DNA from: a virus
Taxonomy: Duplodnaviria > Caudoviricetes
Length of the DNA stretch: 45,851 bases
Reading direction: 5' to 3' (one strand)
Virus record (IMG/VR): IMGVR_UViG_3300005980_000004
Location: 1-45,851 of that record
Part shown: piece after piece, positions 1-45,851 of the stretch
How positions within the stretch are numbered: the stretch's first letter is position 1
How the letters are laid out: each line of letters begins with the position of its first letter
The notes under the pieces: generated by a model
The model's input: the letters and a program-made list of their open reading frames with translations, nothing else
What the model was told of the DNA's origin: nothing
The model's database searches: none
Made by a program: the position numbers and the translations under genes

Positions 1-30
1 TTTCGGAACTCCAGCACGTTCCCACAGGCA

Positions 31-65
31 ATAAAAAACCCCGTAGACGTTAATCTACGGGGTTT
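31..65 (-). terminator. Intrinsic terminator left downstream of the tRNA-Cys 3' fragment
   Basis: 12-bp stem AAACCCCGTAGA/TCTACGGGGTTT with a T-run on the minus strand, just 3' of the CCA end. Confidence 0.8.
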
Positions 66-72
66 CTAAGAG

Positions 73-120
73 TGGAGGCCGAGGTCGGAATCGAACCGGC
101 GTAGGCGGATTTGCAATCCG
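73..120 (-). repeat. att core: 3' 48 bp of tRNA-Cys(GCA), prophage boundary
   Basis: Minus strand CGGATTGCAAATCCGCCTACGCCGGTTCGATTCCGACCTCGGCCTCCA has anticodon arm, T-arm and CCA; D-arm and 5' acceptor strand are absent. Confidence 0.9.
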
Positions 121-190
121 TTAGCGGCCCCCTATCTCATTGGGCCTCTACGATCAAGTACCTGTATTCATTGGTATTTTGTAAAACATG

Positions 191-206
191 CTGTGTATTC
201 ATACAG
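191..206. promoter_or_regulatory. LexA (SOS) box-like site
   Basis: CTGT-GTATTCAT-ACAG matches CTGT-N8-ACAG with an AT-rich core. Confidence 0.6.
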
Positions 207-213
207 CGGTATA

Positions 214-243
214 TGGGACATCCAGTGTCCCAGGATTGTCCCA
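214..243. repeat. Candidate integrase arm-type sites
   Basis: TGGGACA (214-220), TGTCCCA (226-232) and TGTCCCA (237-243), about 100 bp from the att core. Confidence 0.4.
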
Positions 244-278
244 CCCTCCCCCGGCGTCCTGCCGACCGAACACAATCC

Positions 279-794
279 CTATTTCCCCAAAGCATCATAC
301 GCCTGTTCGCAGGTCAGGCCCCGGGCTCTGGCTTGGTCAGCAACTGTTGCCAGATCACCCGCTCGCTGGTCAGCGCGCTTGAGCACGTCGGCAAGCACCA
401 TGACGGCACGGGTAGCTGCCGCGCTTGCGGCGGCAGTGCAGGAATTGCCGCCGGCTTGACTGGCTGCGATGCGATTGGCAAGGCCGTCGGCCGCGCTGCG
501 CAACCTGTCAGACTCACGGTTAGCAGCAGTGACAGCAGCAGCAGCGGTATCGATAAGAGCTTGGCCATTCTGGACTACCTTGTTGATCGCCTGTTGGCGG
601 GCTTGTTCTTTGTCGCGCTCGGCGGCTTCGTTGGTGGCCTTGGCAGCTTCATCACGAGCATCCCGCTCGCTCCACTTGGCCAGCCACTCATCATTGGTGA
701 CCGTCACACCGTGGTGGTACACGCCATACAGCGCGCCCAGCACGAGAAGAAGCACTGCCAGATAGGGAAGGATCTTCAGCCAGATCGTGCTCAT
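279..794 (-). CDS. Rz: Inner-membrane spanin (Rz-like, DUF2514-type)
   Basis: N-terminal TM segment (MSTIWLKILPYLAVLLLVLGALY), Ala-rich coiled coil, C-terminal CE motif; ATGA overlap with the endolysin. Confidence 0.85.
   Translation of the reverse strand: MSTIWLKILPYLAVLLLVLGALYGVYHHGVTVTNDEWLAKWSERDARDEAAKATNEAAERDKEQARQQAINKVVQNGQALIDTAAAAVTAANRESDRLRSAADGLANRIAASQAGGNSCTAAASAAATRAVMVLADVLKRADQRAGDLATVADQARARGLTCEQAYDALGK
314..568 (-). CDS. Rz1: Outer-membrane spanin lipoprotein embedded in Rz
   Basis: Signal peptide with lipobox LTGC, Pro-rich, two further Cys, alternate frame inside Rz. Confidence 0.75.
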   Translation of the reverse strand: MAKLLSIPLLLLSLLLTVSLTGCAARPTALPIASQPVKPAAIPALPPQARQLPVPSWCLPTCSSALTSERVIWQQLLTKPEPGA

Positions 795-1396
795 GCCAGC
801 ACCTTCAATGCCTTGTCGTACAGCGCCTGGCGATCGGCCATGCCATTGGTACCGCCGTTGATGCGCTGAGTGATTTTGGTCAGGTCGCCCGCATCGGCCA
901 GGGTATTCAGCCCATTGGCCGACCAGAACCAAGCCGCCGACATCGCGGCGTACTGCGGCTGCTCCAGCAGTTCTGGCTGATTGATCAGGTCCAGGCCCAA
1001 GGCTTCGCCGCAGGCTGCATAGTTCGTCTTGCCGGTCACCTGAATCAGTCCGCGCCCGCGATACTTCCAGCCGTCGCCGGGGGCCGCGTTACCCATGCGT
1101 CCGGCATACACGATGTTCGCGATCTGTTCGGGGTTGCGAGCTGCGGCCGTTGCTCGTACCGAGTCGAACCGGCTCGGCCACGTCTTCATCAGGCCGTCCG
1201 CGCTGTAGTTCAGGTTTTCCACCAGGCGCGTCAACTGGCCCGACTCGTGCCCGACCTGGGCGATGAATGCAGCGGCGCGTGGTGCGCCGACGATGCCGTA
1301 ACGGTTCATGGCCGTATTCAGGACAGGAACAAAAACGCCAGCTTGGCGGCCGGCGTTCGGGAGGATCTGCAGCAACTGCTGCTCGGTGATTGGCAT
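791..1396 (-). CDS. Endolysin, glycoside hydrolase family 19
   Basis: FIAQVGHESG, YRGRGLIQVTGKTNY, SAAWFW and INGG motifs. Confidence 0.92.
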   Translation of the reverse strand: MPITEQQLLQILPNAGRQAGVFVPVLNTAMNRYGIVGAPRAAAFIAQVGHESGQLTRLVENLNYSADGLMKTWPSRFDSVRATAAARNPEQIANIVYAGRMGNAAPGDGWKYRGRGLIQVTGKTNYAACGEALGLDLINQPELLEQPQYAAMSAAWFWSANGLNTLADAGDLTKITQRINGGTNGMADRQALYDKALKVLA

Positions 1397-1397
1397 T

Positions 1398-1979
1398 TCA
1401 GATCTCCTTGTAGAGATTGATTTTCGTCGTCATGCCGAGCGGCTCGCCGTCAGTCCCGGCATCGTCCGGCTGCACCTTGAAGCCCAGGCGGATAATGAAC
1501 GCCCGGGTATCGCTCCATTGGTGAACCAGATAGAAGCCATACCAGTGCTTGCCGCCATTCTCGGTGGTCACGAACTGCCAACCCGCCTCGCCTGGGTGAT
1601 CTCTGACGGTGTAATCGCCGACCCAGGTGATCGTGCTGCCCTTGACTGGCGCCTGCCATAGCTTGACGAATCGCATGTTGTTGACTGGATTGCGAACGGC
1701 AGCCCACCACCACATCGCCATGAAAGAATCGACCGGCCAGCCAAACGGTGTGTTTTCAGCCCACCAGCCGCGATTGTCACCCTGCAGCCCGTCATAGTCG
1801 TTCCCGAACAGCCACGCCCAGCGCGGAAGATTTACGATTGGGCGGCCGTCGCTCTTGCTGACTTCGTTGACCCTGAACGGAATGGCGATAGCTACAACAA
1901 ACAGCCCCAGCAGATCGGTGACGATGTTGCAGGCCAGCAAAAACACCCACTGGCATATCGCTTTGAAGATGTTAAGCAT
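1398..1979 (-). CDS. Hypothetical Trp-rich protein with N-terminal membrane segment
   Basis: 193-aa ORF abutting the endolysin, GGAGA RBS. Confidence 0.7.
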   Translation of the reverse strand: MLNIFKAICQWVFLLACNIVTDLLGLFVVAIAIPFRVNEVSKSDGRPIVNLPRWAWLFGNDYDGLQGDNRGWWAENTPFGWPVDSFMAMWWWAAVRNPVNNMRFVKLWQAPVKGSTITWVGDYTVRDHPGEAGWQFVTTENGGKHWYGFYLVHQWSDTRAFIIRLGFKVQPDDAGTDGEPLGMTTKINLYKEI

Positions 1980-1993
1980 GGGATTCTCCAGGC

Positions 1994-2018
1994 AATAAAA
2001 AAGCCGCCCGTAGGCGGC
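1994..2018 (-). terminator. Intrinsic terminator
   Basis: GCCGCC-TACG-GGCGGC followed by T6 on the minus strand. Confidence 0.7.
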
Positions 2019-2035
2019 GATTATTTATTCCTTAT

Positions 2036-2392
2036 TCATTCCGGCGCGACTGGCCATTCCGGCGAAGGGACGGTGATGTCAACCAGTTGGAGCGCCCGGT
2101 AGTAGGCCTGCCACGCCTTTGCTCTGACAGTCTCAGTGTCGGTTGCATCGCCAAGCTGCAGCGCCATGAAGAGCGGGGTCATGGCCAAGGACGCGAAATT
2201 TGCAAGTGACGCCTGCTGAGCAGTGTTCACTGCGACGATATCGACCGGCGGGTTAACGAAGTCCAAGTAACGCTGATCAGTATCCTCAATCTCGGCCTGA
2301 TTTAAGAATACCAGCGGGTCCTGGGAACAGCTAAAGACCGATGTTACTTTTGTGAGGGTGGAATCGGAAAACTGAACGTACATGAGTGTCAT
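2036..2392 (-). CDS. Tail fibre assembly protein (Tfa-like)
   Basis: C-terminal W..Y...L..VD.....EWP..PE motif; follows the tail fibre. Confidence 0.8.
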   Translation of the reverse strand: MTLMYVQFSDSTLTKVTSVFSCSQDPLVFLNQAEIEDTDQRYLDFVNPPVDIVAVNTAQQASLANFASLAMTPLFMALQLGDATDTETVRAKAWQAYYRALQLVDITVPSPEWPVAPE

Positions 2393-2402
2393 GGTGCTTC
2401 CC

Positions 2403-4130
2403 CTAAAAGGTGTATGCACTTACAAAAACAAAGAATACTGGCGTGCCAGCAGTACTGGACGTGAGGATGCCGATTGTTTGCGGCGCGCTAAGCGGTACTC
2501 CCGAAATGGACGACGAAGTTTGACTTGTCGCAGTTACAGAGATGCCCTGTTCGCCAGTTCGAATAGCAGAACCGGAAACCAAGCATTGCATAACGGACGA
2601 TGCCGAGTTCTGTGCTACAACAGAACCAGATATCGTTTTCGCATTGATTGGGGTTACACCCGAAATAGAAATCGTACTGCCCGAAGCATAGATCGTGCTA
2701 GTTGATACTGCCTGCAATTGCTGGAAGGCTACCAATCGATCATATTGCGTTCCGGATACGAGCAGCGAGGTTGCTACACGCCAGATACTTACAAGTGCGG
2801 CAGCGGTATACCCTGCTGGAATATTTGCCCCGCCATAGATCTCGGGGGCCCTGCTAGCCGTTGTGTTTACTGCAAGCAATGCGGATGTGCCGGAAGTTGG
2901 GTTATAGATCGCATAAATAGCGACATAGCCGTTTGCAGGCGGCGAGCCTGTATCCATACCGCCAGCGCCTGTTGTTGCTAGGTTTATATTCTTGCTGAAG
3001 TTCGAAATCTTGTATGAAGCGCCGCCGAGGTATGACTCAACAACTATTTCATCCGCTGTTACGGTTGCAGTGGCAGAGGCCGAAACAATATTTATTTGGA
3101 GGTTTCTGGCGGAGCCAACTACTGAAGTAAGCTGACCAAACTGTACGGCGTGCTGAAGCTGCGTTGCAGGCGCAACCTGAGTCGGGCCGCCAGTGCACGA
3201 GAGAAGAACCCAGGAGCTTAACGTGGCATGCCACATCAGCACCGCCTTGCCACCCGCCGCGAGTTCGCCACCCTGGAGGGCAGAGTGCGCCGCGCCAAGA
3301 ATCGAGTTAGGGCCAATCCCGTTAGGGCTGAAGTTAGCGCCACCTATATTGGTAGTTTTAACCTCCATTTCCAGAGTCATACCGTCGGTAAGCTGGGTGA
3401 TAGCCGGGGAGTAATTCACCTTGTAAACACCGGCAGTTCCGAAGTCCTTGGTATAGGTGAAGGCACTGGACTGCATTGCCGGAACGATGCCGGACAGCAT
3501 AAGCGGCGCGCCAATATATTGGCTGATACTTGTGGAGGTGATCGTGGTTTGGCCATAAGCCACCGTCACAACATACAGCCCCACATACCCGCTATCTGGA
3601 GCAGGAGTTACTTGGCTGCCAGTGGTAGCCGAAGCGCCGGCCTTTACAGCAACAACAGCAACTCCCTTACGAATGGTGTTCTGCGGCAGACCGTTGTTTC
3701 CCATACCACTGTACGGCAGTGCTGGGTTGGCGCTGTTGTAATAAGGAAGCAGCACCGGCACCAGATCAGAGTCCTGATAGGTGGCCTGAATCAGGTAGTT
3801 GATCGACTGGCCGGTTGTGCCTGGCGCTGGACAGCTCAGAGTGATGCCGTCCAGCAAAATACCCTGCTTCAGGATCGAGTGTGTCGTGTCGGCCGGCAGC
3901 GACGAAAATACCGCCGAATCAATAGCGGTCATGCTGTAGATCTCGCCGGGCGCGCACAGTACCTGCAGCGATGCTGGGCCCGTTGGCGTTACCGCAAAAC
4001 CATTGGCAATGGTGTTGGTGCCGAGGACTGCGGACGATACTTTGGCGCAGCCAATCATGGCGTCTTTTGTCGCCTGGAGCAGGCTGCTTTCGGTCAGCAA
4101 CTGGCCAGGATAAGTGATCTGTCTGTCCAT
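2403..4130 (-). CDS. Tail fibre protein
   Basis: Position after baseplate wedge genes; Gly/Ser/Thr-rich; VAPATQLQHAV and GAGGMDTG fibre motifs. Confidence 0.85.
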   Translation of the reverse strand: MDRQITYPGQLLTESSLLQATKDAMIGCAKVSSAVLGTNTIANGFAVTPTGPASLQVLCAPGEIYSMTAIDSAVFSSLPADTTHSILKQGILLDGITLSCPAPGTTGQSINYLIQATYQDSDLVPVLLPYYNSANPALPYSGMGNNGLPQNTIRKGVAVVAVKAGASATTGSQVTPAPDSGYVGLYVVTVAYGQTTITSTSISQYIGAPLMLSGIVPAMQSSAFTYTKDFGTAGVYKVNYSPAITQLTDGMTLEMEVKTTNIGGANFSPNGIGPNSILGAAHSALQGGELAAGGKAVLMWHATLSSWVLLSCTGGPTQVAPATQLQHAVQFGQLTSVVGSARNLQINIVSASATATVTADEIVVESYLGGASYKISNFSKNINLATTGAGGMDTGSPPANGYVAIYAIYNPTSGTSALLAVNTTASRAPEIYGGANIPAGYTAAALVSIWRVATSLLVSGTQYDRLVAFQQLQAVSTSTIYASGSTISISGVTPINAKTISGSVVAQNSASSVMQCLVSGSAIRTGEQGISVTATSQTSSSISGVPLSAPQTIGILTSSTAGTPVFFVFVSAYTF

Positions 4131-4140
4131 GAAATCCCCA

Positions 4141-4165
4141 ATAAAAAGCCCGCTCAAGGCGGGCT
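4141..4165 (-). terminator. Intrinsic terminator-like hairpin upstream of the tail fibre
   Basis: AGCCCGC-CTTGA-GCGGGCT followed by a T-run. Confidence 0.6.
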
Positions 4166-4184
4166 GTAGAGTTGAAAAGGCTGA

Positions 4185-4841
4185 TTAGCTGGTGATCCGA
4201 TACCAGATCGCAGAGCCGTACATTTTCGTTTGCTCCAATGCGGCCACGATATCGGCATCAGAAACCGACGGCGCAAGCTGCGTCGAAGGCAGCAGCCAGC
4301 TTGTCGAGGACAGGCCAAACCAATTGGTGTGCAATCCCGGCCAGCTTCCAGGGCCGCCGCTGATAGGGCGGTAGATGGTGACGAAAGCCTGATAGGGGCA
4401 GAGGGTTGAGCCGATCGGCCCCGCAACGCCGAGGTAGAGGGTGGCGCCTAGACAGCCGCAATCGTCAGGCTTGGATGGCTCAATGATCGTTGGCCAGCGA
4501 CCTGTTAGGTCGAACAGGACCTGCCTCATGCCTTTGCGGGTGGCTCTTTCCCTGAAAATGTTTATCAGGACTCGGTTTAGATAGCTCGCATCAGTCTGCG
4601 CCGACAGCCTTGGAAGGTTGTTTCCGAAAAAATCCAGTCCTATCAGGTCGAGCCAGCCGTCTGTGGCTGTTTTGATCCGGGTCTGCGATTGCGCATACAG
4701 GTAGAGGGTGAACGCCCATGAAAGCGTCTGCGCATAGCCCCACAACAACGCATCCCTGATGGGGTTGTTGTCGCCGAACCATCCGGCCGGCAACAGGCTT
4801 TTAAGCCTGCCGAACATATCTGTTTGGTCGCCAGTACTCAT
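4185..4841 (-). CDS. Baseplate wedge protein (gpI/gp48-like)
   Basis: TATDGWLDLIG motif; position after baseplate J. Confidence 0.75.
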   Translation of the reverse strand: MSTGDQTDMFGRLKSLLPAGWFGDNNPIRDALLWGYAQTLSWAFTLYLYAQSQTRIKTATDGWLDLIGLDFFGNNLPRLSAQTDASYLNRVLINIFRERATRKGMRQVLFDLTGRWPTIIEPSKPDDCGCLGATLYLGVAGPIGSTLCPYQAFVTIYRPISGGPGSWPGLHTNWFGLSSTSWLLPSTQLAPSVSDADIVAALEQTKMYGSAIWYRITS

Positions 4842-5969
4842 CTAAGCCACCGTTACTGTGCCGGGTCTAATGACCTGTTTATTGGTGGCTCCAAGGTCGG
4901 CAGTGCCCCCATTGAGCAATACGCCGGAGACGTTTGTGATCCCAGGGCTGACCCCATAGGCAATATTTGCAAGCTGGGTGTAGGGCAGAATCTGCCCCAG
5001 CGTCAAGCTGGCGATATAGGCCTGAATGGCGGTCGTCACCTGAGCAACCATTGCGCTGTGCGTGACGGTCGAGTTAGTGGCGATGGTCATGCCTACGTTG
5101 GCGGTAACCAACACCGGGCCAAACACCGCGTAGCGCGTGGTGAATCCTCGGACAGACTCGATGGCCGCGCCGGCAGACACTAGAAAGGCCCCGGAAGGCG
5201 CCCCGCTGCCGTCGTCGACAACGGCATAGAAGTAGCCATACAGCGTGTTGCCGCTATAGTCCTGGTTCTCGGTCAGGGTGTATGAGACGCCCTGCTGCAT
5301 CGACACCAAGGCATATCCAATAGCGGCTTTTGTGGCTTTTGACAGGGATTGCACCCACGACACAAACCTGGCTCGAAACGCCGAATCAGCCTCTGGGTCA
5401 ACGCCATTCGTGAACACGGCAGAGTTGCCAACCGTATCCACGCCGCTGATGCTTCCGACGATTACCGTCACGGTGCCGATCAGTGCATTCCCTGCGGCGC
5501 CTGCAGTGCTGGCCATTACAGGCACGGTTGCCGAGGCCGTTCCGGCCGGGATCAGGTAGCCGCCGAGCGTGGCGTTGTAGAGCGCGTTCGTGGTGTCGAT
5601 CGTCACCGCATACTGCTGCGAGCCGTCGGCCGAGCCTACCAGCGAGCCGATCGGGATCAGGGCCGAGTTGGTTGGTGTGAATCTCGAATAGGTCACGCTG
5701 CCGGTTGCGAAGCTGGCAGATAGCCGATAGAAGCCGAAGTCGGCCATCCAGCTATCAAGATCAGCGCCGGACGAAGTGGACGCCCTGGTCGTGGCCAGTA
5801 GCGTGACGATCAACTGCTGCAACCACTGCAAGATACTGGCGTTGCTTTCGGTGATGGCGCGCATCAGAGAGCCGATAGTGAAGTCCACAAGCCCCGCAGC
5901 GCGGCCTTGAATCGCCGTAACCTGATCGCGCACCAGCGTGGTGAAGTCTTTGATATTGAGCGATGCCAT
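4842..5969 (-). CDS. Baseplate J-like protein
   Basis: 375 aa; GADLD, G..GN and NGVDPEADSAFRAR motifs. Confidence 0.9.
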   Translation of the reverse strand: MASLNIKDFTTLVRDQVTAIQGRAAGLVDFTIGSLMRAITESNASILQWLQQLIVTLLATTRASTSSGADLDSWMADFGFYRLSASFATGSVTYSRFTPTNSALIPIGSLVGSADGSQQYAVTIDTTNALYNATLGGYLIPAGTASATVPVMASTAGAAGNALIGTVTVIVGSISGVDTVGNSAVFTNGVDPEADSAFRARFVSWVQSLSKATKAAIGYALVSMQQGVSYTLTENQDYSGNTLYGYFYAVVDDGSGAPSGAFLVSAGAAIESVRGFTTRYAVFGPVLVTANVGMTIATNSTVTHSAMVAQVTTAIQAYIASLTLGQILPYTQLANIAYGVSPGITNVSGVLLNGGTADLGATNKQVIRPGTVTVA

Positions 5970-5970
5970 A

Positions 5971-6336
5971 TCAGCGATTTACCTCAAACGAGAGCGTCAC
6001 CGGCTCGCCTGTGGCGGAATCGGTGTAGCTAATATTGGCGGAGAGGGTGTCGTTCTGTGACGAGACCGAGATGACGGGTGCAGGGCTCTTGGAGACGCAA
6101 TCCTCGAGCAGGATCTGCCCGCGTATCAGGGCGATGATCTCGGGGATGTTGGTGAGCGCACCCACATAACGGCCCAGGCCGGCGCCGTACTCTGTATGGA
6201 ACAGGTAGTCGCCCGGGTTGGTGATCAGTCGGCGCAGAATCCTTTGCTTGCCTCTTTCCATCCCCTCGACCGGCGACAAGCTGCCAGTCGGGGACAGCGA
6301 AAGGTCGCCTCCGACGTAATGATTCAGGTCCTTCAT
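5971..6336 (-). CDS. Baseplate wedge/sheath initiator (gpW/gp46-like)
   Basis: RRL.T.PG.YLFH.EYG motif; size and position. Confidence 0.8.
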   Translation of the reverse strand: MKDLNHYVGGDLSLSPTGSLSPVEGMERGKQRILRRLITNPGDYLFHTEYGAGLGRYVGALTNIPEIIALIRGQILLEDCVSKSPAPVISVSSQNDTLSANISYTDSATGEPVTLSFEVNR

Positions 6337-6914
6337 GGTGTAGGCGCCCCTGTGTTGCCGCTGATGGTGCCGCCTGTGTGGATGTGGGTTTTCAGGCTGA
6401 CCGTACCTGCCTTAACGTCGCCGCCCGAGACAACGATGCCGGTCGAGTCGGTCACGGTAAGGGTGTGGTCCATCGTGACCGGGCCACCGGTGAAGTGGTG
6501 CGCCGGCGCGTCATAGCTGATGGACACCGAGGAATGCAGCGTGACCGTGCCGTCGGCCTTGAATTTGAGCAGAGACCCGGACTGGTGAACCATCCAGATT
6601 TCCCCAGACGGCACCGGCATCGGCAGGTTCAGCGAGTTGGTGTGGCGCGCCGTGACCTTGCCGAGGTTCGGGTCTGACGAATCGAACGATACCGTCACCT
6701 CGTCGCCGAGCTGCGGGCCGATCTGCACGCCCCAGCCGTTGCCGACGCCGGGGCAGTCCAGCTTGATCCAGTTTGTCTCTCGGCCTTCTGGCTGGATGGC
6801 GACTTTCACCACGCCATTCGACGGGTCGTAGCCGGCGATGGTCCCGGTGCGAGACCCGGTGCCGTCATCACTCAGGCGCTGTCTGGACGCATTCAAGAGG
6901 CTGTCTATGCTCAT
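6333..6914 (-). CDS. Baseplate spike (gpV-like)
   Basis: OB-fold-like N-terminus (PQLGDEV), C-terminal SLKTHIH metal-binding HxH tip. Confidence 0.9.
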   Translation of the reverse strand: MSIDSLLNASRQRLSDDGTGSRTGTIAGYDPSNGVVKVAIQPEGRETNWIKLDCPGVGNGWGVQIGPQLGDEVTVSFDSSDPNLGKVTARHTNSLNLPMPVPSGEIWMVHQSGSLLKFKADGTVTLHSSVSISYDAPAHHFTGGPVTMDHTLTVTDSTGIVVSGGDVKAGTVSLKTHIHTGGTISGNTGAPTP

Positions 6915-8017
6915 GGCTGCACCAGTGAGTTGGGGTTATGGTTCTTGGCGGTAAGGCTCATCGTGTAGCCGGCGTCAAAGCTCATCGAGCGGCGTACCGC
7001 GTCGACGTAATAGAGCTGGTCAAACCCGGAGCCCGTGCCTTCCTGGCGCACGATGGTGTTCGGCATGAGCAGGTTGTCGCCCGGCATCGAGCAGGACATG
7101 CGCATTTCGTGGTCGGTGATCTGCTTGTGGATCTTCTGGGCCAACTGCACCGCCTGGGCCTTGTCCAGGCCGTTGCGCTTGATCTCGTAGACCTGGCGCT
7201 TCGACGTGGATTGACCTGGCGCAATACCCTTGGCCGAGTTGTTCGGGTACGTCGCGGTGACCGTCTTCCCGTCCTTGTAGGAGATGACCTGAACCGTCAC
7301 GCCAAGGGCCAGCGTCAGGTCGCGCTCGAAGGTGATGTCGTCGGCCGTGTTCGACTGCGGGTAGTAGTAGGCGCCTGGCTGAACCCAGCGGATCACGTAC
7401 TGATCGGTGGTCTGCGGGTCAAGTGCAGGCTCGTAGTGCAGCTCGTTGCCGCGCACGTAGACTTGAAAACCATCCAGGCCAGCGAAGTAGGCCAGCGCAT
7501 CCCACTCGGTGCGCTCGTCAGTGACGTGCGCATGGTCCCACTTGGTGATACCGCCAACCTGCGTTGTGGTTGCGGTGACGACCGGTGTGAGGCCGCGCCG
7601 GGTAGCCAGCAGCGTAGCCACCTGGCTGGTGGTCATGTTGGAGAATTTCTCGTTGGTCTTGTGATCAATGAAGCGACTGGTGTAGTCCCGTCCACTGATA
7701 GAGACCTCGAACTTTGCCGGGTGAATGGACAGGTGATCCACGGCGCCGACGATCAGCTCCTTCCAGTCCTGGGTTCCCTGGTTGATCAGTCCGGCCCAGA
7801 TCGAGACGTCAATCGATGTCTGTGAGCCCCACCAGCTCATGGTGTTGTATGGCGCTGGCAAATCACTCAACACCAGCACGGCAGAGAAGGTGTCCGCCGA
7901 GTAGAAGGCGTTGCTGTCGACGTCGAACGAGTAGAACGGCACATGAACACCGTTCAGCAGCAGGCGGCCGACCACCTGCCGGACGAGCTGCTCCGTCTCC
8001 TTGGTATTCAGGTCCAC
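6911..8017 (-). CDS. Baseplate hub / late control D-like protein
   Basis: ISGRD motif; 368 aa; between tube initiator and spike. Confidence 0.8.
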   Translation of the reverse strand: MDLNTKETEQLVRQVVGRLLLNGVHVPFYSFDVDSNAFYSADTFSAVLVLSDLPAPYNTMSWWGSQTSIDVSIWAGLINQGTQDWKELIVGAVDHLSIHPAKFEVSISGRDYTSRFIDHKTNEKFSNMTTSQVATLLATRRGLTPVVTATTTQVGGITKWDHAHVTDERTEWDALAYFAGLDGFQVYVRGNELHYEPALDPQTTDQYVIRWVQPGAYYYPQSNTADDITFERDLTLALGVTVQVISYKDGKTVTATYPNNSAKGIAPGQSTSKRQVYEIKRNGLDKAQAVQLAQKIHKQITDHEMRMSCSMPGDNLLMPNTIVRQEGTGSGFDQLYYVDAVRRSMSFDAGYTMSLTAKNHNPNSLVQP

Positions 8018-9004
8018 TTATTCACCTACTGGAATTTTGATGGTCTGGATGCCGTCGAGGCGCGGATCGGTGATGCTGTTCGCCGCGGCGATCTCGGTCC
8101 AACGGGACTGGTCGCCGTAGGCGTCGGCTGCGACTTTCTGCAAGCTGCTGTTGCTGGTGGTGACGCTCGACGTGCCGTTGGCCAGCGGCCCGGACAGGAC
8201 GTTCTTCTGCATCCGATCCAGCACGCTCTGCATCTGATAGAGCGGTGCGAGCTGGGTCAGTGCGGCGCTCTGGCGCAGGACGTTGTTGGCGGCGCGCGCT
8301 ACCGGGTTGCCGGGCACCAGGCCGCCGAGGGTTGTGATGTCGTTCACCGACGCCCCAACCTGTGCAATCACGGACTGAACAATCGCCTGAGCGGCTACCA
8401 GCGGCCGGATCACCGTTTGCACGGTGTCGATTGTCGCGTTGGCGAACCCCTGGACCTGCGACACCGCGCTTTTCACGGTATCGATGGCGGTTGTCACGGC
8501 GCTGGAATTGATGATGCTGGCAAGGCCAAGCGACTCCCCGACGTCGCTGTTGATCAGGTTGTCGAGCGTGCCGGCCAGGGCGTTCTCGGTGACTGGCGTG
8601 TCGAGGCTCGACACAACAACCAACTCAATGGTGTATGGGCGGCGATAAACATGCTCAAACCTTGGCGTAAACGATTGGATGACCACGCTGTAGTAGTAGC
8701 CGTCCATGCTAAATGTCAGGGGGGCCCCGACATCACGCATGGTTTCAAGCTCGCTAACGCGATCGCCAGCCGTCGCCCCAATAATCCACCCAGACCATGA
8801 GAGGTTGTCGTAATCGACGCCCAAGACGTCGACTTTGCGCTTCCCTCCCACCATCTTGTGGATCACCAGTTGCTGCTTGCCGGCTCCGGGAGAAACCGAC
8901 TCTGGAACCTCAAGCCCGGTGAACTCAAAATCCCCCAATATCAACCTTGTGGCGAACGGGTCCCCGCCCGGGGCGAAGTTGTCCAGGAAGGTTGTGAGAC
9001 TCAT
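8018..9004 (-). CDS. Tail tube initiator fused to C-terminal LysM/gpX-like domain
   Basis: C-terminal LQKVAADAYGDQSRWTEIAAANSI..P LysM-like motif. Confidence 0.8.
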   Translation of the reverse strand: MSLTTFLDNFAPGGDPFATRLILGDFEFTGLEVPESVSPGAGKQQLVIHKMVGGKRKVDVLGVDYDNLSWSGWIIGATAGDRVSELETMRDVGAPLTFSMDGYYYSVVIQSFTPRFEHVYRRPYTIELVVVSSLDTPVTENALAGTLDNLINSDVGESLGLASIINSSAVTTAIDTVKSAVSQVQGFANATIDTVQTVIRPLVAAQAIVQSVIAQVGASVNDITTLGGLVPGNPVARAANNVLRQSAALTQLAPLYQMQSVLDRMQKNVLSGPLANGTSSVTTSNSSLQKVAADAYGDQSRWTEIAAANSITDPRLDGIQTIKIPVGE

Positions 9005-9007
9005 CGG

Positions 9008-11131
9008 TTATCCCCTTGGTAGTGCTGTGCTTGGAGTTCCAGGCATCAACATGCTGCGAGTTGGGTCGAAGCCCTGGGTGCCAGTGCGCGGGCGCATAGC
9101 CTCCTTGGCCGCCCGCTGGATGACGACATCGGTCAGCTTCTTGCCGTCCAGGTACAGGTTGATGTTTTGCTCGCCTCCGCCGGACTGCTTTCCGGGCACC
9201 GGGGCAACCATCGGCGACCACGGCTCTTTCGGCTTTCCGCTGTTTCGGTAGTCGTCGGCGAAGGTGGTCTTCGAGATCTGCATGGACGCCGGCAGGATCG
9301 TGTTGGCCCCGGCGATCAGCGTGTTGAAGATCGTCTGCCAGCCGGTCAGGAACACCAGCGCGAAGGACTTGAACGCCCCGCCGATGTCACCATTGAACAG
9401 CTTGATGAAACCGGTCTTCATGTCGCTCCACATCAGCTTCAGCGCCACACTGATCTCAGACCAGTTGTTCCAGAGCAGGAAGGCGGCCGCGGCGATTGCA
9501 GTGACGACCAAGCCGATCGGTGTCATGAGTAGTGCGCGGCCAAGGAACAGCAGGCCCTGGCCGAGCAGCTTCAGCGGCGACAGAAACGCCATGACGATGC
9601 CGCGCAGGAAGCCGGACGTCAGGAACATGGCGACCGCCTTGAAGGCGTCAACCACAAACATGACGAAGTAGGTGCCGAATCGAGCAAGCACTGGGAGCAT
9701 CGGAGCGAGCGCCGTGCTCGTCAGGAAGATCATGGCCTGCCCAAGCAGCACGAACCCGCGCCCGGCAGCGATGATCATGTTGATCAGGCCGCCGGTGATC
9801 AGGAATGCCGACAACCCCATGAAGGCATATGTCAGCGCCTTTACCTTTTCAGGGTTGGCGTTTATCCAAGCGGTAAGCTTGATGACTTCGATGTTCAGCG
9901 CGGTGATTGCTTTTATCGCCAGAGGAAGGACGTTATCCCCCAGTGCCAGCATCAGGTCTTTCCACTTGGCAGCGAGCTGAACCTCCTTGCCGGCAAGTGT
10001 TTTGTCCGTTACTGCCACCGAGGCATCAATGCCAAGGGCCTTGTGTTGGGCCTCAAGCGAGTGATGAAGCTTCGGTAAGTTTTTGTCAATCAGCGTGTAC
10101 ATCGAGCCGCCGGTCGAGCCGAACAGCATGGCGTTTGACTGACCAATCGCCGCATCCGAAGTAATCCCCATGCGCTCATGCATCGGCATGATGACTTTTT
10201 CGTAAAACTCAATTGAGTTCCGGCTAAAAAGATCTGCTTCCTTGAGTGGGTTACCCTTGAATGCCTTGATGCCACCCTGTGAGTTCCAGATTATTTTCTT
10301 ACTGTCCCATATCCCGTTATTCACAAGTTCATGGGCAACTTGATTTGGAATTTTTACAATACCGTTCAGTCGGTTGTAAGCAGTCCTCTGAGAAAAACCA
10401 GCCGTCTGCCCTTTGAGCATGGTGATAATCGGTTCCATCATGGCTACCGCATCATCGCTCATATTCATCGTTGATACGCCGCCGCGCGCCTTGAACTGTC
10501 TCAACTGCTCCCAATCCACTGATCCGCCAGATGTTTGCGTCATCTTCCAGCCGGCATCCGCTAGCTCATTGAAGCGCTTGGCAGACTTCAAGCCGCCAGA
10601 GTCTTCGATGTAACGCATCATGGCCATGCTGCTGGTTTTCATTTTGGCTTGCGATTCTTCGCTTAGGCCAGATGTTGCATAGGCGATCTTCGATAGCACT
10701 GGGGCTGCAATCTTTGCCCCCTCAAGGGCCTCCATGCCTGGCAAGCCGCTCTCACGGAAAACGCCTTGGGCTTCTGTGAAGAGCTTCATGTTGGTTGTGA
10801 TGCTGGTGCCTATCGAGTTCATGCCTTTAACGAAGCGCTCCGACTCGGCATTCACCGAATCAGACATCCCGTACAGGGAGAACTTGGCCATCTCTGTCTG
10901 GAATTTCTTGGCCTCTTCCAGCGGGGCCTTGAACAACCCCGCCAGCGCCAGGCCACCACCAAACATCGCGCCGCCGATAGCAGCCTGCTTGCCGATAGAG
11001 GAAAGCTTGGCATTGAGCTTGTCTGCGTCTTGACCAGCACCCGCCAGGCTTTTACTGATAAGGGCCATGCCGGCGCTGACGTGGTTGATCAGCGACAGCT
11101 TGACAGCGACGGAATAGGCTTCGCCTGTCAT
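9008..11131 (-). CDS. Tape measure protein
   Basis: 707 aa, Ala/Gly-rich with hydrophobic helices and PIGLVV...W repeats; expected position. Confidence 0.85.
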   Translation of the reverse strand: MTGEAYSVAVKLSLINHVSAGMALISKSLAGAGQDADKLNAKLSSIGKQAAIGGAMFGGGLALAGLFKAPLEEAKKFQTEMAKFSLYGMSDSVNAESERFVKGMNSIGTSITTNMKLFTEAQGVFRESGLPGMEALEGAKIAAPVLSKIAYATSGLSEESQAKMKTSSMAMMRYIEDSGGLKSAKRFNELADAGWKMTQTSGGSVDWEQLRQFKARGGVSTMNMSDDAVAMMEPIITMLKGQTAGFSQRTAYNRLNGIVKIPNQVAHELVNNGIWDSKKIIWNSQGGIKAFKGNPLKEADLFSRNSIEFYEKVIMPMHERMGITSDAAIGQSNAMLFGSTGGSMYTLIDKNLPKLHHSLEAQHKALGIDASVAVTDKTLAGKEVQLAAKWKDLMLALGDNVLPLAIKAITALNIEVIKLTAWINANPEKVKALTYAFMGLSAFLITGGLINMIIAAGRGFVLLGQAMIFLTSTALAPMLPVLARFGTYFVMFVVDAFKAVAMFLTSGFLRGIVMAFLSPLKLLGQGLLFLGRALLMTPIGLVVTAIAAAAFLLWNNWSEISVALKLMWSDMKTGFIKLFNGDIGGAFKSFALVFLTGWQTIFNTLIAGANTILPASMQISKTTFADDYRNSGKPKEPWSPMVAPVPGKQSGGGEQNINLYLDGKKLTDVVIQRAAKEAMRPRTGTQGFDPTRSMLMPGTPSTALPRG

Positions 11132-11162
11132 AATGACATTCCCTTTTGTGGTGGTGGATCAC

Positions 11163-11408
11163 ATGGCGAAAAATCAGCGCACGTATGAATGGGTGAATGG
11201 CCGCTTGCATGAAGTGGAGAGCTATCGCCAGGGGATGTATCTCGCCGACCTGAGCGAGCCGAGGCCCTTCATAAAAGTGGAGCGCGGGGAGCGTCTCGGC
11301 ATTCAGGCAGCCCTACTCGTTTTCACCGCTAGCTGCGTGACGATGGTGTTTGCTGGCGGCGCTCTCGCTGTCGTCGTATTCGTTCTCTACTCAGTCCTTT
11401 TCGGGTGA
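11163..11408 (+). CDS. Small membrane protein (moron gene 1)
   Basis: Antisense to the tail operon; GGTGG RBS; long C-terminal hydrophobic stretch. Confidence 0.6.
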   Translation: MAKNQRTYEWVNGRLHEVESYRQGMYLADLSEPRPFIKVERGERLGIQAALLVFTASCVTMVFAGGALAVVVFVLYSVLFG

Positions 11409-11412
11409 ACAG

Positions 11413-11829
11413 ATGAAGAAATTGATCGTCGTGGCGGGAATCCTTGCGGCCCTCAGTGGGTGCGATAAAGTCGACAAGAACATCTGCTGGAGCCCGGAGA
11501 CCAAGACGTCGGTAGGTGCGCTGGTGGCCGCCCAGGGCAGCGATATAAAGACGCTGATCCAGTCCTACTTCGAAATGAGGAATATTCGGGTCTTTTTTGG
11601 ATCGGTAGACGTCAACATGAAGCAGACCGACTTCTCTCTGGAGAGGGTCGACAGCGAGACAGGATCTGCAGATTGCTCGTTTGCTCTGGCTGTTGAAGCG
11701 AAATACAACGCCGGAGCAGCGCTGAACGGGGCCGGACGCGTCAGATTCTCGTCAAGGGTCGGCGAGCATGGGCGCTACATCGCGCTATCTAAGTCGGACA
11801 TCCCGCCCGTCATATCCAGCATGAAGTAA
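11413..11829 (+). CDS. Lipoprotein (moron gene 2)
   Basis: MKKLIVVAGILAALSGC signal peptide with lipobox. Confidence 0.8.
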   Translation: MKKLIVVAGILAALSGCDKVDKNICWSPETKTSVGALVAAQGSDIKTLIQSYFEMRNIRVFFGSVDVNMKQTDFSLERVDSETGSADCSFALAVEAKYNAGAALNGAGRVRFSSRVGEHGRYIALSKSDIPPVISSMK

Positions 11830-11835
11830 GGCGCT

Positions 11836-12321
11836 TTACAGCTTATCGTCATAGCCAAGCGATGCATGGATCGCTCGGCCACCTATAAGTCCGGTCACCG
11901 TCGCCATACCAAGCGTGCGTCGGATGAACTCCTTGTTTGTCAGCAATGCCGGCCCCATCACTGGGCGCGCCGGCATTTTTGACGTACCGAATTCGTGATA
12001 GACCATCTTCTCGTCCGTTGAACCGATAACCGCCTCCAAGGCGCCAGTGGTATGCGTGATGCTGGCCTGCATAGCCCCGCTCGCAAGCAGCGGCGAGTCG
12101 GCGGGGTATCCCATCTGCGCCTTTTGCTCTTCGGTTGAGTCGGCCAGAGCCGCCCAGGCTGTGAAAGGGCCAATCCCTGGCTGGTAATGCCCAATCTCTG
12201 CCTTGGCGGTCGCCTCAACCTTCTTCGCGCACTTCTCAAGCCCGGCGTGCAGACTGGCGAGCAGCGCAACTTCTTGCCCCGCCAGGTGCAGCGCCAGAGC
12301 GCCAAGACTTTTGAATTCCAT
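11836..12321 (-). CDS. HK97 gp10-like tail completion/morphogenesis protein
   Basis: YHEFGTSKMPARP motif. Confidence 0.85.
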   Translation of the reverse strand: MEFKSLGALALHLAGQEVALLASLHAGLEKCAKKVEATAKAEIGHYQPGIGPFTAWAALADSTEEQKAQMGYPADSPLLASGAMQASITHTTGALEAVIGSTDEKMVYHEFGTSKMPARPVMGPALLTNKEFIRRTLGMATVTGLIGGRAIHASLGYDDKL

Positions 12322-12323
12322 GA

Positions 12324-12515
12324 TTATTTGTTCTCATCGAATTTATGCGTGAACCAGTTGTAGGTCGAATTCCCCTCGATCTCTGAAAAGATAATCGAGA
12401 AGGCCATGCGCTCGTAGTCAGATAGCGGACCGCAGTCAAACACCTGATTAAAAGGAACCCCGTTTTTCACAATCCAGCATCTACTGCGGAAATCGGGGTC
12501 CTCTGTCAGTTTTTT
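12324..12515 (-). CDS. -1 frameshift extension of the tail assembly chaperone (gpGT-like)
   Basis: Slippery A AAA AAC just before the TGA; the -1 frame stays open (LTEDPDFRSRCW...NWFTHKFDENK) to TAA at 12324. Confidence 0.8.
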   Translation of the reverse strand, partial: KKLTEDPDFRSRCWIVKNGVPFNQVFDCGPLSDYERMAFSIIFSEIEGNSTYNWFTHKFDENK

Positions 12516-12913
12516 GCGGCGGCCTGCTCAGCGCTGAGCGCCTGGGTAGCGGCTTCCGCTTCGGCCTTCGCTTTGGCGGCCGAATACTCATCAATCAGGT
12601 GCTTCTCGATGGCTGAATAGCCATCCTCGCCCAGCTCAGCAAGCACGGAATCAATCTGCTTGAGCGTTTGCGGCAGGCCAAAACCAACGTCGTCGATAAA
12701 AACGACCGAGGCGATAGGGAACGCAAAGGCGCTCATGTATGGACCGTTCGCAGCAAGGTCACCGCCGACGGCCATGATGATCCGCGACTTTTGCAGGGGG
12801 TCCAGGGTGCGCAGTTGAATCGTGCGCCCACGGGCATCCTGGATCGAAGTGAACTTGGGTTTCTGGTCAACGTGGACCGGTGCGGCGGATTCGGTAACTT
12901 TTACGGTAGCCAT
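12506..12913 (-). CDS. Tail assembly chaperone (gpG-like)
   Basis: Position after tube; ends in AKN at a slippery site. Confidence 0.8.
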   Translation of the reverse strand: MATVKVTESAAPVHVDQKPKFTSIQDARGRTIQLRTLDPLQKSRIIMAVGGDLAANGPYMSAFAFPIASVVFIDDVGFGLPQTLKQIDSVLAELGEDGYSAIEKHLIDEYSAAKAKAEAEAATQALSAEQAAAKN

Positions 12914-12936
12914 GGTGAAAACCTCTGGTCAGTGAG

Positions 12937-12994
12937 TCGTCAAGGAGCATGGCGTGCGGGGTGACGAGTCCCGCGCCCTGCCGGGCTGCCATGC
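12937..12994 (-). promoter_or_regulatory. Candidate structured RNA (three-way junction plus pseudoknot)
   Basis: GCATGGC/GCCATGC closes GCCC-GGCA-GGGC and GCGGG-ACTCGTCAC-CCCGC; loop TCGTCA is complementary to downstream TGACGA. Confidence 0.55.
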
Positions 12995-13002
12995 AAACAG
13001 GG

Positions 13003-13434
13003 TTAAGAAACCTTCACGCGGCGCTGGGCGGTCCAGTTGAAATCCTGCTCAACGGTCTTGTCGCCAGCCTTATCGCCAGCCTTTGAAAGCTGAAGCTGGA
13101 CGGAGGTGTACCGGTAAGTGGATTCACTGCCGTTTGACTCCTTAATGGTCTCCGTGATAGTCGACGCACCTCGCGTTACTCCGCCGAAGTAATCCGCCTC
13201 CCACTGGGCCTGGTAGTCATCGGCCGTCGAGTCTCGACGCTCAATGCTGACTGTGCCCTTCCAGTTCTTGGGAAACGGGGCCTCTTCAGTGATGCCGTTC
13301 AGCGTGGTTACGCTGATGTTGCCGAGGACCGGCTCAGAGGTGAACTTTGTGACGGCGGGAAGGCGAAGTGGGCCATTGGACGTGTTGATGTCAATCGACA
13401 CGTCCTTGCCCATCGTAAAGCCGTTAATTGGCAT
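13003..13434 (-). CDS. Tail tube protein
   Basis: About 143 aa, beta-rich, immediately after the sheath. Confidence 0.8.
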   Translation of the reverse strand: MPINGFTMGKDVSIDINTSNGPLRLPAVTKFTSEPVLGNISVTTLNGITEEAPFPKNWKGTVSIERRDSTADDYQAQWEADYFGGVTRGASTITETIKESNGSESTYRYTSVQLQLSKAGDKAGDKTVEQDFNWTAQRRVKVS

Positions 13435-13446
13435 AACCGATGCTCC

Positions 13447-13471
13447 AAAAAATGCCCGCAATGGCGGGCAT
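13447..13471 (-). terminator. Terminator-like hairpin between sheath and tube
   Basis: ATGCCCGC-CATT-GCGGGCAT followed by a T-run. Confidence 0.6.
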
Positions 13472-13487
13472 GTGGCTTATTGGGCGC

Positions 13488-15041
13488 TTAGGCGCGCGGG
13501 GTGTTGGAGACGGTGACCGACACGGACTGCCCGCCTTCCAGGTTGACCAGGAAGAAGCGGATAACCGACAGGTACTTGACCTGTACGTCGGCCGTTTCGT
13601 AGCCGAGCGCTACCTGTGCATCCGAGTTGTTTCCGGAATCGAGCTGCACCGAAAATGCCGCGCCGCCGTTGACGTCGCCGATCATCCCGGCGTCTTTCAA
13701 GCCCTGAAGCCAGGAAGACATGGTGTTCTTCGCTTCTCGGCGCTGATCAACTGTCTGCAACTTGCCGACTACGCTGCCGAAGTTGGCCGCGATGGTCAGA
13801 GCGAGGTAGTTGGTCATGCGGGTGTAGTTGTCACCGTTGGTGGCCGAGTTGCTGGAGGTGTTCAGCCCAGATCTGCCGCCAAAATACGCACCGCCTGGGC
13901 ACGGATTGGTGATGACGTCCAGGCGCGCAGTGTTGATCGCGCCGATTTCCGCGCTGCTATAGGCCTGGTTTGTCAGGTTGCGCTGGGTGGACACGATGTT
14001 GCTGATTTGCTTGTTCAGGATGCTTAGGCTTGGGTTCGAAGACGCAAGCTTGGCAGCGGCAAATGTTGCAGGGGCAAGCATGCGGTTCTGGGCGTTGAGC
14101 TGGTCAGCCCAGTAGTCCCAGTCCCCAACCATCACTTTCATGCAGTAGTTGTCGACGCCAGCAGTCGTCAGGCTGGCCGATACGGTCGAGTACGAGGCTC
14201 CGGCCGGCCCCTGGGTGACCATATAGCAGCCTTCCTGCAAGCCATAGGTCGCCATGGTTGGCCACTGGGTTGCGTCGGTAACGTCAACCAGGTTGGCAAC
14301 CTGAGCATTGCTGCTACGCAATGCATACATGCCTTTGCGGCCAGTACCCACCACGCCATCGACACCAACCAGAACGGAGTCCGTGATCGTGGTGTTACCA
14401 GACGTGCCAGTAGTGAAGGCGACGGTCTGGGTGGTAGCGGGAGCAACTACAGAGGCGCCCACAGTGGCGATCACCAACTGAGATGCGCCGCGAATACCAG
14501 ATTGGCCGTTGTTGACCGCGCTGACGATGTTCTGCCACAGCGCCAAGCCGGTGCCGGTGATGTTGTCGAACACTTCAGGCGTCAAGCCCGGCAGAGAAAC
14601 GACGAGCTTCCAGCTTGAAGCGGCGGTGCCAGCAGAAAGGGTTGCGCTAAGCTGATTCCCGGTGATGCCGGTGTAATAAGCGGTCAGCGTCACGCCGATG
14701 GCGACTGCGGTGTCCTTCAGGGTTGCTGTGGCGGCGGTGTCGGTCCCGTCAGTGACGCGTACCGCGCGAATGTTTGCTGCGCCAACCTGAATGGAGACCG
14801 AAATCGCAGTGCACAAGTCGTATTTGCGAACGCTTGGCGTGCCGATTTTTTGGGCCAGGTCGCTTGCCGATCCGATCAAGACTGCGCTGTTAACTGGGCC
14901 CCAGTCAGCAATACCGACGATGCCGAGCACATCGGTTGCAATGCCGTTGATGTAGCGAGTCTTTGGTGGAACGATCCCGACGTACAAGTCTGGAGCCGTC
15001 AGCGCCGTTTGGTTCAAACTGCCTGCCTGGTAGATGGGCAT
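13488..15041 (-). CDS. Contractile tail sheath protein
   Basis: 517 aa; APDLYV, GIVG.A.WGPVN and NYTRMTNY motifs typical of sheaths. Confidence 0.9.
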   Translation of the reverse strand: MPIYQAGSLNQTALTAPDLYVGIVPPKTRYINGIATDVLGIVGIADWGPVNSAVLIGSASDLAQKIGTPSVRKYDLCTAISVSIQVGAANIRAVRVTDGTDTAATATLKDTAVAIGVTLTAYYTGITGNQLSATLSAGTAASSWKLVVSLPGLTPEVFDNITGTGLALWQNIVSAVNNGQSGIRGASQLVIATVGASVVAPATTQTVAFTTGTSGNTTITDSVLVGVDGVVGTGRKGMYALRSSNAQVANLVDVTDATQWPTMATYGLQEGCYMVTQGPAGASYSTVSASLTTAGVDNYCMKVMVGDWDYWADQLNAQNRMLAPATFAAAKLASSNPSLSILNKQISNIVSTQRNLTNQAYSSAEIGAINTARLDVITNPCPGGAYFGGRSGLNTSSNSATNGDNYTRMTNYLALTIAANFGSVVGKLQTVDQRREAKNTMSSWLQGLKDAGMIGDVNGGAAFSVQLDSGNNSDAQVALGYETADVQVKYLSVIRFFLVNLEGGQSVSVTVSNTPRA

Positions 15042-15056
15042 GGCTCTCTCCTAATG

Positions 15057-15084
15057 AAAAAGCCGCCTCAGTGGGCGGCTTTTT
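15057..15084. terminator. Bidirectional terminator
   Basis: AAAAAGCCGCC-TCAGTG-GGCGGCTTTTT. Confidence 0.7.
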
Positions 15085-15101
15085 GTGTATGGGTTTGCCT
15101 G

Positions 15102-15308
15102 TTAGGCGTTGGCGACTTTCAGGACGTTACCGACGCACTCGCCAGCCAATACGGAGGCGACTTCATCAGGGTCAGTCAGCACTTGGCCCACTTGGTAGTC
15201 GGCAAAGGCGAACTTGACAGTGAGACTGAACGGTGATTTCTTGGCCTTTGAGGCCGGTGCAGGTGCTGGAGTGGCAACCGCAGTGCTATCTGGAATATCG
15301 GAGTCCAT
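15102..15308 (-). CDS. Small hypothetical virion-associated protein
   Basis: 68-aa ORF in the usual slot before the sheath. Confidence 0.65.
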   Translation of the reverse strand: MDSDIPDSTAVATPAPAPASKAKKSPFSLTVKFAFADYQVGQVLTDPDEVASVLAGECVGNVLKVANA

Positions 15309-15317
15309 TTTTGGGCC

Positions 15318-16139
15318 TCAAGGGTTTCGAGTGGTTGCGGGTGCTCCAGCGGGCGTTGTCGAGGTATGCACCACTGGGGCGATGATCTCGGCAGCCTGCA
15401 TGGTCTGCGTTGTGGCGTAATCGATCATGTAGAACAGGTCGACCCGGTACAGGTCGGCCTTCTGGAGCTGGTCGGTCATCAGCGAGCCGCTTGACCGGAT
15501 GACGCCGAACGACCCGTCGACGAACGAGATGTTGTTGCTGTCGGACAGGGCAGAGTCGAGCGGGCTCACTACTGCATCGCGGGCCGCCGGGCTGTTGGCC
15601 CAGACGATGACCTGCACCGACTGCTCCTGGCGCTTCGTTTCCTTGTAGGCCGTGCCGAAGCCGCCGGCCCTCGCAAAGACGCTGTAGGCGCCCGTGAGCG
15701 TGATAACCGTCCCAGAGCTAGTCGCGCCCGGGATCAGATACGCAAGCGCAGTGGCTGCGCTCGTGAGCGTGTCTGACTGCTGCACGGCATAGACATAGCT
15801 TGTGCCGTTCAGGTTGATCATGATGTTCTGGGCGCTGATCGTCCCTGAGAGGGTCACAACCGACCCTGCGACGGTCATGACAAGCGTGTGGACCGGCGCC
15901 GTCAGCGGAATCCATGAGCGCCCCAGGTAGCGGGTCGTGCTACGGTCCTTGCCGTGCGGGTACACGCTGATGTGCGCAATCCCTGCGGCCAGGTCGGTCT
16001 CAAGCTGTTCGGGTACAGGCCAGCCCGGGTAAACCCGGATCGGGAGCCCGGCAACGCTTGGCTGCCCGGTGCCGCTCGGGTAGACGATGGCCGCGATCTG
16101 GGCTGCGACCTGCTTCAGTACGTCGGTCAGACTCGCCAT
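15318..16139 (-). CDS. Tail terminator / neck protein
   Basis: IRVYPGWP motif; position between head adaptors and sheath. Confidence 0.65.
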   Translation of the reverse strand: MASLTDVLKQVAAQIAAIVYPSGTGQPSVAGLPIRVYPGWPVPEQLETDLAAGIAHISVYPHGKDRSTTRYLGRSWIPLTAPVHTLVMTVAGSVVTLSGTISAQNIMINLNGTSYVYAVQQSDTLTSAATALAYLIPGATSSGTVITLTGAYSVFARAGGFGTAYKETKRQEQSVQVIVWANSPAARDAVVSPLDSALSDSNNISFVDGSFGVIRSSGSLMTDQLQKADLYRVDLFYMIDYATTQTMQAAEIIAPVVHTSTTPAGAPATTRNP

Positions 16140-16336
16140 TACGCCAACTCCCAGTCTTCAGCGGTGAAATCTTCGAAGCTGAAGGCATAGGGATATGAGC
16201 AAAATCCGTTCGGTCCGTGGATTTGCAAGCCGATACCGCTATAAGTGATGTGGGCCTTGCCTTCCCATGAGGTGCGATAAGCGATAGCTGCCGGGCTGCG
16301 CTCGAGATGTTCTTGAAGCTCTTTGCCTGAAGTCAT
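16139..16336 (-). CDS. Divergent DUF2829/Tad2-like small protein
   Basis: YRTSWEGK and SFEDFTAEDW resemble the Tad2 motifs YR.GWNGK and SQTD.LAEDW. Confidence 0.55.
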   Translation of the reverse strand: MTSGKELQEHLERSPAAIAYRTSWEGKAHITYSGIGLQIHGPNGFCSYPYAFSFEDFTAEDWELA

Positions 16337-16338
16337 GG

Positions 16339-16977
16339 TCACACCTGCGCCTGCATGGCCGTGCATCGCCAGCCCATGTCCGTGAGCTCAGCGCTCGAAA
16401 TGATGTATTTGCGGCCCAGTTCGCACCGGATCACGTCACTGGTGCGCAGAACAATGCCTGGATAGGCAGGCATGAGGATCGCCCACCAAGGGGTTCGCAC
16501 ATCGAGCGGCAGCTTGGTGTCGTTCCCCTCGCCTTTCGTGCCCTGCAAGATGCTTGCGGGCCAGCCGGTCATTAGCGGGACCTCTGCGGCCTTGGTGCCG
16601 CCGGAGTAGGCGCCCAAGCCGACGCTTTGGTCCTGCACGGCATGCGTCACGCTCACAACGCGATTCGTCTGCACGCAGTAGATCGGCAGCGTGTCCTGCA
16701 TGGCGGCGATGAAGAACGTGCCTTGCTGGCCGACGAGGAAGTCGCCCGGCTGGCATAAGCGCGCATCGAACAGGCCCAGCCAAGTGGCCTGGCCATACTT
16801 GTTCGGCGCGGAGTAGCTGAAATTCGTGGTGAACGACGCAGGCAGCGTCTGCAAAGCGGTTGACGACAGCGGGTTACTGGCGCTCGTGGCGCGAAATTGC
16901 TGGTAGTCGAAACCGATGTACTTTGCTGCCTTGCCGTAACCTTTGTAGAGCTTGGCCTGGAGCTTTGTGCCGTCCAT
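16339..16977 (-). CDS. Head-tail adaptor/closure protein
   Basis: Position after the connector; 212 aa. Confidence 0.65.
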   Translation of the reverse strand: MDGTKLQAKLYKGYGKAAKYIGFDYQQFRATSASNPLSSTALQTLPASFTTNFSYSAPNKYGQATWLGLFDARLCQPGDFLVGQQGTFFIAAMQDTLPIYCVQTNRVVSVTHAVQDQSVGLGAYSGGTKAAEVPLMTGWPASILQGTKGEGNDTKLPLDVRTPWWAILMPAYPGIVLRTSDVIRCELGRKYIISSAELTDMGWRCTAMQAQV

Positions 16978-16978
16978 G

Positions 16979-17374
16979 TCACCCCCTGGCCAGCGAGGTA
17001 TTGCCCGAGCCACCCAGGCCTGGACCTGGTGGAACGCCGATAAATGCGCACAGTTCACGCCGCCATAGCCGGTACAAGTTCATCCGGTCGTTGACTTCGT
17101 TCTTGTTGTGCACCCAGACGGCAGCCTGGTCGGTATCAAGGTTGTCGGTGGCGCTGGTAACGTCAGTTTCAAGACCCGCGAGCGTTGCGAGGAATATGAC
17201 GACCCTCGCCTCTTCCTCTGGGCGCAGCGTTGCCAAACGATGAAACAAGGTCTGCCAGATGATCGGAGACACCCAGCCGTAGGCCAGATCCCTGCCGCCA
17301 TCCATAGACACGTCACCGGCATACGGATAGCCCGCATAGCGCCGAGTTTCTGCGAGCTGAGTGTCGGTAAGCAT
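16979..17374 (-). CDS. Head-tail connector protein
   Basis: Helical 131-aa ORF after the capsid genes; RRY.GYP motif. Confidence 0.65.
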   Translation of the reverse strand: MLTDTQLAETRRYAGYPYAGDVSMDGGRDLAYGWVSPIIWQTLFHRLATLRPEEEARVVIFLATLAGLETDVTSATDNLDTDQAAVWVHNKNEVNDRMNLYRLWRRELCAFIGVPPGPGLGGSGNTSLARG

Positions 17375-17405
17375 CTGGGGGCGTCCTGTGATGGTGTTGT
17401 TTGAC

Positions 17406-17756
17406 TCAGCCGCCAGCGTTGCCGGACATCATCAGGGTGCAGGCGGCGTTGGTGCCGGTAATTGCCGTCAGCGAGCCGCGCACGTATGGAAATGGCGAGA
17501 GCGTATCCACGTAAACGCCACTGGCGCCGTTGGTGCCTGCTGTGCCGCTGATGGCGATAGTTGTACGCGTCGCCCAGTTGATGCCGTCCATGCTGACTTC
17601 AATGATGACGGTCGCAGTGACAGCGCCAGAACCTGTAACAAAGGCCTGGAAAGCACGGTTCAATGGCCGAGCCTGGAATGCTTGACCGGTGACAGTCGTG
17701 GTTGCGGCGCTGATAACCGTTTCCAGCGCCCCTGCAGTTGGGGTTCCGATCGGCAT
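17406..17756 (-). CDS. Putative capsid decoration/minor virion protein
   Basis: Thr/Ala/Gly-rich beta protein downstream of the coat gene. Confidence 0.5.
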   Translation of the reverse strand: MPIGTPTAGALETVISAATTTVTGQAFQARPLNRAFQAFVTGSGAVTATVIIEVSMDGINWATRTTIAISGTAGTNGASGVYVDTLSPFPYVRGSLTAITGTNAACTLMMSGNAGG

Positions 17757-17758
17757 GA

Positions 17759-18010
17759 TTAAGCCTCAGGTTCAGCGGCCGGAGCCTGTGCTTCAGTCGG
17801 CGCTGGAGTAGCCTCAGGGGCCGCTTCAGGAACAGCCTCAGCAGGGGCCTGATCTGCCACTTTTTTGGTGCGGCGACCGCCTTTGGCGATCTCCTCGACA
17901 ACTTGGTCGTCGTCGGACAGATCGCAAGCATTTATCAGCCGCGAGCCGCCTTCCACCGAGTCATCCACGATTCGCACGACATCGAGCACATCCGTAGAAA
18001 TGATTTGCAT
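17759..18010 (-). CDS. Hypothetical acidic protein with Pro/Ala/Glu tail
   Basis: GGAGG RBS; directly after the coat gene. Confidence 0.65.
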   Translation of the reverse strand: MQIISTDVLDVVRIVDDSVEGGSRLINACDLSDDDQVVEEIAKGGRRTKKVADQAPAEAVPEAAPEATPAPTEAQAPAAEPEA

Positions 18011-18071
18011 GTTTTATCCTCCGCAAAGCGAGTCGGCGGACTATTTTCAAGCCGCCGACTTCAGGCGCCGA

Positions 18072-19202
18072 TTAGCCGGCGATCCGAGTACCCAGCTCAG
18101 GACGGACGCAAGCGCCGCCATAGAGGATGTCGAACGAGTAGCGGGTCTGTTTGTGCTGACGGGTGATTTCCAGGCGCAGCGACAGGCCGGACACTGGGTC
18201 AACCTGGGATACGCTGATCACGGCCGGGTGCGACACTTCCTGCAGCGGACGAGTAGCGAAGGCGATCGCATCGCGGTGGAAGGCCAGGTTCATCACGTGA
18301 CTGGCTTTCAGGGTGACAGTTTCACCGCCGGCGGTGGCAACTGCCAAGCCTGGGTAGATCGAAACGCTGGTGTTACCGACGGCCAGAGTGGTAGCAGCAG
18401 TCACCACGTAGGTCTGAGAGCTACCGGCGAAACTGATGATGTCGCCTTTTACCAGCGGGCTGGCGTTGGTTGCTTTGGCGATCGATACCACCTTAGCACC
18501 GACAGCATTGACGCCGTTCGCGGTGCAAGCGCCGGAAGTCAGCGGGGTAGATACGAAGGTAGGGACCTGCTGGTCTGCGTACCAGTCGAAGCCTACCTTG
18601 CGGCCGATAACGCCCTCAACCAGGGTGGTGTTGTTGCCGGCCATTTGTGCCTGCTGGAACATCGGCAGGACGATGGCGTTACCTTCCGAGTCCATGTCCA
18701 GCACGATGCGGCGGTCGCCAGTCGGTGCCAGTTGCTTGTTCAGCAGCTTGCGCGCGATCGATGCCGCAGTAGTGTCGGAGGCAAACGGCGTGGTGCCTGG
18801 GGTACCGGACATGCTGAAGAAGCTGGTGCCCAGGTTGAGGATGTAAGCGTTGACGTTGTTCGCAATCGCCTTGATGGCCTCGGTCGCCTGCATCGGCACG
18901 TAGCCATTCATCACGTTCATGGCTTCTTGGTCGGTGATGTAGAACGGCGCTTCGTACCACTGATCCAGGGTGATCGGCACGCTGGTCGGCGAGGTGTCGG
19001 CGGTCACTGGCGGGGTTGCACCAGGGGCGACCGGCTGCGCAGCGATAGCGGAAGGGATCGGCACGTTGATGACCGAGTTCTTTTCCTGAGCGGCGCCCTG
19101 GTAGTCAGAGTTGACCAGGCGGGGCATAACGTTCATGGCGCGCAACGCGACCAGGCCTTGAGCCAGGAGAGGCGTTGCGACTTGCGTTAATACGTTGGAC
19201 AT
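18072..19202 (-). CDS. Major capsid protein (P22 coat-like)
   Basis: 376 aa; NLAFHRDAIAFATRPL and FDILYG....RPE motifs. Confidence 0.9.
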   Translation of the reverse strand: MSNVLTQVATPLLAQGLVALRAMNVMPRLVNSDYQGAAQEKNSVINVPIPSAIAAQPVAPGATPPVTADTSPTSVPITLDQWYEAPFYITDQEAMNVMNGYVPMQATEAIKAIANNVNAYILNLGTSFFSMSGTPGTTPFASDTTAASIARKLLNKQLAPTGDRRIVLDMDSEGNAIVLPMFQQAQMAGNNTTLVEGVIGRKVGFDWYADQQVPTFVSTPLTSGACTANGVNAVGAKVVSIAKATNASPLVKGDIISFAGSSQTYVVTAATTLAVGNTSVSIYPGLAVATAGGETVTLKASHVMNLAFHRDAIAFATRPLQEVSHPAVISVSQVDPVSGLSLRLEITRQHKQTRYSFDILYGGACVRPELGTRIAG

Positions 19203-19229
19203 GAGAGCGGCCTTTTATGAATTTTGCCC

Positions 19230-19256
19230 AAAAAAAAGCCGCTGACGTGAGCGGCT
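19230..19256 (-). terminator. Terminator-like hairpin between scaffold and coat
   Basis: AGCCGCT-CACGTC-AGCGGCT followed by a long T-run. Confidence 0.6.
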
Positions 19257-19275
19257 GGAGGCTTGATATGGGTTG

Positions 19276-20019
19276 TTAAACGACTTTGATGCTCCCGTTG
19301 GCAATAGCCTCGAGGTTTGCGCCAATAGCCGCTTTGTCAGTGGAGGCGACCGAAGTGATCCCGCCATTGCTGTTGCTGTCCGACTGCTTCCCGCCGCCGT
19401 TTGCGCCGGACGCCTCGAAGGCTCGGCCATAAATTGCATCGCCGCGCATCTCGCTGACGAATTCTTGAATACTGAGAGGGTTTCCCGCTGCGTTCACGCG
19501 CGGATTGCCTTCCTTGTCGACGATCACGGTCCTGTACTGGCCGTTATCGTTGATTACCTGCGTAGCCGACTTGACGTGCGGTAGCAGGAGCTCTGGAGAC
19601 CCCTTGTGCTGGGCGATGGCTGCGATTGCTGCGGCGTCGATCAGATGACTTTCGAGCGACTTTTGCATGGAAGCCTTCTCGGCATCGCGCCGCGAAAGCT
19701 CTGCCTGGGACTTTTCAAGGTCCAGCTTGCGGAGCTTTTCAAACTCGCCAGCCTTAAATGCAGCATCTTCTTCGATTTTTGCCTGGGCTTCGATCAGCGT
19801 CTGAATTTCTTCCGGGGTTTTACCCAGAGATCTCCAAGCCTTCGCTTGCGCCTCACCATCGCGCGCAGCTTTGCGCTCTTTTTCAAGGGCGCTCTTCAGG
19901 CCGCTGGTATCTTCAAGGCCGGACACGTCCAGCTTGAATTTAGCGCCGTCCGCCACGTACAGCCCGCGAACCGGCTCCGGCAATGCGTCAAGCGAATCAA
20001 CAATCAAATCAAGCGCCAT
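19276..20019 (-). CDS. Capsid scaffolding protein
   Basis: Coiled coil, GLKSALEKER motif, Gly-rich C-terminal linker; precedes the coat gene. Confidence 0.85.
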   Translation of the reverse strand: MALDLIVDSLDALPEPVRGLYVADGAKFKLDVSGLEDTSGLKSALEKERKAARDGEAQAKAWRSLGKTPEEIQTLIEAQAKIEEDAAFKAGEFEKLRKLDLEKSQAELSRRDAEKASMQKSLESHLIDAAAIAAIAQHKGSPELLLPHVKSATQVINDNGQYRTVIVDKEGNPRVNAAGNPLSIQEFVSEMRGDAIYGRAFEASGANGGGKQSDSNSNGGITSVASTDKAAIGANLEAIANGSIKVV

Positions 20020-20081
20020 CTGGTAATCCCTCTCGGATTTATTGCGCGAGCGTCACGCTCACAGAGAAAAGCAGCAAACCG

Positions 20082-21497
20082 TCACGGCTGGCTGTCTGTA
20101 ATATTTATGTTCGTAGGTGCTAAATCAGGCGGCAGAGGCGATTTCGGCAGACGCTTACTCTCAACGTCCCAACTGAGGTCAGGATTGATCGCGCTGCGCC
20201 GAACCATTTCATTGAAGAACGTTTCCTTTGAAATCAGCCCAGACTTCGCCGCATCAAGCAGCACGCTTTCGGTCTGTCCGGTGATGGAAGACACCACGAA
20301 GTCGTCGAACACGTCGATGTTGCCCGCCTCATCAAGCCCGGCCCACTTCTGCATGGCATGCACGACCTTATCCAGCGCATTTTCCAAGCCCTGCGCCATG
20401 GCGGAGAGTTGGCATTCCTGGCTGGACGAGTCCAGCGCGGCCTGGGTCGCTGTGACATCGCCCACGGTAGGAATGAGCAGCTCGGCCCCAAGGAAGCGCA
20501 TGCGCTCCTCAATGTCTTTGATGGAGTCGCGACCGGCGCCGATGGCTTTGCCGCTGTGCTCGACAAATTTCAATTCAGCATTGGCCGGCAGCTCAACAAG
20601 CGAGCCGGCGCCGATGCTGACCGGTGTCGCGGTATCACCCTGGTCGACCACGCCAATCCGCGCCAGGATCGGTACCCGGCTGATATGCAGAATTGCCGTC
20701 TGGTCGCTGTAGGACTGCCAGTGCTCGATGTTCAGGTCGGCCAGGTTGCGCAGTGGCGGCGCGGCGGTCATGAAACCGGTACGCTTGGTGTAGTAGGTGA
20801 CGAGCGGGATGAAGTCGAGCGGCACGTCTTTTTTGAGAAGGACTTCGCCGCTGTCGTTCAATACCCAGTCGTCTTTGTCGTTCTTGCGGTACGTGGACCA
20901 GCGGCCGATTTCAAGCACACGGACCTGGGTAATGACCTGGGTGCCAAACAGGCCGTCATCCTCGGTGACCGATTCACGGATTCGCAATTGGGTCAGGCGC
21001 TCGACGCCGCCAATCTTCTTGCTTTTCCAGCCAAGAATGCTGGTTGGCAACACATGCACGGCGTAGGGGCGAACGCCCATGGCGCGCTCATCGGCAAGCG
21101 TCTTCACGCTGTCCGTGCGGTCAAAGTCGACCAAAACGTGCGTCAGTCCGTATTTGAGGCCGGCGATCAGCACTTCACTGGCGAAGACGTGCAGATTTCG
21201 CTCGGACAGATCGATGTTGTCCATCCACGCTTCAGCAGTTGAGCCGAAGCCTTCGTACTTGATCGGCTCGGCGAACGGCTTTGATGCCAGGTTCTCGATC
21301 GTGTGCTCGAGGGCATTGAACAGCGTCGAAGTTTTCAAGCGGTACGCGTAGTTTTCCGGGCTTTCAGCTTTGAATCGCGGCAAGTACAACTCGCCAGAGG
21401 CTCGCATCGCCTCAGTCCCGCCGCAAAGCGCATCAATCTTGGTCCAGTCGCCCTGCATGTCTTTGACCGCCTGGGACGGTTCATTTAGTTTTTGCAT
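20082..21497 (-). CDS. Portal protein (DUF4055-type)
   Basis: GT..MR.....YLP, PPL..LA.LN..HWQ and TATQ motifs; follows TerL. Confidence 0.9.
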   Translation of the reverse strand: MQKLNEPSQAVKDMQGDWTKIDALCGGTEAMRASGELYLPRFKAESPENYAYRLKTSTLFNALEHTIENLASKPFAEPIKYEGFGSTAEAWMDNIDLSERNLHVFASEVLIAGLKYGLTHVLVDFDRTDSVKTLADERAMGVRPYAVHVLPTSILGWKSKKIGGVERLTQLRIRESVTEDDGLFGTQVITQVRVLEIGRWSTYRKNDKDDWVLNDSGEVLLKKDVPLDFIPLVTYYTKRTGFMTAAPPLRNLADLNIEHWQSYSDQTAILHISRVPILARIGVVDQGDTATPVSIGAGSLVELPANAELKFVEHSGKAIGAGRDSIKDIEERMRFLGAELLIPTVGDVTATQAALDSSSQECQLSAMAQGLENALDKVVHAMQKWAGLDEAGNIDVFDDFVVSSITGQTESVLLDAAKSGLISKETFFNEMVRRSAINPDLSWDVESKRLPKSPLPPDLAPTNINITDSQP

Positions 21498-21498
21498 G

Positions 21499-22983
21499 TT
21501 ATAGGCTCAGGCTGGAGATGCTGGAGGTGCGCACGCGCTTGGTCTTGGCTACGGCGAAATATCGAAATGCGTCAGAGCCGTGCGAGGTCTTATCGTGGAG
21601 CGGCTTGTCCTTCCAGCACCCACGGTTGTCGTCCCACTCTTTCTTGTAGTTTTCGAGATGCCCAATGCCTTCCTCGCACTTGGATTCATCGAACACGCAG
21701 AGCGGGAGGATTTCCCGCGCCGCTTCAATACCGGTGTCAACGCCAGTCCTAGGAACGACCTGGAACCGAATTGAGTACCGCTCACCGTCGATCACATAGC
21801 CTTCTTTGGCGATGTCCTTGCGGCTCTTGGCGTCACTGCCAAACTCGCGGTTCTCGATGTCGTGCGGCCCCCAGTGCTCGGAGTAGGTGTAGCCCTTGTC
21901 CTTGAGCACCTTCATGTAATGCCGCAGACCTTCACCGGAGTTCTCGTAGTAGTCGATGACGTGGTACTCGGTGCCGACCTGACGCACAAACCAAATGGCC
22001 GTGGAGTCGCCGACGCCGATGTCCCAGAAGGTCATCACGGGCTGATGACTGTTGTCCGGCACTACCCCGATGCGCTTGCTGGCATAGAGCTTGGCGAACT
22101 GCTTGGCGTAGTACGCGCCTTCGACCGACTGCTGGAACGCTTCGACAGGCAGCGATGGGTATTCCCGCTTCATGTCGTCGCCGAGGGACTTCTCCTTGGC
22201 GGCGTACCAGGCGCGCTGGCCTGGGTTCGTGTCGATTCCGTGCTTGGCGAACAGGTCGTTGAAATAGTCGGTCAGGCGCTGCGGGATGACGACGTCAGTC
22301 GGGTCAAGCCAATAGGCCTTGTTCTTCCACCAAGAGAAGAAGAAAAACTTCCAGTCCAGCAAGCCCAGGGGCACGCCGGCCAGTTGTTGGCGCTCCGCGC
22401 TCTGCGAGTAATCGAAGAAGTAGCCCGCCCTGCCCTCCGCCGTCGACTCAATCGTGACGAAGCAATCGGTGGCGACAGCCTCGAAGGCGCCGGTGACGAT
22501 CTCCCGCGCCTTGTGCGGAAACTTGGCGCAGATCTTTCCGAATTCGGATACGTGCAGGTAACGCAGCGTGCCGCCCCGGAAAGACGTGGAAACGTAGATC
22601 GAGCCGCCCTTGCTGAATACAAGCTCGCCGGACGCATCGTTGCGCGCAGGGTTTGCCTTGCGGATCTCGACCGGAAGGTTGTCGTAGGCGTACTTCACCT
22701 TTTCCCGGAACAGGCGCTTGGCGTCGTTCAGGGTGTGAGCGATCAGGGCGCACTTGGCCGACTCGAACAGAGCGGCGTCCAGTTGGATGATGCAGCACTC
22801 GGTTGTGAAGCCGAGCTGCCGAGCCTTCAAGATGATATTTCGGGTATGCAGCCCGTCGAAGTACTCGATCTGCTCGTCCGTCATCCGGAAGCGGACCTTC
22901 TTGCCCGCTTTGTCCGTGATGAAGTAGAGGTTGTTCAGCCTCCAACGCTTGTCCCGGAGCAGCTTCAAGTGCTCGGGCTTCAT
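21499..22983 (-). CDS. terL: Terminase large subunit
   Basis: Walker A ILKARQLGFTT, Walker B LHVSEFG, ESTAEG, nuclease WDIG and H..DAFRY. Confidence 0.95.
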   Translation of the reverse strand: MKPEHLKLLRDKRWRLNNLYFITDKAGKKVRFRMTDEQIEYFDGLHTRNIILKARQLGFTTECCIIQLDAALFESAKCALIAHTLNDAKRLFREKVKYAYDNLPVEIRKANPARNDASGELVFSKGGSIYVSTSFRGGTLRYLHVSEFGKICAKFPHKAREIVTGAFEAVATDCFVTIESTAEGRAGYFFDYSQSAERQQLAGVPLGLLDWKFFFFSWWKNKAYWLDPTDVVIPQRLTDYFNDLFAKHGIDTNPGQRAWYAAKEKSLGDDMKREYPSLPVEAFQQSVEGAYYAKQFAKLYASKRIGVVPDNSHQPVMTFWDIGVGDSTAIWFVRQVGTEYHVIDYYENSGEGLRHYMKVLKDKGYTYSEHWGPHDIENREFGSDAKSRKDIAKEGYVIDGERYSIRFQVVPRTGVDTGIEAAREILPLCVFDESKCEEGIGHLENYKKEWDDNRGCWKDKPLHDKTSHGSDAFRYFAVAKTKRVRTSSISSLSL

Positions 22984-22984
22984 G

Positions 22985-23602
22985 TCAGGCTTCCTTCGAT
23001 AGCTCGTCCATCAGTTTGGATAGGTCTTCGGAATCATCGCCGCCAGACTTGGCATCGAGGTCGTAGGCCTGTCGCTCCAGGGCAACCAGCGTCTTCAGGG
23101 TCTCGGCGAGCTCCTTCATCGTCTTGGTGCGAGAAGGCAGCGCGCCCATCTTGTTAGCCAAGGCCAGAGCGTCGGCCATTGCATCGCCGTCGTCGTGGTC
23201 AGCGTCCTTCAACTGGGCGATCAACTCTTTGATGGTGCCCTGCTCATCGGTCAGCGCTTCCAATTCGTCCAGCAGCTTGTTGGTGAGGCGCCGGCCGCGT
23301 GAGATGTCGCCGCGGTGGGCCATGCGGATATCAGCAATGACCTCGGCATTGGCCTCAACGATTCCACGCTCGGTTGCCAGTGTTTCCGTGGAAACCTTGG
23401 TGGAAACCTCACGCTTGGAAACCAGCGAATCAGCCTTAGCCTTGATCTTGGCTTTAAGGTCTCGCTCCCAGCCTTCCGCTTTTGCGCGCTTGTTGATTGC
23501 GGTATGTGATACGCCGCTTGCCGATGCTATCTCTCGGACGGAGAGCAGACCGGCCCTGAAGAGCTGTTCAATGCGCTCCCAGTCGGGTTGCCTTGCCGCC
23601 AT
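22985..23602 (-). CDS. terS: Terminase small subunit
   Basis: N-terminal HTH (DWERIE..FRAG.LSVREIA...GVS..AI.KRAK..GW); precedes TerL. Confidence 0.85.
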   Translation of the reverse strand: MAARQPDWERIEQLFRAGLLSVREIASASGVSHTAINKRAKAEGWERDLKAKIKAKADSLVSKREVSTKVSTETLATERGIVEANAEVIADIRMAHRGDISRGRRLTNKLLDELEALTDEQGTIKELIAQLKDADHDDGDAMADALALANKMGALPSRTKTMKELAETLKTLVALERQAYDLDAKSGGDDSEDLSKLMDELSKEA

Positions 23603-23612
23603 GTTGAATTCC

Positions 23613-24047
23613 TTATTGCTGCTCAACCTTCACTGTGAGCGTTCTGATCTTCCCGCCAGTGCAGCTATCACGCTTCATGGCCATCTCTACGGCTTGGTAG
23701 GCAGACGCACCCATGTCCATGGCGGTGATGGCGTGAACTGAGCCGCTACCAATGGCGTAGGGCTTGTCAGCGAGCACGACACTCTTCCAAACGCCCTCTC
23801 CGTCGTTGTGCCCGATATTCCAGACGCCCTCGGAGTCAACTACCAAGGCGCCGGCGCCGATGTTCGTGAGCTCTTCGCCGAAGTAGGCGTTGATCAGGCG
23901 CTGGTAATCAGCCGTGTAGCCAGAGAGGATGAACTTCACCCCGTCGCGCTCTATGCACTTGTCGTAGTCGTCGTATGTGATTGCGGAGCCGGCAGTGACT
24001 CGCCCGTAATAGGCGATGATGCCGTCTTTGTAGGCGATCGTCGTCAT
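23613..24047 (-). CDS. Ntn-hydrolase / proteasome beta (HslV)-like protein
   Basis: MTTIA N-terminal Thr, AIGSGS motif and C-terminal D..TGG motif. Confidence 0.75.
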   Translation of the reverse strand: MTTIAYKDGIIAYYGRVTAGSAITYDDYDKCIERDGVKFILSGYTADYQRLINAYFGEELTNIGAGALVVDSEGVWNIGHNDGEGVWKSVVLADKPYAIGSGSVHAITAMDMGASAYQAVEMAMKRDSCTGGKIRTLTVKVEQQ

Positions 24048-24220
24048 GGGGTCGCCTCGTCAGTAGGGATCACTTCGCGGTAACGCTTGGCGATGCGCGC
24101 CTGGGCCTGGAGCTTGTCTTCATCAGCTTCGAGGCCGGCGAGATAGGCGAAGGCATGCACTGCCACAACGTAGAACCTGAACCACCACGGGTAATAGGCC
24201 TTCAGTGTGAGCTTGGCCAT
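24044..24220 (-). CDS. Small hypothetical protein
   Basis: 58 aa; ATGA overlap with the next gene. Confidence 0.5.
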   Translation of the reverse strand: MAKLTLKAYYPWWFRFYVVAVHAFAYLAGLEADEDKLQAQARIAKRYREVIPTDEATP

Positions 24221-24332
24221 ATCAGTCACCGTGGATATGCAACACATTGCGCAACTACCGAGGATTCCTCGGGGGTTCGTGCAATCTATTGCGGAATAGA
24301 GTGGCGCCGGCAATTAGCCTGGCGCCCTTTGT

Positions 24333-24608
24333 TTAAAGAGCCTTCTTCGCCAGCGCTACAGCCTCATCCCAGAACACCGGGAGCTCATGGCCGAGGGCGG
24401 AGAGGATGGTTTCAAGCTTGGCGATCAGGTCGGGCGCTGGTGCGCTTACCTGGGCAACAGGCGCTGCAACCTCAGGGACCACAACGACCGGAGCCGACGG
24501 CGCAATGGCGACTTGTACTTCAACTGGCAATTCGGACATGACTGGAGCCTCTACGAAGAGTTTCGCAATCCATGCGACGATTGATTTCAGGAAGTCAGGG
24601 GTTTTCAT
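24333..24608 (-). CDS. Hypothetical protein
   Basis: 91 aa, Pro/Ala/Val-rich linker; overlaps the holin-like gene. Confidence 0.55.
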   Translation of the reverse strand: MKTPDFLKSIVAWIAKLFVEAPVMSELPVEVQVAIAPSAPVVVVPEVAAPVAQVSAPAPDLIAKLETILSALGHELPVFWDEAVALAKKAL

Positions 24609-24819
24609 TCTTGTCACCGTCAGGCTGTGGCTGTGACAGCACACGGACAACAGCAACGCCGACCCCGAGAGCCATGTTGATGGCGGCGTAGATCAGCGGG
24701 TTGACTGCGCCCTGAAATACAGTCCAGCCGATAGCGCCTGCGTTCAGCACTGCGCCGGCCAGGGCCAGGCGTACAGACCAGAGCTTGTGGCAAGCGGCGA
24801 CATTCTCGATCAGCTTCAT
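24595..24819 (-). CDS. Second holin-like two-TM membrane protein
   Basis: MKLI.N....KLWSV..., two hydrophobic helices, C-terminal R...QP. Confidence 0.65.
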   Translation of the reverse strand: MKLIENVAACHKLWSVRLALAGAVLNAGAIGWTVFQGAVNPLIYAAINMALGVGVAVVRVLSQPQPDGDKNENP

Positions 24820-25130
24820 ATCTCATCTGCCTTGCGCTCAGACCAGCGCTTACCGAGCTGCCGAACTTGGTCAACGCCCAGGATTCCAACGAACCCAGCA
24901 GCGAAGAATGACCAGCCAATGCTGAACCCGAATTCCTTTACGGTCAGCCCTACCACCATCACCATCAGCGCGCCGAGAGTCGCCTCGATCAGCTTGCGTA
25001 CCGTGCTGGTCTCCTTCCCGTCGTATTGGACGCGCAGGTAGATCAGCAGGAAAGTGAGAGCCATTGCTAGGCCGTTATCCCGAAGTGCGGAGAGGACGAG
25101 CGCCCAGAAGGAAGGGTCTTTTTCGGGCAT
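24816..25130 (-). CDS. Holin, lambda S family
   Basis: MPEKDP N-terminus, three TM segments, G.LGVD..R motif, basic C-terminus. Confidence 0.85.
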   Translation of the reverse strand: MPEKDPSFWALVLSALRDNGLAMALTFLLIYLRVQYDGKETSTVRKLIEATLGALMVMVVGLTVKEFGFSIGWSFFAAGFVGILGVDQVRQLGKRWSERKADEI

Positions 25131-25420
25131 GATTTTCAATCCGAAGTCCTCCCTTCTGGGAGTAGGAGAATAAAAAAGACCGTCAGGTAGCGGCCAAACG
25201 CTGGGGAGCAGCGGCGAATAGGTCAGCCCCTGCAGCACTCCCGGCTTAGCGCAACGGGTGTGGAGGGGCTGAAAACGACGAAGCCCCGCACAGTGGCGAG
25301 GCTTCTAAATGGGTGGAGATGGAAGTCCTGTCAGGCTTCGGTCGTGGCGTTTCCCTCCAGTCCCCACGCTGACTGTTACCCCTGCACGTTTCCGCCGGGC
25401 TTTGATCATCTCCAGAAAGC

Positions 25421-25448
25421 AAAAAGCCCGACACAGTGGCCGGGCTTT
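25421..25448 (-). terminator. tR'-like terminator in the late leader
   Basis: AAAGCCCG-GCCACTGTGT-CGGGCTTTTT; a related hairpin with the same CCACTGTG loop at about 25281-25305. Confidence 0.7.
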
Positions 25449-25488
25449 CTTCCTGCGCTACATACAAACGTACATAACCCAAGATGAC

Positions 25489-25520
25489 GTAATATTCGGA
25501 CACGCGGACAGAAAAGGCAA
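25489..25520 (-). promoter_or_regulatory. Putative pR' late promoter with tandem TGTCCG repeat
   Basis: TTGCCT-N18-AATATT; TGTCCG-CG-TGTCCG lies in the spacer; upstream of the tR'-like terminator and holin. Confidence 0.5.
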
Positions 25521-25528
25521 GCGCTTTT

Positions 25529-25720
25529 TCAGCGACTTCCAATTTTTTCGGCCATCTCACGCATTCTTTTCCGCTGATCCTTGATCTCCTCGTCCGTGCG
25601 CACCCTCTTGGGCCTGCCAGCCGCTTCCTTTTCGATGATGTCGTTGCTCGCCTTCTGGCTGTAGAGCCAGATTGCGGCGATGGACGAGAGGATGCCAACG
25701 GCAATGATGATGGTGTTCAT
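25529..25720 (-). CDS. Small membrane-anchored hypothetical protein
   Basis: N-terminal TM then charged tail; ATGA overlap. Confidence 0.6.
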   Translation of the reverse strand: MNTIIIAVGILSSIAAIWLYSQKASNDIIEKEAAGRPKRVRTDEEIKDQRKRMREMAEKIGSR

Positions 25721-25995
25721 GGCTTCACCTTCACGCCCTGATAGGACAGCATGCCGCGACACCGATCAAGCACGTAGCCAGGAAGGTCAACATTGGCGAA
25801 TTCAGTGACCTTCGGCAGCTCAACCTCTATCGAGCGCGCTGCCTGCCATGCAACCCATGCCAATTCCAGCGAGTCCGCATAATAGGTTCCGTCTGGTGTC
25901 ACGTAGCAAATCCAGTCGAATGGATCATCTTCGCCATCCCATTCGCCGCTATCTCGCGCCCACGCTTCAAACTCTTCGCGCATCTTGTCGCTCAC
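25717..25995 (-). CDS. Hypothetical phage protein
   Basis: MREEFEAW...AW.AWQA motif common in Pseudomonas phage small proteins. Confidence 0.7.
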   Translation of the reverse strand: MSDKMREEFEAWARDSGEWDGEDDPFDWICYVTPDGTYYADSLELAWVAWQAARSIEVELPKVTEFANVDLPGYVLDRCRGMLSYQGVKVKP

Positions 25996-26207
25996 GATTC
26001 ACCTCGGGAGCGCTGCTCGATTATGCGATCTAATCCTTCACCAGTGGCTACTGGAATATCCCAAATAGCCTTTCTTCCGGCCTTCCAGGCATCCCAGCAA
26101 TCCACAGTGGCGGGATTGACGTATTCGCCAGAACCGCCCTTCTCGACCGAAACCTTCAGGTCTTCAGTCGCGTGCTTTTCGAATTCTTCTTGCTTGTAGT
26201 CGGTCAT
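25992..26207 (-). CDS. Hypothetical phage protein
   Basis: EEFE...Y...W.AW.AG motif; ATGA overlaps on both sides. Confidence 0.65.
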   Translation of the reverse strand: MTDYKQEEFEKHATEDLKVSVEKGGSGEYVNPATVDCWDAWKAGRKAIWDIPVATGEGLDRIIEQRSRGES

Positions 26208-26869
26208 GCTGCCTGCTCCCCAAGTACGCCCGCTTCCTCAAGAATCAATTGTGCTTCCACCAGAGCGGTATCCACAAGGCTTTCCAGGGCTTTATGGATG
26301 GACTGCCTCCAGCGGCGGTAGGTGCGGTCGTCGAGGCCCTGGGCGTCCCAAGTGGTCATGTCGTAATTGGAATCGGCCAGGATTATCGCACCATCCTGCT
26401 GCGAGGTCCGGCGCTTGGCCGCTGATGCGTTTGCTCGCTCGACTGCGGCCTTTGCAGCCTCTACCCGCCACGCTGGTGCGTCTTTGTCGTGTTCGACCGC
26501 TACCGCCTTCACAGGCTCCTTGCGCACGCCCTTGATTTGAGGGATGGCCCAGGCGGTCACAGCCTTGCGGGTGAACAGTTGCGGCGCCGGGCTGGTCACG
26601 ATCGCAACCAGCCGGCCGGTCGCCTCGATCTTGCGCCCATTGTGCGTGCTGAACTTGGCAGTCAGGGCGAACCAATGGCGCTGGCTCAGCACCTTGTGGA
26701 GCAGCTTGTGGACGATGCAGTCCTGCAGTAGCGACCACTCCTTTCCGTTGATCTCCCCTTTCTGCTTGGCGCACTGGACCTTTGGCTCGAAATCACACCC
26801 ACCGGCCGAGTTGATGGTCTCAGCAGCCAGGGCACGGACAACAGCAGATACCACGTTGCGATAGCTCAT
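26204..26869 (-). CDS. Putative late antiterminator (Q-like)
   Basis: Position at the end of the nin region before the late promoter; C-terminal TYRRWR....LE.LVD.AL..A motif. Confidence 0.55.
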   Translation of the reverse strand: MSYRNVVSAVVRALAAETINSAGGCDFEPKVQCAKQKGEINGKEWSLLQDCIVHKLLHKVLSQRHWFALTAKFSTHNGRKIEATGRLVAIVTSPAPQLFTRKAVTAWAIPQIKGVRKEPVKAVAVEHDKDAPAWRVEAAKAAVERANASAAKRRTSQQDGAIILADSNYDMTTWDAQGLDDRTYRRWRQSIHKALESLVDTALVEAQLILEEAGVLGEQAA

Positions 26870-28419
26870 GCTGCCACCCCTTTAGCTGCGGAAGGTTCGC
26901 TACGGAAGAACGCGCCGCCGACACAATGGACGAGGGTGCGCTTGCCGTTGAGATAGGTAATTTCGTGGGTGTGGGTCCATCCGCTCGGACTATCGACGTT
27001 GTAGCCCATGTTCATCTTCGAGCTGGTGCCGACCGAGTGCGCGCCGTCGACGATCTCAGCGCCGTGGCTGTGACCCTTGGTGACCTTGGCGCCGATGCTG
27101 GCAAAGCCGCGGGTAGATCCGCGGGCCCCATTAGGCCCTTTGTGTCCGTGCCAGCCGAACTCGATACCGTGACGAGTGAAGGAATCGCCAGGCTTGAGCC
27201 ATTGCAGGCGCTCGGCGGAGACCATCAGCTTGTCCATCCAGTACTTGAACGGATCGCAGTAGCTGCCATCGTGGATCGACTGAAGCATGGCGGCCTTGGT
27301 CTCGTGGTAGACCAGCGCATTTTCTAGGTCGTGTGCGTGCTCAGACTTCTCCAGCCACTGCCCGAAGTGCTCGTTATGGTTCGAGCCGACGATGATGGTC
27401 TTTCCGGCGAACGACGAAAGCAGATCGACGTGCTTGGCTGTAGTGGTCAGCTCGCGCAGCACGCTTGATGTTCCGGTGACGTGGCGGCGGAACTTCTCGA
27501 AGTACTTGGCATGGTGGCTGGCCGATCCAAAGTTCAGCACGTCATGGAGCACAAGGAAGCGAGGGCGCACACGCTGCGAAAGCGCCTTAGTGGCCTGCGT
27601 AACTTGCGGATCAGCCATCTCAGCATGGACGTCACCCATCGTCAGGACTTCGACCTCTGGCGCGTACTCAGCACCCTTGACGGTGTATTTCGTGTCGAGG
27701 TCGTAGAAGCTTCCGTCCTTGAGCGGGCAAATGTGGCGAATGTGGTTGTTGTTGCCGTCCACCTCGACCACTACGGCGCCCATGGTGTGGTGGAAGCAGC
27801 CCTTCGCACCGGCGTTGGTGTCGCTGTACTGCTCGACAGTGCACGCGCCGGTAGTCATGACCAGCTTGGCCTGGTCGCCAACCTTCGTGGCCACCGGTTT
27901 CAGCGCGATCTTGGTGTGCCCAAGGATGGCCGAGGCGGTACCGCTCACTGTCAGCCAGCCCTGGAGCGGATTGGCAGCCGTGGGCTGGACCTTGATGTCA
28001 GCCAGCACCACCAGGCCTTTGGCGATCTTGGTGCGCTCGTGGATGATGTACGGCACCAGGCGCGAATCCCACCACTCGTCGTTGCCACCCTCTTCCCGGC
28101 TGGTCGGGTTCTTGTACCGCATCGGGATCACGATCAGCTTGGCGCCGTTGACCGAGCAGTAGAGCTGCAGGGTTTTCAGGAATGCTGAGTGGGCCTTGGT
28201 CGCGTTGACCGCCGCGGTGATGACATAGCATTGGGCGCTGACAGACTCAACGGTGCGGACTTCGGAGGCCGTTGGCGCTACGAGCCCTGCGCAGGCCATG
28301 CGGGCTTTGCGCTTGGACAGAGTTCTCGCATGCAGGCCCAGGTGCTTTGCAGCCTGGGAGTGAGACATGGTCTCAAGCGCTTCGATGATCTGCTCGTCGG
28401 TGACTTTCTGTTCGGTCAT
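26866..28419 (-). CDS. T5 A1-like metallophosphoesterase/nuclease with N-terminal HTH
   Basis: GDVHAE, HDV, SNH, HGHKGPNGARG, GHSH and MGYN...W..TH.ITY.NG.RTL motifs, colinear with T5 gpA1 as recalled. Confidence 0.75.
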   Translation of the reverse strand: MTEQKVTDEQIIEALETMSHSQAAKHLGLHARTLSKRKARMACAGLVAPTASEVRTVESVSAQCYVITAAVNATKAHSAFLKTLQLYCSVNGAKLIVIPMRYKNPTSREEGGNDEWWDSRLVPYIIHERTKIAKGLVVLADIKVQPTAANPLQGWLTVSGTASAILGHTKIALKPVATKVGDQAKLVMTTGACTVEQYSDTNAGAKGCFHHTMGAVVVEVDGNNNHIRHICPLKDGSFYDLDTKYTVKGAEYAPEVEVLTMGDVHAEMADPQVTQATKALSQRVRPRFLVLHDVLNFGSASHHAKYFEKFRRHVTGTSSVLRELTTTAKHVDLLSSFAGKTIIVGSNHNEHFGQWLEKSEHAHDLENALVYHETKAAMLQSIHDGSYCDPFKYWMDKLMVSAERLQWLKPGDSFTRHGIEFGWHGHKGPNGARGSTRGFASIGAKVTKGHSHGAEIVDGAHSVGTSSKMNMGYNVDSPSGWTHTHEITYLNGKRTLVHCVGGAFFRSEPSAAKGVAA

Positions 28420-28694
28420 TGCGCGTCTCCGGCGAGGGCTTCGGCTTTCAGGGCTGCGTATGCGACACAGTCTTCGGCAGAATCGGCGTGGTAGGTCGGG
28501 TTCTGCCACTGGCGCACGTCTTTCAGGATCTGGAGTAGTAGCCACCCTTCGGCCTCGGTCAGGGCCTGCCCGGTGATGGTGTTGAAGGCAGACACAGCGG
28601 TGCCCATGCTGCGCTCGCCTTCCGGCTTGTCGTACTGCTGGCCACGCTCCAGCATGAGGGCCTGGGCCTTACCAAGAAATTCGTGCGCCTTCAT
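28416..28694 (-). CDS. DUF6378 / T7 gp1.7-like nucleotide-metabolism protein
   Basis: ERG.QYD...ERS, LK..R and DS..D.VAY.AL motifs. Confidence 0.65.
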   Translation of the reverse strand: MKAHEFLGKAQALMLERGQQYDKPEGERSMGTAVSAFNTITGQALTEAEGWLLLQILKDVRQWQNPTYHADSAEDCVAYAALKAEALAGDAQ

Positions 28695-29305
28695 GCTGTT
28701 ACTCCTGTTTCCGAGAAACGAGTGCGCAATGCCATTGCAATGCGCGGATCAACCTGCATATCGGCATAGGCAAGAGCAAGTTCGTGTTTTCTCGCTCGCC
28801 ACGCCTCATGGGCCTCATTGGGGTCGGCGAAAACGCCGAGGTATTCGCTCTTCCCGGTAAATGGGTTCTTGCACTGAGACTGGAATTTTCCAGTGCTCTT
28901 GCTCCAGCAAACCCCGATCGGCCATTCACCACGAGCCGCTCCACCGTCCAACATGAAGCTGTTGATCTGAGCAGAAACGAGCACACACGTTTCAGGGCTG
29001 TACACCTTGTTGCCAGGAGTGATGATGTCTTTGTCAAGCTGCTTGCCTTCCCAGTCTTGCGTTAGCATCCAGCCACGAAAAGCCGAAAATGAGTGCCATT
29101 CGGGCGAAACGGTGCATCGCATGTAGGTAGGATATTTGGCCTTAAGCTTCGGTGAATGGCAGCGCCTCAACATGCTCTTCCATGCCTGATAGATTGGGCA
29201 CCGCCATGTAGTACTCTGCCGGCCATCTATAGAGATCCAAGTCGATACCGGATAATCGGCATCATTGACCCCAACACCCTGGACTAGCCCCCTACTTGAT
29301 TTCAT
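28691..29305 (-). CDS. HNH-related homing endonuclease with AP2-like C-terminus
   Basis: GVGVND, W.SMLRRC, EWHSFSAF, LDKD...GNKVYSPETC and YLG.F....EAH motifs. Confidence 0.75.
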   Translation of the reverse strand: MKSSRGLVQGVGVNDADYPVSTWISIDGRQSTTWRCPIYQAWKSMLRRCHSPKLKAKYPTYMRCTVSPEWHSFSAFRGWMLTQDWEGKQLDKDIITPGNKVYSPETCVLVSAQINSFMLDGGAARGEWPIGVCWSKSTGKFQSQCKNPFTGKSEYLGVFADPNEAHEAWRARKHELALAYADMQVDPRIAMALRTRFSETGVTA

Positions 29306-29496
29306 GCGGCCACCTTCTGGTTGTTCGAATGTTCAACACATGCCGCCTTGGCCTTGTCCAGATCCTTGCCCGAGTGCAGGATTTTCCCTTTCGGGCAGCG
29401 ACACACGTAGGCGTGGCCGACCTCCAGGGCGTACTTGCTGATCAGGTAGTGCTGTTCGGATGAGATGCAGTGTTTGCTGACTGGCTTCCAGTTCAT
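29302..29496 (-). CDS. Small hypothetical protein
   Basis: 64 aa (MNWKPVSK...); ATGA overlaps. Confidence 0.6.
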   Translation of the reverse strand: MNWKPVSKHCISSEQHYLISKYALEVGHAYVCRCPKGKILHSGKDLDKAKAACVEHSNNQKVAA

Positions 29497-29585
29497 GGCC
29501 GAGCCCTCCACCAGTTGATGACGTGGCCTTCCAGGAAGAACCAGGAGATGCAGAACAGGGTGGTTACTGTGCAGGTGATGGTCAT
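29493..29585 (-). CDS. 30-aa hydrophobic peptide (not in ORF track)
   Basis: MTITCTVTTLFCISWFFLEGHVINWWRARP; GAGG RBS and ATGA coupling at both ends. Confidence 0.5.
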   Translation of the reverse strand: MTITCTVTTLFCISWFFLEGHVINWWRARP

Positions 29586-29758
29586 GAGCGATCACCTCGC
29601 AGTCGATCCAACAGCTTCAGCTTCGCTGAGGCTTCGCGCTCGGCGTTCAGCTCAGGAATAAGCCGGCTGAACGCACGGTGATACCCGAAGGCATAACCAA
29701 GCTGCGTGCCGGCAGCCCATGCAGTTAGGATGATAAAAATCAATCCAGCTTCGCTCAT
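29582..29758 (-). CDS. 58-aa membrane-anchored protein (not in ORF track)
   Basis: MSEAGLIFIILTAWAAGTQLGYAFGY...; ATGA coupling at both ends. Confidence 0.55.
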   Translation of the reverse strand: MSEAGLIFIILTAWAAGTQLGYAFGYHRAFSRLIPELNAEREASAKLKLLDRLRGDRS

Positions 29759-30396
29759 GCTGCAGCCCTCTTCAGTTCTCTGGTCTTTGCCCGGTACTCG
29801 GCAGTGATGGCCTTCAGTTGCTCTATGGTTTCCTTGCGCGGCGTGTGGTCGGCCTCAAGCGCCTCGACAGCCTCCAGGCCGATGCGAACGACCAGCCCTG
29901 CCCGGAAGCCCTGGGAAACGGTGTATCCCTTGCGAGCGTGCATGTAGGAGCCGGAGTTACATGCCTTGCATTGGAGCCATATGTTGGTTGGCTCAAGGCG
30001 CAGCTCTGGGCGGGCTCCCTTGCCCATGAAGTGGCCACCATCAAATGCTCCGCCGACTTTCCAGCCCTGGGCGGCGAGAATCGATTCCTGCGACTCGCCG
30101 CAACTAATGCAGCCGCTGCCGATGCTCAGCTCGTAGGTTCGGCGGTAGTCGCGCACGGCCTTCTCGGCATCCTTGAGGTGGTCGCCGCGACTTTTCAGGG
30201 CCTCCTTTCGAACCTTGATGTCGGCGCGGCCAACCTGGTCCAGCGACTTGCGCGCCTTCTCCTGGTGGACGTCCTTGATGGCCAGGCCGCACTTCGGACT
30301 GCACACAGCCTGCCCCAGGCGCTGCGGGACGAATGAGGCCCTGCAATCTGGGTTCTTGCAGGTCTTTGGGCGGGGCTGCTTGGCTGGGAGGCTCAT
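29755..30396 (-). CDS. ninG: NinG/Rap recombination endonuclease
   Basis: N-terminal Cys cluster, CISCG, DGGH, N...QC..CN motifs. Confidence 0.9.
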   Translation of the reverse strand: MSLPAKQPRPKTCKNPDCRASFVPQRLGQAVCSPKCGLAIKDVHQEKARKSLDQVGRADIKVRKEALKSRGDHLKDAEKAVRDYRRTYELSIGSGCISCGESQESILAAQGWKVGGAFDGGHFMGKGARPELRLEPTNIWLQCKACNSGSYMHARKGYTVSQGFRAGLVVRIGLEAVEALEADHTPRKETIEQLKAITAEYRAKTRELKRAAA

Positions 30397-30599
30397 TGGT
30401 ACACGCTCCCAGGCTGGCCGGGTTCATTGCTGTCCGTGCATGCCAGATCATGGTCGCTTGCCTTGGGGCAGCGCTTGCAGCCACACGCAGGGCACAGGAT
30501 CATTTTCGTGGATGACAACGGCAGCCAGCCAAACGGACCTTTGGTGCCCAGCTTGCGCTCAGCGATACAGCGGTGGCATTCGCAGTTGATCGGGCTCAT
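30393..30599 (-). CDS. Small Cys-rich protein
   Basis: CECHRC and CPACGCKRCPKASDH motifs. Confidence 0.7.
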   Translation of the reverse strand: MSPINCECHRCIAERKLGTKGPFGWLPLSSTKMILCPACGCKRCPKASDHDLACTDSNEPGQPGSVYQ

Positions 30600-31066
30600 G
30601 CGGCCTCCTTGCTCAGCAGGTCAGTGAACACAACGCCCTGGCCGGTGAAGTACGTGGCCATGCGGTCGGTGTACTGGACGCCCTGGGCGCGATTGAACAG
30701 GCTGGTCACCGGGAAGCCGTCCGGGCCGAACAAGTGGCACTCCCCCATCATGGCCAGCTTGGTCTCGTAGGGCAGATGGCGCATGACCCGGTACCACTCG
30801 GCCTGGAAGCCGGCGTCCTCGTTCAGCAGGATCTGCACACCGAAGTGCAGCTTGCAGTACCGGCGGGCGTCGGCCGCGTCGCCGATCTGGGTCATCTCTG
30901 AAACCCGCTTGTACATCGCGAACCACAGGGCGTTCTGGTCGAGCGTGCGGTCCTTGCCCGGACGTAGGGAGACCACCACGAACTTCTTGTCCCGGTACAT
31001 GGTGGTCAGGCAGGTGATGGCTTCGGAGAGCTTGGCCTGGCAGTTGACGGAGATTTTTTCACTCAT
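30596..31066 (-). CDS. NinB-like protein
   Basis: RTLDQNALW motif; nin-region position. Confidence 0.6.
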   Translation of the reverse strand: MSEKISVNCQAKLSEAITCLTTMYRDKKFVVVSLRPGKDRTLDQNALWFAMYKRVSEMTQIGDAADARRYCKLHFGVQILLNEDAGFQAEWYRVMRHLPYETKLAMMGECHLFGPDGFPVTSLFNRAQGVQYTDRMATYFTGQGVVFTDLLSKEAA

Positions 31067-31596
31067 CAAACAGCCCTCCCGTGGTTTACATGGAAGCCGC
31101 GATAGAATTCTGCTGACTTCCTCGCGCATACCGCCTCAAAAAAGTCTTTGTAGTGGCCGAGGTAGACATTCGCGCAGACGCTTCTGTCGTCAGACCCAAT
31201 GGTTACCTCCCAGCGATTCCTTCGAGTCAACCAGTAAACACCCATCACTCCGCTTTTGTTGGTTGCGCGGCGCCTTTGGTTGCGGCTGCTTTCTGTGCGA
31301 TCCGCGCGCCGCAGGTTGACGAACCGGTTGTCTTGACGGTCTCCATTGATATGGTCAACGTCCGCTTCCGGCAACGAACCATCGACCAGCAGGAATGCAA
31401 GCCGATGTGCCAGGTAATAAGTCCCTTCTAAGCCAATCTGCACATATCCTTTCCCATTGACGTATCCGGCTTTTTTACCAATCAAATCCACGCGGGGCCC
31501 GCGGCAGGTTTTCCATCGAAAATCGCCAGTATCAGGATCGTAATCAAGATGCGTACTGACAAACGCCCTGTCGATAATCTTCACTGATCTGGTCAT
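31066..31596 (-). CDS. HNH homing endonuclease
   Basis: YDPDTG.F.W, AHRLA and VDHINGDRQDNRFVNLR motifs. Confidence 0.9.
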   Translation of the reverse strand: MTRSVKIIDRAFVSTHLDYDPDTGDFRWKTCRGPRVDLIGKKAGYVNGKGYVQIGLEGTYYLAHRLAFLLVDGSLPEADVDHINGDRQDNRFVNLRRADRTESSRNQRRRATNKSGVMGVYWLTRRNRWEVTIGSDDRSVCANVYLGHYKDFFEAVCARKSAEFYRGFHVNHGRAV

Positions 31597-32186
31597 GACT
31601 GCTCTCCCTGGCCCAGGGCGGCCAACTTGCGGCGGATGCGCGCCGTCGGACCTTCGGGGCTTGGCCCAACGAACTCTTCGGTAGTTGGCGGCACTGGCTC
31701 GCCGGCGAGAATTTTCAATCGGCGAATCTCGGCGCACAGCTCATGGTGAGACCGGACCAGCTCTAGCGTTCCCCGCCCATGGCAGAAGCTCAGCAAGCGA
31801 TAGGATTCGGCATCCTTGCGCAGCGCCTCAACCTCAAACACCAGCCCGGTCAGCGCCTCAATCGCGGCTTTGTCCCCGAAGTAGATGTGCTCTCCACCCT
31901 CTTCGCCGTAGCTGCAGTAGGTTTCGGTTTTGGCCTTGAGCGCCTCGTTCTCGGCCTTGATCTGGTCGCGCTCGGCGATCAGGGCCAGGACTGCGGCAGG
32001 ATTTGCGGCAGCGATGAACTTCAGCGCCGCGTAATACGCCTCGTCCTCCACGTCATGCCCGGCATCGGCATCCAACATATGCCGTGTGTAACCGTCGTCC
32101 TTAAAATACAGGGAATCGTTTTCGGCGATCCACGGACCGCTCGGCGCAGCGTCGGCCAGCCGCTTCAGTTCGGTGTAGTCGTTCAT
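31593..32186 (-). CDS. Ead/Ea22-like protein
   Basis: LKRLA.AA..GPW and FIAAANPAAVLALIAE motifs. Confidence 0.75.
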   Translation of the reverse strand: MNDYTELKRLADAAPSGPWIAENDSLYFKDDGYTRHMLDADAGHDVEDEAYYAALKFIAAANPAAVLALIAERDQIKAENEALKAKTETYCSYGEEGGEHIYFGDKAAIEALTGLVFEVEALRKDAESYRLLSFCHGRGTLELVRSHHELCAEIRRLKILAGEPVPPTTEEFVGPSPEGPTARIRRKLAALGQGEQS

Positions 32187-32401
32187 GCTCTGCGAACTCC
32201 CTTCTTAGCCAGCGCCTCACGCTCAGCGCAAGGCGTGCACAGCGTCACGCCCTTCACAGCCACACGACGGCCTTCCGGGATCTCTTCACCGCACTCCACA
32301 CACTCTGTGGCGCTTATTCCGGTGTAGCGAGGGATCTGGGATAGGGACCGATTCAGGGCCTCTTCGATTACTACGTCGGCGTCATCGCAGATGTCGCTCA
32401 T
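32183..32401 (-). CDS. TraR/DksA C4-type zinc-finger protein
   Basis: N-terminal DxxDxA (DICDDA), CVECGEEIPEGRR and CTPC. Confidence 0.9.
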   Translation of the reverse strand: MSDICDDADVVIEEALNRSLSQIPRYTGISATECVECGEEIPEGRRVAVKGVTLCTPCAEREALAKKGVRRA

Positions 32402-33174
32402 GTCCGTTGCTCCAATTCCTGGGCTTGCTTGATCAGTAGTGCGCGGCGATCCGCCAATTCGTTGGCTGCTTCAATCCGCATTTCGAGCTTCCGTTCTTCG
32501 CTGGACTTGCGCATTTCCAGCATCGAGTTCTTCACGATCTCGAGCTTTGCGCGCAGCACAGGCTTTGGCTGGGTGACGGTGCCAGTGAGCAATCCAGCAA
32601 TGGCGCGACCGTCTTCGGTGACTGGCTCGATACTCAGGTCCGCCAGGTATTTCTGGCCGTGTTCGCGCGGGATTCGCTTCAGCTCCATAGCCTTGGTGAC
32701 GGCTTGAATACGACGGCTCGCGTCAAAGCCGACAGAGACGTGCCAGTTCACAGGCTTGGCATCCTCTCGGGATTTGCCGACAAACCGCTCATACGCGCTG
32801 ATGAAGGCCATCCTGGCGCCAATCTTGTCCCCGGCATCGAGCACAGGTTTCGCAGCGGCCAGGGCCAACTGAATTTCGTCGGTCAGCACCACGGTCTCGA
32901 ACTCATCGTTCGTGGTCATGGCGATGGCCCACGCTTCGTCCTTGCCTGGACGGCCGTCGGCGGCCTGGACGCGCTGAAGGATTGAGGCCAGGGTCAGCTT
33001 TCCGGTGACTTCGCGGCGACAGGCCCAGAGGGCGTTGGCGATCACGCCCATTGGATGTTCTGCCAGGTCTTCAGCCATCAGCTTGGCGGCTGGAGCGCTC
33101 AGCGTTTGCCCAAGGGTTTCAGCAGTGGCGCAGATGGCCATGCTCAGCTCAGCGGTTTCGGCGTAGGAAAGCAT
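32398..33174 (-). CDS. Replication-associated protein in the lambda P slot
   Basis: Follows the initiator; DGRPG.DEAW and ARMAF..AY motifs. Confidence 0.6.
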   Translation of the reverse strand: MLSYAETAELSMAICATAETLGQTLSAPAAKLMAEDLAEHPMGVIANALWACRREVTGKLTLASILQRVQAADGRPGKDEAWAIAMTTNDEFETVVLTDEIQLALAAAKPVLDAGDKIGARMAFISAYERFVGKSREDAKPVNWHVSVGFDASRRIQAVTKAMELKRIPREHGQKYLADLSIEPVTEDGRAIAGLLTGTVTQPKPVLRAKLEIVKNSMLEMRKSSEERKLEMRIEAANELADRRALLIKQAQELEQRT

Positions 33175-34129
33175 TGCTGTTCCCTCCTTCCAAAATGCTG
33201 CGACTGGCTTCTTGGGCGGCGTTGATGTTCGCTTGGGTCTTTTCCTGCTGGCGGGCGGTCTCACCGTTGGTTTGGGTGTTGGTCTTCCACTGGGTGTGAT
33301 AACCCTCAGCATTGGCGAGCAGTTCGCTGAGGCTGTGGCATTTGCGGATCAACATGGCATCGTTGATCCCGAGGTAGTAAGCCGCGACGCTGTGGGAGAC
33401 TTCGATACCCAGGCGGCCGATCAGCAAACCAATCTGTCCGGCAACCTTCGCATTCCACACCGGCCACGCCTTGTAGCGGCGGCGGTAGGACACGGCGTAG
33501 TTCGCCCAGGTCTTGAAGGTTTTGCAGTCAGGGTCTTTAGGGCCTGGCATATCAGAAGGTATTTCAACGCGCGGAGCGTCAGGGCGATCAATAACCAAAA
33601 CCAGTTCGCCGGTGCGGATCGGCGAAGCCGGGACCACCTGCAAATTCTGATTATTGGTTTCCTGATTGGTACCTTGATTATTGGTACCTTGATTTGTCGG
33701 AGATTTATCCGAGGTAAGCTCGGATTTTTTTCCGACCTTGCTCGGAGATTTATCCGAGGTACCACGGATTTTTTTCCGACCCCCTTCAGGGTTGCTCGGA
33801 TAATTTTCCGACCCATCATGTTTGCGGTTCCACTCCTTGCCTTTGTCGGTAAGGCGTATCAAGGTGATCTTGCTGGTACTCGACATCTGTACCAGCCCAG
33901 CGTCTTCCAATGCCTTCAGCATGCGGTAAGCGGTATCAGGCTTACCCGACAGCAAAGGAAGCTCGCAAACGATCTTTGCCTTGCTTAGCGCGAAGAAGAC
34001 CCCGTCATCTGTCTTGACCGGATTTGCCCAGCTCGGGCACTCATAGACGAATGCAAAAAGCATCGCCTGCTGAGAGTTCAAGCCCCACTCAAGGGACTTA
34101 AACTGGTTGATGGTGATGGTGTATTGCAT
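33149..34129 (-). CDS. Replication initiator (O-like)
   Basis: N-terminal winged-HTH-like region; internal iteron array. Confidence 0.8.
   Translation of the reverse strand: MQYTITINQFKSLEWGLNSQQAMLFAFVYECPSWANPVKTDDGVFFALSKAKIVCELPLLSGKPDTAYRMLKALEDAGLVQMSSTSKITLIRLTDKGKEWNRKHDGSENYPSNPEGGRKKIRGTSDKSPSKVGKKSELTSDKSPTNQGTNNQGTNQETNNQNLQVVPASPIRTGELVLVIDRPDAPRVEIPSDMPGPKDPDCKTFKTWANYAVSYRRRYKAWPVWNAKVAGQIGLLIGRLGIEVSHSVAAYYLGINDAMLIRKCHSLSELLANAEGYHTQWKTNTQTNGETARQQEKTQANINAAQEASRSILEGGNSNAFLRRNR
33648..33811. repeat. Replication origin: five iterons plus AT-rich repeats
   Basis: CGGA-N6-TCCGA at 33698, 33721, 33743, 33765 and 33797; adjacent ATTGGT repeats. Confidence 0.8.
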
Positions 34130-34130
34130 A

Positions 34131-34745
34131 TCAGGCCACCGCAGCGCAGGAGTAACCGCGGCGCTGACTATCAGTCGCTCCGTGATTTGGGTGAAAGCCA
34201 TAGATGGCTTCGGCGTCTTTACGGGCAGCTACGGCTGAATCGAAATTTTGAAACCGACCTACACAGATGTACTTGCCGTCAATTTTGATTCGAACACGCC
34301 ATTTGCCATTTTCAAGGCGGACGCCAGGAACGCCGGATGAGTTGTCTTTTCGGATATGCTGATTACGCTGATTGCCTTGTACCGTTACATCGCGCAGATT
34401 CTCGATACGGTTGTCATCACGAATACCATTGATGTGGTCAATCTGGCCTTTTGGCCATTCGCCATAGGTAATCAGCCAAATAACTCTATGGACTCGGAAC
34501 AAAACGTTGTTGATTTTTACCCGCAGATAACCGTCCATGTTTGGTGAGCCGGCGATCATTCCTGGCATCGCCCTGGCGCCTCGCCGAACTAGATTCACGA
34601 GCTTTCCGTCAACAACCCTGAAAAGCCTTCTGGCCTCAGTAGCTGAAAGTAAAATCTCTATATTTCCAGGCGCTACGTTTTTTGATTGCGAAAAACGTGG
34701 CGCGGGATTATTCAGGGCCTGTACATCGAGATTAGAGGTGTGCAT
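34131..34745 (-). CDS. HNH homing endonuclease with AP2-like domain
   Basis: VHRVIW, IDHINGIRDDNRIENLR and NSSGVPGV motifs. Confidence 0.9.
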   Translation of the reverse strand: MHTSNLDVQALNNPAPRFSQSKNVAPGNIEILLSATEARRLFRVVDGKLVNLVRRGARAMPGMIAGSPNMDGYLRVKINNVLFRVHRVIWLITYGEWPKGQIDHINGIRDDNRIENLRDVTVQGNQRNQHIRKDNSSGVPGVRLENGKWRVRIKIDGKYICVGRFQNFDSAVAARKDAEAIYGFHPNHGATDSQRRGYSCAAVA

Positions 34746-34784
34746 AATCGGCTCCAGATTGAAACGATTTTTGCAAGCGCTGTG

Positions 34785-34814
34785 AAAGAGCCGGGATTGC
34801 GCCCCGGCTTTTTT
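34785..34814. terminator. tR1-like bidirectional terminator
   Basis: AAAGAGCCGGG-ATTGCGC-CCCGGCTTTTTT. Confidence 0.65.
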
Positions 34815-34831
34815 GTGCCTGCGATTTGGGT

Positions 34832-35077
34832 TTATGGGTTGGGGTCTTCATCAGTCCCTCCTTTTTCAGGCCCTATTCCGGCCTTCGGCGGGTCACGCCT
34901 TGTTGTTGGTAGATGCCGGATCTTTCCAGCCCCTTTTGGCCTGGTCTTCTCGAAAAAGCGTTCTGCTCCAAGCTTTGCGGCGTACTCGTCAGGGGTCATC
35001 CCTGCCGCTGCTGCCAACCGTTCAAGCTTTTCGTAGAGGCGCCCATCGATCCCATGGCAGATCGTGGTTTCAGGCAC
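34832..35077 (-). CDS. Putative ribbon-helix-helix regulator
   Basis: GTG start with AGGAGG RBS; ID.RLYEKLERLA...GMT..EY pattern. Confidence 0.6.
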   Translation of the reverse strand: MPETTICHGIDGRLYEKLERLAAAAGMTPDEYAAKLGAERFFEKTRPKGAGKIRHLPTTRRDPPKAGIGPEKGGTDEDPNP

Positions 35078-35096
35078 GTAGCCTCCTTAAGGGCCT

Positions 35097-35291
35097 TCAG
35101 GCCTGCATGTGTTTCCCGTTAACATCCAGTTCAACGATGCTTTCCAGCTTTTCCTCGACGCACATGCGAACGAAGACCGCGAGCTGGAGCTTGTGCAGGC
35201 GCGCAACGGCCTTCAGCGCTTCGTAGGTTTCGTCGTCATAGCGGGACTTGATCTCCCGGTCTTTCAGGTGACGCGTGTCGTGATATGCCAT
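35097..35291 (-). CDS. Putative ribbon-helix-helix regulator (cII slot)
   Basis: IKSRYDDETYEAL..VAR....QLAVFVR pattern; AGGAG RBS. Confidence 0.65.
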   Translation of the reverse strand: MAYHDTRHLKDREIKSRYDDETYEALKAVARLHKLQLAVFVRMCVEEKLESIVELDVNGKHMQA

Positions 35292-35326
35292 TGGTGAGGC
35301 TCCTTTAGTGGATGCATGCAAGGTGG

Positions 35327-35554
35327 TTAAGCCGCCGAACAGGCCGGGATATTCAGTGGCGGGAAAACGTCATCCAGGGTCACGGCGGCGCCGCTGGCAT
35401 TGAGGGCGTCGACAATGCGTCGGCACTCTTCAAGGCCTGGCTTGCGGCGGTCGTTCTCGTAATGAGCGATAGCGCCTTGGGTCAGGCCTACCGTTTTGGC
35501 CAGTGCGGCCTGGGTGACGCCGACCTTTTCGCGAATCGTCTTCATGTTGGACAT
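35327..35554 (-). CDS. cro: Cro-like HTH repressor
   Basis: GVTQAALA..VGLTQGAIAHYE..RR.P HTH; divergent from cI. Confidence 0.9.
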   Translation of the reverse strand: MSNMKTIREKVGVTQAALAKTVGLTQGAIAHYENDRRKPGLEECRRIVDALNASGAAVTLDDVFPPLNIPACSAA

Positions 35555-35580
35555 AGGGCTTTCTCCGTATTCTTGTGGAG

Positions 35581-35609
35581 ATATTACTTTCTGTAATTTT
35601 ATTGCGCAA
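35581..35609 (-). promoter_or_regulatory. pR promoter
   Basis: TTGCGC-N17-TAATAT overlapping an operator. Confidence 0.75.
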
Positions 35610-35655
35610 GCGGCATTACGCACTGTGACTGGTGCGGACATATACAGGGCGTAAT
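35583..35655. promoter_or_regulatory. OR operators (three copies of ATTAC-N5-GTAAT)
   Basis: ATTACtttctGTAAT (35583), ATTACgcactGTGAC (35615), TATACagggcGTAAT (35641). Confidence 0.7.
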
Positions 35656-35664
35656 GATGTGCAG

Positions 35665-36390
35665 ATGAAAAAATGGTACGAACTGGCAAAGGCCAGAATG
35701 AAGGAACTCGATATCACCCAGGATCAGGTCGCCGAGCAGATGGGCGTCAGCCAGGGCGCGGTCGCTCATTGGCTTGGCGGTCGCCGAGAGCCATCACTTG
35801 AAAGGATCAGCGCGCTTTTGGAGTATCTAGGGCTTTCCTCAATATTCCGCGAGAACGGCGCCGGCCCGGCCGAGCGTCGCCCAGTTGAGGCAAATGCCGA
35901 GTACCTGGGCGATATGGCGGTATGGAGCGATGGTGATCCGCTGGAGGACGATGAGTGCGCGGTCCCCTACTATGCAGAAGTCGAATTTGCCGGCGGAGAC
36001 GGTATGACAGTTGTGATGGAGGTCGCAGACAGGACGCTTCGTTTCAGCAATGCCACCTTGCGAGCTGCAGGTGTTGAGTGCGAGAACGCGGCGGTGGCCA
36101 GGATTCGCGGCACCAGCATGGAAAAGCTGATCTTGGACGGCGCGGCCATCGGCTTCGACCGCGCCGACATATCAGTCATCGACGGCGAGATCTACGCTTT
36201 CAACCATGAAGGGATGCTGCGCGTAAAATATCTATACCGGCTTCCCGGCGGCGCCATCCGCATCCGCAGCGAGAACGCTGACGAGTTCCCCGATGAGATA
36301 ATGAGCGCGGAGCAATACCGGCACGAGGTCAAAATGCTTGGCCGTGTCTTCTGGTGGTCAACCGTCCGCCGATCCCCGAAAAAGAAATAG
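35665..36390 (+). CDS. cI: CI-type repressor (HTH plus S24 peptidase)
   Basis: N-terminal HTH, AG cleavage site, GTSM catalytic Ser and RVK catalytic Lys. Confidence 0.95.
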   Translation: MKKWYELAKARMKELDITQDQVAEQMGVSQGAVAHWLGGRREPSLERISALLEYLGLSSIFRENGAGPAERRPVEANAEYLGDMAVWSDGDPLEDDECAVPYYAEVEFAGGDGMTVVMEVADRTLRFSNATLRAAGVECENAAVARIRGTSMEKLILDGAAIGFDRADISVIDGEIYAFNHEGMLRVKYLYRLPGGAIRIRSENADEFPDEIMSAEQYRHEVKMLGRVFWWSTVRRSPKKK

Positions 36391-36404
36391 CCCAACCCGC
36401 CAAC

Positions 36405-36431
36405 AAGGCCCGCCACTGAGCGGGCTTTTTT
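36405..36431 (+). terminator. Terminator after cI
   Basis: GCCCGC-CACTGA-GCGGGC followed by T6. Confidence 0.8.
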
Positions 36432-36492
36432 GTGCCCGCGATTCGGCGCAAATCCTGGCACTGCGTAATTTATTACGGAAGCTCAAAAATTT

Positions 36493-36534
36493 ATTACATC
36501 GAGTATTGACGCTGATTATTACAGCGCGTAATGT
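36493..36534 (+). promoter_or_regulatory. pL promoter with OL operators
   Basis: TTGACG(36506)-N17-TAATGT(36529); ATTACatcgaGTATT (36493) and ATTACagcgcGTAAT (36518). Confidence 0.8.
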
Positions 36535-36540
36535 TCACTA

Positions 36541-36900
36541 CATCGAGTCACCCAACAGGGACTCGCCAGGGCCTTACAGCTCGCCGCTCTTTGGTTACAC
36601 CCCTTGCCGGATCACCACCGGCCCAGATTCAAAGGCAGCGATGAACCGGCCTTAACGGTTCAGAGGGTTGGCAACTGACCCGGGCGTGCAGCGTAAAGCG
36701 CCAAGAACAGTTATCCAGCGGGAGAACAAGCCGAAAGGCCCGCGGCTGGAAGAACAGCGCGATTCAAGCCAGTGAGTGCAGCCAGTAGCTGATCACGGCT
36801 CGCAGATGGCTCCCTGCTGATTCAGGTAGCCATCTGTTATCTTCACAACTGCCGCTTAAAACCCCTAGGCGGCAGTTGGAAGAGAACAGAACCGAGGACG
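36541..36900 (+). ncRNA. Structured pL leader with boxA-like site
   Basis: CGCTCTTT at 36585; several hairpins including GCAA and GAAA tetraloops; no long plus-strand ORF. Confidence 0.45.
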
Positions 36901-36904
36901 GGTC

Positions 36905-37078
36905 ATGACCAAGAAAGAGTTGCAGGCCTTGGCGCCTGAGCTGCTAGCGGCTCTTGAGGCGCTGTACAAGGCATATGCAGAGGAAATGTTAGCTGAGTAC
37001 AACACATGGGACCCGGATGATGGCGGGCACCCAGAGGCATTGAATGCCAAGCGCCTGATCGACCTAGCCAAGCAGTAA
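36905..37078 (+). CDS. 57-aa hypothetical protein (not in ORF track)
   Basis: MTKKELQALAPELLAALEAL...; GAGGA RBS; followed by a terminator. Confidence 0.65.
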   Translation: MTKKELQALAPELLAALEALYKAYAEEMLAEYNTWDPDDGGHPEALNAKRLIDLAKQ

Positions 37079-37096
37079 CCGGCAACGATTCACAAC

Positions 37097-37119
37097 AGCC
37101 CGCACTTCGCGGGCTTTTT
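37097..37119 (+). terminator. tL1-like terminator
   Basis: AGCCCGC-ACTTC-GCGGGCT followed by T-run. Confidence 0.75.
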
Positions 37120-37183
37120 CATGGGTTTCACAAATGCCTCTAGCCCCTCCCTGGAGGTATTTGGAAGCCCGGGAGGCCAGGCC

Positions 37184-37438
37184 ATGCCCAAGTACATGCT
37201 CGATTACATCCGGCTATGCCGTGAATGCAGCCTTGATCTGCGCACAGTCGGAAACATGCTCACCGTCGTGATCCCTTCGCTGCAGCGTGAGGCAGCCGGA
37301 CTGCGCAGCGCGGTGAGCGAGTTCGCCGGGGACTTCCCTGAGCTCGAGCAAGACGCTGAACTGCTGGAGTCAGCCATACGCGCCGGATTTCAGCGCTGCA
37401 AACCTCAACCGCTGCAGCAAGATCTATTCGCTGCGTGA
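37184..37438 (+). CDS. Hypothetical protein
   Basis: GGAGG RBS; 84 aa. Confidence 0.7.
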   Translation: MPKYMLDYIRLCRECSLDLRTVGNMLTVVIPSLQREAAGLRSAVSEFAGDFPELEQDAELLESAIRAGFQRCKPQPLQQDLFAA

Positions 37439-37511
37439 ACCCTCTCCTTGCACGTCAGCCAGACGAAAATTGGCCCGATCCTTTCCTTGGGGAGACTCGT
37501 ATAGGTAGAGG

Positions 37512-37800
37512 CTGCATCGGAGTGTGATTTGTGGATCGGTTCGACGGTATGAAGGCCGGTATCGCCACAGATACGCAGCGTAAGGCGACGGGCGCCCGGT
37601 AGCCGAACGCGTAAGTCTTCCAGGTTCGATTCCTGGGCAGATCACACCCCGATGCAGATGAATGCGCAGGCTGATGCGTGAAGACGTAGTCAGGAGGACG
37701 GAGCAAAACGAGGCTCCATGTTGCCAGCAGTTGCGTGACGATCGTTGCTAAGCGCGCTGGCAGAACCTGAAAGGCCGGGATCAGCTCCGGCATCTGCATC
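37512..37800 (+). ncRNA. Two overlapping tRNA-like structured RNA modules
   Basis: 20-bp and 10-bp closing stems, a canonical T-arm, and complementary loops GCTGAT/ATCAGC. Confidence 0.55.
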
Positions 37801-37903
37801 ACCCTTCTCGCCTCTATTACGTCAGCACTCACCCCGCGCCCATCGGCAACCAGCGGGAGGCATGAGGGTTGACGAATACAGGTGAACCAACCCGGAGAGA
37901 GTC

Positions 37904-38221
37904 ATGAGCGATTCATTCCAAAGTAAAAACATCGTCAAGGCGCGAAGCCCGCACAACTGCGAATGCTGCCGCCGAACCATCAACCCTGGCGAGCGGTACA
38001 TAAATATTGCCGGGAAGTGGGATGGCGATTTCTACGCAGTCAAGACCTGCATGGGCTGCGACAGCCTCATGGATTTGATCTGGCAGTTCGATGTAGATCA
38101 CGGCGGATGGCTTGCAGAGGATGGCCTGCCTTTCCGCGAGGTAATCGAAATCGGCGAAGAGTTCGGCCTTATTTGCAGGATTCCAGAGCGGCCAACCATT
38201 ACAGCCGCCCATTCCGCCTAA
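37904..38221 (+). CDS. Hypothetical Zn-binding protein
   Basis: KAR..H.CECC...I.PGE.Y and C..C motifs; GGAGA RBS. Confidence 0.75.
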   Translation: MSDSFQSKNIVKARSPHNCECCRRTINPGERYINIAGKWDGDFYAVKTCMGCDSLMDLIWQFDVDHGGWLAEDGLPFREVIEIGEEFGLICRIPERPTITAAHSA

Positions 38222-38242
38222 CCCCAAACACTGGAGGTCGCC

Positions 38243-38503
38243 ATGACCGTCACGACAGAGAGCGCCGCGGTGTTCCGTGGCGGTGGGCGCAGGTGGTTCA
38301 CGCTGCGCGCTGCATGCAAGGCAGAAGCCCGAGCGCTGCTGAATAAGCACTGCGCCTGCGACTACTGCGACCACGAAGGCTGGGGGCGCGAGGATCTGCC
38401 ATGCCGCCTTCATCATCCAGACCGCTACCCCCGAATCATCAAGCGCCTCACTGACGGCCTCGTGCGCCGCTACCGAGCGCAGACAACGAGAACACAGCCA
38501 TGA
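38243..38503 (+). CDS. Hypothetical protein
   Basis: GGAGG RBS; GRRWFTL.AA motif. Confidence 0.7.
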   Translation: MTVTTESAAVFRGGGRRWFTLRAACKAEARALLNKHCACDYCDHEGWGREDLPCRLHHPDRYPRIIKRLTDGLVRRYRAQTTRTQP

Positions 38504-38799
38504 GCGCAACAGTTGAAGTGAGTTGCGCATGGTGCGCCGATAAGTTCACCGCACGAACTGCTGACCGAAAGCGCGGATGGGGCAGGTTTTGCTCAAAATC
38601 GTGCAAGTCCAGCAAACAGAAGTACGGCGCTACCAAATCCTTTTGGGAAAAAGCCAACCCTAACAATAAGCGCAGCAATATCGCCAAGTACGGTGAGCGC
38701 CTGTTGCGCGACAGCGACGGATGCATCAACGACGACGTTGATATTTCCGATATGGATTGGGGCGCCAGCGATGGCGGCGGTTACGAATCAATCAGGTGA
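38500..38799 (+). CDS. Hypothetical zinc-finger protein
   Basis: CAWC...F...RG.GRFCSKSC. Confidence 0.7.
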   Translation: MSATVEVSCAWCADKFTARTADRKRGWGRFCSKSCKSSKQKYGATKSFWEKANPNNKRSNIAKYGERLLRDSDGCINDDVDISDMDWGASDGGGYESIR

Positions 38800-38813
38800 G
38801 CCTGGAGGCGACC

Positions 38814-39251
38814 ATGAACGCAGCATTGAAGATATGCCAAGAGCGTTACGACGCTCAGTTGCCTCCAGAGGTAAGTGAGGCGGACCCGGAACAGGAGTGG
38901 CTGGAACACTCGGCGGAACAGCTGGTGTGCGGGATGGACATCAAGTGGAAGCGGCGCTTTGGTCGTCCGCAGGTGGTGACCTTCGACCGGTATTGCACCT
39001 ACCTGCAAGGCATCCTGAATCATCGCCAGGAAGAAGGCCTGGACGAGCGTGACTCGTTCGCCCGCCTGTTCCTATCCTCGATCCTCGGCAGTCAGGCGGA
39101 TTCACGCGGCCACGCTGCTGACTTGATCGGCCAGCCCCGCCCCATCGAAGCCGCAGAGAAGATCGCCATCGCGCTGCTCAGGCCCTACGCCGCCGACGCG
39201 GTGGCAGCAGAGCGCGAAGCGGCCGAAGACGACGTGGATGGTGACCTATGA
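38814..39251 (+). CDS. Hypothetical protein
   Basis: GGAGG RBS; MNAALKICQERYDAQLPP start. Confidence 0.75.
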   Translation: MNAALKICQERYDAQLPPEVSEADPEQEWLEHSAEQLVCGMDIKWKRRFGRPQVVTFDRYCTYLQGILNHRQEEGLDERDSFARLFLSSILGSQADSRGHAADLIGQPRPIEAAEKIAIALLRPYAADAVAAEREAAEDDVDGDL

Positions 39252-39463
39252 ATAACCCGACCACCCTCGCCCGCCTGGGCCTGGAAATCACCAAGATGAA
39301 GAAGTCCTGCACCCCGGTGCCAGACCGAACCTTCGTCATGGGCATGATCGAAATGGCGGAGTTTGCCAGCCTGATCGACGCCCGCACCGCCAACCGTTAC
39401 CGCGATGCACTGGACGCCAAGTTCGTCGAGCGCAACCAGCAGCTCAAGAGGGCCGCCGCATGA
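39248..39463 (+). CDS. Hypothetical protein
   Basis: ATGA-coupled 71-aa ORF. Confidence 0.7.
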   Translation: MNNPTTLARLGLEITKMKKSCTPVPDRTFVMGMIEMAEFASLIDARTANRYRDALDAKFVERNQQLKRAAA

Positions 39464-39654
39464 CCACTTCGCCAGTAAAAACGATCGTAGACGAGCAGCT
39501 CGACGACATTGAGCGCCGAATTGCCATTCTTGGCTTCCGCCTTCCCTTCAATGAACTGATCGGCCGCAAGCGGGAAGAGCTGGTGCGTGACCTGCCGGAT
39601 CGCCTGGCACCGACAATGAAGGGCGGGCGGATCGCGGTGAGGGTTCGGCCATGA
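39460..39654 (+). CDS. Hypothetical protein
   Basis: ATGA-coupled 64-aa ORF. Confidence 0.7.
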   Translation: MTTSPVKTIVDEQLDDIERRIAILGFRLPFNELIGRKREELVRDLPDRLAPTMKGGRIAVRVRP

Positions 39655-40007
39655 ATCCGCGCATTGAAAAGAAGCTGAGCAAGCGGCTTGTTCGACTGTA
39701 CCCATCGCTCTATGGGCGCGCCTGGATTGACAGTGATCATTCGGAGCTTGCCTACGACGAAAACTCGAATGTTCGGCATTGCCCAAGCGTTGGAGGCGAG
39801 TATGACTCATACAGCGGCGACAGCAACGAGTCATACACCGTATGGGCTTCCTGGCTACAGATGTGGCCTTGGCACGGCCCGTTCGAAGAGTATCCGCATG
39901 GTCACCAATTCGCGATGTACCCGAACACCGAAGGCTTCAAGCCAACCACGCGAAACCTGCTGAAGCTGGCTGCGGAATGCGAGAAGGCCGAGCGACTGGA
40001 ATCATGA
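39651..40007 (+). CDS. Hypothetical protein
   Basis: ATGA-coupled 118-aa ORF. Confidence 0.7.
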   Translation: MNPRIEKKLSKRLVRLYPSLYGRAWIDSDHSELAYDENSNVRHCPSVGGEYDSYSGDSNESYTVWASWLQMWPWHGPFEEYPHGHQFAMYPNTEGFKPTTRNLLKLAAECEKAERLES

Positions 40008-40120
40008 CCACCCGCCAGCGCACCCGGCGCATGCTCATCTGGTGCGGCTCTTTCTATGCCCTCGCCGTCTGCACCTTCCTAATGTTGCTCGGCGCCCTCG
40101 CTGATCGAATCACTCAATAA
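40004..40120 (+). CDS. 38-aa single-TM peptide
   Basis: MTTRQRTRRMLIW...LLGALADRITQ; ATGA-coupled. Confidence 0.6.
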   Translation: MTTRQRTRRMLIWCGSFYALAVCTFLMLLGALADRITQ

Positions 40121-40163
40121 CCAACACCTTCAATCGCTGCGAGCATCGCGGCAAGGATTCCTC

Positions 40164-41321
40164 ATGTCCGCACAACAGCAAGTAATCACCATTGACGACA
40201 TCAGTGCCGATAACGCGCCGACCATCTACGTCACCGGCGGCCTGGGTCAGTTCTTCGACGCAGTGCAGGCCGAGGTCACCGGCGAGGTGCCCGACCTGGC
40301 CAGTCGCAAGGGTCGCGAGCGCATTGCCTCGCTGGCCGCGAAGGTCAGCAAGTCGAAGGCGGCAGTCGAGAAGCCGGGCCGCGACTACCTGAAGCGCCTC
40401 AAGGAAATGCCGAAGGTGGTCGAGGCAGAGCTGCGCGAGTTCGTCACCAAGATGGACAACCTGCGCGACGCTACCCGCAAGCCGCTGACGGACTGGGAAC
40501 AGGCAGAGATTGCCCGTACCGACAAACACGTCGACGGCATCCAGAACATCAAAGACCTGGCCTTTTTCGAAGAGTCGCCGAGCGCCGCCAAAGTCGCCCA
40601 GATCATCGCCGACTTGGAGCTGATCGCGATCAACGACACCTGGGAAGAATTCTTGGCCGAGGCCGCCCAGGTGAAGGATCAGACCCTGACCAAGCTGCGC
40701 GGCATTCTGGCCGAGCGCACCCAGTACGAGGCCGAGCAAGCCGAGCTGATCAGGCTGCGGGCTGAGGCAGAAGCACAGGCCCAGCGAGACCGCGATGCAG
40801 AGATTGCCCGGGTAGCGGCTGAGCAGGCACGAATCCAAGCTGAGCAGCGGGCCCAGGCCGAGCGTGATGCAGCAGCGCGCCGCGAACAGGAGTTGCTGGA
40901 CCAGGCAGCAGCAGCGCAACGGGCAACCGAACAGGCCGCCCGCGATGCAGAAGCCGCCGCCGAACGCCAGCGCCTTCAACTGGAGCTCCAGGCGGAACAG
41001 TCAGAGCGCCATGCCGCCCAAGCCAAGGCCGACCAGTTGGCAGCCGAGCAGCGCGCCGAGCAGGAGCGTTTGGCCGCCGAGCAGCGACAAGCGCAGGCGG
41101 TTGAGCAGGCCCGCAAGAACGAACTGGCGCGCCAAGCCGCAGCCGCAGCGTTTGAGCTTGAGCAGGCCCAGGCCCGCGAAGCCGACGAGGCGCACCGCAG
41201 TGCAATAAACCGTGCCGCCCTAGACGCTTTCATTGCTGGAGGTATGCCAGAGGAATGCGCCAAGCAAGCAGTCAAGCTGATCGCCCAGCGCAAGATTCCA
41301 GCCATCACCATTTCCTACTGA
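40164..41321 (+). CDS. Coiled-coil protein preceding RecT
   Basis: Long Ala/Glu/Gln/Arg helix; N-terminal KGRERIASLA.KV.KSK; C-terminal IP..TISY. Confidence 0.8.
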   Translation: MSAQQQVITIDDISADNAPTIYVTGGLGQFFDAVQAEVTGEVPDLASRKGRERIASLAAKVSKSKAAVEKPGRDYLKRLKEMPKVVEAELREFVTKMDNLRDATRKPLTDWEQAEIARTDKHVDGIQNIKDLAFFEESPSAAKVAQIIADLELIAINDTWEEFLAEAAQVKDQTLTKLRGILAERTQYEAEQAELIRLRAEAEAQAQRDRDAEIARVAAEQARIQAEQRAQAERDAAARREQELLDQAAAAQRATEQAARDAEAAAERQRLQLELQAEQSERHAAQAKADQLAAEQRAEQERLAAEQRQAQAVEQARKNELARQAAAAAFELEQAQAREADEAHRSAINRAALDAFIAGGMPEECAKQAVKLIAQRKIPAITISY

Positions 41322-41328
41322 GGTCGCC

Positions 41329-42273
41329 ATGAGCCAGGCCGTCGCAACCATCACGCAGGACATCTACGGCGCGCGCAATCAGTTCGCCAATGTCCTGACC
41401 GACCGCTCGCTGAACTTCGAGCGCGAGGCTGAATTCGCTATTCAGGTGATCACCTCCAGCGAGTACGCCACCAAGATCGCCGTCCAGAACCGGCAGTCAG
41501 TGGTCAACGCCATCACCAACATCGCCGCAATCGGCATCAGCCTGAACCCGGCGAAAAAGCAGGCCTACTTAGTCCCCAGGGACGGGAAGATCTGCCTCGA
41601 TATCAGCTACATCGGCTTGATGGATCTGGCCATGGCCACAGGCGCTATTCGCTGGGCCCAGGCCGAACTAGTCTACACGGCTGATTCATTCGCGCTTAAC
41701 GGCTTCGACAAGCCGCCGACCCACTCATACAACCCGTTCGCAAAGGATCGCGGCGAGGCTGTCGGCGTGTATGTAGTGGTCAAGACCGCCGACGGTGACT
41801 ATCTCACTGAGACGATGAGCATCGACGACGTGAACGCCATCCGCGACCGCTCCAGCGCCTGGAAGGCATGGATTAGCAAGAAGTCATCCTGCCCGTGGGT
41901 CACCGACCCTGGCGAGATGATGAAGAAGACAGTGGTCAAGCGAGGGTACAAGTACTGGCCAAAGACAGAACGTCTGGAGCAGGCGATCCACCACCTGAAC
42001 ACCGACGGAGGAGAAGGCCTTGCATCAATTCAGGGATCGGCACCAACCGATACAGAGATGGTGAACGACTGGATTGATCTGGCGATGCGCGCCGGCAGCC
42101 TGGAAGCACTCGCCGAGGTTTACCACAACGCCACGTCCGCCATGAAACAAGCCAAAGACGCTGCTGGTCATGCCCGCTTCAAGGTGGAAGTGACCAAGCG
42201 CAGCGAAACCCTGAAAGCAGCAGCCGAGCCTATCGAGGGCGAAGCTGAGGAGGTGTTAGATGGAGCAGCGTAG
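41329..42273 (+). CDS. recT: RecT-family ssDNA annealing protein
   Basis: GISLNP, AYLVP, ISY.GL and PW.TD..EM..KTV.KR..K.WP motifs. Confidence 0.92.
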   Translation: MSQAVATITQDIYGARNQFANVLTDRSLNFEREAEFAIQVITSSEYATKIAVQNRQSVVNAITNIAAIGISLNPAKKQAYLVPRDGKICLDISYIGLMDLAMATGAIRWAQAELVYTADSFALNGFDKPPTHSYNPFAKDRGEAVGVYVVVKTADGDYLTETMSIDDVNAIRDRSSAWKAWISKKSSCPWVTDPGEMMKKTVVKRGYKYWPKTERLEQAIHHLNTDGGEGLASIQGSAPTDTEMVNDWIDLAMRAGSLEALAEVYHNATSAMKQAKDAAGHARFKVEVTKRSETLKAAAEPIEGEAEEVLDGAA

Positions 42274-42892
42274 CGCTGAATGGTTTGCGGCCAGGCTTGG
42301 GAATGTCACAGCCAGCCGGGTCAAGGACGTGATGGCCAGCGGGCGCGGTGGTGCGCCTTCTGCCACTCGCAAAAACTACATGATGGAGTTGTTGTGCGAG
42401 CGACTGACTGGTCAGCAGGGCGGCATGGATCTTTCGCGCAACGCGGCTGTTCAGCGCGGCGTCGAGCTTGAGCCATTCGCCTGCATGGCCTATGAGGCTG
42501 ACAAAGACCTGATGGTGGTCGAGACTGGATTGGTCATGCACCCGACCATTCAAGGTTTCGGCGCATCGCCAGACGGTCTATCGGGTGATGACGGCGTGCT
42601 TGAGATCAAGTGCCCTAACACTGCGACCCACATCGCGACCATGCAGTCCGGCAAGCATGACCCTCAGTACGAGTGGCAGATGCTTGCCCAGATGGCTTGC
42701 ACAGGCCGCAAGTGGGCTGACTTCGTGAGTTACGACGACCGCCTTCCCGAGGAGCTTCAGTACGTCTGCTTCCGGTATGAGTTTGACTTCAAACGAGCCC
42801 GCGAGATGGAGGCCGAAATAAAGGCATTCCTGGAAGAGCTGGCCGAACTTGAGAAGGAAATGCGGGAGCGGATGGGGAGCAAAGCAGCATGA
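42260..42892 (+). CDS. YqaJ/lambda-exonuclease family protein
   Basis: QRS.EW...R.G.VTAS, GASPDG and LEIKCP motifs. Confidence 0.92.
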   Translation: MEQRSAEWFAARLGNVTASRVKDVMASGRGGAPSATRKNYMMELLCERLTGQQGGMDLSRNAAVQRGVELEPFACMAYEADKDLMVVETGLVMHPTIQGFGASPDGLSGDDGVLEIKCPNTATHIATMQSGKHDPQYEWQMLAQMACTGRKWADFVSYDDRLPEELQYVCFRYEFDFKRAREMEAEIKAFLEELAELEKEMRERMGSKAA

Positions 42893-43482
42893 TCAGCAAC
42901 CACCTAGGCATGGTCGAGGCTCTTCGGCCGGCATCGAACGAACTGGCCGCAGCGGTCGAGCAGTTCCTGGCGGCCGGCGGCCATATCGAAGAAGGGCCGG
43001 CCTGCGGCTACATCCCCAAGCCCATCACCTACAGCAACCAGATGCCGCCAGCGCCAAAGCCGTTTGTGCGGCGCCGGGTCGAGCCGGCTCCCCTACCATT
43101 TGCGCCGCTCGACGTCAGGAGCGACAAGCGCGCAAAGCAGGCAGAGCTGGCAAAGGCCCTGGCCACCACCCACACGCAAAGCCAAGCCTCTATGGCGCTT
43201 GGAATGACCAGCAAGACGCTCAAGGGCCTGGCAAAGGACTTCGGCTTCACGTTCAAGCGGTCAGAACACGGCGGCTACAACGGGCCTGAGCGCCAAAAGC
43301 AACTGGTCGAGCGAAACGCCAAATTTGCCGAGCGCATCAAGGAATTCAAGGCGCTTGGCATCACTCGCCGCCAGGCATGCGGAAAGCTCGCGATCTCCAA
43401 CAAGACGTTTGATCGAATCCTTGAAGAGCATGGAATTGATTATCCGAAAGCATGCCTTGGGCGTCCTTCATGCGCCGCATAG
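42889..43482 (+). CDS. Hypothetical protein with two HTH-like repeats
   Basis: FLAAGG.I N-terminal motif; two ...LG.S.KT...I/L...G helical repeats. Confidence 0.7.
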   Translation: MISNHLGMVEALRPASNELAAAVEQFLAAGGHIEEGPACGYIPKPITYSNQMPPAPKPFVRRRVEPAPLPFAPLDVRSDKRAKQAELAKALATTHTQSQASMALGMTSKTLKGLAKDFGFTFKRSEHGGYNGPERQKQLVERNAKFAERIKEFKALGITRRQACGKLAISNKTFDRILEEHGIDYPKACLGRPSCAA

Positions 43483-43551
43483 CCCGCACCCAGCAACGCA
43501 AACGTCAAACCTGGCTCGCACTGCCGGCCAGCGGAATAGAAGAGGTAGGCC

Positions 43552-43875
43552 ATGGCGAAATCACCACAGGAACGCTCGGCCAAAACTGCCAGGAAGCGCG
43601 TGGCGAATGCCGAAGAGGAACTGAGGCTCAGGGTTCGCCCAGGAACACGCCAGGCCCTGGCCGATCTGATGGAGTGGTCAGGCATTACTGAGCAGGGCGA
43701 GGCGATGACGCTGATGATTCATCACCTGCATGCGCTAGGCTCGAAAGCCACATTCCTGCTTGATCCGCCGCGCCACAAAATCCAGATATCCGAAAACGTG
43801 GCGCGGGAATTCCGCAATAAAAGCCTTCTCGCCATCCAGAAAGACCCGGGCGACGAGATCATCGAGCCCGCATAA
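43552..43875 (+). CDS. Hypothetical protein
   Basis: GAGG RBS; MAKS.QERS.K start. Confidence 0.7.
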   Translation: MAKSPQERSAKTARKRVANAEEELRLRVRPGTRQALADLMEWSGITEQGEAMTLMIHHLHALGSKATFLLDPPRHKIQISENVAREFRNKSLLAIQKDPGDEIIEPA

Positions 43876-43892
43876 CCCTTCGAGGAACACCT

Positions 43893-44504
43893 ATGAAAGC
43901 CAAGACCATTTCCATCGAGGCTGACGGCCTCAAAATCAAAGGCCCGGCGGAGCGCATGATTCATCTGCTGGCCGCAAGCATGTTTGCCCAGGCATTGCCG
44001 CCGGCAGCGAATGTTCAGCCAGCACCCCAATCCCCAACCCCGGAGATCGGCCAGCCTTGGCCGGGCCAGGGCGGCATCAACGGAGGCTTCGTCCATGCCC
44101 GCGGTGATGTTCCGGCGCATTATCTGATCATCGCCGCCAAGGACGTTGGAAGCCTTGAATGGGGTGGCCGTGGCGTTGAGGTGAAGGGTCTAAGCAAGAC
44201 TGACGGCTACACCAACACCCAGGTGCTGATCGGCAATGATGACGAGCGAAAGTACCCGGCGGCTGATGCCTGTGCCGAGTACCAGGCTGATGGTTATCAT
44301 GACTTCTACCTGCCGGCCGCTGCCGAGCTGTATCACTGCTGGCTGAACTATCCTGAGGTGCTCGCCCAGGACTGCTATTACTGGTCGAGTTCGCAGCGCT
44401 CAGCCTACTACGCATTCGGCATGTACTTCGGTGATGGCACTCAGCACTACAACGAAAAGCTCAACGAGCTCCGTGTCCGCCCCGTCCGCAGATTCTTTAT
44501 TTAA
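43893..44504 (+). CDS. DUF1566/CLec-like DGR target protein 1
   Basis: DG..NT, YLPA..EL, YWSSSQ...A....F..G and RVRPVRR motifs; carries VR1. Confidence 0.85.
   Translation: MKAKTISIEADGLKIKGPAERMIHLLAASMFAQALPPAANVQPAPQSPTPEIGQPWPGQGGINGGFVHARGDVPAHYLIIAAKDVGSLEWGGRGVEVKGLSKTDGYTNTQVLIGNDDERKYPAADACAEYQADGYHDFYLPAAAELYHCWLNYPEVLAQDCYYWSSSQRSAYYAFGMYFGDGTQHYNEKLNELRVRPVRRFFI
44379..44492 (+). repeat. DGR variable repeat VR1
   Basis: 98/114 identical to 45076-45189, with mismatches confined to nine AAY-like codons. Confidence 0.85.
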
Positions 44505-44539
44505 TCCTTCATCCATTCGTTCTTGATCCGGCACACCAG

Positions 44540-44558
44540 GGCGCACAGCGCCTTTTTT
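44540..44558 (+). other. Hairpin downstream of VR1 (DGR target-recognition cruciform or weak terminator)
   Basis: GGCGC-ACA-GCGCC then T6, about 50 bp after the GC-rich VR end. Confidence 0.45.
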
Positions 44559-44583
44559 GTTGCCTTCGAAAAGAGGAAGCATC

Positions 44584-45207
44584 ATGTCCGCAGTTGAGAA
44601 AGCAGCACCGGCCGTAACCCCCCTAGCCATCGGCCACGCCTACGGCGGCGGTTTCGTCACCGGCATTACCCGCGACCCGGTAACCGGACAGCGCTTCCTG
44701 AACATCACCGCTGGTGCCGAGCATGAACTGGTCGGCAAGTGGGGCGAGTACGGCGAGAAGATCGAGGGCGCCGACAGCTTCACCGACAGCCTGGCCAATA
44801 CCCAGGCAATGGCGGCGGCAGGCAGCGAACTGGCAGCGAAGGTCCTGGCCCTGAGCATCGAAGGCTTCACCGACTGGGCAATCCCGGCGCGCGACGTGCA
44901 AGAGATGCAGTACCGCCACTTCAAACCGACCACCGAAGAAAACTGGGCAGGCGCCCGCAGCGGTGACAACCCGAACAGCGAGCCAGTAGGCCTGCTGTAC
45001 AGCGAAGAAGACCCGGCGCAGACCGCACACGCAGCATTCCAGGAGGGCGGCGCCGAAGCCTTCCGCGACACCTGGTACTGGTCGAGTTCGCAGCGCTCAG
45101 CCAGCATCGCATTCAACATGTACTTCGGTGATGGCTATCAGGGCAGCCACGACAAGCTCCGCGAGCTCCGTGTCCGCCCCGTCCGCAGAATTCTGATCGA
45201 GGCTTAA
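44584..45207 (+). CDS. DUF1566/CLec-like DGR target protein 2
   Basis: GGGFV.G, D...NT.AM, DW.IPARD..E, YWSSSQ and RVRPVRR motifs; carries VR2. Confidence 0.85.
   Translation: MSAVEKAAPAVTPLAIGHAYGGGFVTGITRDPVTGQRFLNITAGAEHELVGKWGEYGEKIEGADSFTDSLANTQAMAAAGSELAAKVLALSIEGFTDWAIPARDVQEMQYRHFKPTTEENWAGARSGDNPNSEPVGLLYSEEDPAQTAHAAFQEGGAEAFRDTWYWSSSQRSASIAFNMYFGDGYQGSHDKLRELRVRPVRRILIEA
45076..45189 (+). repeat. DGR variable repeat VR2
   Basis: Partner of VR1; see the corresponding finding. Confidence 0.85.
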
Positions 45208-45211
45208 ATCA

Positions 45212-45673
45212 ATGGCGACACGTGAATCGCTGAAAGCCAGATCGGTGCGTGTTGGTGAATGCCTGATCTGGCGCGGAGGTCTGAACCCTGGTGGCTACGG
45301 CTATGTATGGCATGAAGGGAAGAATCGGGCGACTCATCGCGTTTCATACGAGATGAATGTCGGCCCGATACCCGAAGGCCTTGAATTGCTTCACTCCTGC
45401 GACACGCCATCATGTATTGAGCCTTCTCACCTGTCGCCCGGCACCCATGCCGCAAATATGAAGGAAATGGCAGACAGAAAACGCTGTAACCGGCCCTCAG
45501 GCGAAATGCATTCGCTCGCCAAGCTTACCGAGGCCCAAGCCGCCGACATTCGCAGGCGCTACAAGCCTTACTGCCGAATCAACAGCAGTTGCGCCATTGC
45601 GAAAGAGCTTGGCGTATCGCAGCGAACGGTTTGGGCGGTGATCAAGGGCATCACCTGGAAAGAGTCGTCCTAG
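45212..45673 (+). CDS. HNH (His-Cys/zinc-finger type) homing endonuclease with C-terminal HTH
   Basis: C..W.G....GYG, THRVSY, LHSCD.P.C.EP.HL..GT...N and AKLT...IAKELGVS motifs. Confidence 0.9.
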   Translation: MATRESLKARSVRVGECLIWRGGLNPGGYGYVWHEGKNRATHRVSYEMNVGPIPEGLELLHSCDTPSCIEPSHLSPGTHAANMKEMADRKRCNRPSGEMHSLAKLTEAQAADIRRRYKPYCRINSSCAIAKELGVSQRTVWAVIKGITWKESS

Positions 45674-45741
45674 CCCGTGTCGTGCTGAAGCGCGGCAACA
45701 GCGTCAACGCGGCGCTGACCAAGACCTACCAGAAGAAATAA
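45670..45741 (+). pseudogene. Putative 3' remnant of a DGR reverse transcriptase
   Basis: Startless frame LARVVLKRGNSVNAALTKTYQKK-stop with coding-like codon usage; resembles C-termini of Pseudomonas prophage DGR RTs as recalled, not searched. Confidence 0.55.
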
Positions 45742-45801
45742 CCCAACCCCATCAACGAATCACGCCAGCCGGCGAGGCAGGCGCACGCTTGGAGATAACC
45801 C

Positions 45802-45851
45802 ATGAGCACCTTTGCAGTGTTTGGAATGACCCTCGATGTCGCCATGGCCGA
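45802..45851 (+). CDS. Partial hypothetical protein running off the window
   Basis: GGAGA RBS; MSTFAVFGMTLDVAMA... Confidence 0.55.
   Translation, partial: MSTFAVFGMTLDVAMA

Follow-up and report, generated by a model that had tools for sequence, protein, structure and literature searches.

In a 45,851-nt stretch of a temperate, contractile-tailed phage (IMG/VR record IMGVR_UViG_3300005980_000004, hereafter the window), two tandem genes for lectin-fold proteins end in real DGR variable repeats (VR1 and VR2), and a cassette encoding an HNH endonuclease occupies the place in which close relatives, all of them Pseudomonas phages or prophages, carry avd, the template (TR) and the reverse transcriptase gene (RT). 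We suggest that this DGR engine was displaced by the HNH cassette in a homing-type event that left frozen targets behind, a reading to which we give a probability of about 0.6; both proteins have probably been fixed in their most recent variants. This provides a concrete explanation for a share of the many broken DGRs that genomes contain, and it means that orphan variable repeats can be relics and not remote targets. If homing is the right explanation, the locus would record a conflict of two mobile elements, one disabling the evolvability of the other, and would provide a natural nuclease specific for a DGR. The reading is testable, since a phage with an intact engine (Cruim01) and two cassette-carrying phages (Aurca01 and Medea1) are in culture, and two phages with the genotypes needed were obtained on one and the same host strain.

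Variable repeats in two tandem target genes

The sequence-only reading of this DNA had proposed that both genes carry repeats bearing the adenine signature of a DGR. On recomputation every number of that claim stands: positions 44379-44492 and 45076-45189 are identical at 98 of 114 bases, and the 16 mismatches are confined to nine codons, none of them synonymous, with 15 at codon positions 1-2 and 15 having A in one copy (9 in VR1, 6 in VR2). Identity ends abruptly on both sides of the repeat, the VR pair is the sole long repeat within the window, and the two target proteins can be aligned by BLASTP over their last 45 residues only. The proposed derivation of both copies from one AAC-rich template absent from the window was likewise borne out: the best other match to VR1 or VR2 on either strand of the window reaches 52/114, and a template matching the predicted sequence is present in relatives, linked to avd and RT and located ~700 nt behind VR2. 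Two details needed adjustment. The adenine rule holds for 15 of the 16 mismatches, the GAA/GAC codon containing a single non-adenine change, and the 114-nt repeats are genuine DGR VRs whose homology to the template begins only at ~44391 and ~45088 and not at the first base. Compared with the template of L159 (= L003), the nearest intact relative, 24 of the 25 differences in the window's VRs fall at template adenines and one at a non-A site (Table 1). Chance similarity or a recent duplication as the origin of the pair is excluded by this A/non-A contrast and by the sharp borders. A tail-fibre gene was rejected as the DGR target, the tail genes at 2.4–15 kb containing no VR.

Table 1. Remnant DGR locus and nuclease cassette, in positions of the window
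Feature	Position	Strand	Evidence and remarks
Target gene 1, 203 aa, Lcl_C/DUF1566 (C-type lectin fold)	43893..44504	+	PF07603 E 1.5e-7 (below curated cut-off); phrog_4245 E 1e-31; VR at 3' end
VR1	44379..44492; template homology from ~44391	+	Ends in GC-rich constant tail; differs from L159 template at 11/32 A vs 1/68 non-A (Fisher p 9e-6)
Short GC hairpin, then T run, behind VR1	44540..44552	+	Retained; putative target-recognition role by analogy (PMC3240598)
Target gene 2, 207 aa, Lcl_C/DUF1566	44584..45207	+	Pfam E 2.9e-6 (below curated cut-off); phrog_4245; predicted model matches C-type lectin folds
VR2	45076..45189; template homology from ~45088	+	Conserved downstream hairpin lost; differs from L159 template at 13/32 A vs 0/68 non-A (p 5e-8)
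Cassette A: leader and HNH endonuclease gene	45190..45673; gene 45212-45673, 153 aa	+	HNH_3 E 2.8e-9, above cut-off; C-terminal HTH
RT stub, last 23 codons and stop	45670..45741	+	Overlaps HNH stop codon; translation, tblastn

A predicted model of target 2 (mean pLDDT 75, with the VR part below 50 and of low confidence) matched C-type lectin-type folds only, at middling scores (Z 6.8 for 4eps and 6.0 for the Lcl C-terminal domain). Known DGR targets scored Z 2.3–2.6 against it, and a Foldseek search with the model returned no match at E<=0.001. The C-terminus of target 2 differs from that of DGR-positive relatives, its last five codons being supplied by the nuclease cassette. Both targets are located in an early operon behind repressor, RecT and YqaJ genes, ~30 kb away from the tail genes; this position, together with inspection of the N-termini, suggests that they are likely to function intracellularly as small variable binding proteins. 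A study of gut prophages notes second VRs close to counter-defence genes (PMC12629997). The early gene two genes upstream of the targets (42889-43482) shows a weak match to the SutA RNA-polymerase-binding domain (E 2.4e-5, below cut-off).

The intact DGR of relatives and its replacement in the window

Pattern scans of the relatives recovered the order target-target-avd-TR-RT, with avd and RT confirmed by Pfam and PHROG. In intact relatives, and in the replacement type called allele B below, the Rfam RT-15 RNA (RF03018) is found in the interval from avd to TR (L001, L151, L008); the window and Medea1 lack it. Across 82 cognate VR-TR pairs, differences affect 1160 of 2548 template adenines and 33 of 5652 non-A sites. 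We regard the intact family as active, because two prophage pairs (L164/L196 and L156/L167) have identical gene bodies and yet differ by 13–20 nt per VR, and because in L018 one non-A template variant is common to the TR and both VRs; three intact pairs, probably resampled phages, have identical VRs.

In eight of the 44 intact loci (L157, L160, L162, L165, L168, L170, L182 and L200) the TR has lost adenines relative to the common template, with seven changes in L200, and the replacement bases are also present in one or both of the locus's own VRs. To judge from these genomes, the template seems at times to be overwritten, by self-retrohoming or by conversion from a VR, eroding its diversity. 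Some relatives have a third, remote 160-aa target 2–6 kb upstream (L001:3375-3857; L009; L045), and the window has none. VR2 of L017, near 1858-1971, contains a stop codon where the near-identical L019 has Phe, reflecting either a broken target or an assembly error. Single VR-like stretches of 72–82% identity were also seen in records of P. aeruginosa phages (H6-H28), including jumbo phages PA5oct and MIJ3 and orf68 of D3.

This DGR family is already known. Pseudomonas TG-TG-AVD-TR-RT elements of architecture B1 (CLec2) with two DUF1566 targets appear in Table S1 of Wu et al. 2018 (PMC5758913) for Pseudomonas sp. M47T1 and GM67. These elements, of a kind whose prototype is that of the Bordetella phage BPP-1, resemble the window in their tandem DUF1566 targets, C-terminal VRs and adenine-specific differences; they also have stem-loops after the VRs, an optional remote third target and the same gene order as the relatives found here. 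In contrast, the window retains neither avd nor TR, and of the RT only 23 codons.

The window departs from its relatives directly after VR2 and rejoins them at position 45670, the distance from the end of VR2 to the RT stub being 492 nt, against 1739 nt in L159. Cassette A, of ~0.5 kb, thus stands in for ~1.7 kb of avd, RT-15 RNA, TR and RT, and the stub that follows it is 85–94% identical in nucleotide sequence to the RT 3' ends of relatives. The template is absent from the window because the HNH gene took the place of avd-TR-RT. No avd and no RT sequence besides the stub was found in the window, and neither TR, avd nor RT is present in the 5.8-kb extension, up to an integrase-like gene, that is provided by contig L036, which is identical to the window over 6640 shared bases; a location of the template elsewhere in the phage was rejected on these grounds.

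In the nuclease itself, the putative HNH motif residues H42, H61, C63, C68, H73 and N82 are invariant in 20 homologues, and residue 70, usually Asn, is Glu throughout the close clade. A profile search against solved structures returned an HTH protein as its sole match. At E<=1e-25 the window's HNH was not found in 400 of 401 genus genomes, and phage records contained no match above 60% identity. Two further HNH-family genes lie in the window at 28691-29305 and 34131-34745 (minus strand), with a possible third at 31066-31737.

Nuclease cassettes at the DGR slot

The slot was surveyed in 53 viral contigs, which had been selected through a pattern in target 2, upstream of the slot, and which include two near-duplicate intact pairs. 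Forty-two loci are intact, seven carry HNH replacements (allele A in one, B in four, C in two), two are plain truncations and two are cut off. HNH replacements thus account for 7 of 51 informative contigs and for 7 of 9 engine losses, and the nuclease is optional, 42 of the 51 having the engine in its place. All three inserts belong to HNH families. Allele A, the window's type, deletes avd up to RT codon ~363. Allele B (206 aa, phrog_374) deletes most of the TR and continues up to RT codon 343; in L201 it has a second kind of left junction, which lies within avd. Allele C, a NUMOD4-HNH that is 34% identical to A, deletes avd up to RT codon 357 and is found in the cultured phages Medea1 and Aurca01. 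The DNA deleted by all cassettes extends from the 3' part of the TR to RT codon 343. In L305-L307, cassette C follows on the tail of VR1; these loci have lost target 2, and their target 1 ends in cassette codons.

The 401 genus genomes yielded 24 loci from 21 genomes (21 intact, one intact with an HNH gene, one cut off and one remote target), and replacement of the engine was seen in none of the 22 informative loci. The tail of allele A ends four proteins among the best 120 target-2 proteins, and the allele occurs, partial or whole, in runs of six further studies, where contigs of X4 and X5 link it to a VR and an RT stub. A fourth HNH gene, with 45% identity to that of the window, is inserted at the position of the avd start codon in L213/L230 (L230:3058-3531, G188); behind it, in L230, avd-TR-RT is intact and apparently active, with a TR variant common to both VRs. 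The density of HNH genes (5 in ~41 kb of slot vs 5–8 in 291 kb) is a modest and biased contrast, the profiles deriving partly from slot genes and the loci being non-independent, and we weight it lightly.

Close homologues of the cassettes were confined to the slot, namely three of cassette A besides the window's own sequence (L022, L023 and L040), five of five of B (at 91–100%) and five of five of C (at 99–100%), and none of the 17 distant homologues tested had DGR parts nearby. The cassettes sit on several target backgrounds. Aurca01 shows no difference from the DGR-positive prophage L199 over 1300 nt upstream, the two VRs excepted, its right flank matches that of DGR-positive Cruim01 at 99% identity, and nothing distinguishes its cassette from that of Medea1 (0/532 differences). 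L180 and L194 differ at 1/655 positions in the nuclease, 51/330 in the target-2 body and 13/132 in the RT stub, and L236 has cassette B in another VR lineage, where ~150 nt upstream are also alike. A tree of 54 target-2 bodies (five identical rows dropped, including Aurca01, equal to L199, and the two cut-off loci labelled intact) requires three changes for allele A, three for B and two for C, and it groups the window's body with those of intact L159 and L205 (96%). Cassettes on unrelated target backgrounds represent a genomic signature of movement with co-conversion of flanks, although ordinary mosaic recombination could yield similar boundaries.

Values of dN/dS of 0.04–0.14 for the nucleases overall, and 0.04–0.07 for cassette A, indicate that the cassettes evolve under purifying selection. 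The nucleases of the window and L023 differ at 46 of 106 synonymous sites and the VRs of both loci are nearly clean at non-A positions, so that either the cassette arrived recently at these VRs or the VRs have been reset.

Origin of the engine loss and fate of the targets

In the homing-type displacement that we favour, a mixed infection or a double lysogen would bring the nuclease into contact with the engine of a DGR-positive relative, which it would nick or cut at a site predicted to lie somewhere between the 3' part of the TR and RT codon 343. The break would be repaired off the cassette carrier, with the target gene/VR tail or the avd/RNA leader serving as the left arm and the RT 3' end as the right; the recipient would retain its own VRs and lose its engine, and the carrier would be immune because the cut site is missing from it. 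Extension of the recipient strand from the constant VR tail, which is present in both VR1 and VR2, would preserve each recipient's own VRs, as observed. The RT is conserved (81–100% identical to that of L001 in 44 loci) and 25 different neighbours are found downstream across 42 loci, leaving the RT end as the one right arm in common, which would account for the retained stubs.

Such an event would be close to intronless homing in T-even phages, where the cut sites of free-standing T4 endonucleases lie far from the gene and spread requires flanking homology (PMC2988022). With the T-even cases SegF, SegG and MobE (PMC2988022) and with the HNH genes of ICP1 (PMC10055350) and Skunavirus (PMC12724721) the window shares a promoter-less HNH gene within an operon, overlapping codons of its neighbour, as well as interchangeable nuclease families at one slot and signs of flank co-conversion. 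Most of the known cases lie next to essential genes or within them and exchange their alleles; the cassette described here, by contrast, deletes its presumed target, a dispensable 1.7-kb engine, in a temperate phage, and the cleavage is one that we infer.

Mosaic boundaries of this kind need no cut, as lambdoid-type phages swap modules freely and the window has RecT/YqaJ and at least two more HNH genes. It may be that HNH genes land widely, that the engine becomes dispensable or costly after a good variant has been found, and that ordinary mosaic recombination of the RecT type then spreads the engine-less module, which may be favoured as an off-switch, with a nuclease that does not target the engine. 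Such passive replacement would agree with the two plain truncations free of HNH (L169 and L174), with the further HNH genes of the window and its relatives, with the HNH beside an intact engine in L230, and with the report that more than half of candidate GenBank DGRs are broken (PMC5758913). We nevertheless consider it unlikely: an HNH gene is present in seven of the nine engine losses, close homologues of all three cassettes were found in the slot only, each of the plain truncations was observed once whereas the cassettes recur on several backgrounds with sharp edges, and dN/dS of the nucleases stays below 0.15.

A second possibility, compatible with homing, concerns what happens to the orphaned VRs: a co-resident prophage could supply its avd-TR-RT in trans and keep rewriting them, which would make the carrier a cheater. 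BPP-1 prophages devoid of avd-TR-brt were targeted from a donor plasmid (PMC3240598), a single template sequence is common to 17 loci, and genomes with two compatible DGR prophages exist. Further to that, carriers of identical cassettes differ in both VRs (16 and 18 of 105 positions between Medea1 and Aurca01), and orphan VRs, no less clean at non-A sites than active ones, show no non-A decay, as resetting in trans would also produce. However, none of the identical-cassette pairs is clonal, each showing further differences either in the right flank or between VR1 and the cassette, and the sole near-clonal trio (L305-L307, cassette C) shares one identical VR despite 13–23 nt differences elsewhere. 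An apparent VR1 difference among these three, seen in 50-nt windows, was discarded, as it lies in the upstream gene and outside the VRs. Identical VRs in siblings are no proof of freezing, given that three intact pairs share them as well. In the small sample at hand we found no clonal engine-less pair with changed VRs, and no near-identical sibling of the window's own allele. Run X1, which contains the window's sequence, shows no alternative letters in VR1 or VR2 at the level of contigs. The hairpin 3' of VR2, which is retained by 44 of 44 intact loci, is missing from all three allele-A loci (0/3), and in BPP-1 a comparable hairpin is needed for efficient retrohoming (PMC3240598); VR1, whose hairpin is kept in the window, would be the likelier substrate in trans. 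On balance, rewriting in trans appears improbable.

We give hardly any credit to the notion that the HNH protein works for the DGR, as a component or a regulator, for instance as a target-opening nuclease: a target-cutting nuclease has been proposed, and not identified, for DGRs (PMC3240598) and L230 combines an HNH gene with an intact engine, but no HNH gene occurs in the cassette of 42 intact viral and 20 published-genome loci, and in the window and other carriers it accompanies the loss of TR and RT.

Extending the homing-type displacement beyond this locus, we put forward, tentatively and at somewhat less than even odds, that a guild of unrelated HNH homing endonucleases has DGR engines as its standing target and would cut the conserved TR/RT region in rival phages and write over it. 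A selfish nuclease, and not drift, would then set the life span of a DGR and lock in the variants of its victim. If the cut is confirmed, orphaning by a nuclease cassette would be a new variant of intronless homing. We found no report of HNH replacement of a DGR in literature on DGRs with homing endonucleases or HNH, including the accessible text of PMC13503771, or on broken or orphan DGRs, a search covering few subscription papers. Wu et al. 2018 (PMC5758913) discarded broken DGRs; endonucleases are absent from the main text of that paper, as is the term HNH from its searched supplement file. The main text of Roux et al. 2021 (PMC8144416) mentions neither endonuclease nor HNH. The DGR goes unmentioned in the searched text of the paper on Cruim01 and Aurca01 (10.1101/2024.05.07.591244) and, by term search, in that on Medea1 (PMC10175458).

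Two features of the window are located outside the DGR slot. On the minus strand at ~70-120, a stretch resembles by eye part of a tRNA-Cys gene and may be an attachment site; ARAGORN detected no whole tRNA there, and the L036 extension contains no copy of the stretch. Within the O-like replication initiator gene, three 25-nt direct repeats at 33714-33814 are probably origin iterons.

Follow-up and report, generated by a model that had tools for sequence, protein, structure and literature searches.

An HNH endonuclease gene in place of the engine of a two-target diversity-generating retroelement in a virus related to Pseudomonas phages

In the virus contig analyzed here (45,851 bases and about 87% complete; the whole stretch is called the window), the engine of a real diversity-generating retroelement (DGR) was replaced by an HNH gene. 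The locus is a DGR remnant with two target genes, of which the variable repeats (VRs) differ from the cognate template repeat (TR) at adenines. Comparison with relatives established the replacement and its borders, and showed that it recurs with HNH genes of seven families, that the HNH genes evolve under purifying selection, and that three sister families have moved laterally. The HNH protein is a probable member of the free-standing homing endonucleases. The explanation that we favor, with a probability of roughly 0.6, is that such an enzyme likely spread by overwriting intact, dispensable DGRs. The selfish spread has strong comparative support, and the cleavage is putative.

A scan of 45 of the 54 ORFs to the left of position 38,000 detected genes for a CI-like repressor, tail sheath, terminase and portal, and the relatives of the record were Pseudomonas phages and prophages. 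The locus with the two targets and the HNH gene forms the end of an early operon, downstream of genes for RecT and YqaJ. These proteins could supply short-homology repair, a role at the HNH locus that we infer. No sigma-70-like promoter was detected in 43800-45851. Elsewhere in the window, a 197-aa early gene (42889-43482, plus strand) gave a weak N-terminal match to the SutA RNAP-binding domain (E 2.4e-5, below the cut-off). At 17865-19187, a plus-strand frame that matches no family was the longest-ORF call; a minus-strand major capsid gene would be expected there. Three more HNH endonuclease genes were found on the minus strand in the replication/nin region (28694-29305, 31069-31737 and 34134-34745). 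The features of the locus are listed in Table 1.

Table 1. Positions of the DGR remnant, the HNH gene and the recombination genes in the window
Feature	Position	Strand	Evidence
RecT and YqaJ recombination genes	41329..42892	+	PF03837 E 3e-30; PF09588 E 4e-24
DGR target gene 1 (203 aa, small Lcl_C/DUF1566-type, intact ORF)	43893..44504	+	PF07603 E 1.5e-7 (below the curated Pfam cut-off); phrog_4245 E 1e-31
VR1	44391..44491	+	against the L002 TR, 11 of 32 adenines and 1 of 69 other positions changed
Hairpin after VR1, then a T run (also a terminator-like score)	44538..44554	+	same sequence in intact L002
DGR target gene 2 (207 aa, intact ORF; last codons from the incoming cassette)	44584..45207	+	
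VR2 (putative left exchange arm)	45088..45188	+	against the L002 TR, 13 of 32 adenines and 0 of 69 other positions changed
Left junction (new target 2 end and 4-nt spacer)	45189..45211	+	alignment with L005, L032 and intact loci
Free-standing HNH gene (153 aa; HNH_3 and C-terminal helix-turn-helix)	45212..45673	+	PF13392 E 2.8e-9, above the cut-off
Last 23 codons and stop of the DGR RT (putative right exchange arm)	45670..45741	+	2 of 69 nt mismatched to the nearest intact tail

The two target genes share a repeat of about 120 nt, and for both the Lcl_C/DUF1566 match is weak and below the Pfam cut-off. PADLOC gave no match for the target proteins and only weak matches to its homing-endonuclease models. 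The reference for the VRs of the window was the TR of an intact relative, locus L002. The sequence-only reading had stated that VR1 keeps a downstream hairpin and VR2 has none, and this was borne out: a 5-bp Watson-Crick stem is present 3′ of VR1, and the best stem within 80 nt 3′ of VR2 has 3 bp. A stem of at least 5 bp follows VR2 in 72 of 76 intact loci. In Bordetella BPP-1, the prototype DGR, efficient retrohoming depends on the hairpin that follows the VR (Guo et al., PMC3240598). Therefore, VR2 may be a poor target even in trans.

The HNH ATG at 45212 lies 4 nt beyond the target 2 stop at 45207, and the HNH TAG (45671-45673) overlaps the first codon of a frame that reads LARVVLKRGNSVNAALTKTYQKK-stop (45670-45741), so that the arrangement described earlier stands. 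Of 71 loci retrieved with target 2, 63 contained a match to the peptide of this frame, at 57-100% identity. The peptide had been likened to the C-terminus of a DGR reverse transcriptase (RT). In the intact loci it is indeed the last 23 residues of the RT, a 386-aa RVT_1 protein encoded downstream of the bAvd gene and the Rfam RT-15 RNA, and it belongs to no non-RT gene. The proposal of the MSTFAVFG gene as a conserved neighbor failed, since this gene was present in 3 of the 71 loci and never directly after the RT. The segment at the left junction is common to three family-A alleles (the window, L005 and L032). We place this junction at about 45189-45195, directly after VR2, because the incoming cassette rewrote the last codons of target 2.

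The gene order of the intact relatives is target 1, target 2, hairpin, avd, spacer RNA, TR and RT, and these loci give a match to the Rfam RT-15 RNA. Comparison with these relatives confirmed that the HNH gene had replaced avd-TR-RT, as had been supposed from the window alone: about 1.7 kb (hairpin, avd, spacer RNA, TR and RT body) was exchanged for about 0.47 kb. No full-length DGR RT was detected in the record, which contains just the C-terminal tail and a VR-derived match. Over 3661 nt, the window is matched exactly by the metagenome locus L253, which extends 3.3 kb further, with a 129-aa ORF and a C5 methylase. Neither a TR nor an RT was found in this extension of 3.3 kb. The window and L253 contain just two copies of the VR 3′ core and no third. 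The RT-15 spacer RNA gave no Rfam match in the window, and no avd match was obtained downstream of target 2 in the search of 38001-45851. Since L253 may be from the same sample, it is treated as an extension of the window and not as independent support. The junction of the HNH gene and the tail is bridged by contigs from two other studies (X2 and X4); thus, it is no assembly artefact. Contig X1 matches 43800-45780 of the window exactly and is possibly its source. Because of this, and because contigs lose rare variants, X1 gives no evidence on VR variation either way. With no TR and RT in cis, neither target would diversify any longer unless a different DGR supplied the engine in trans. With the queries used, no second element of the DGR family was detected in the host genomes of the HNH-type prophages G012, G019 and G045.

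As DGRs, the intact relatives are ordinary: they have two targets and fall into category d, the group (CLec2) of phage DGRs with short DUF1566 targets described in parts of Wu et al. (PMC5758913). Three repeats could be scored in 76 intact loci, in which VR1 differed from the TR at 1094 of 2282 adenines and 37 of 4938 other positions, and VR2 at 1057 of 2282 adenines and 21 of 4938 others. The median pairwise identity of the 101-nt TR was 98% (76 loci), versus 81.6% for the RT gene (108 intact loci), and such a highly conserved TR would be an attractive nuclease target. The avd genes are of two types, mutually only about 50% identical, and the slot of the first gene after the intact RT is highly variable. 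Two loci of the DGR family were found in 3 of 36 positive genomes, and TR-type and HNH-type contigs co-occurred within the same metagenomes, which would give the two kinds of allele an opportunity to meet. Cultured phages of both types are in public records. Aurca01 and Medea1 carry a family-B HNH gene, annotated as RecB or hypothetical (loci among L076, L078 and L079), and Cruim01, for which the host strain and source are as for Aurca01, carries an intact DGR.

The HNH gene of the window is an ORF of its own between the target 2 stop and the RT tail; with no Rfam match in the window, it is not part of an intron or intein. The C-terminal helix-turn-helix was indicated by Pfam hints. H61, H73, N82 and the flanking cysteines are invariant across 18 aligned relatives. 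A structure model from 18 sequences reached a pLDDT of 84.6, and a single-sequence fold (pLDDT 47) was set aside. The top structural match of the model was I-HmuI (PDB 1u3e), covering residues 3-92 with a Foldseek E of 1.1e-3. VIA gave a Z of 8.0 and an rmsd of 2.6 over 80 aligned residues for I-HmuI, and a Z of 6.6 for I-PpoI. Sequence searches of the PDB with the HNH protein yielded no nuclease match, I-HmuI included. I-HmuI is intron-encoded, nicks one strand and has a C-terminal helix-turn-helix. The window protein shares this C-terminal element but is only 18-19% identical, and its gene is free-standing. The predicted I-HmuI-like fold alone does not show that the HNH protein is active. 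The dN/dS values of the HNH genes in families A, B, D and G were 0.04-0.08, indicating purifying selection. The gene is patchily present among related phages and some alleles are decayed; the two broken alleles are L210 (premature stop) and L092 (frameshift).

The recurrence of the replacement was analyzed by two censuses. In the target 2 census, which comprised 70 loci (the distant match L071 was dropped and duplicates were kept), 56 loci possess avd and a full RT, four end at the locus edge, and ten lack the RT. An HNH gene occupies the slot in eight of these ten. The other two (L001 and L021) have a truncated avd without RT or tail, followed by unrelated genes. For the tail census, into which a viral pattern scan of at least 119 of about 130 stretches was fed, the tail was present in 286 of 306 sequences, or 166 after identical ones were collapsed, among the matches listed. 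Again among the matches listed, 126 of the 166 have a full RT, 18 end at the locus edge, and 22 have no RT body. An HNH profile match ending at the tail was detected in 18 of these 22 listed loci, and L210 is the nineteenth, giving an HNH gene in the slot in 19 of 22 loci and in seven families. As a control, HNH genes account for one of the 101 first genes after an intact RT (a callable ORF was available in 101 of 144 RT-bearing loci). Since three other HNH genes are present in its genome, the HNH background of the window phage exceeds this 1%. Across all 166 loci listed, six other HNH profile matches lie within 3.5 kb of the tail.

The engine is thus absent in about one in seven scorable tail loci (22 of 148, among the matches listed), mostly via HNH genes, in a census that is blind to losses that took the tail too. 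Four loci (L213, L214, L256 and L345) kept the tail and lost the engine with no HNH gene; therefore, the engine is also removed by plain deletion, which may spare the tail. L213 has lost its targets as well and has a junction similar to that of family G. In a genus sample, the tail was found in 36 of 401 genomes. Among the 30 loci fetched from it, 26 have a full RT (one of them from the unpublished genome G113), one has a partial RT, two are family-G replacements in elements already counted, and one is a deletion without HNH. No close family-A gene was detected in the 401 genomes, where four distant matches were obtained, one of them inside a DGR.

The seven families consist of A (the window and L005), B (five loci, including Aurca01 and Medea1), C (L068), D (four loci), E (L092), F (L102) and G (five loci). 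The HNH proteins of different families are 33-54% identical, with the exception of E and F (67% over a fragment). Family D showed no BLAST similarity to the others and represents a separate HNH lineage, phrog_374. L032 (81%) also belongs to family A, and as judged by eye it retains only about ten codons of a tail that has diverged. Depending on the family, the left junction follows the VR, the hairpin or avd, or falls within the TR, and the right junctions are located at about RT codons 303, 344, 357 and 364. The displacement proposed for the window hence appears as independent events in families A-G. In every family, the HNH stop codon closes against the RT tail. The part missing from every family comprises most of the TR and roughly RT codons 1-302, and no cut site could be predicted from this segment. 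In L008, L009 and L212 of family D, the cassette begins about 23 nt into the TR, and avd and RT-15 are kept. The TR remnant of L009 shows VR-like changes at adenines, as if the cassette had moved between VR and TR by homology.

Lateral movement was examined with 14 scorable sister pairs of families B, D and G, in which the HNH DNA is 97-100% identical. The upstream 450 nt is 49-65% identical in seven pairs, 79-82% in three and at least 94% in four; as sister pairs are not independent, the seven diverged pairs represent three separate cases (B, D and G). The HNH genes of L208 and L209 are identical, the upstream targets of the two loci are unrelated, and their tails differ at 16 positions. In the control of 108 intact loci, the RTs were at least 97% identical in 5 of 5778 pairs, and the upstream targets of all five were 96-100% identical, so that the linkage control consists of five pairs only. 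In most sister pairs the tails start to differ 15-24 nt past the HNH stop, even where the HNH genes are identical. Most of these differences are synonymous when read in the RT frame, and a stop codon occurs in none of the 19 tails. Coding-like divergence would not be expected of a fragment that has no start codon, so the tails most likely came from different working RT genes. The VR2 variants all differ between sister alleles at TR-adenine positions, which fits capture of the current variant of the recipient; trans-mutagenesis would look alike. We gave little weight to the finding that 13 of 16 tails were at least as near to an intact RT as to a sister allele, because it is biased by the far larger number of intact tails, and to the presence of 121 of 123 polymorphic states in intact RTs as well.

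For family A, the window and L005 are 87% identical in the HNH gene and 85% in target 2, and the target 1 region and the downstream genes are unrelated. The family-A cluster has 30 members from several Pseudomonas species. Six of 12 fetched members possess C-terminal extensions as from reading into the RT tail, and three of these six match the peptide that intact tails give in that frame. The comparisons thus demonstrate lateral movement for the sister families B, D and G and suggest it indirectly for family A, and they indicate that the replacement is recurrent, HNH-specific and mobile in relatives. At L342:2558-4796 (G198), a family-F relative was found between the VR2 hairpin and an avd that is followed by intact RT-15, TR and RT. 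Its HNH gene is 78% identical to that of L102, and the two are sisters in the tree (100/100). L342 is a possible insertion intermediate. Because its HNH gene stands beside an intact avd-TR-RT, the family-F lineage need not cut the engine.

We propose that the exchange begins when an HNH phage and a DGR-positive relative are in one cell, where the enzyme would cut or nick the segment that is lost, either internally or at its border. Repair, probably through the phage RecT/YqaJ system, would then copy the HNH allele, with the constant VR bases as the left arm and the RT tail as the right arm. The recipient would retain its own VR variants and RT tail and lose the engine, and the product would be without the cut site. 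The tail is proposed to persist because it is the only conserved right-hand homology, the genes further downstream varying by phage. A wider interpretation, to which we give slightly less than an even chance, is that DGRs are parasitised, and that the ability to cut the near-invariant TR/RT core, and to overwrite it via the VR and tail arms, arose repeatedly in unrelated HNH enzymes.

The order of events may have been different. The HNH gene could have homed harmlessly to the junction of VR2, hairpin and avd start, and a later deletion could have taken avd-TR-RT. The shorter allele would spread by homing since the VR and tail are better conserved than avd, and the DGR loss would be a passenger. 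L342, with the HNH gene at the avd start and the engine present, and its relative L102, with the same left position and no engine, agree with this order, as do the existence of HNH-free deletions and the low identity between the two avd types of intact loci. However, insertion alleles were found in 0 of the 126 intact tail loci listed and 1 of the 26 intact genus-sample loci, versus 19 replacements. Families C and D retain the hairpin and avd, and therefore need another site. Moreover, random later deletions would not favor HNH stops that hug the RT tail in each family. We consider insertion followed by deletion a serious rival, although a rather unlikely one.

It is improbable that homing played no part, that is, that phage recombinases swapped the module by short homology and selection favored the loss of the DGR. 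The high proportion of HNH genes among the replacements (19 of 22 in seven families, among the matches listed, versus 1 of 101 genes in the neighboring slot) would be left unexplained, as would the HNH alleles that cross backgrounds when near-identical intact RTs stay with their targets. The gain in such a swap would be a fixed good target variant or the 1.25 kb saved, with the HNH gene as a passenger or serving, e.g., to cut competing phages. In agreement with it, the phage encodes RecT and YqaJ, the gene that follows the RT varies greatly among loci, plain deletions occur, the window phage has three further HNH genes, and purifying selection indicates function, not homing. A DGR that is still active via a remote TR and RT, or a junction produced by assembly, is very improbable. 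The record has a completeness of about 87%, the sequence compared for L253 stops about 2.8 kb short of the end of its contig, and the VR adenine positions differ among sister alleles, which capture from different recipients explains equally well. Against a remote DGR, no third VR/TR copy or RT body is present in the window or the 3.3 kb beyond, and G012, G019 and G045 lack a second element as far as the queries used can tell. Against an artefact, the junction recurs in L005 and in the X2 and X4 contigs.

Homing of the HNH gene would have parallels in the T-even phages, in which the free-standing endonucleases SegF, SegG and MobE perform intronless homing (parts of PMC2988022). As in those cases, a promoter-less nuclease gene lies tight behind an upstream gene and is patchy among relatives. 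MobE is also of the HNH class, and the HNH gene of the window would likewise spread by gene conversion in mixed infection. The T4 enzymes cut conserved genes or regions (56, 32, nrdB, uvsX, uvsW and the tRNA region), which are exchanged for the donor allele (parts of PMC2988022). In contrast, the HNH allele of the window would delete a dispensable multi-gene retroelement. In ICP1-like phages, homing endonuclease genes are found at boundaries of genetic exchange (sections of Barth et al., PMC10055350). Variable presence, frameshifted alleles and different nucleases at one position are common to both systems; however, the ICP1 genes flank essential genes as cargo, whereas in the window the neighboring module has been removed. 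With respect to known DGRs, the intact relatives resemble category d and BPP-1 elements in their hairpins, avd, RT-15 RNA, TR, RT and adenine-specific TR-VR differences. The window differs as a remnant without avd, RT-15, TR, RT body and VR2 hairpin, and the targets of its DGR are early-operon proteins, not tail fibres. No description of an endonuclease replacing a DGR was found in the literature, in which subscription journals were thinly covered, and the available portions of PMC12386605 and PMC12629997 contain no mention of HNH.

The replacement provides a testable explanation for the many phages that retain DGR targets but no engine, and it would constitute a selfish force against hypermutation that is independent of the benefit of the DGR. 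If the homing explanation is true, homing extends from allele exchange in conserved genes to the deletion of a whole retroelement. If DGRs are indeed parasitised by repeatedly evolved HNH enzymes, each event would freeze the target variant of the recipient, and the HNH genes would act as a gene drive in nature, turning hypermutation off throughout phage populations.
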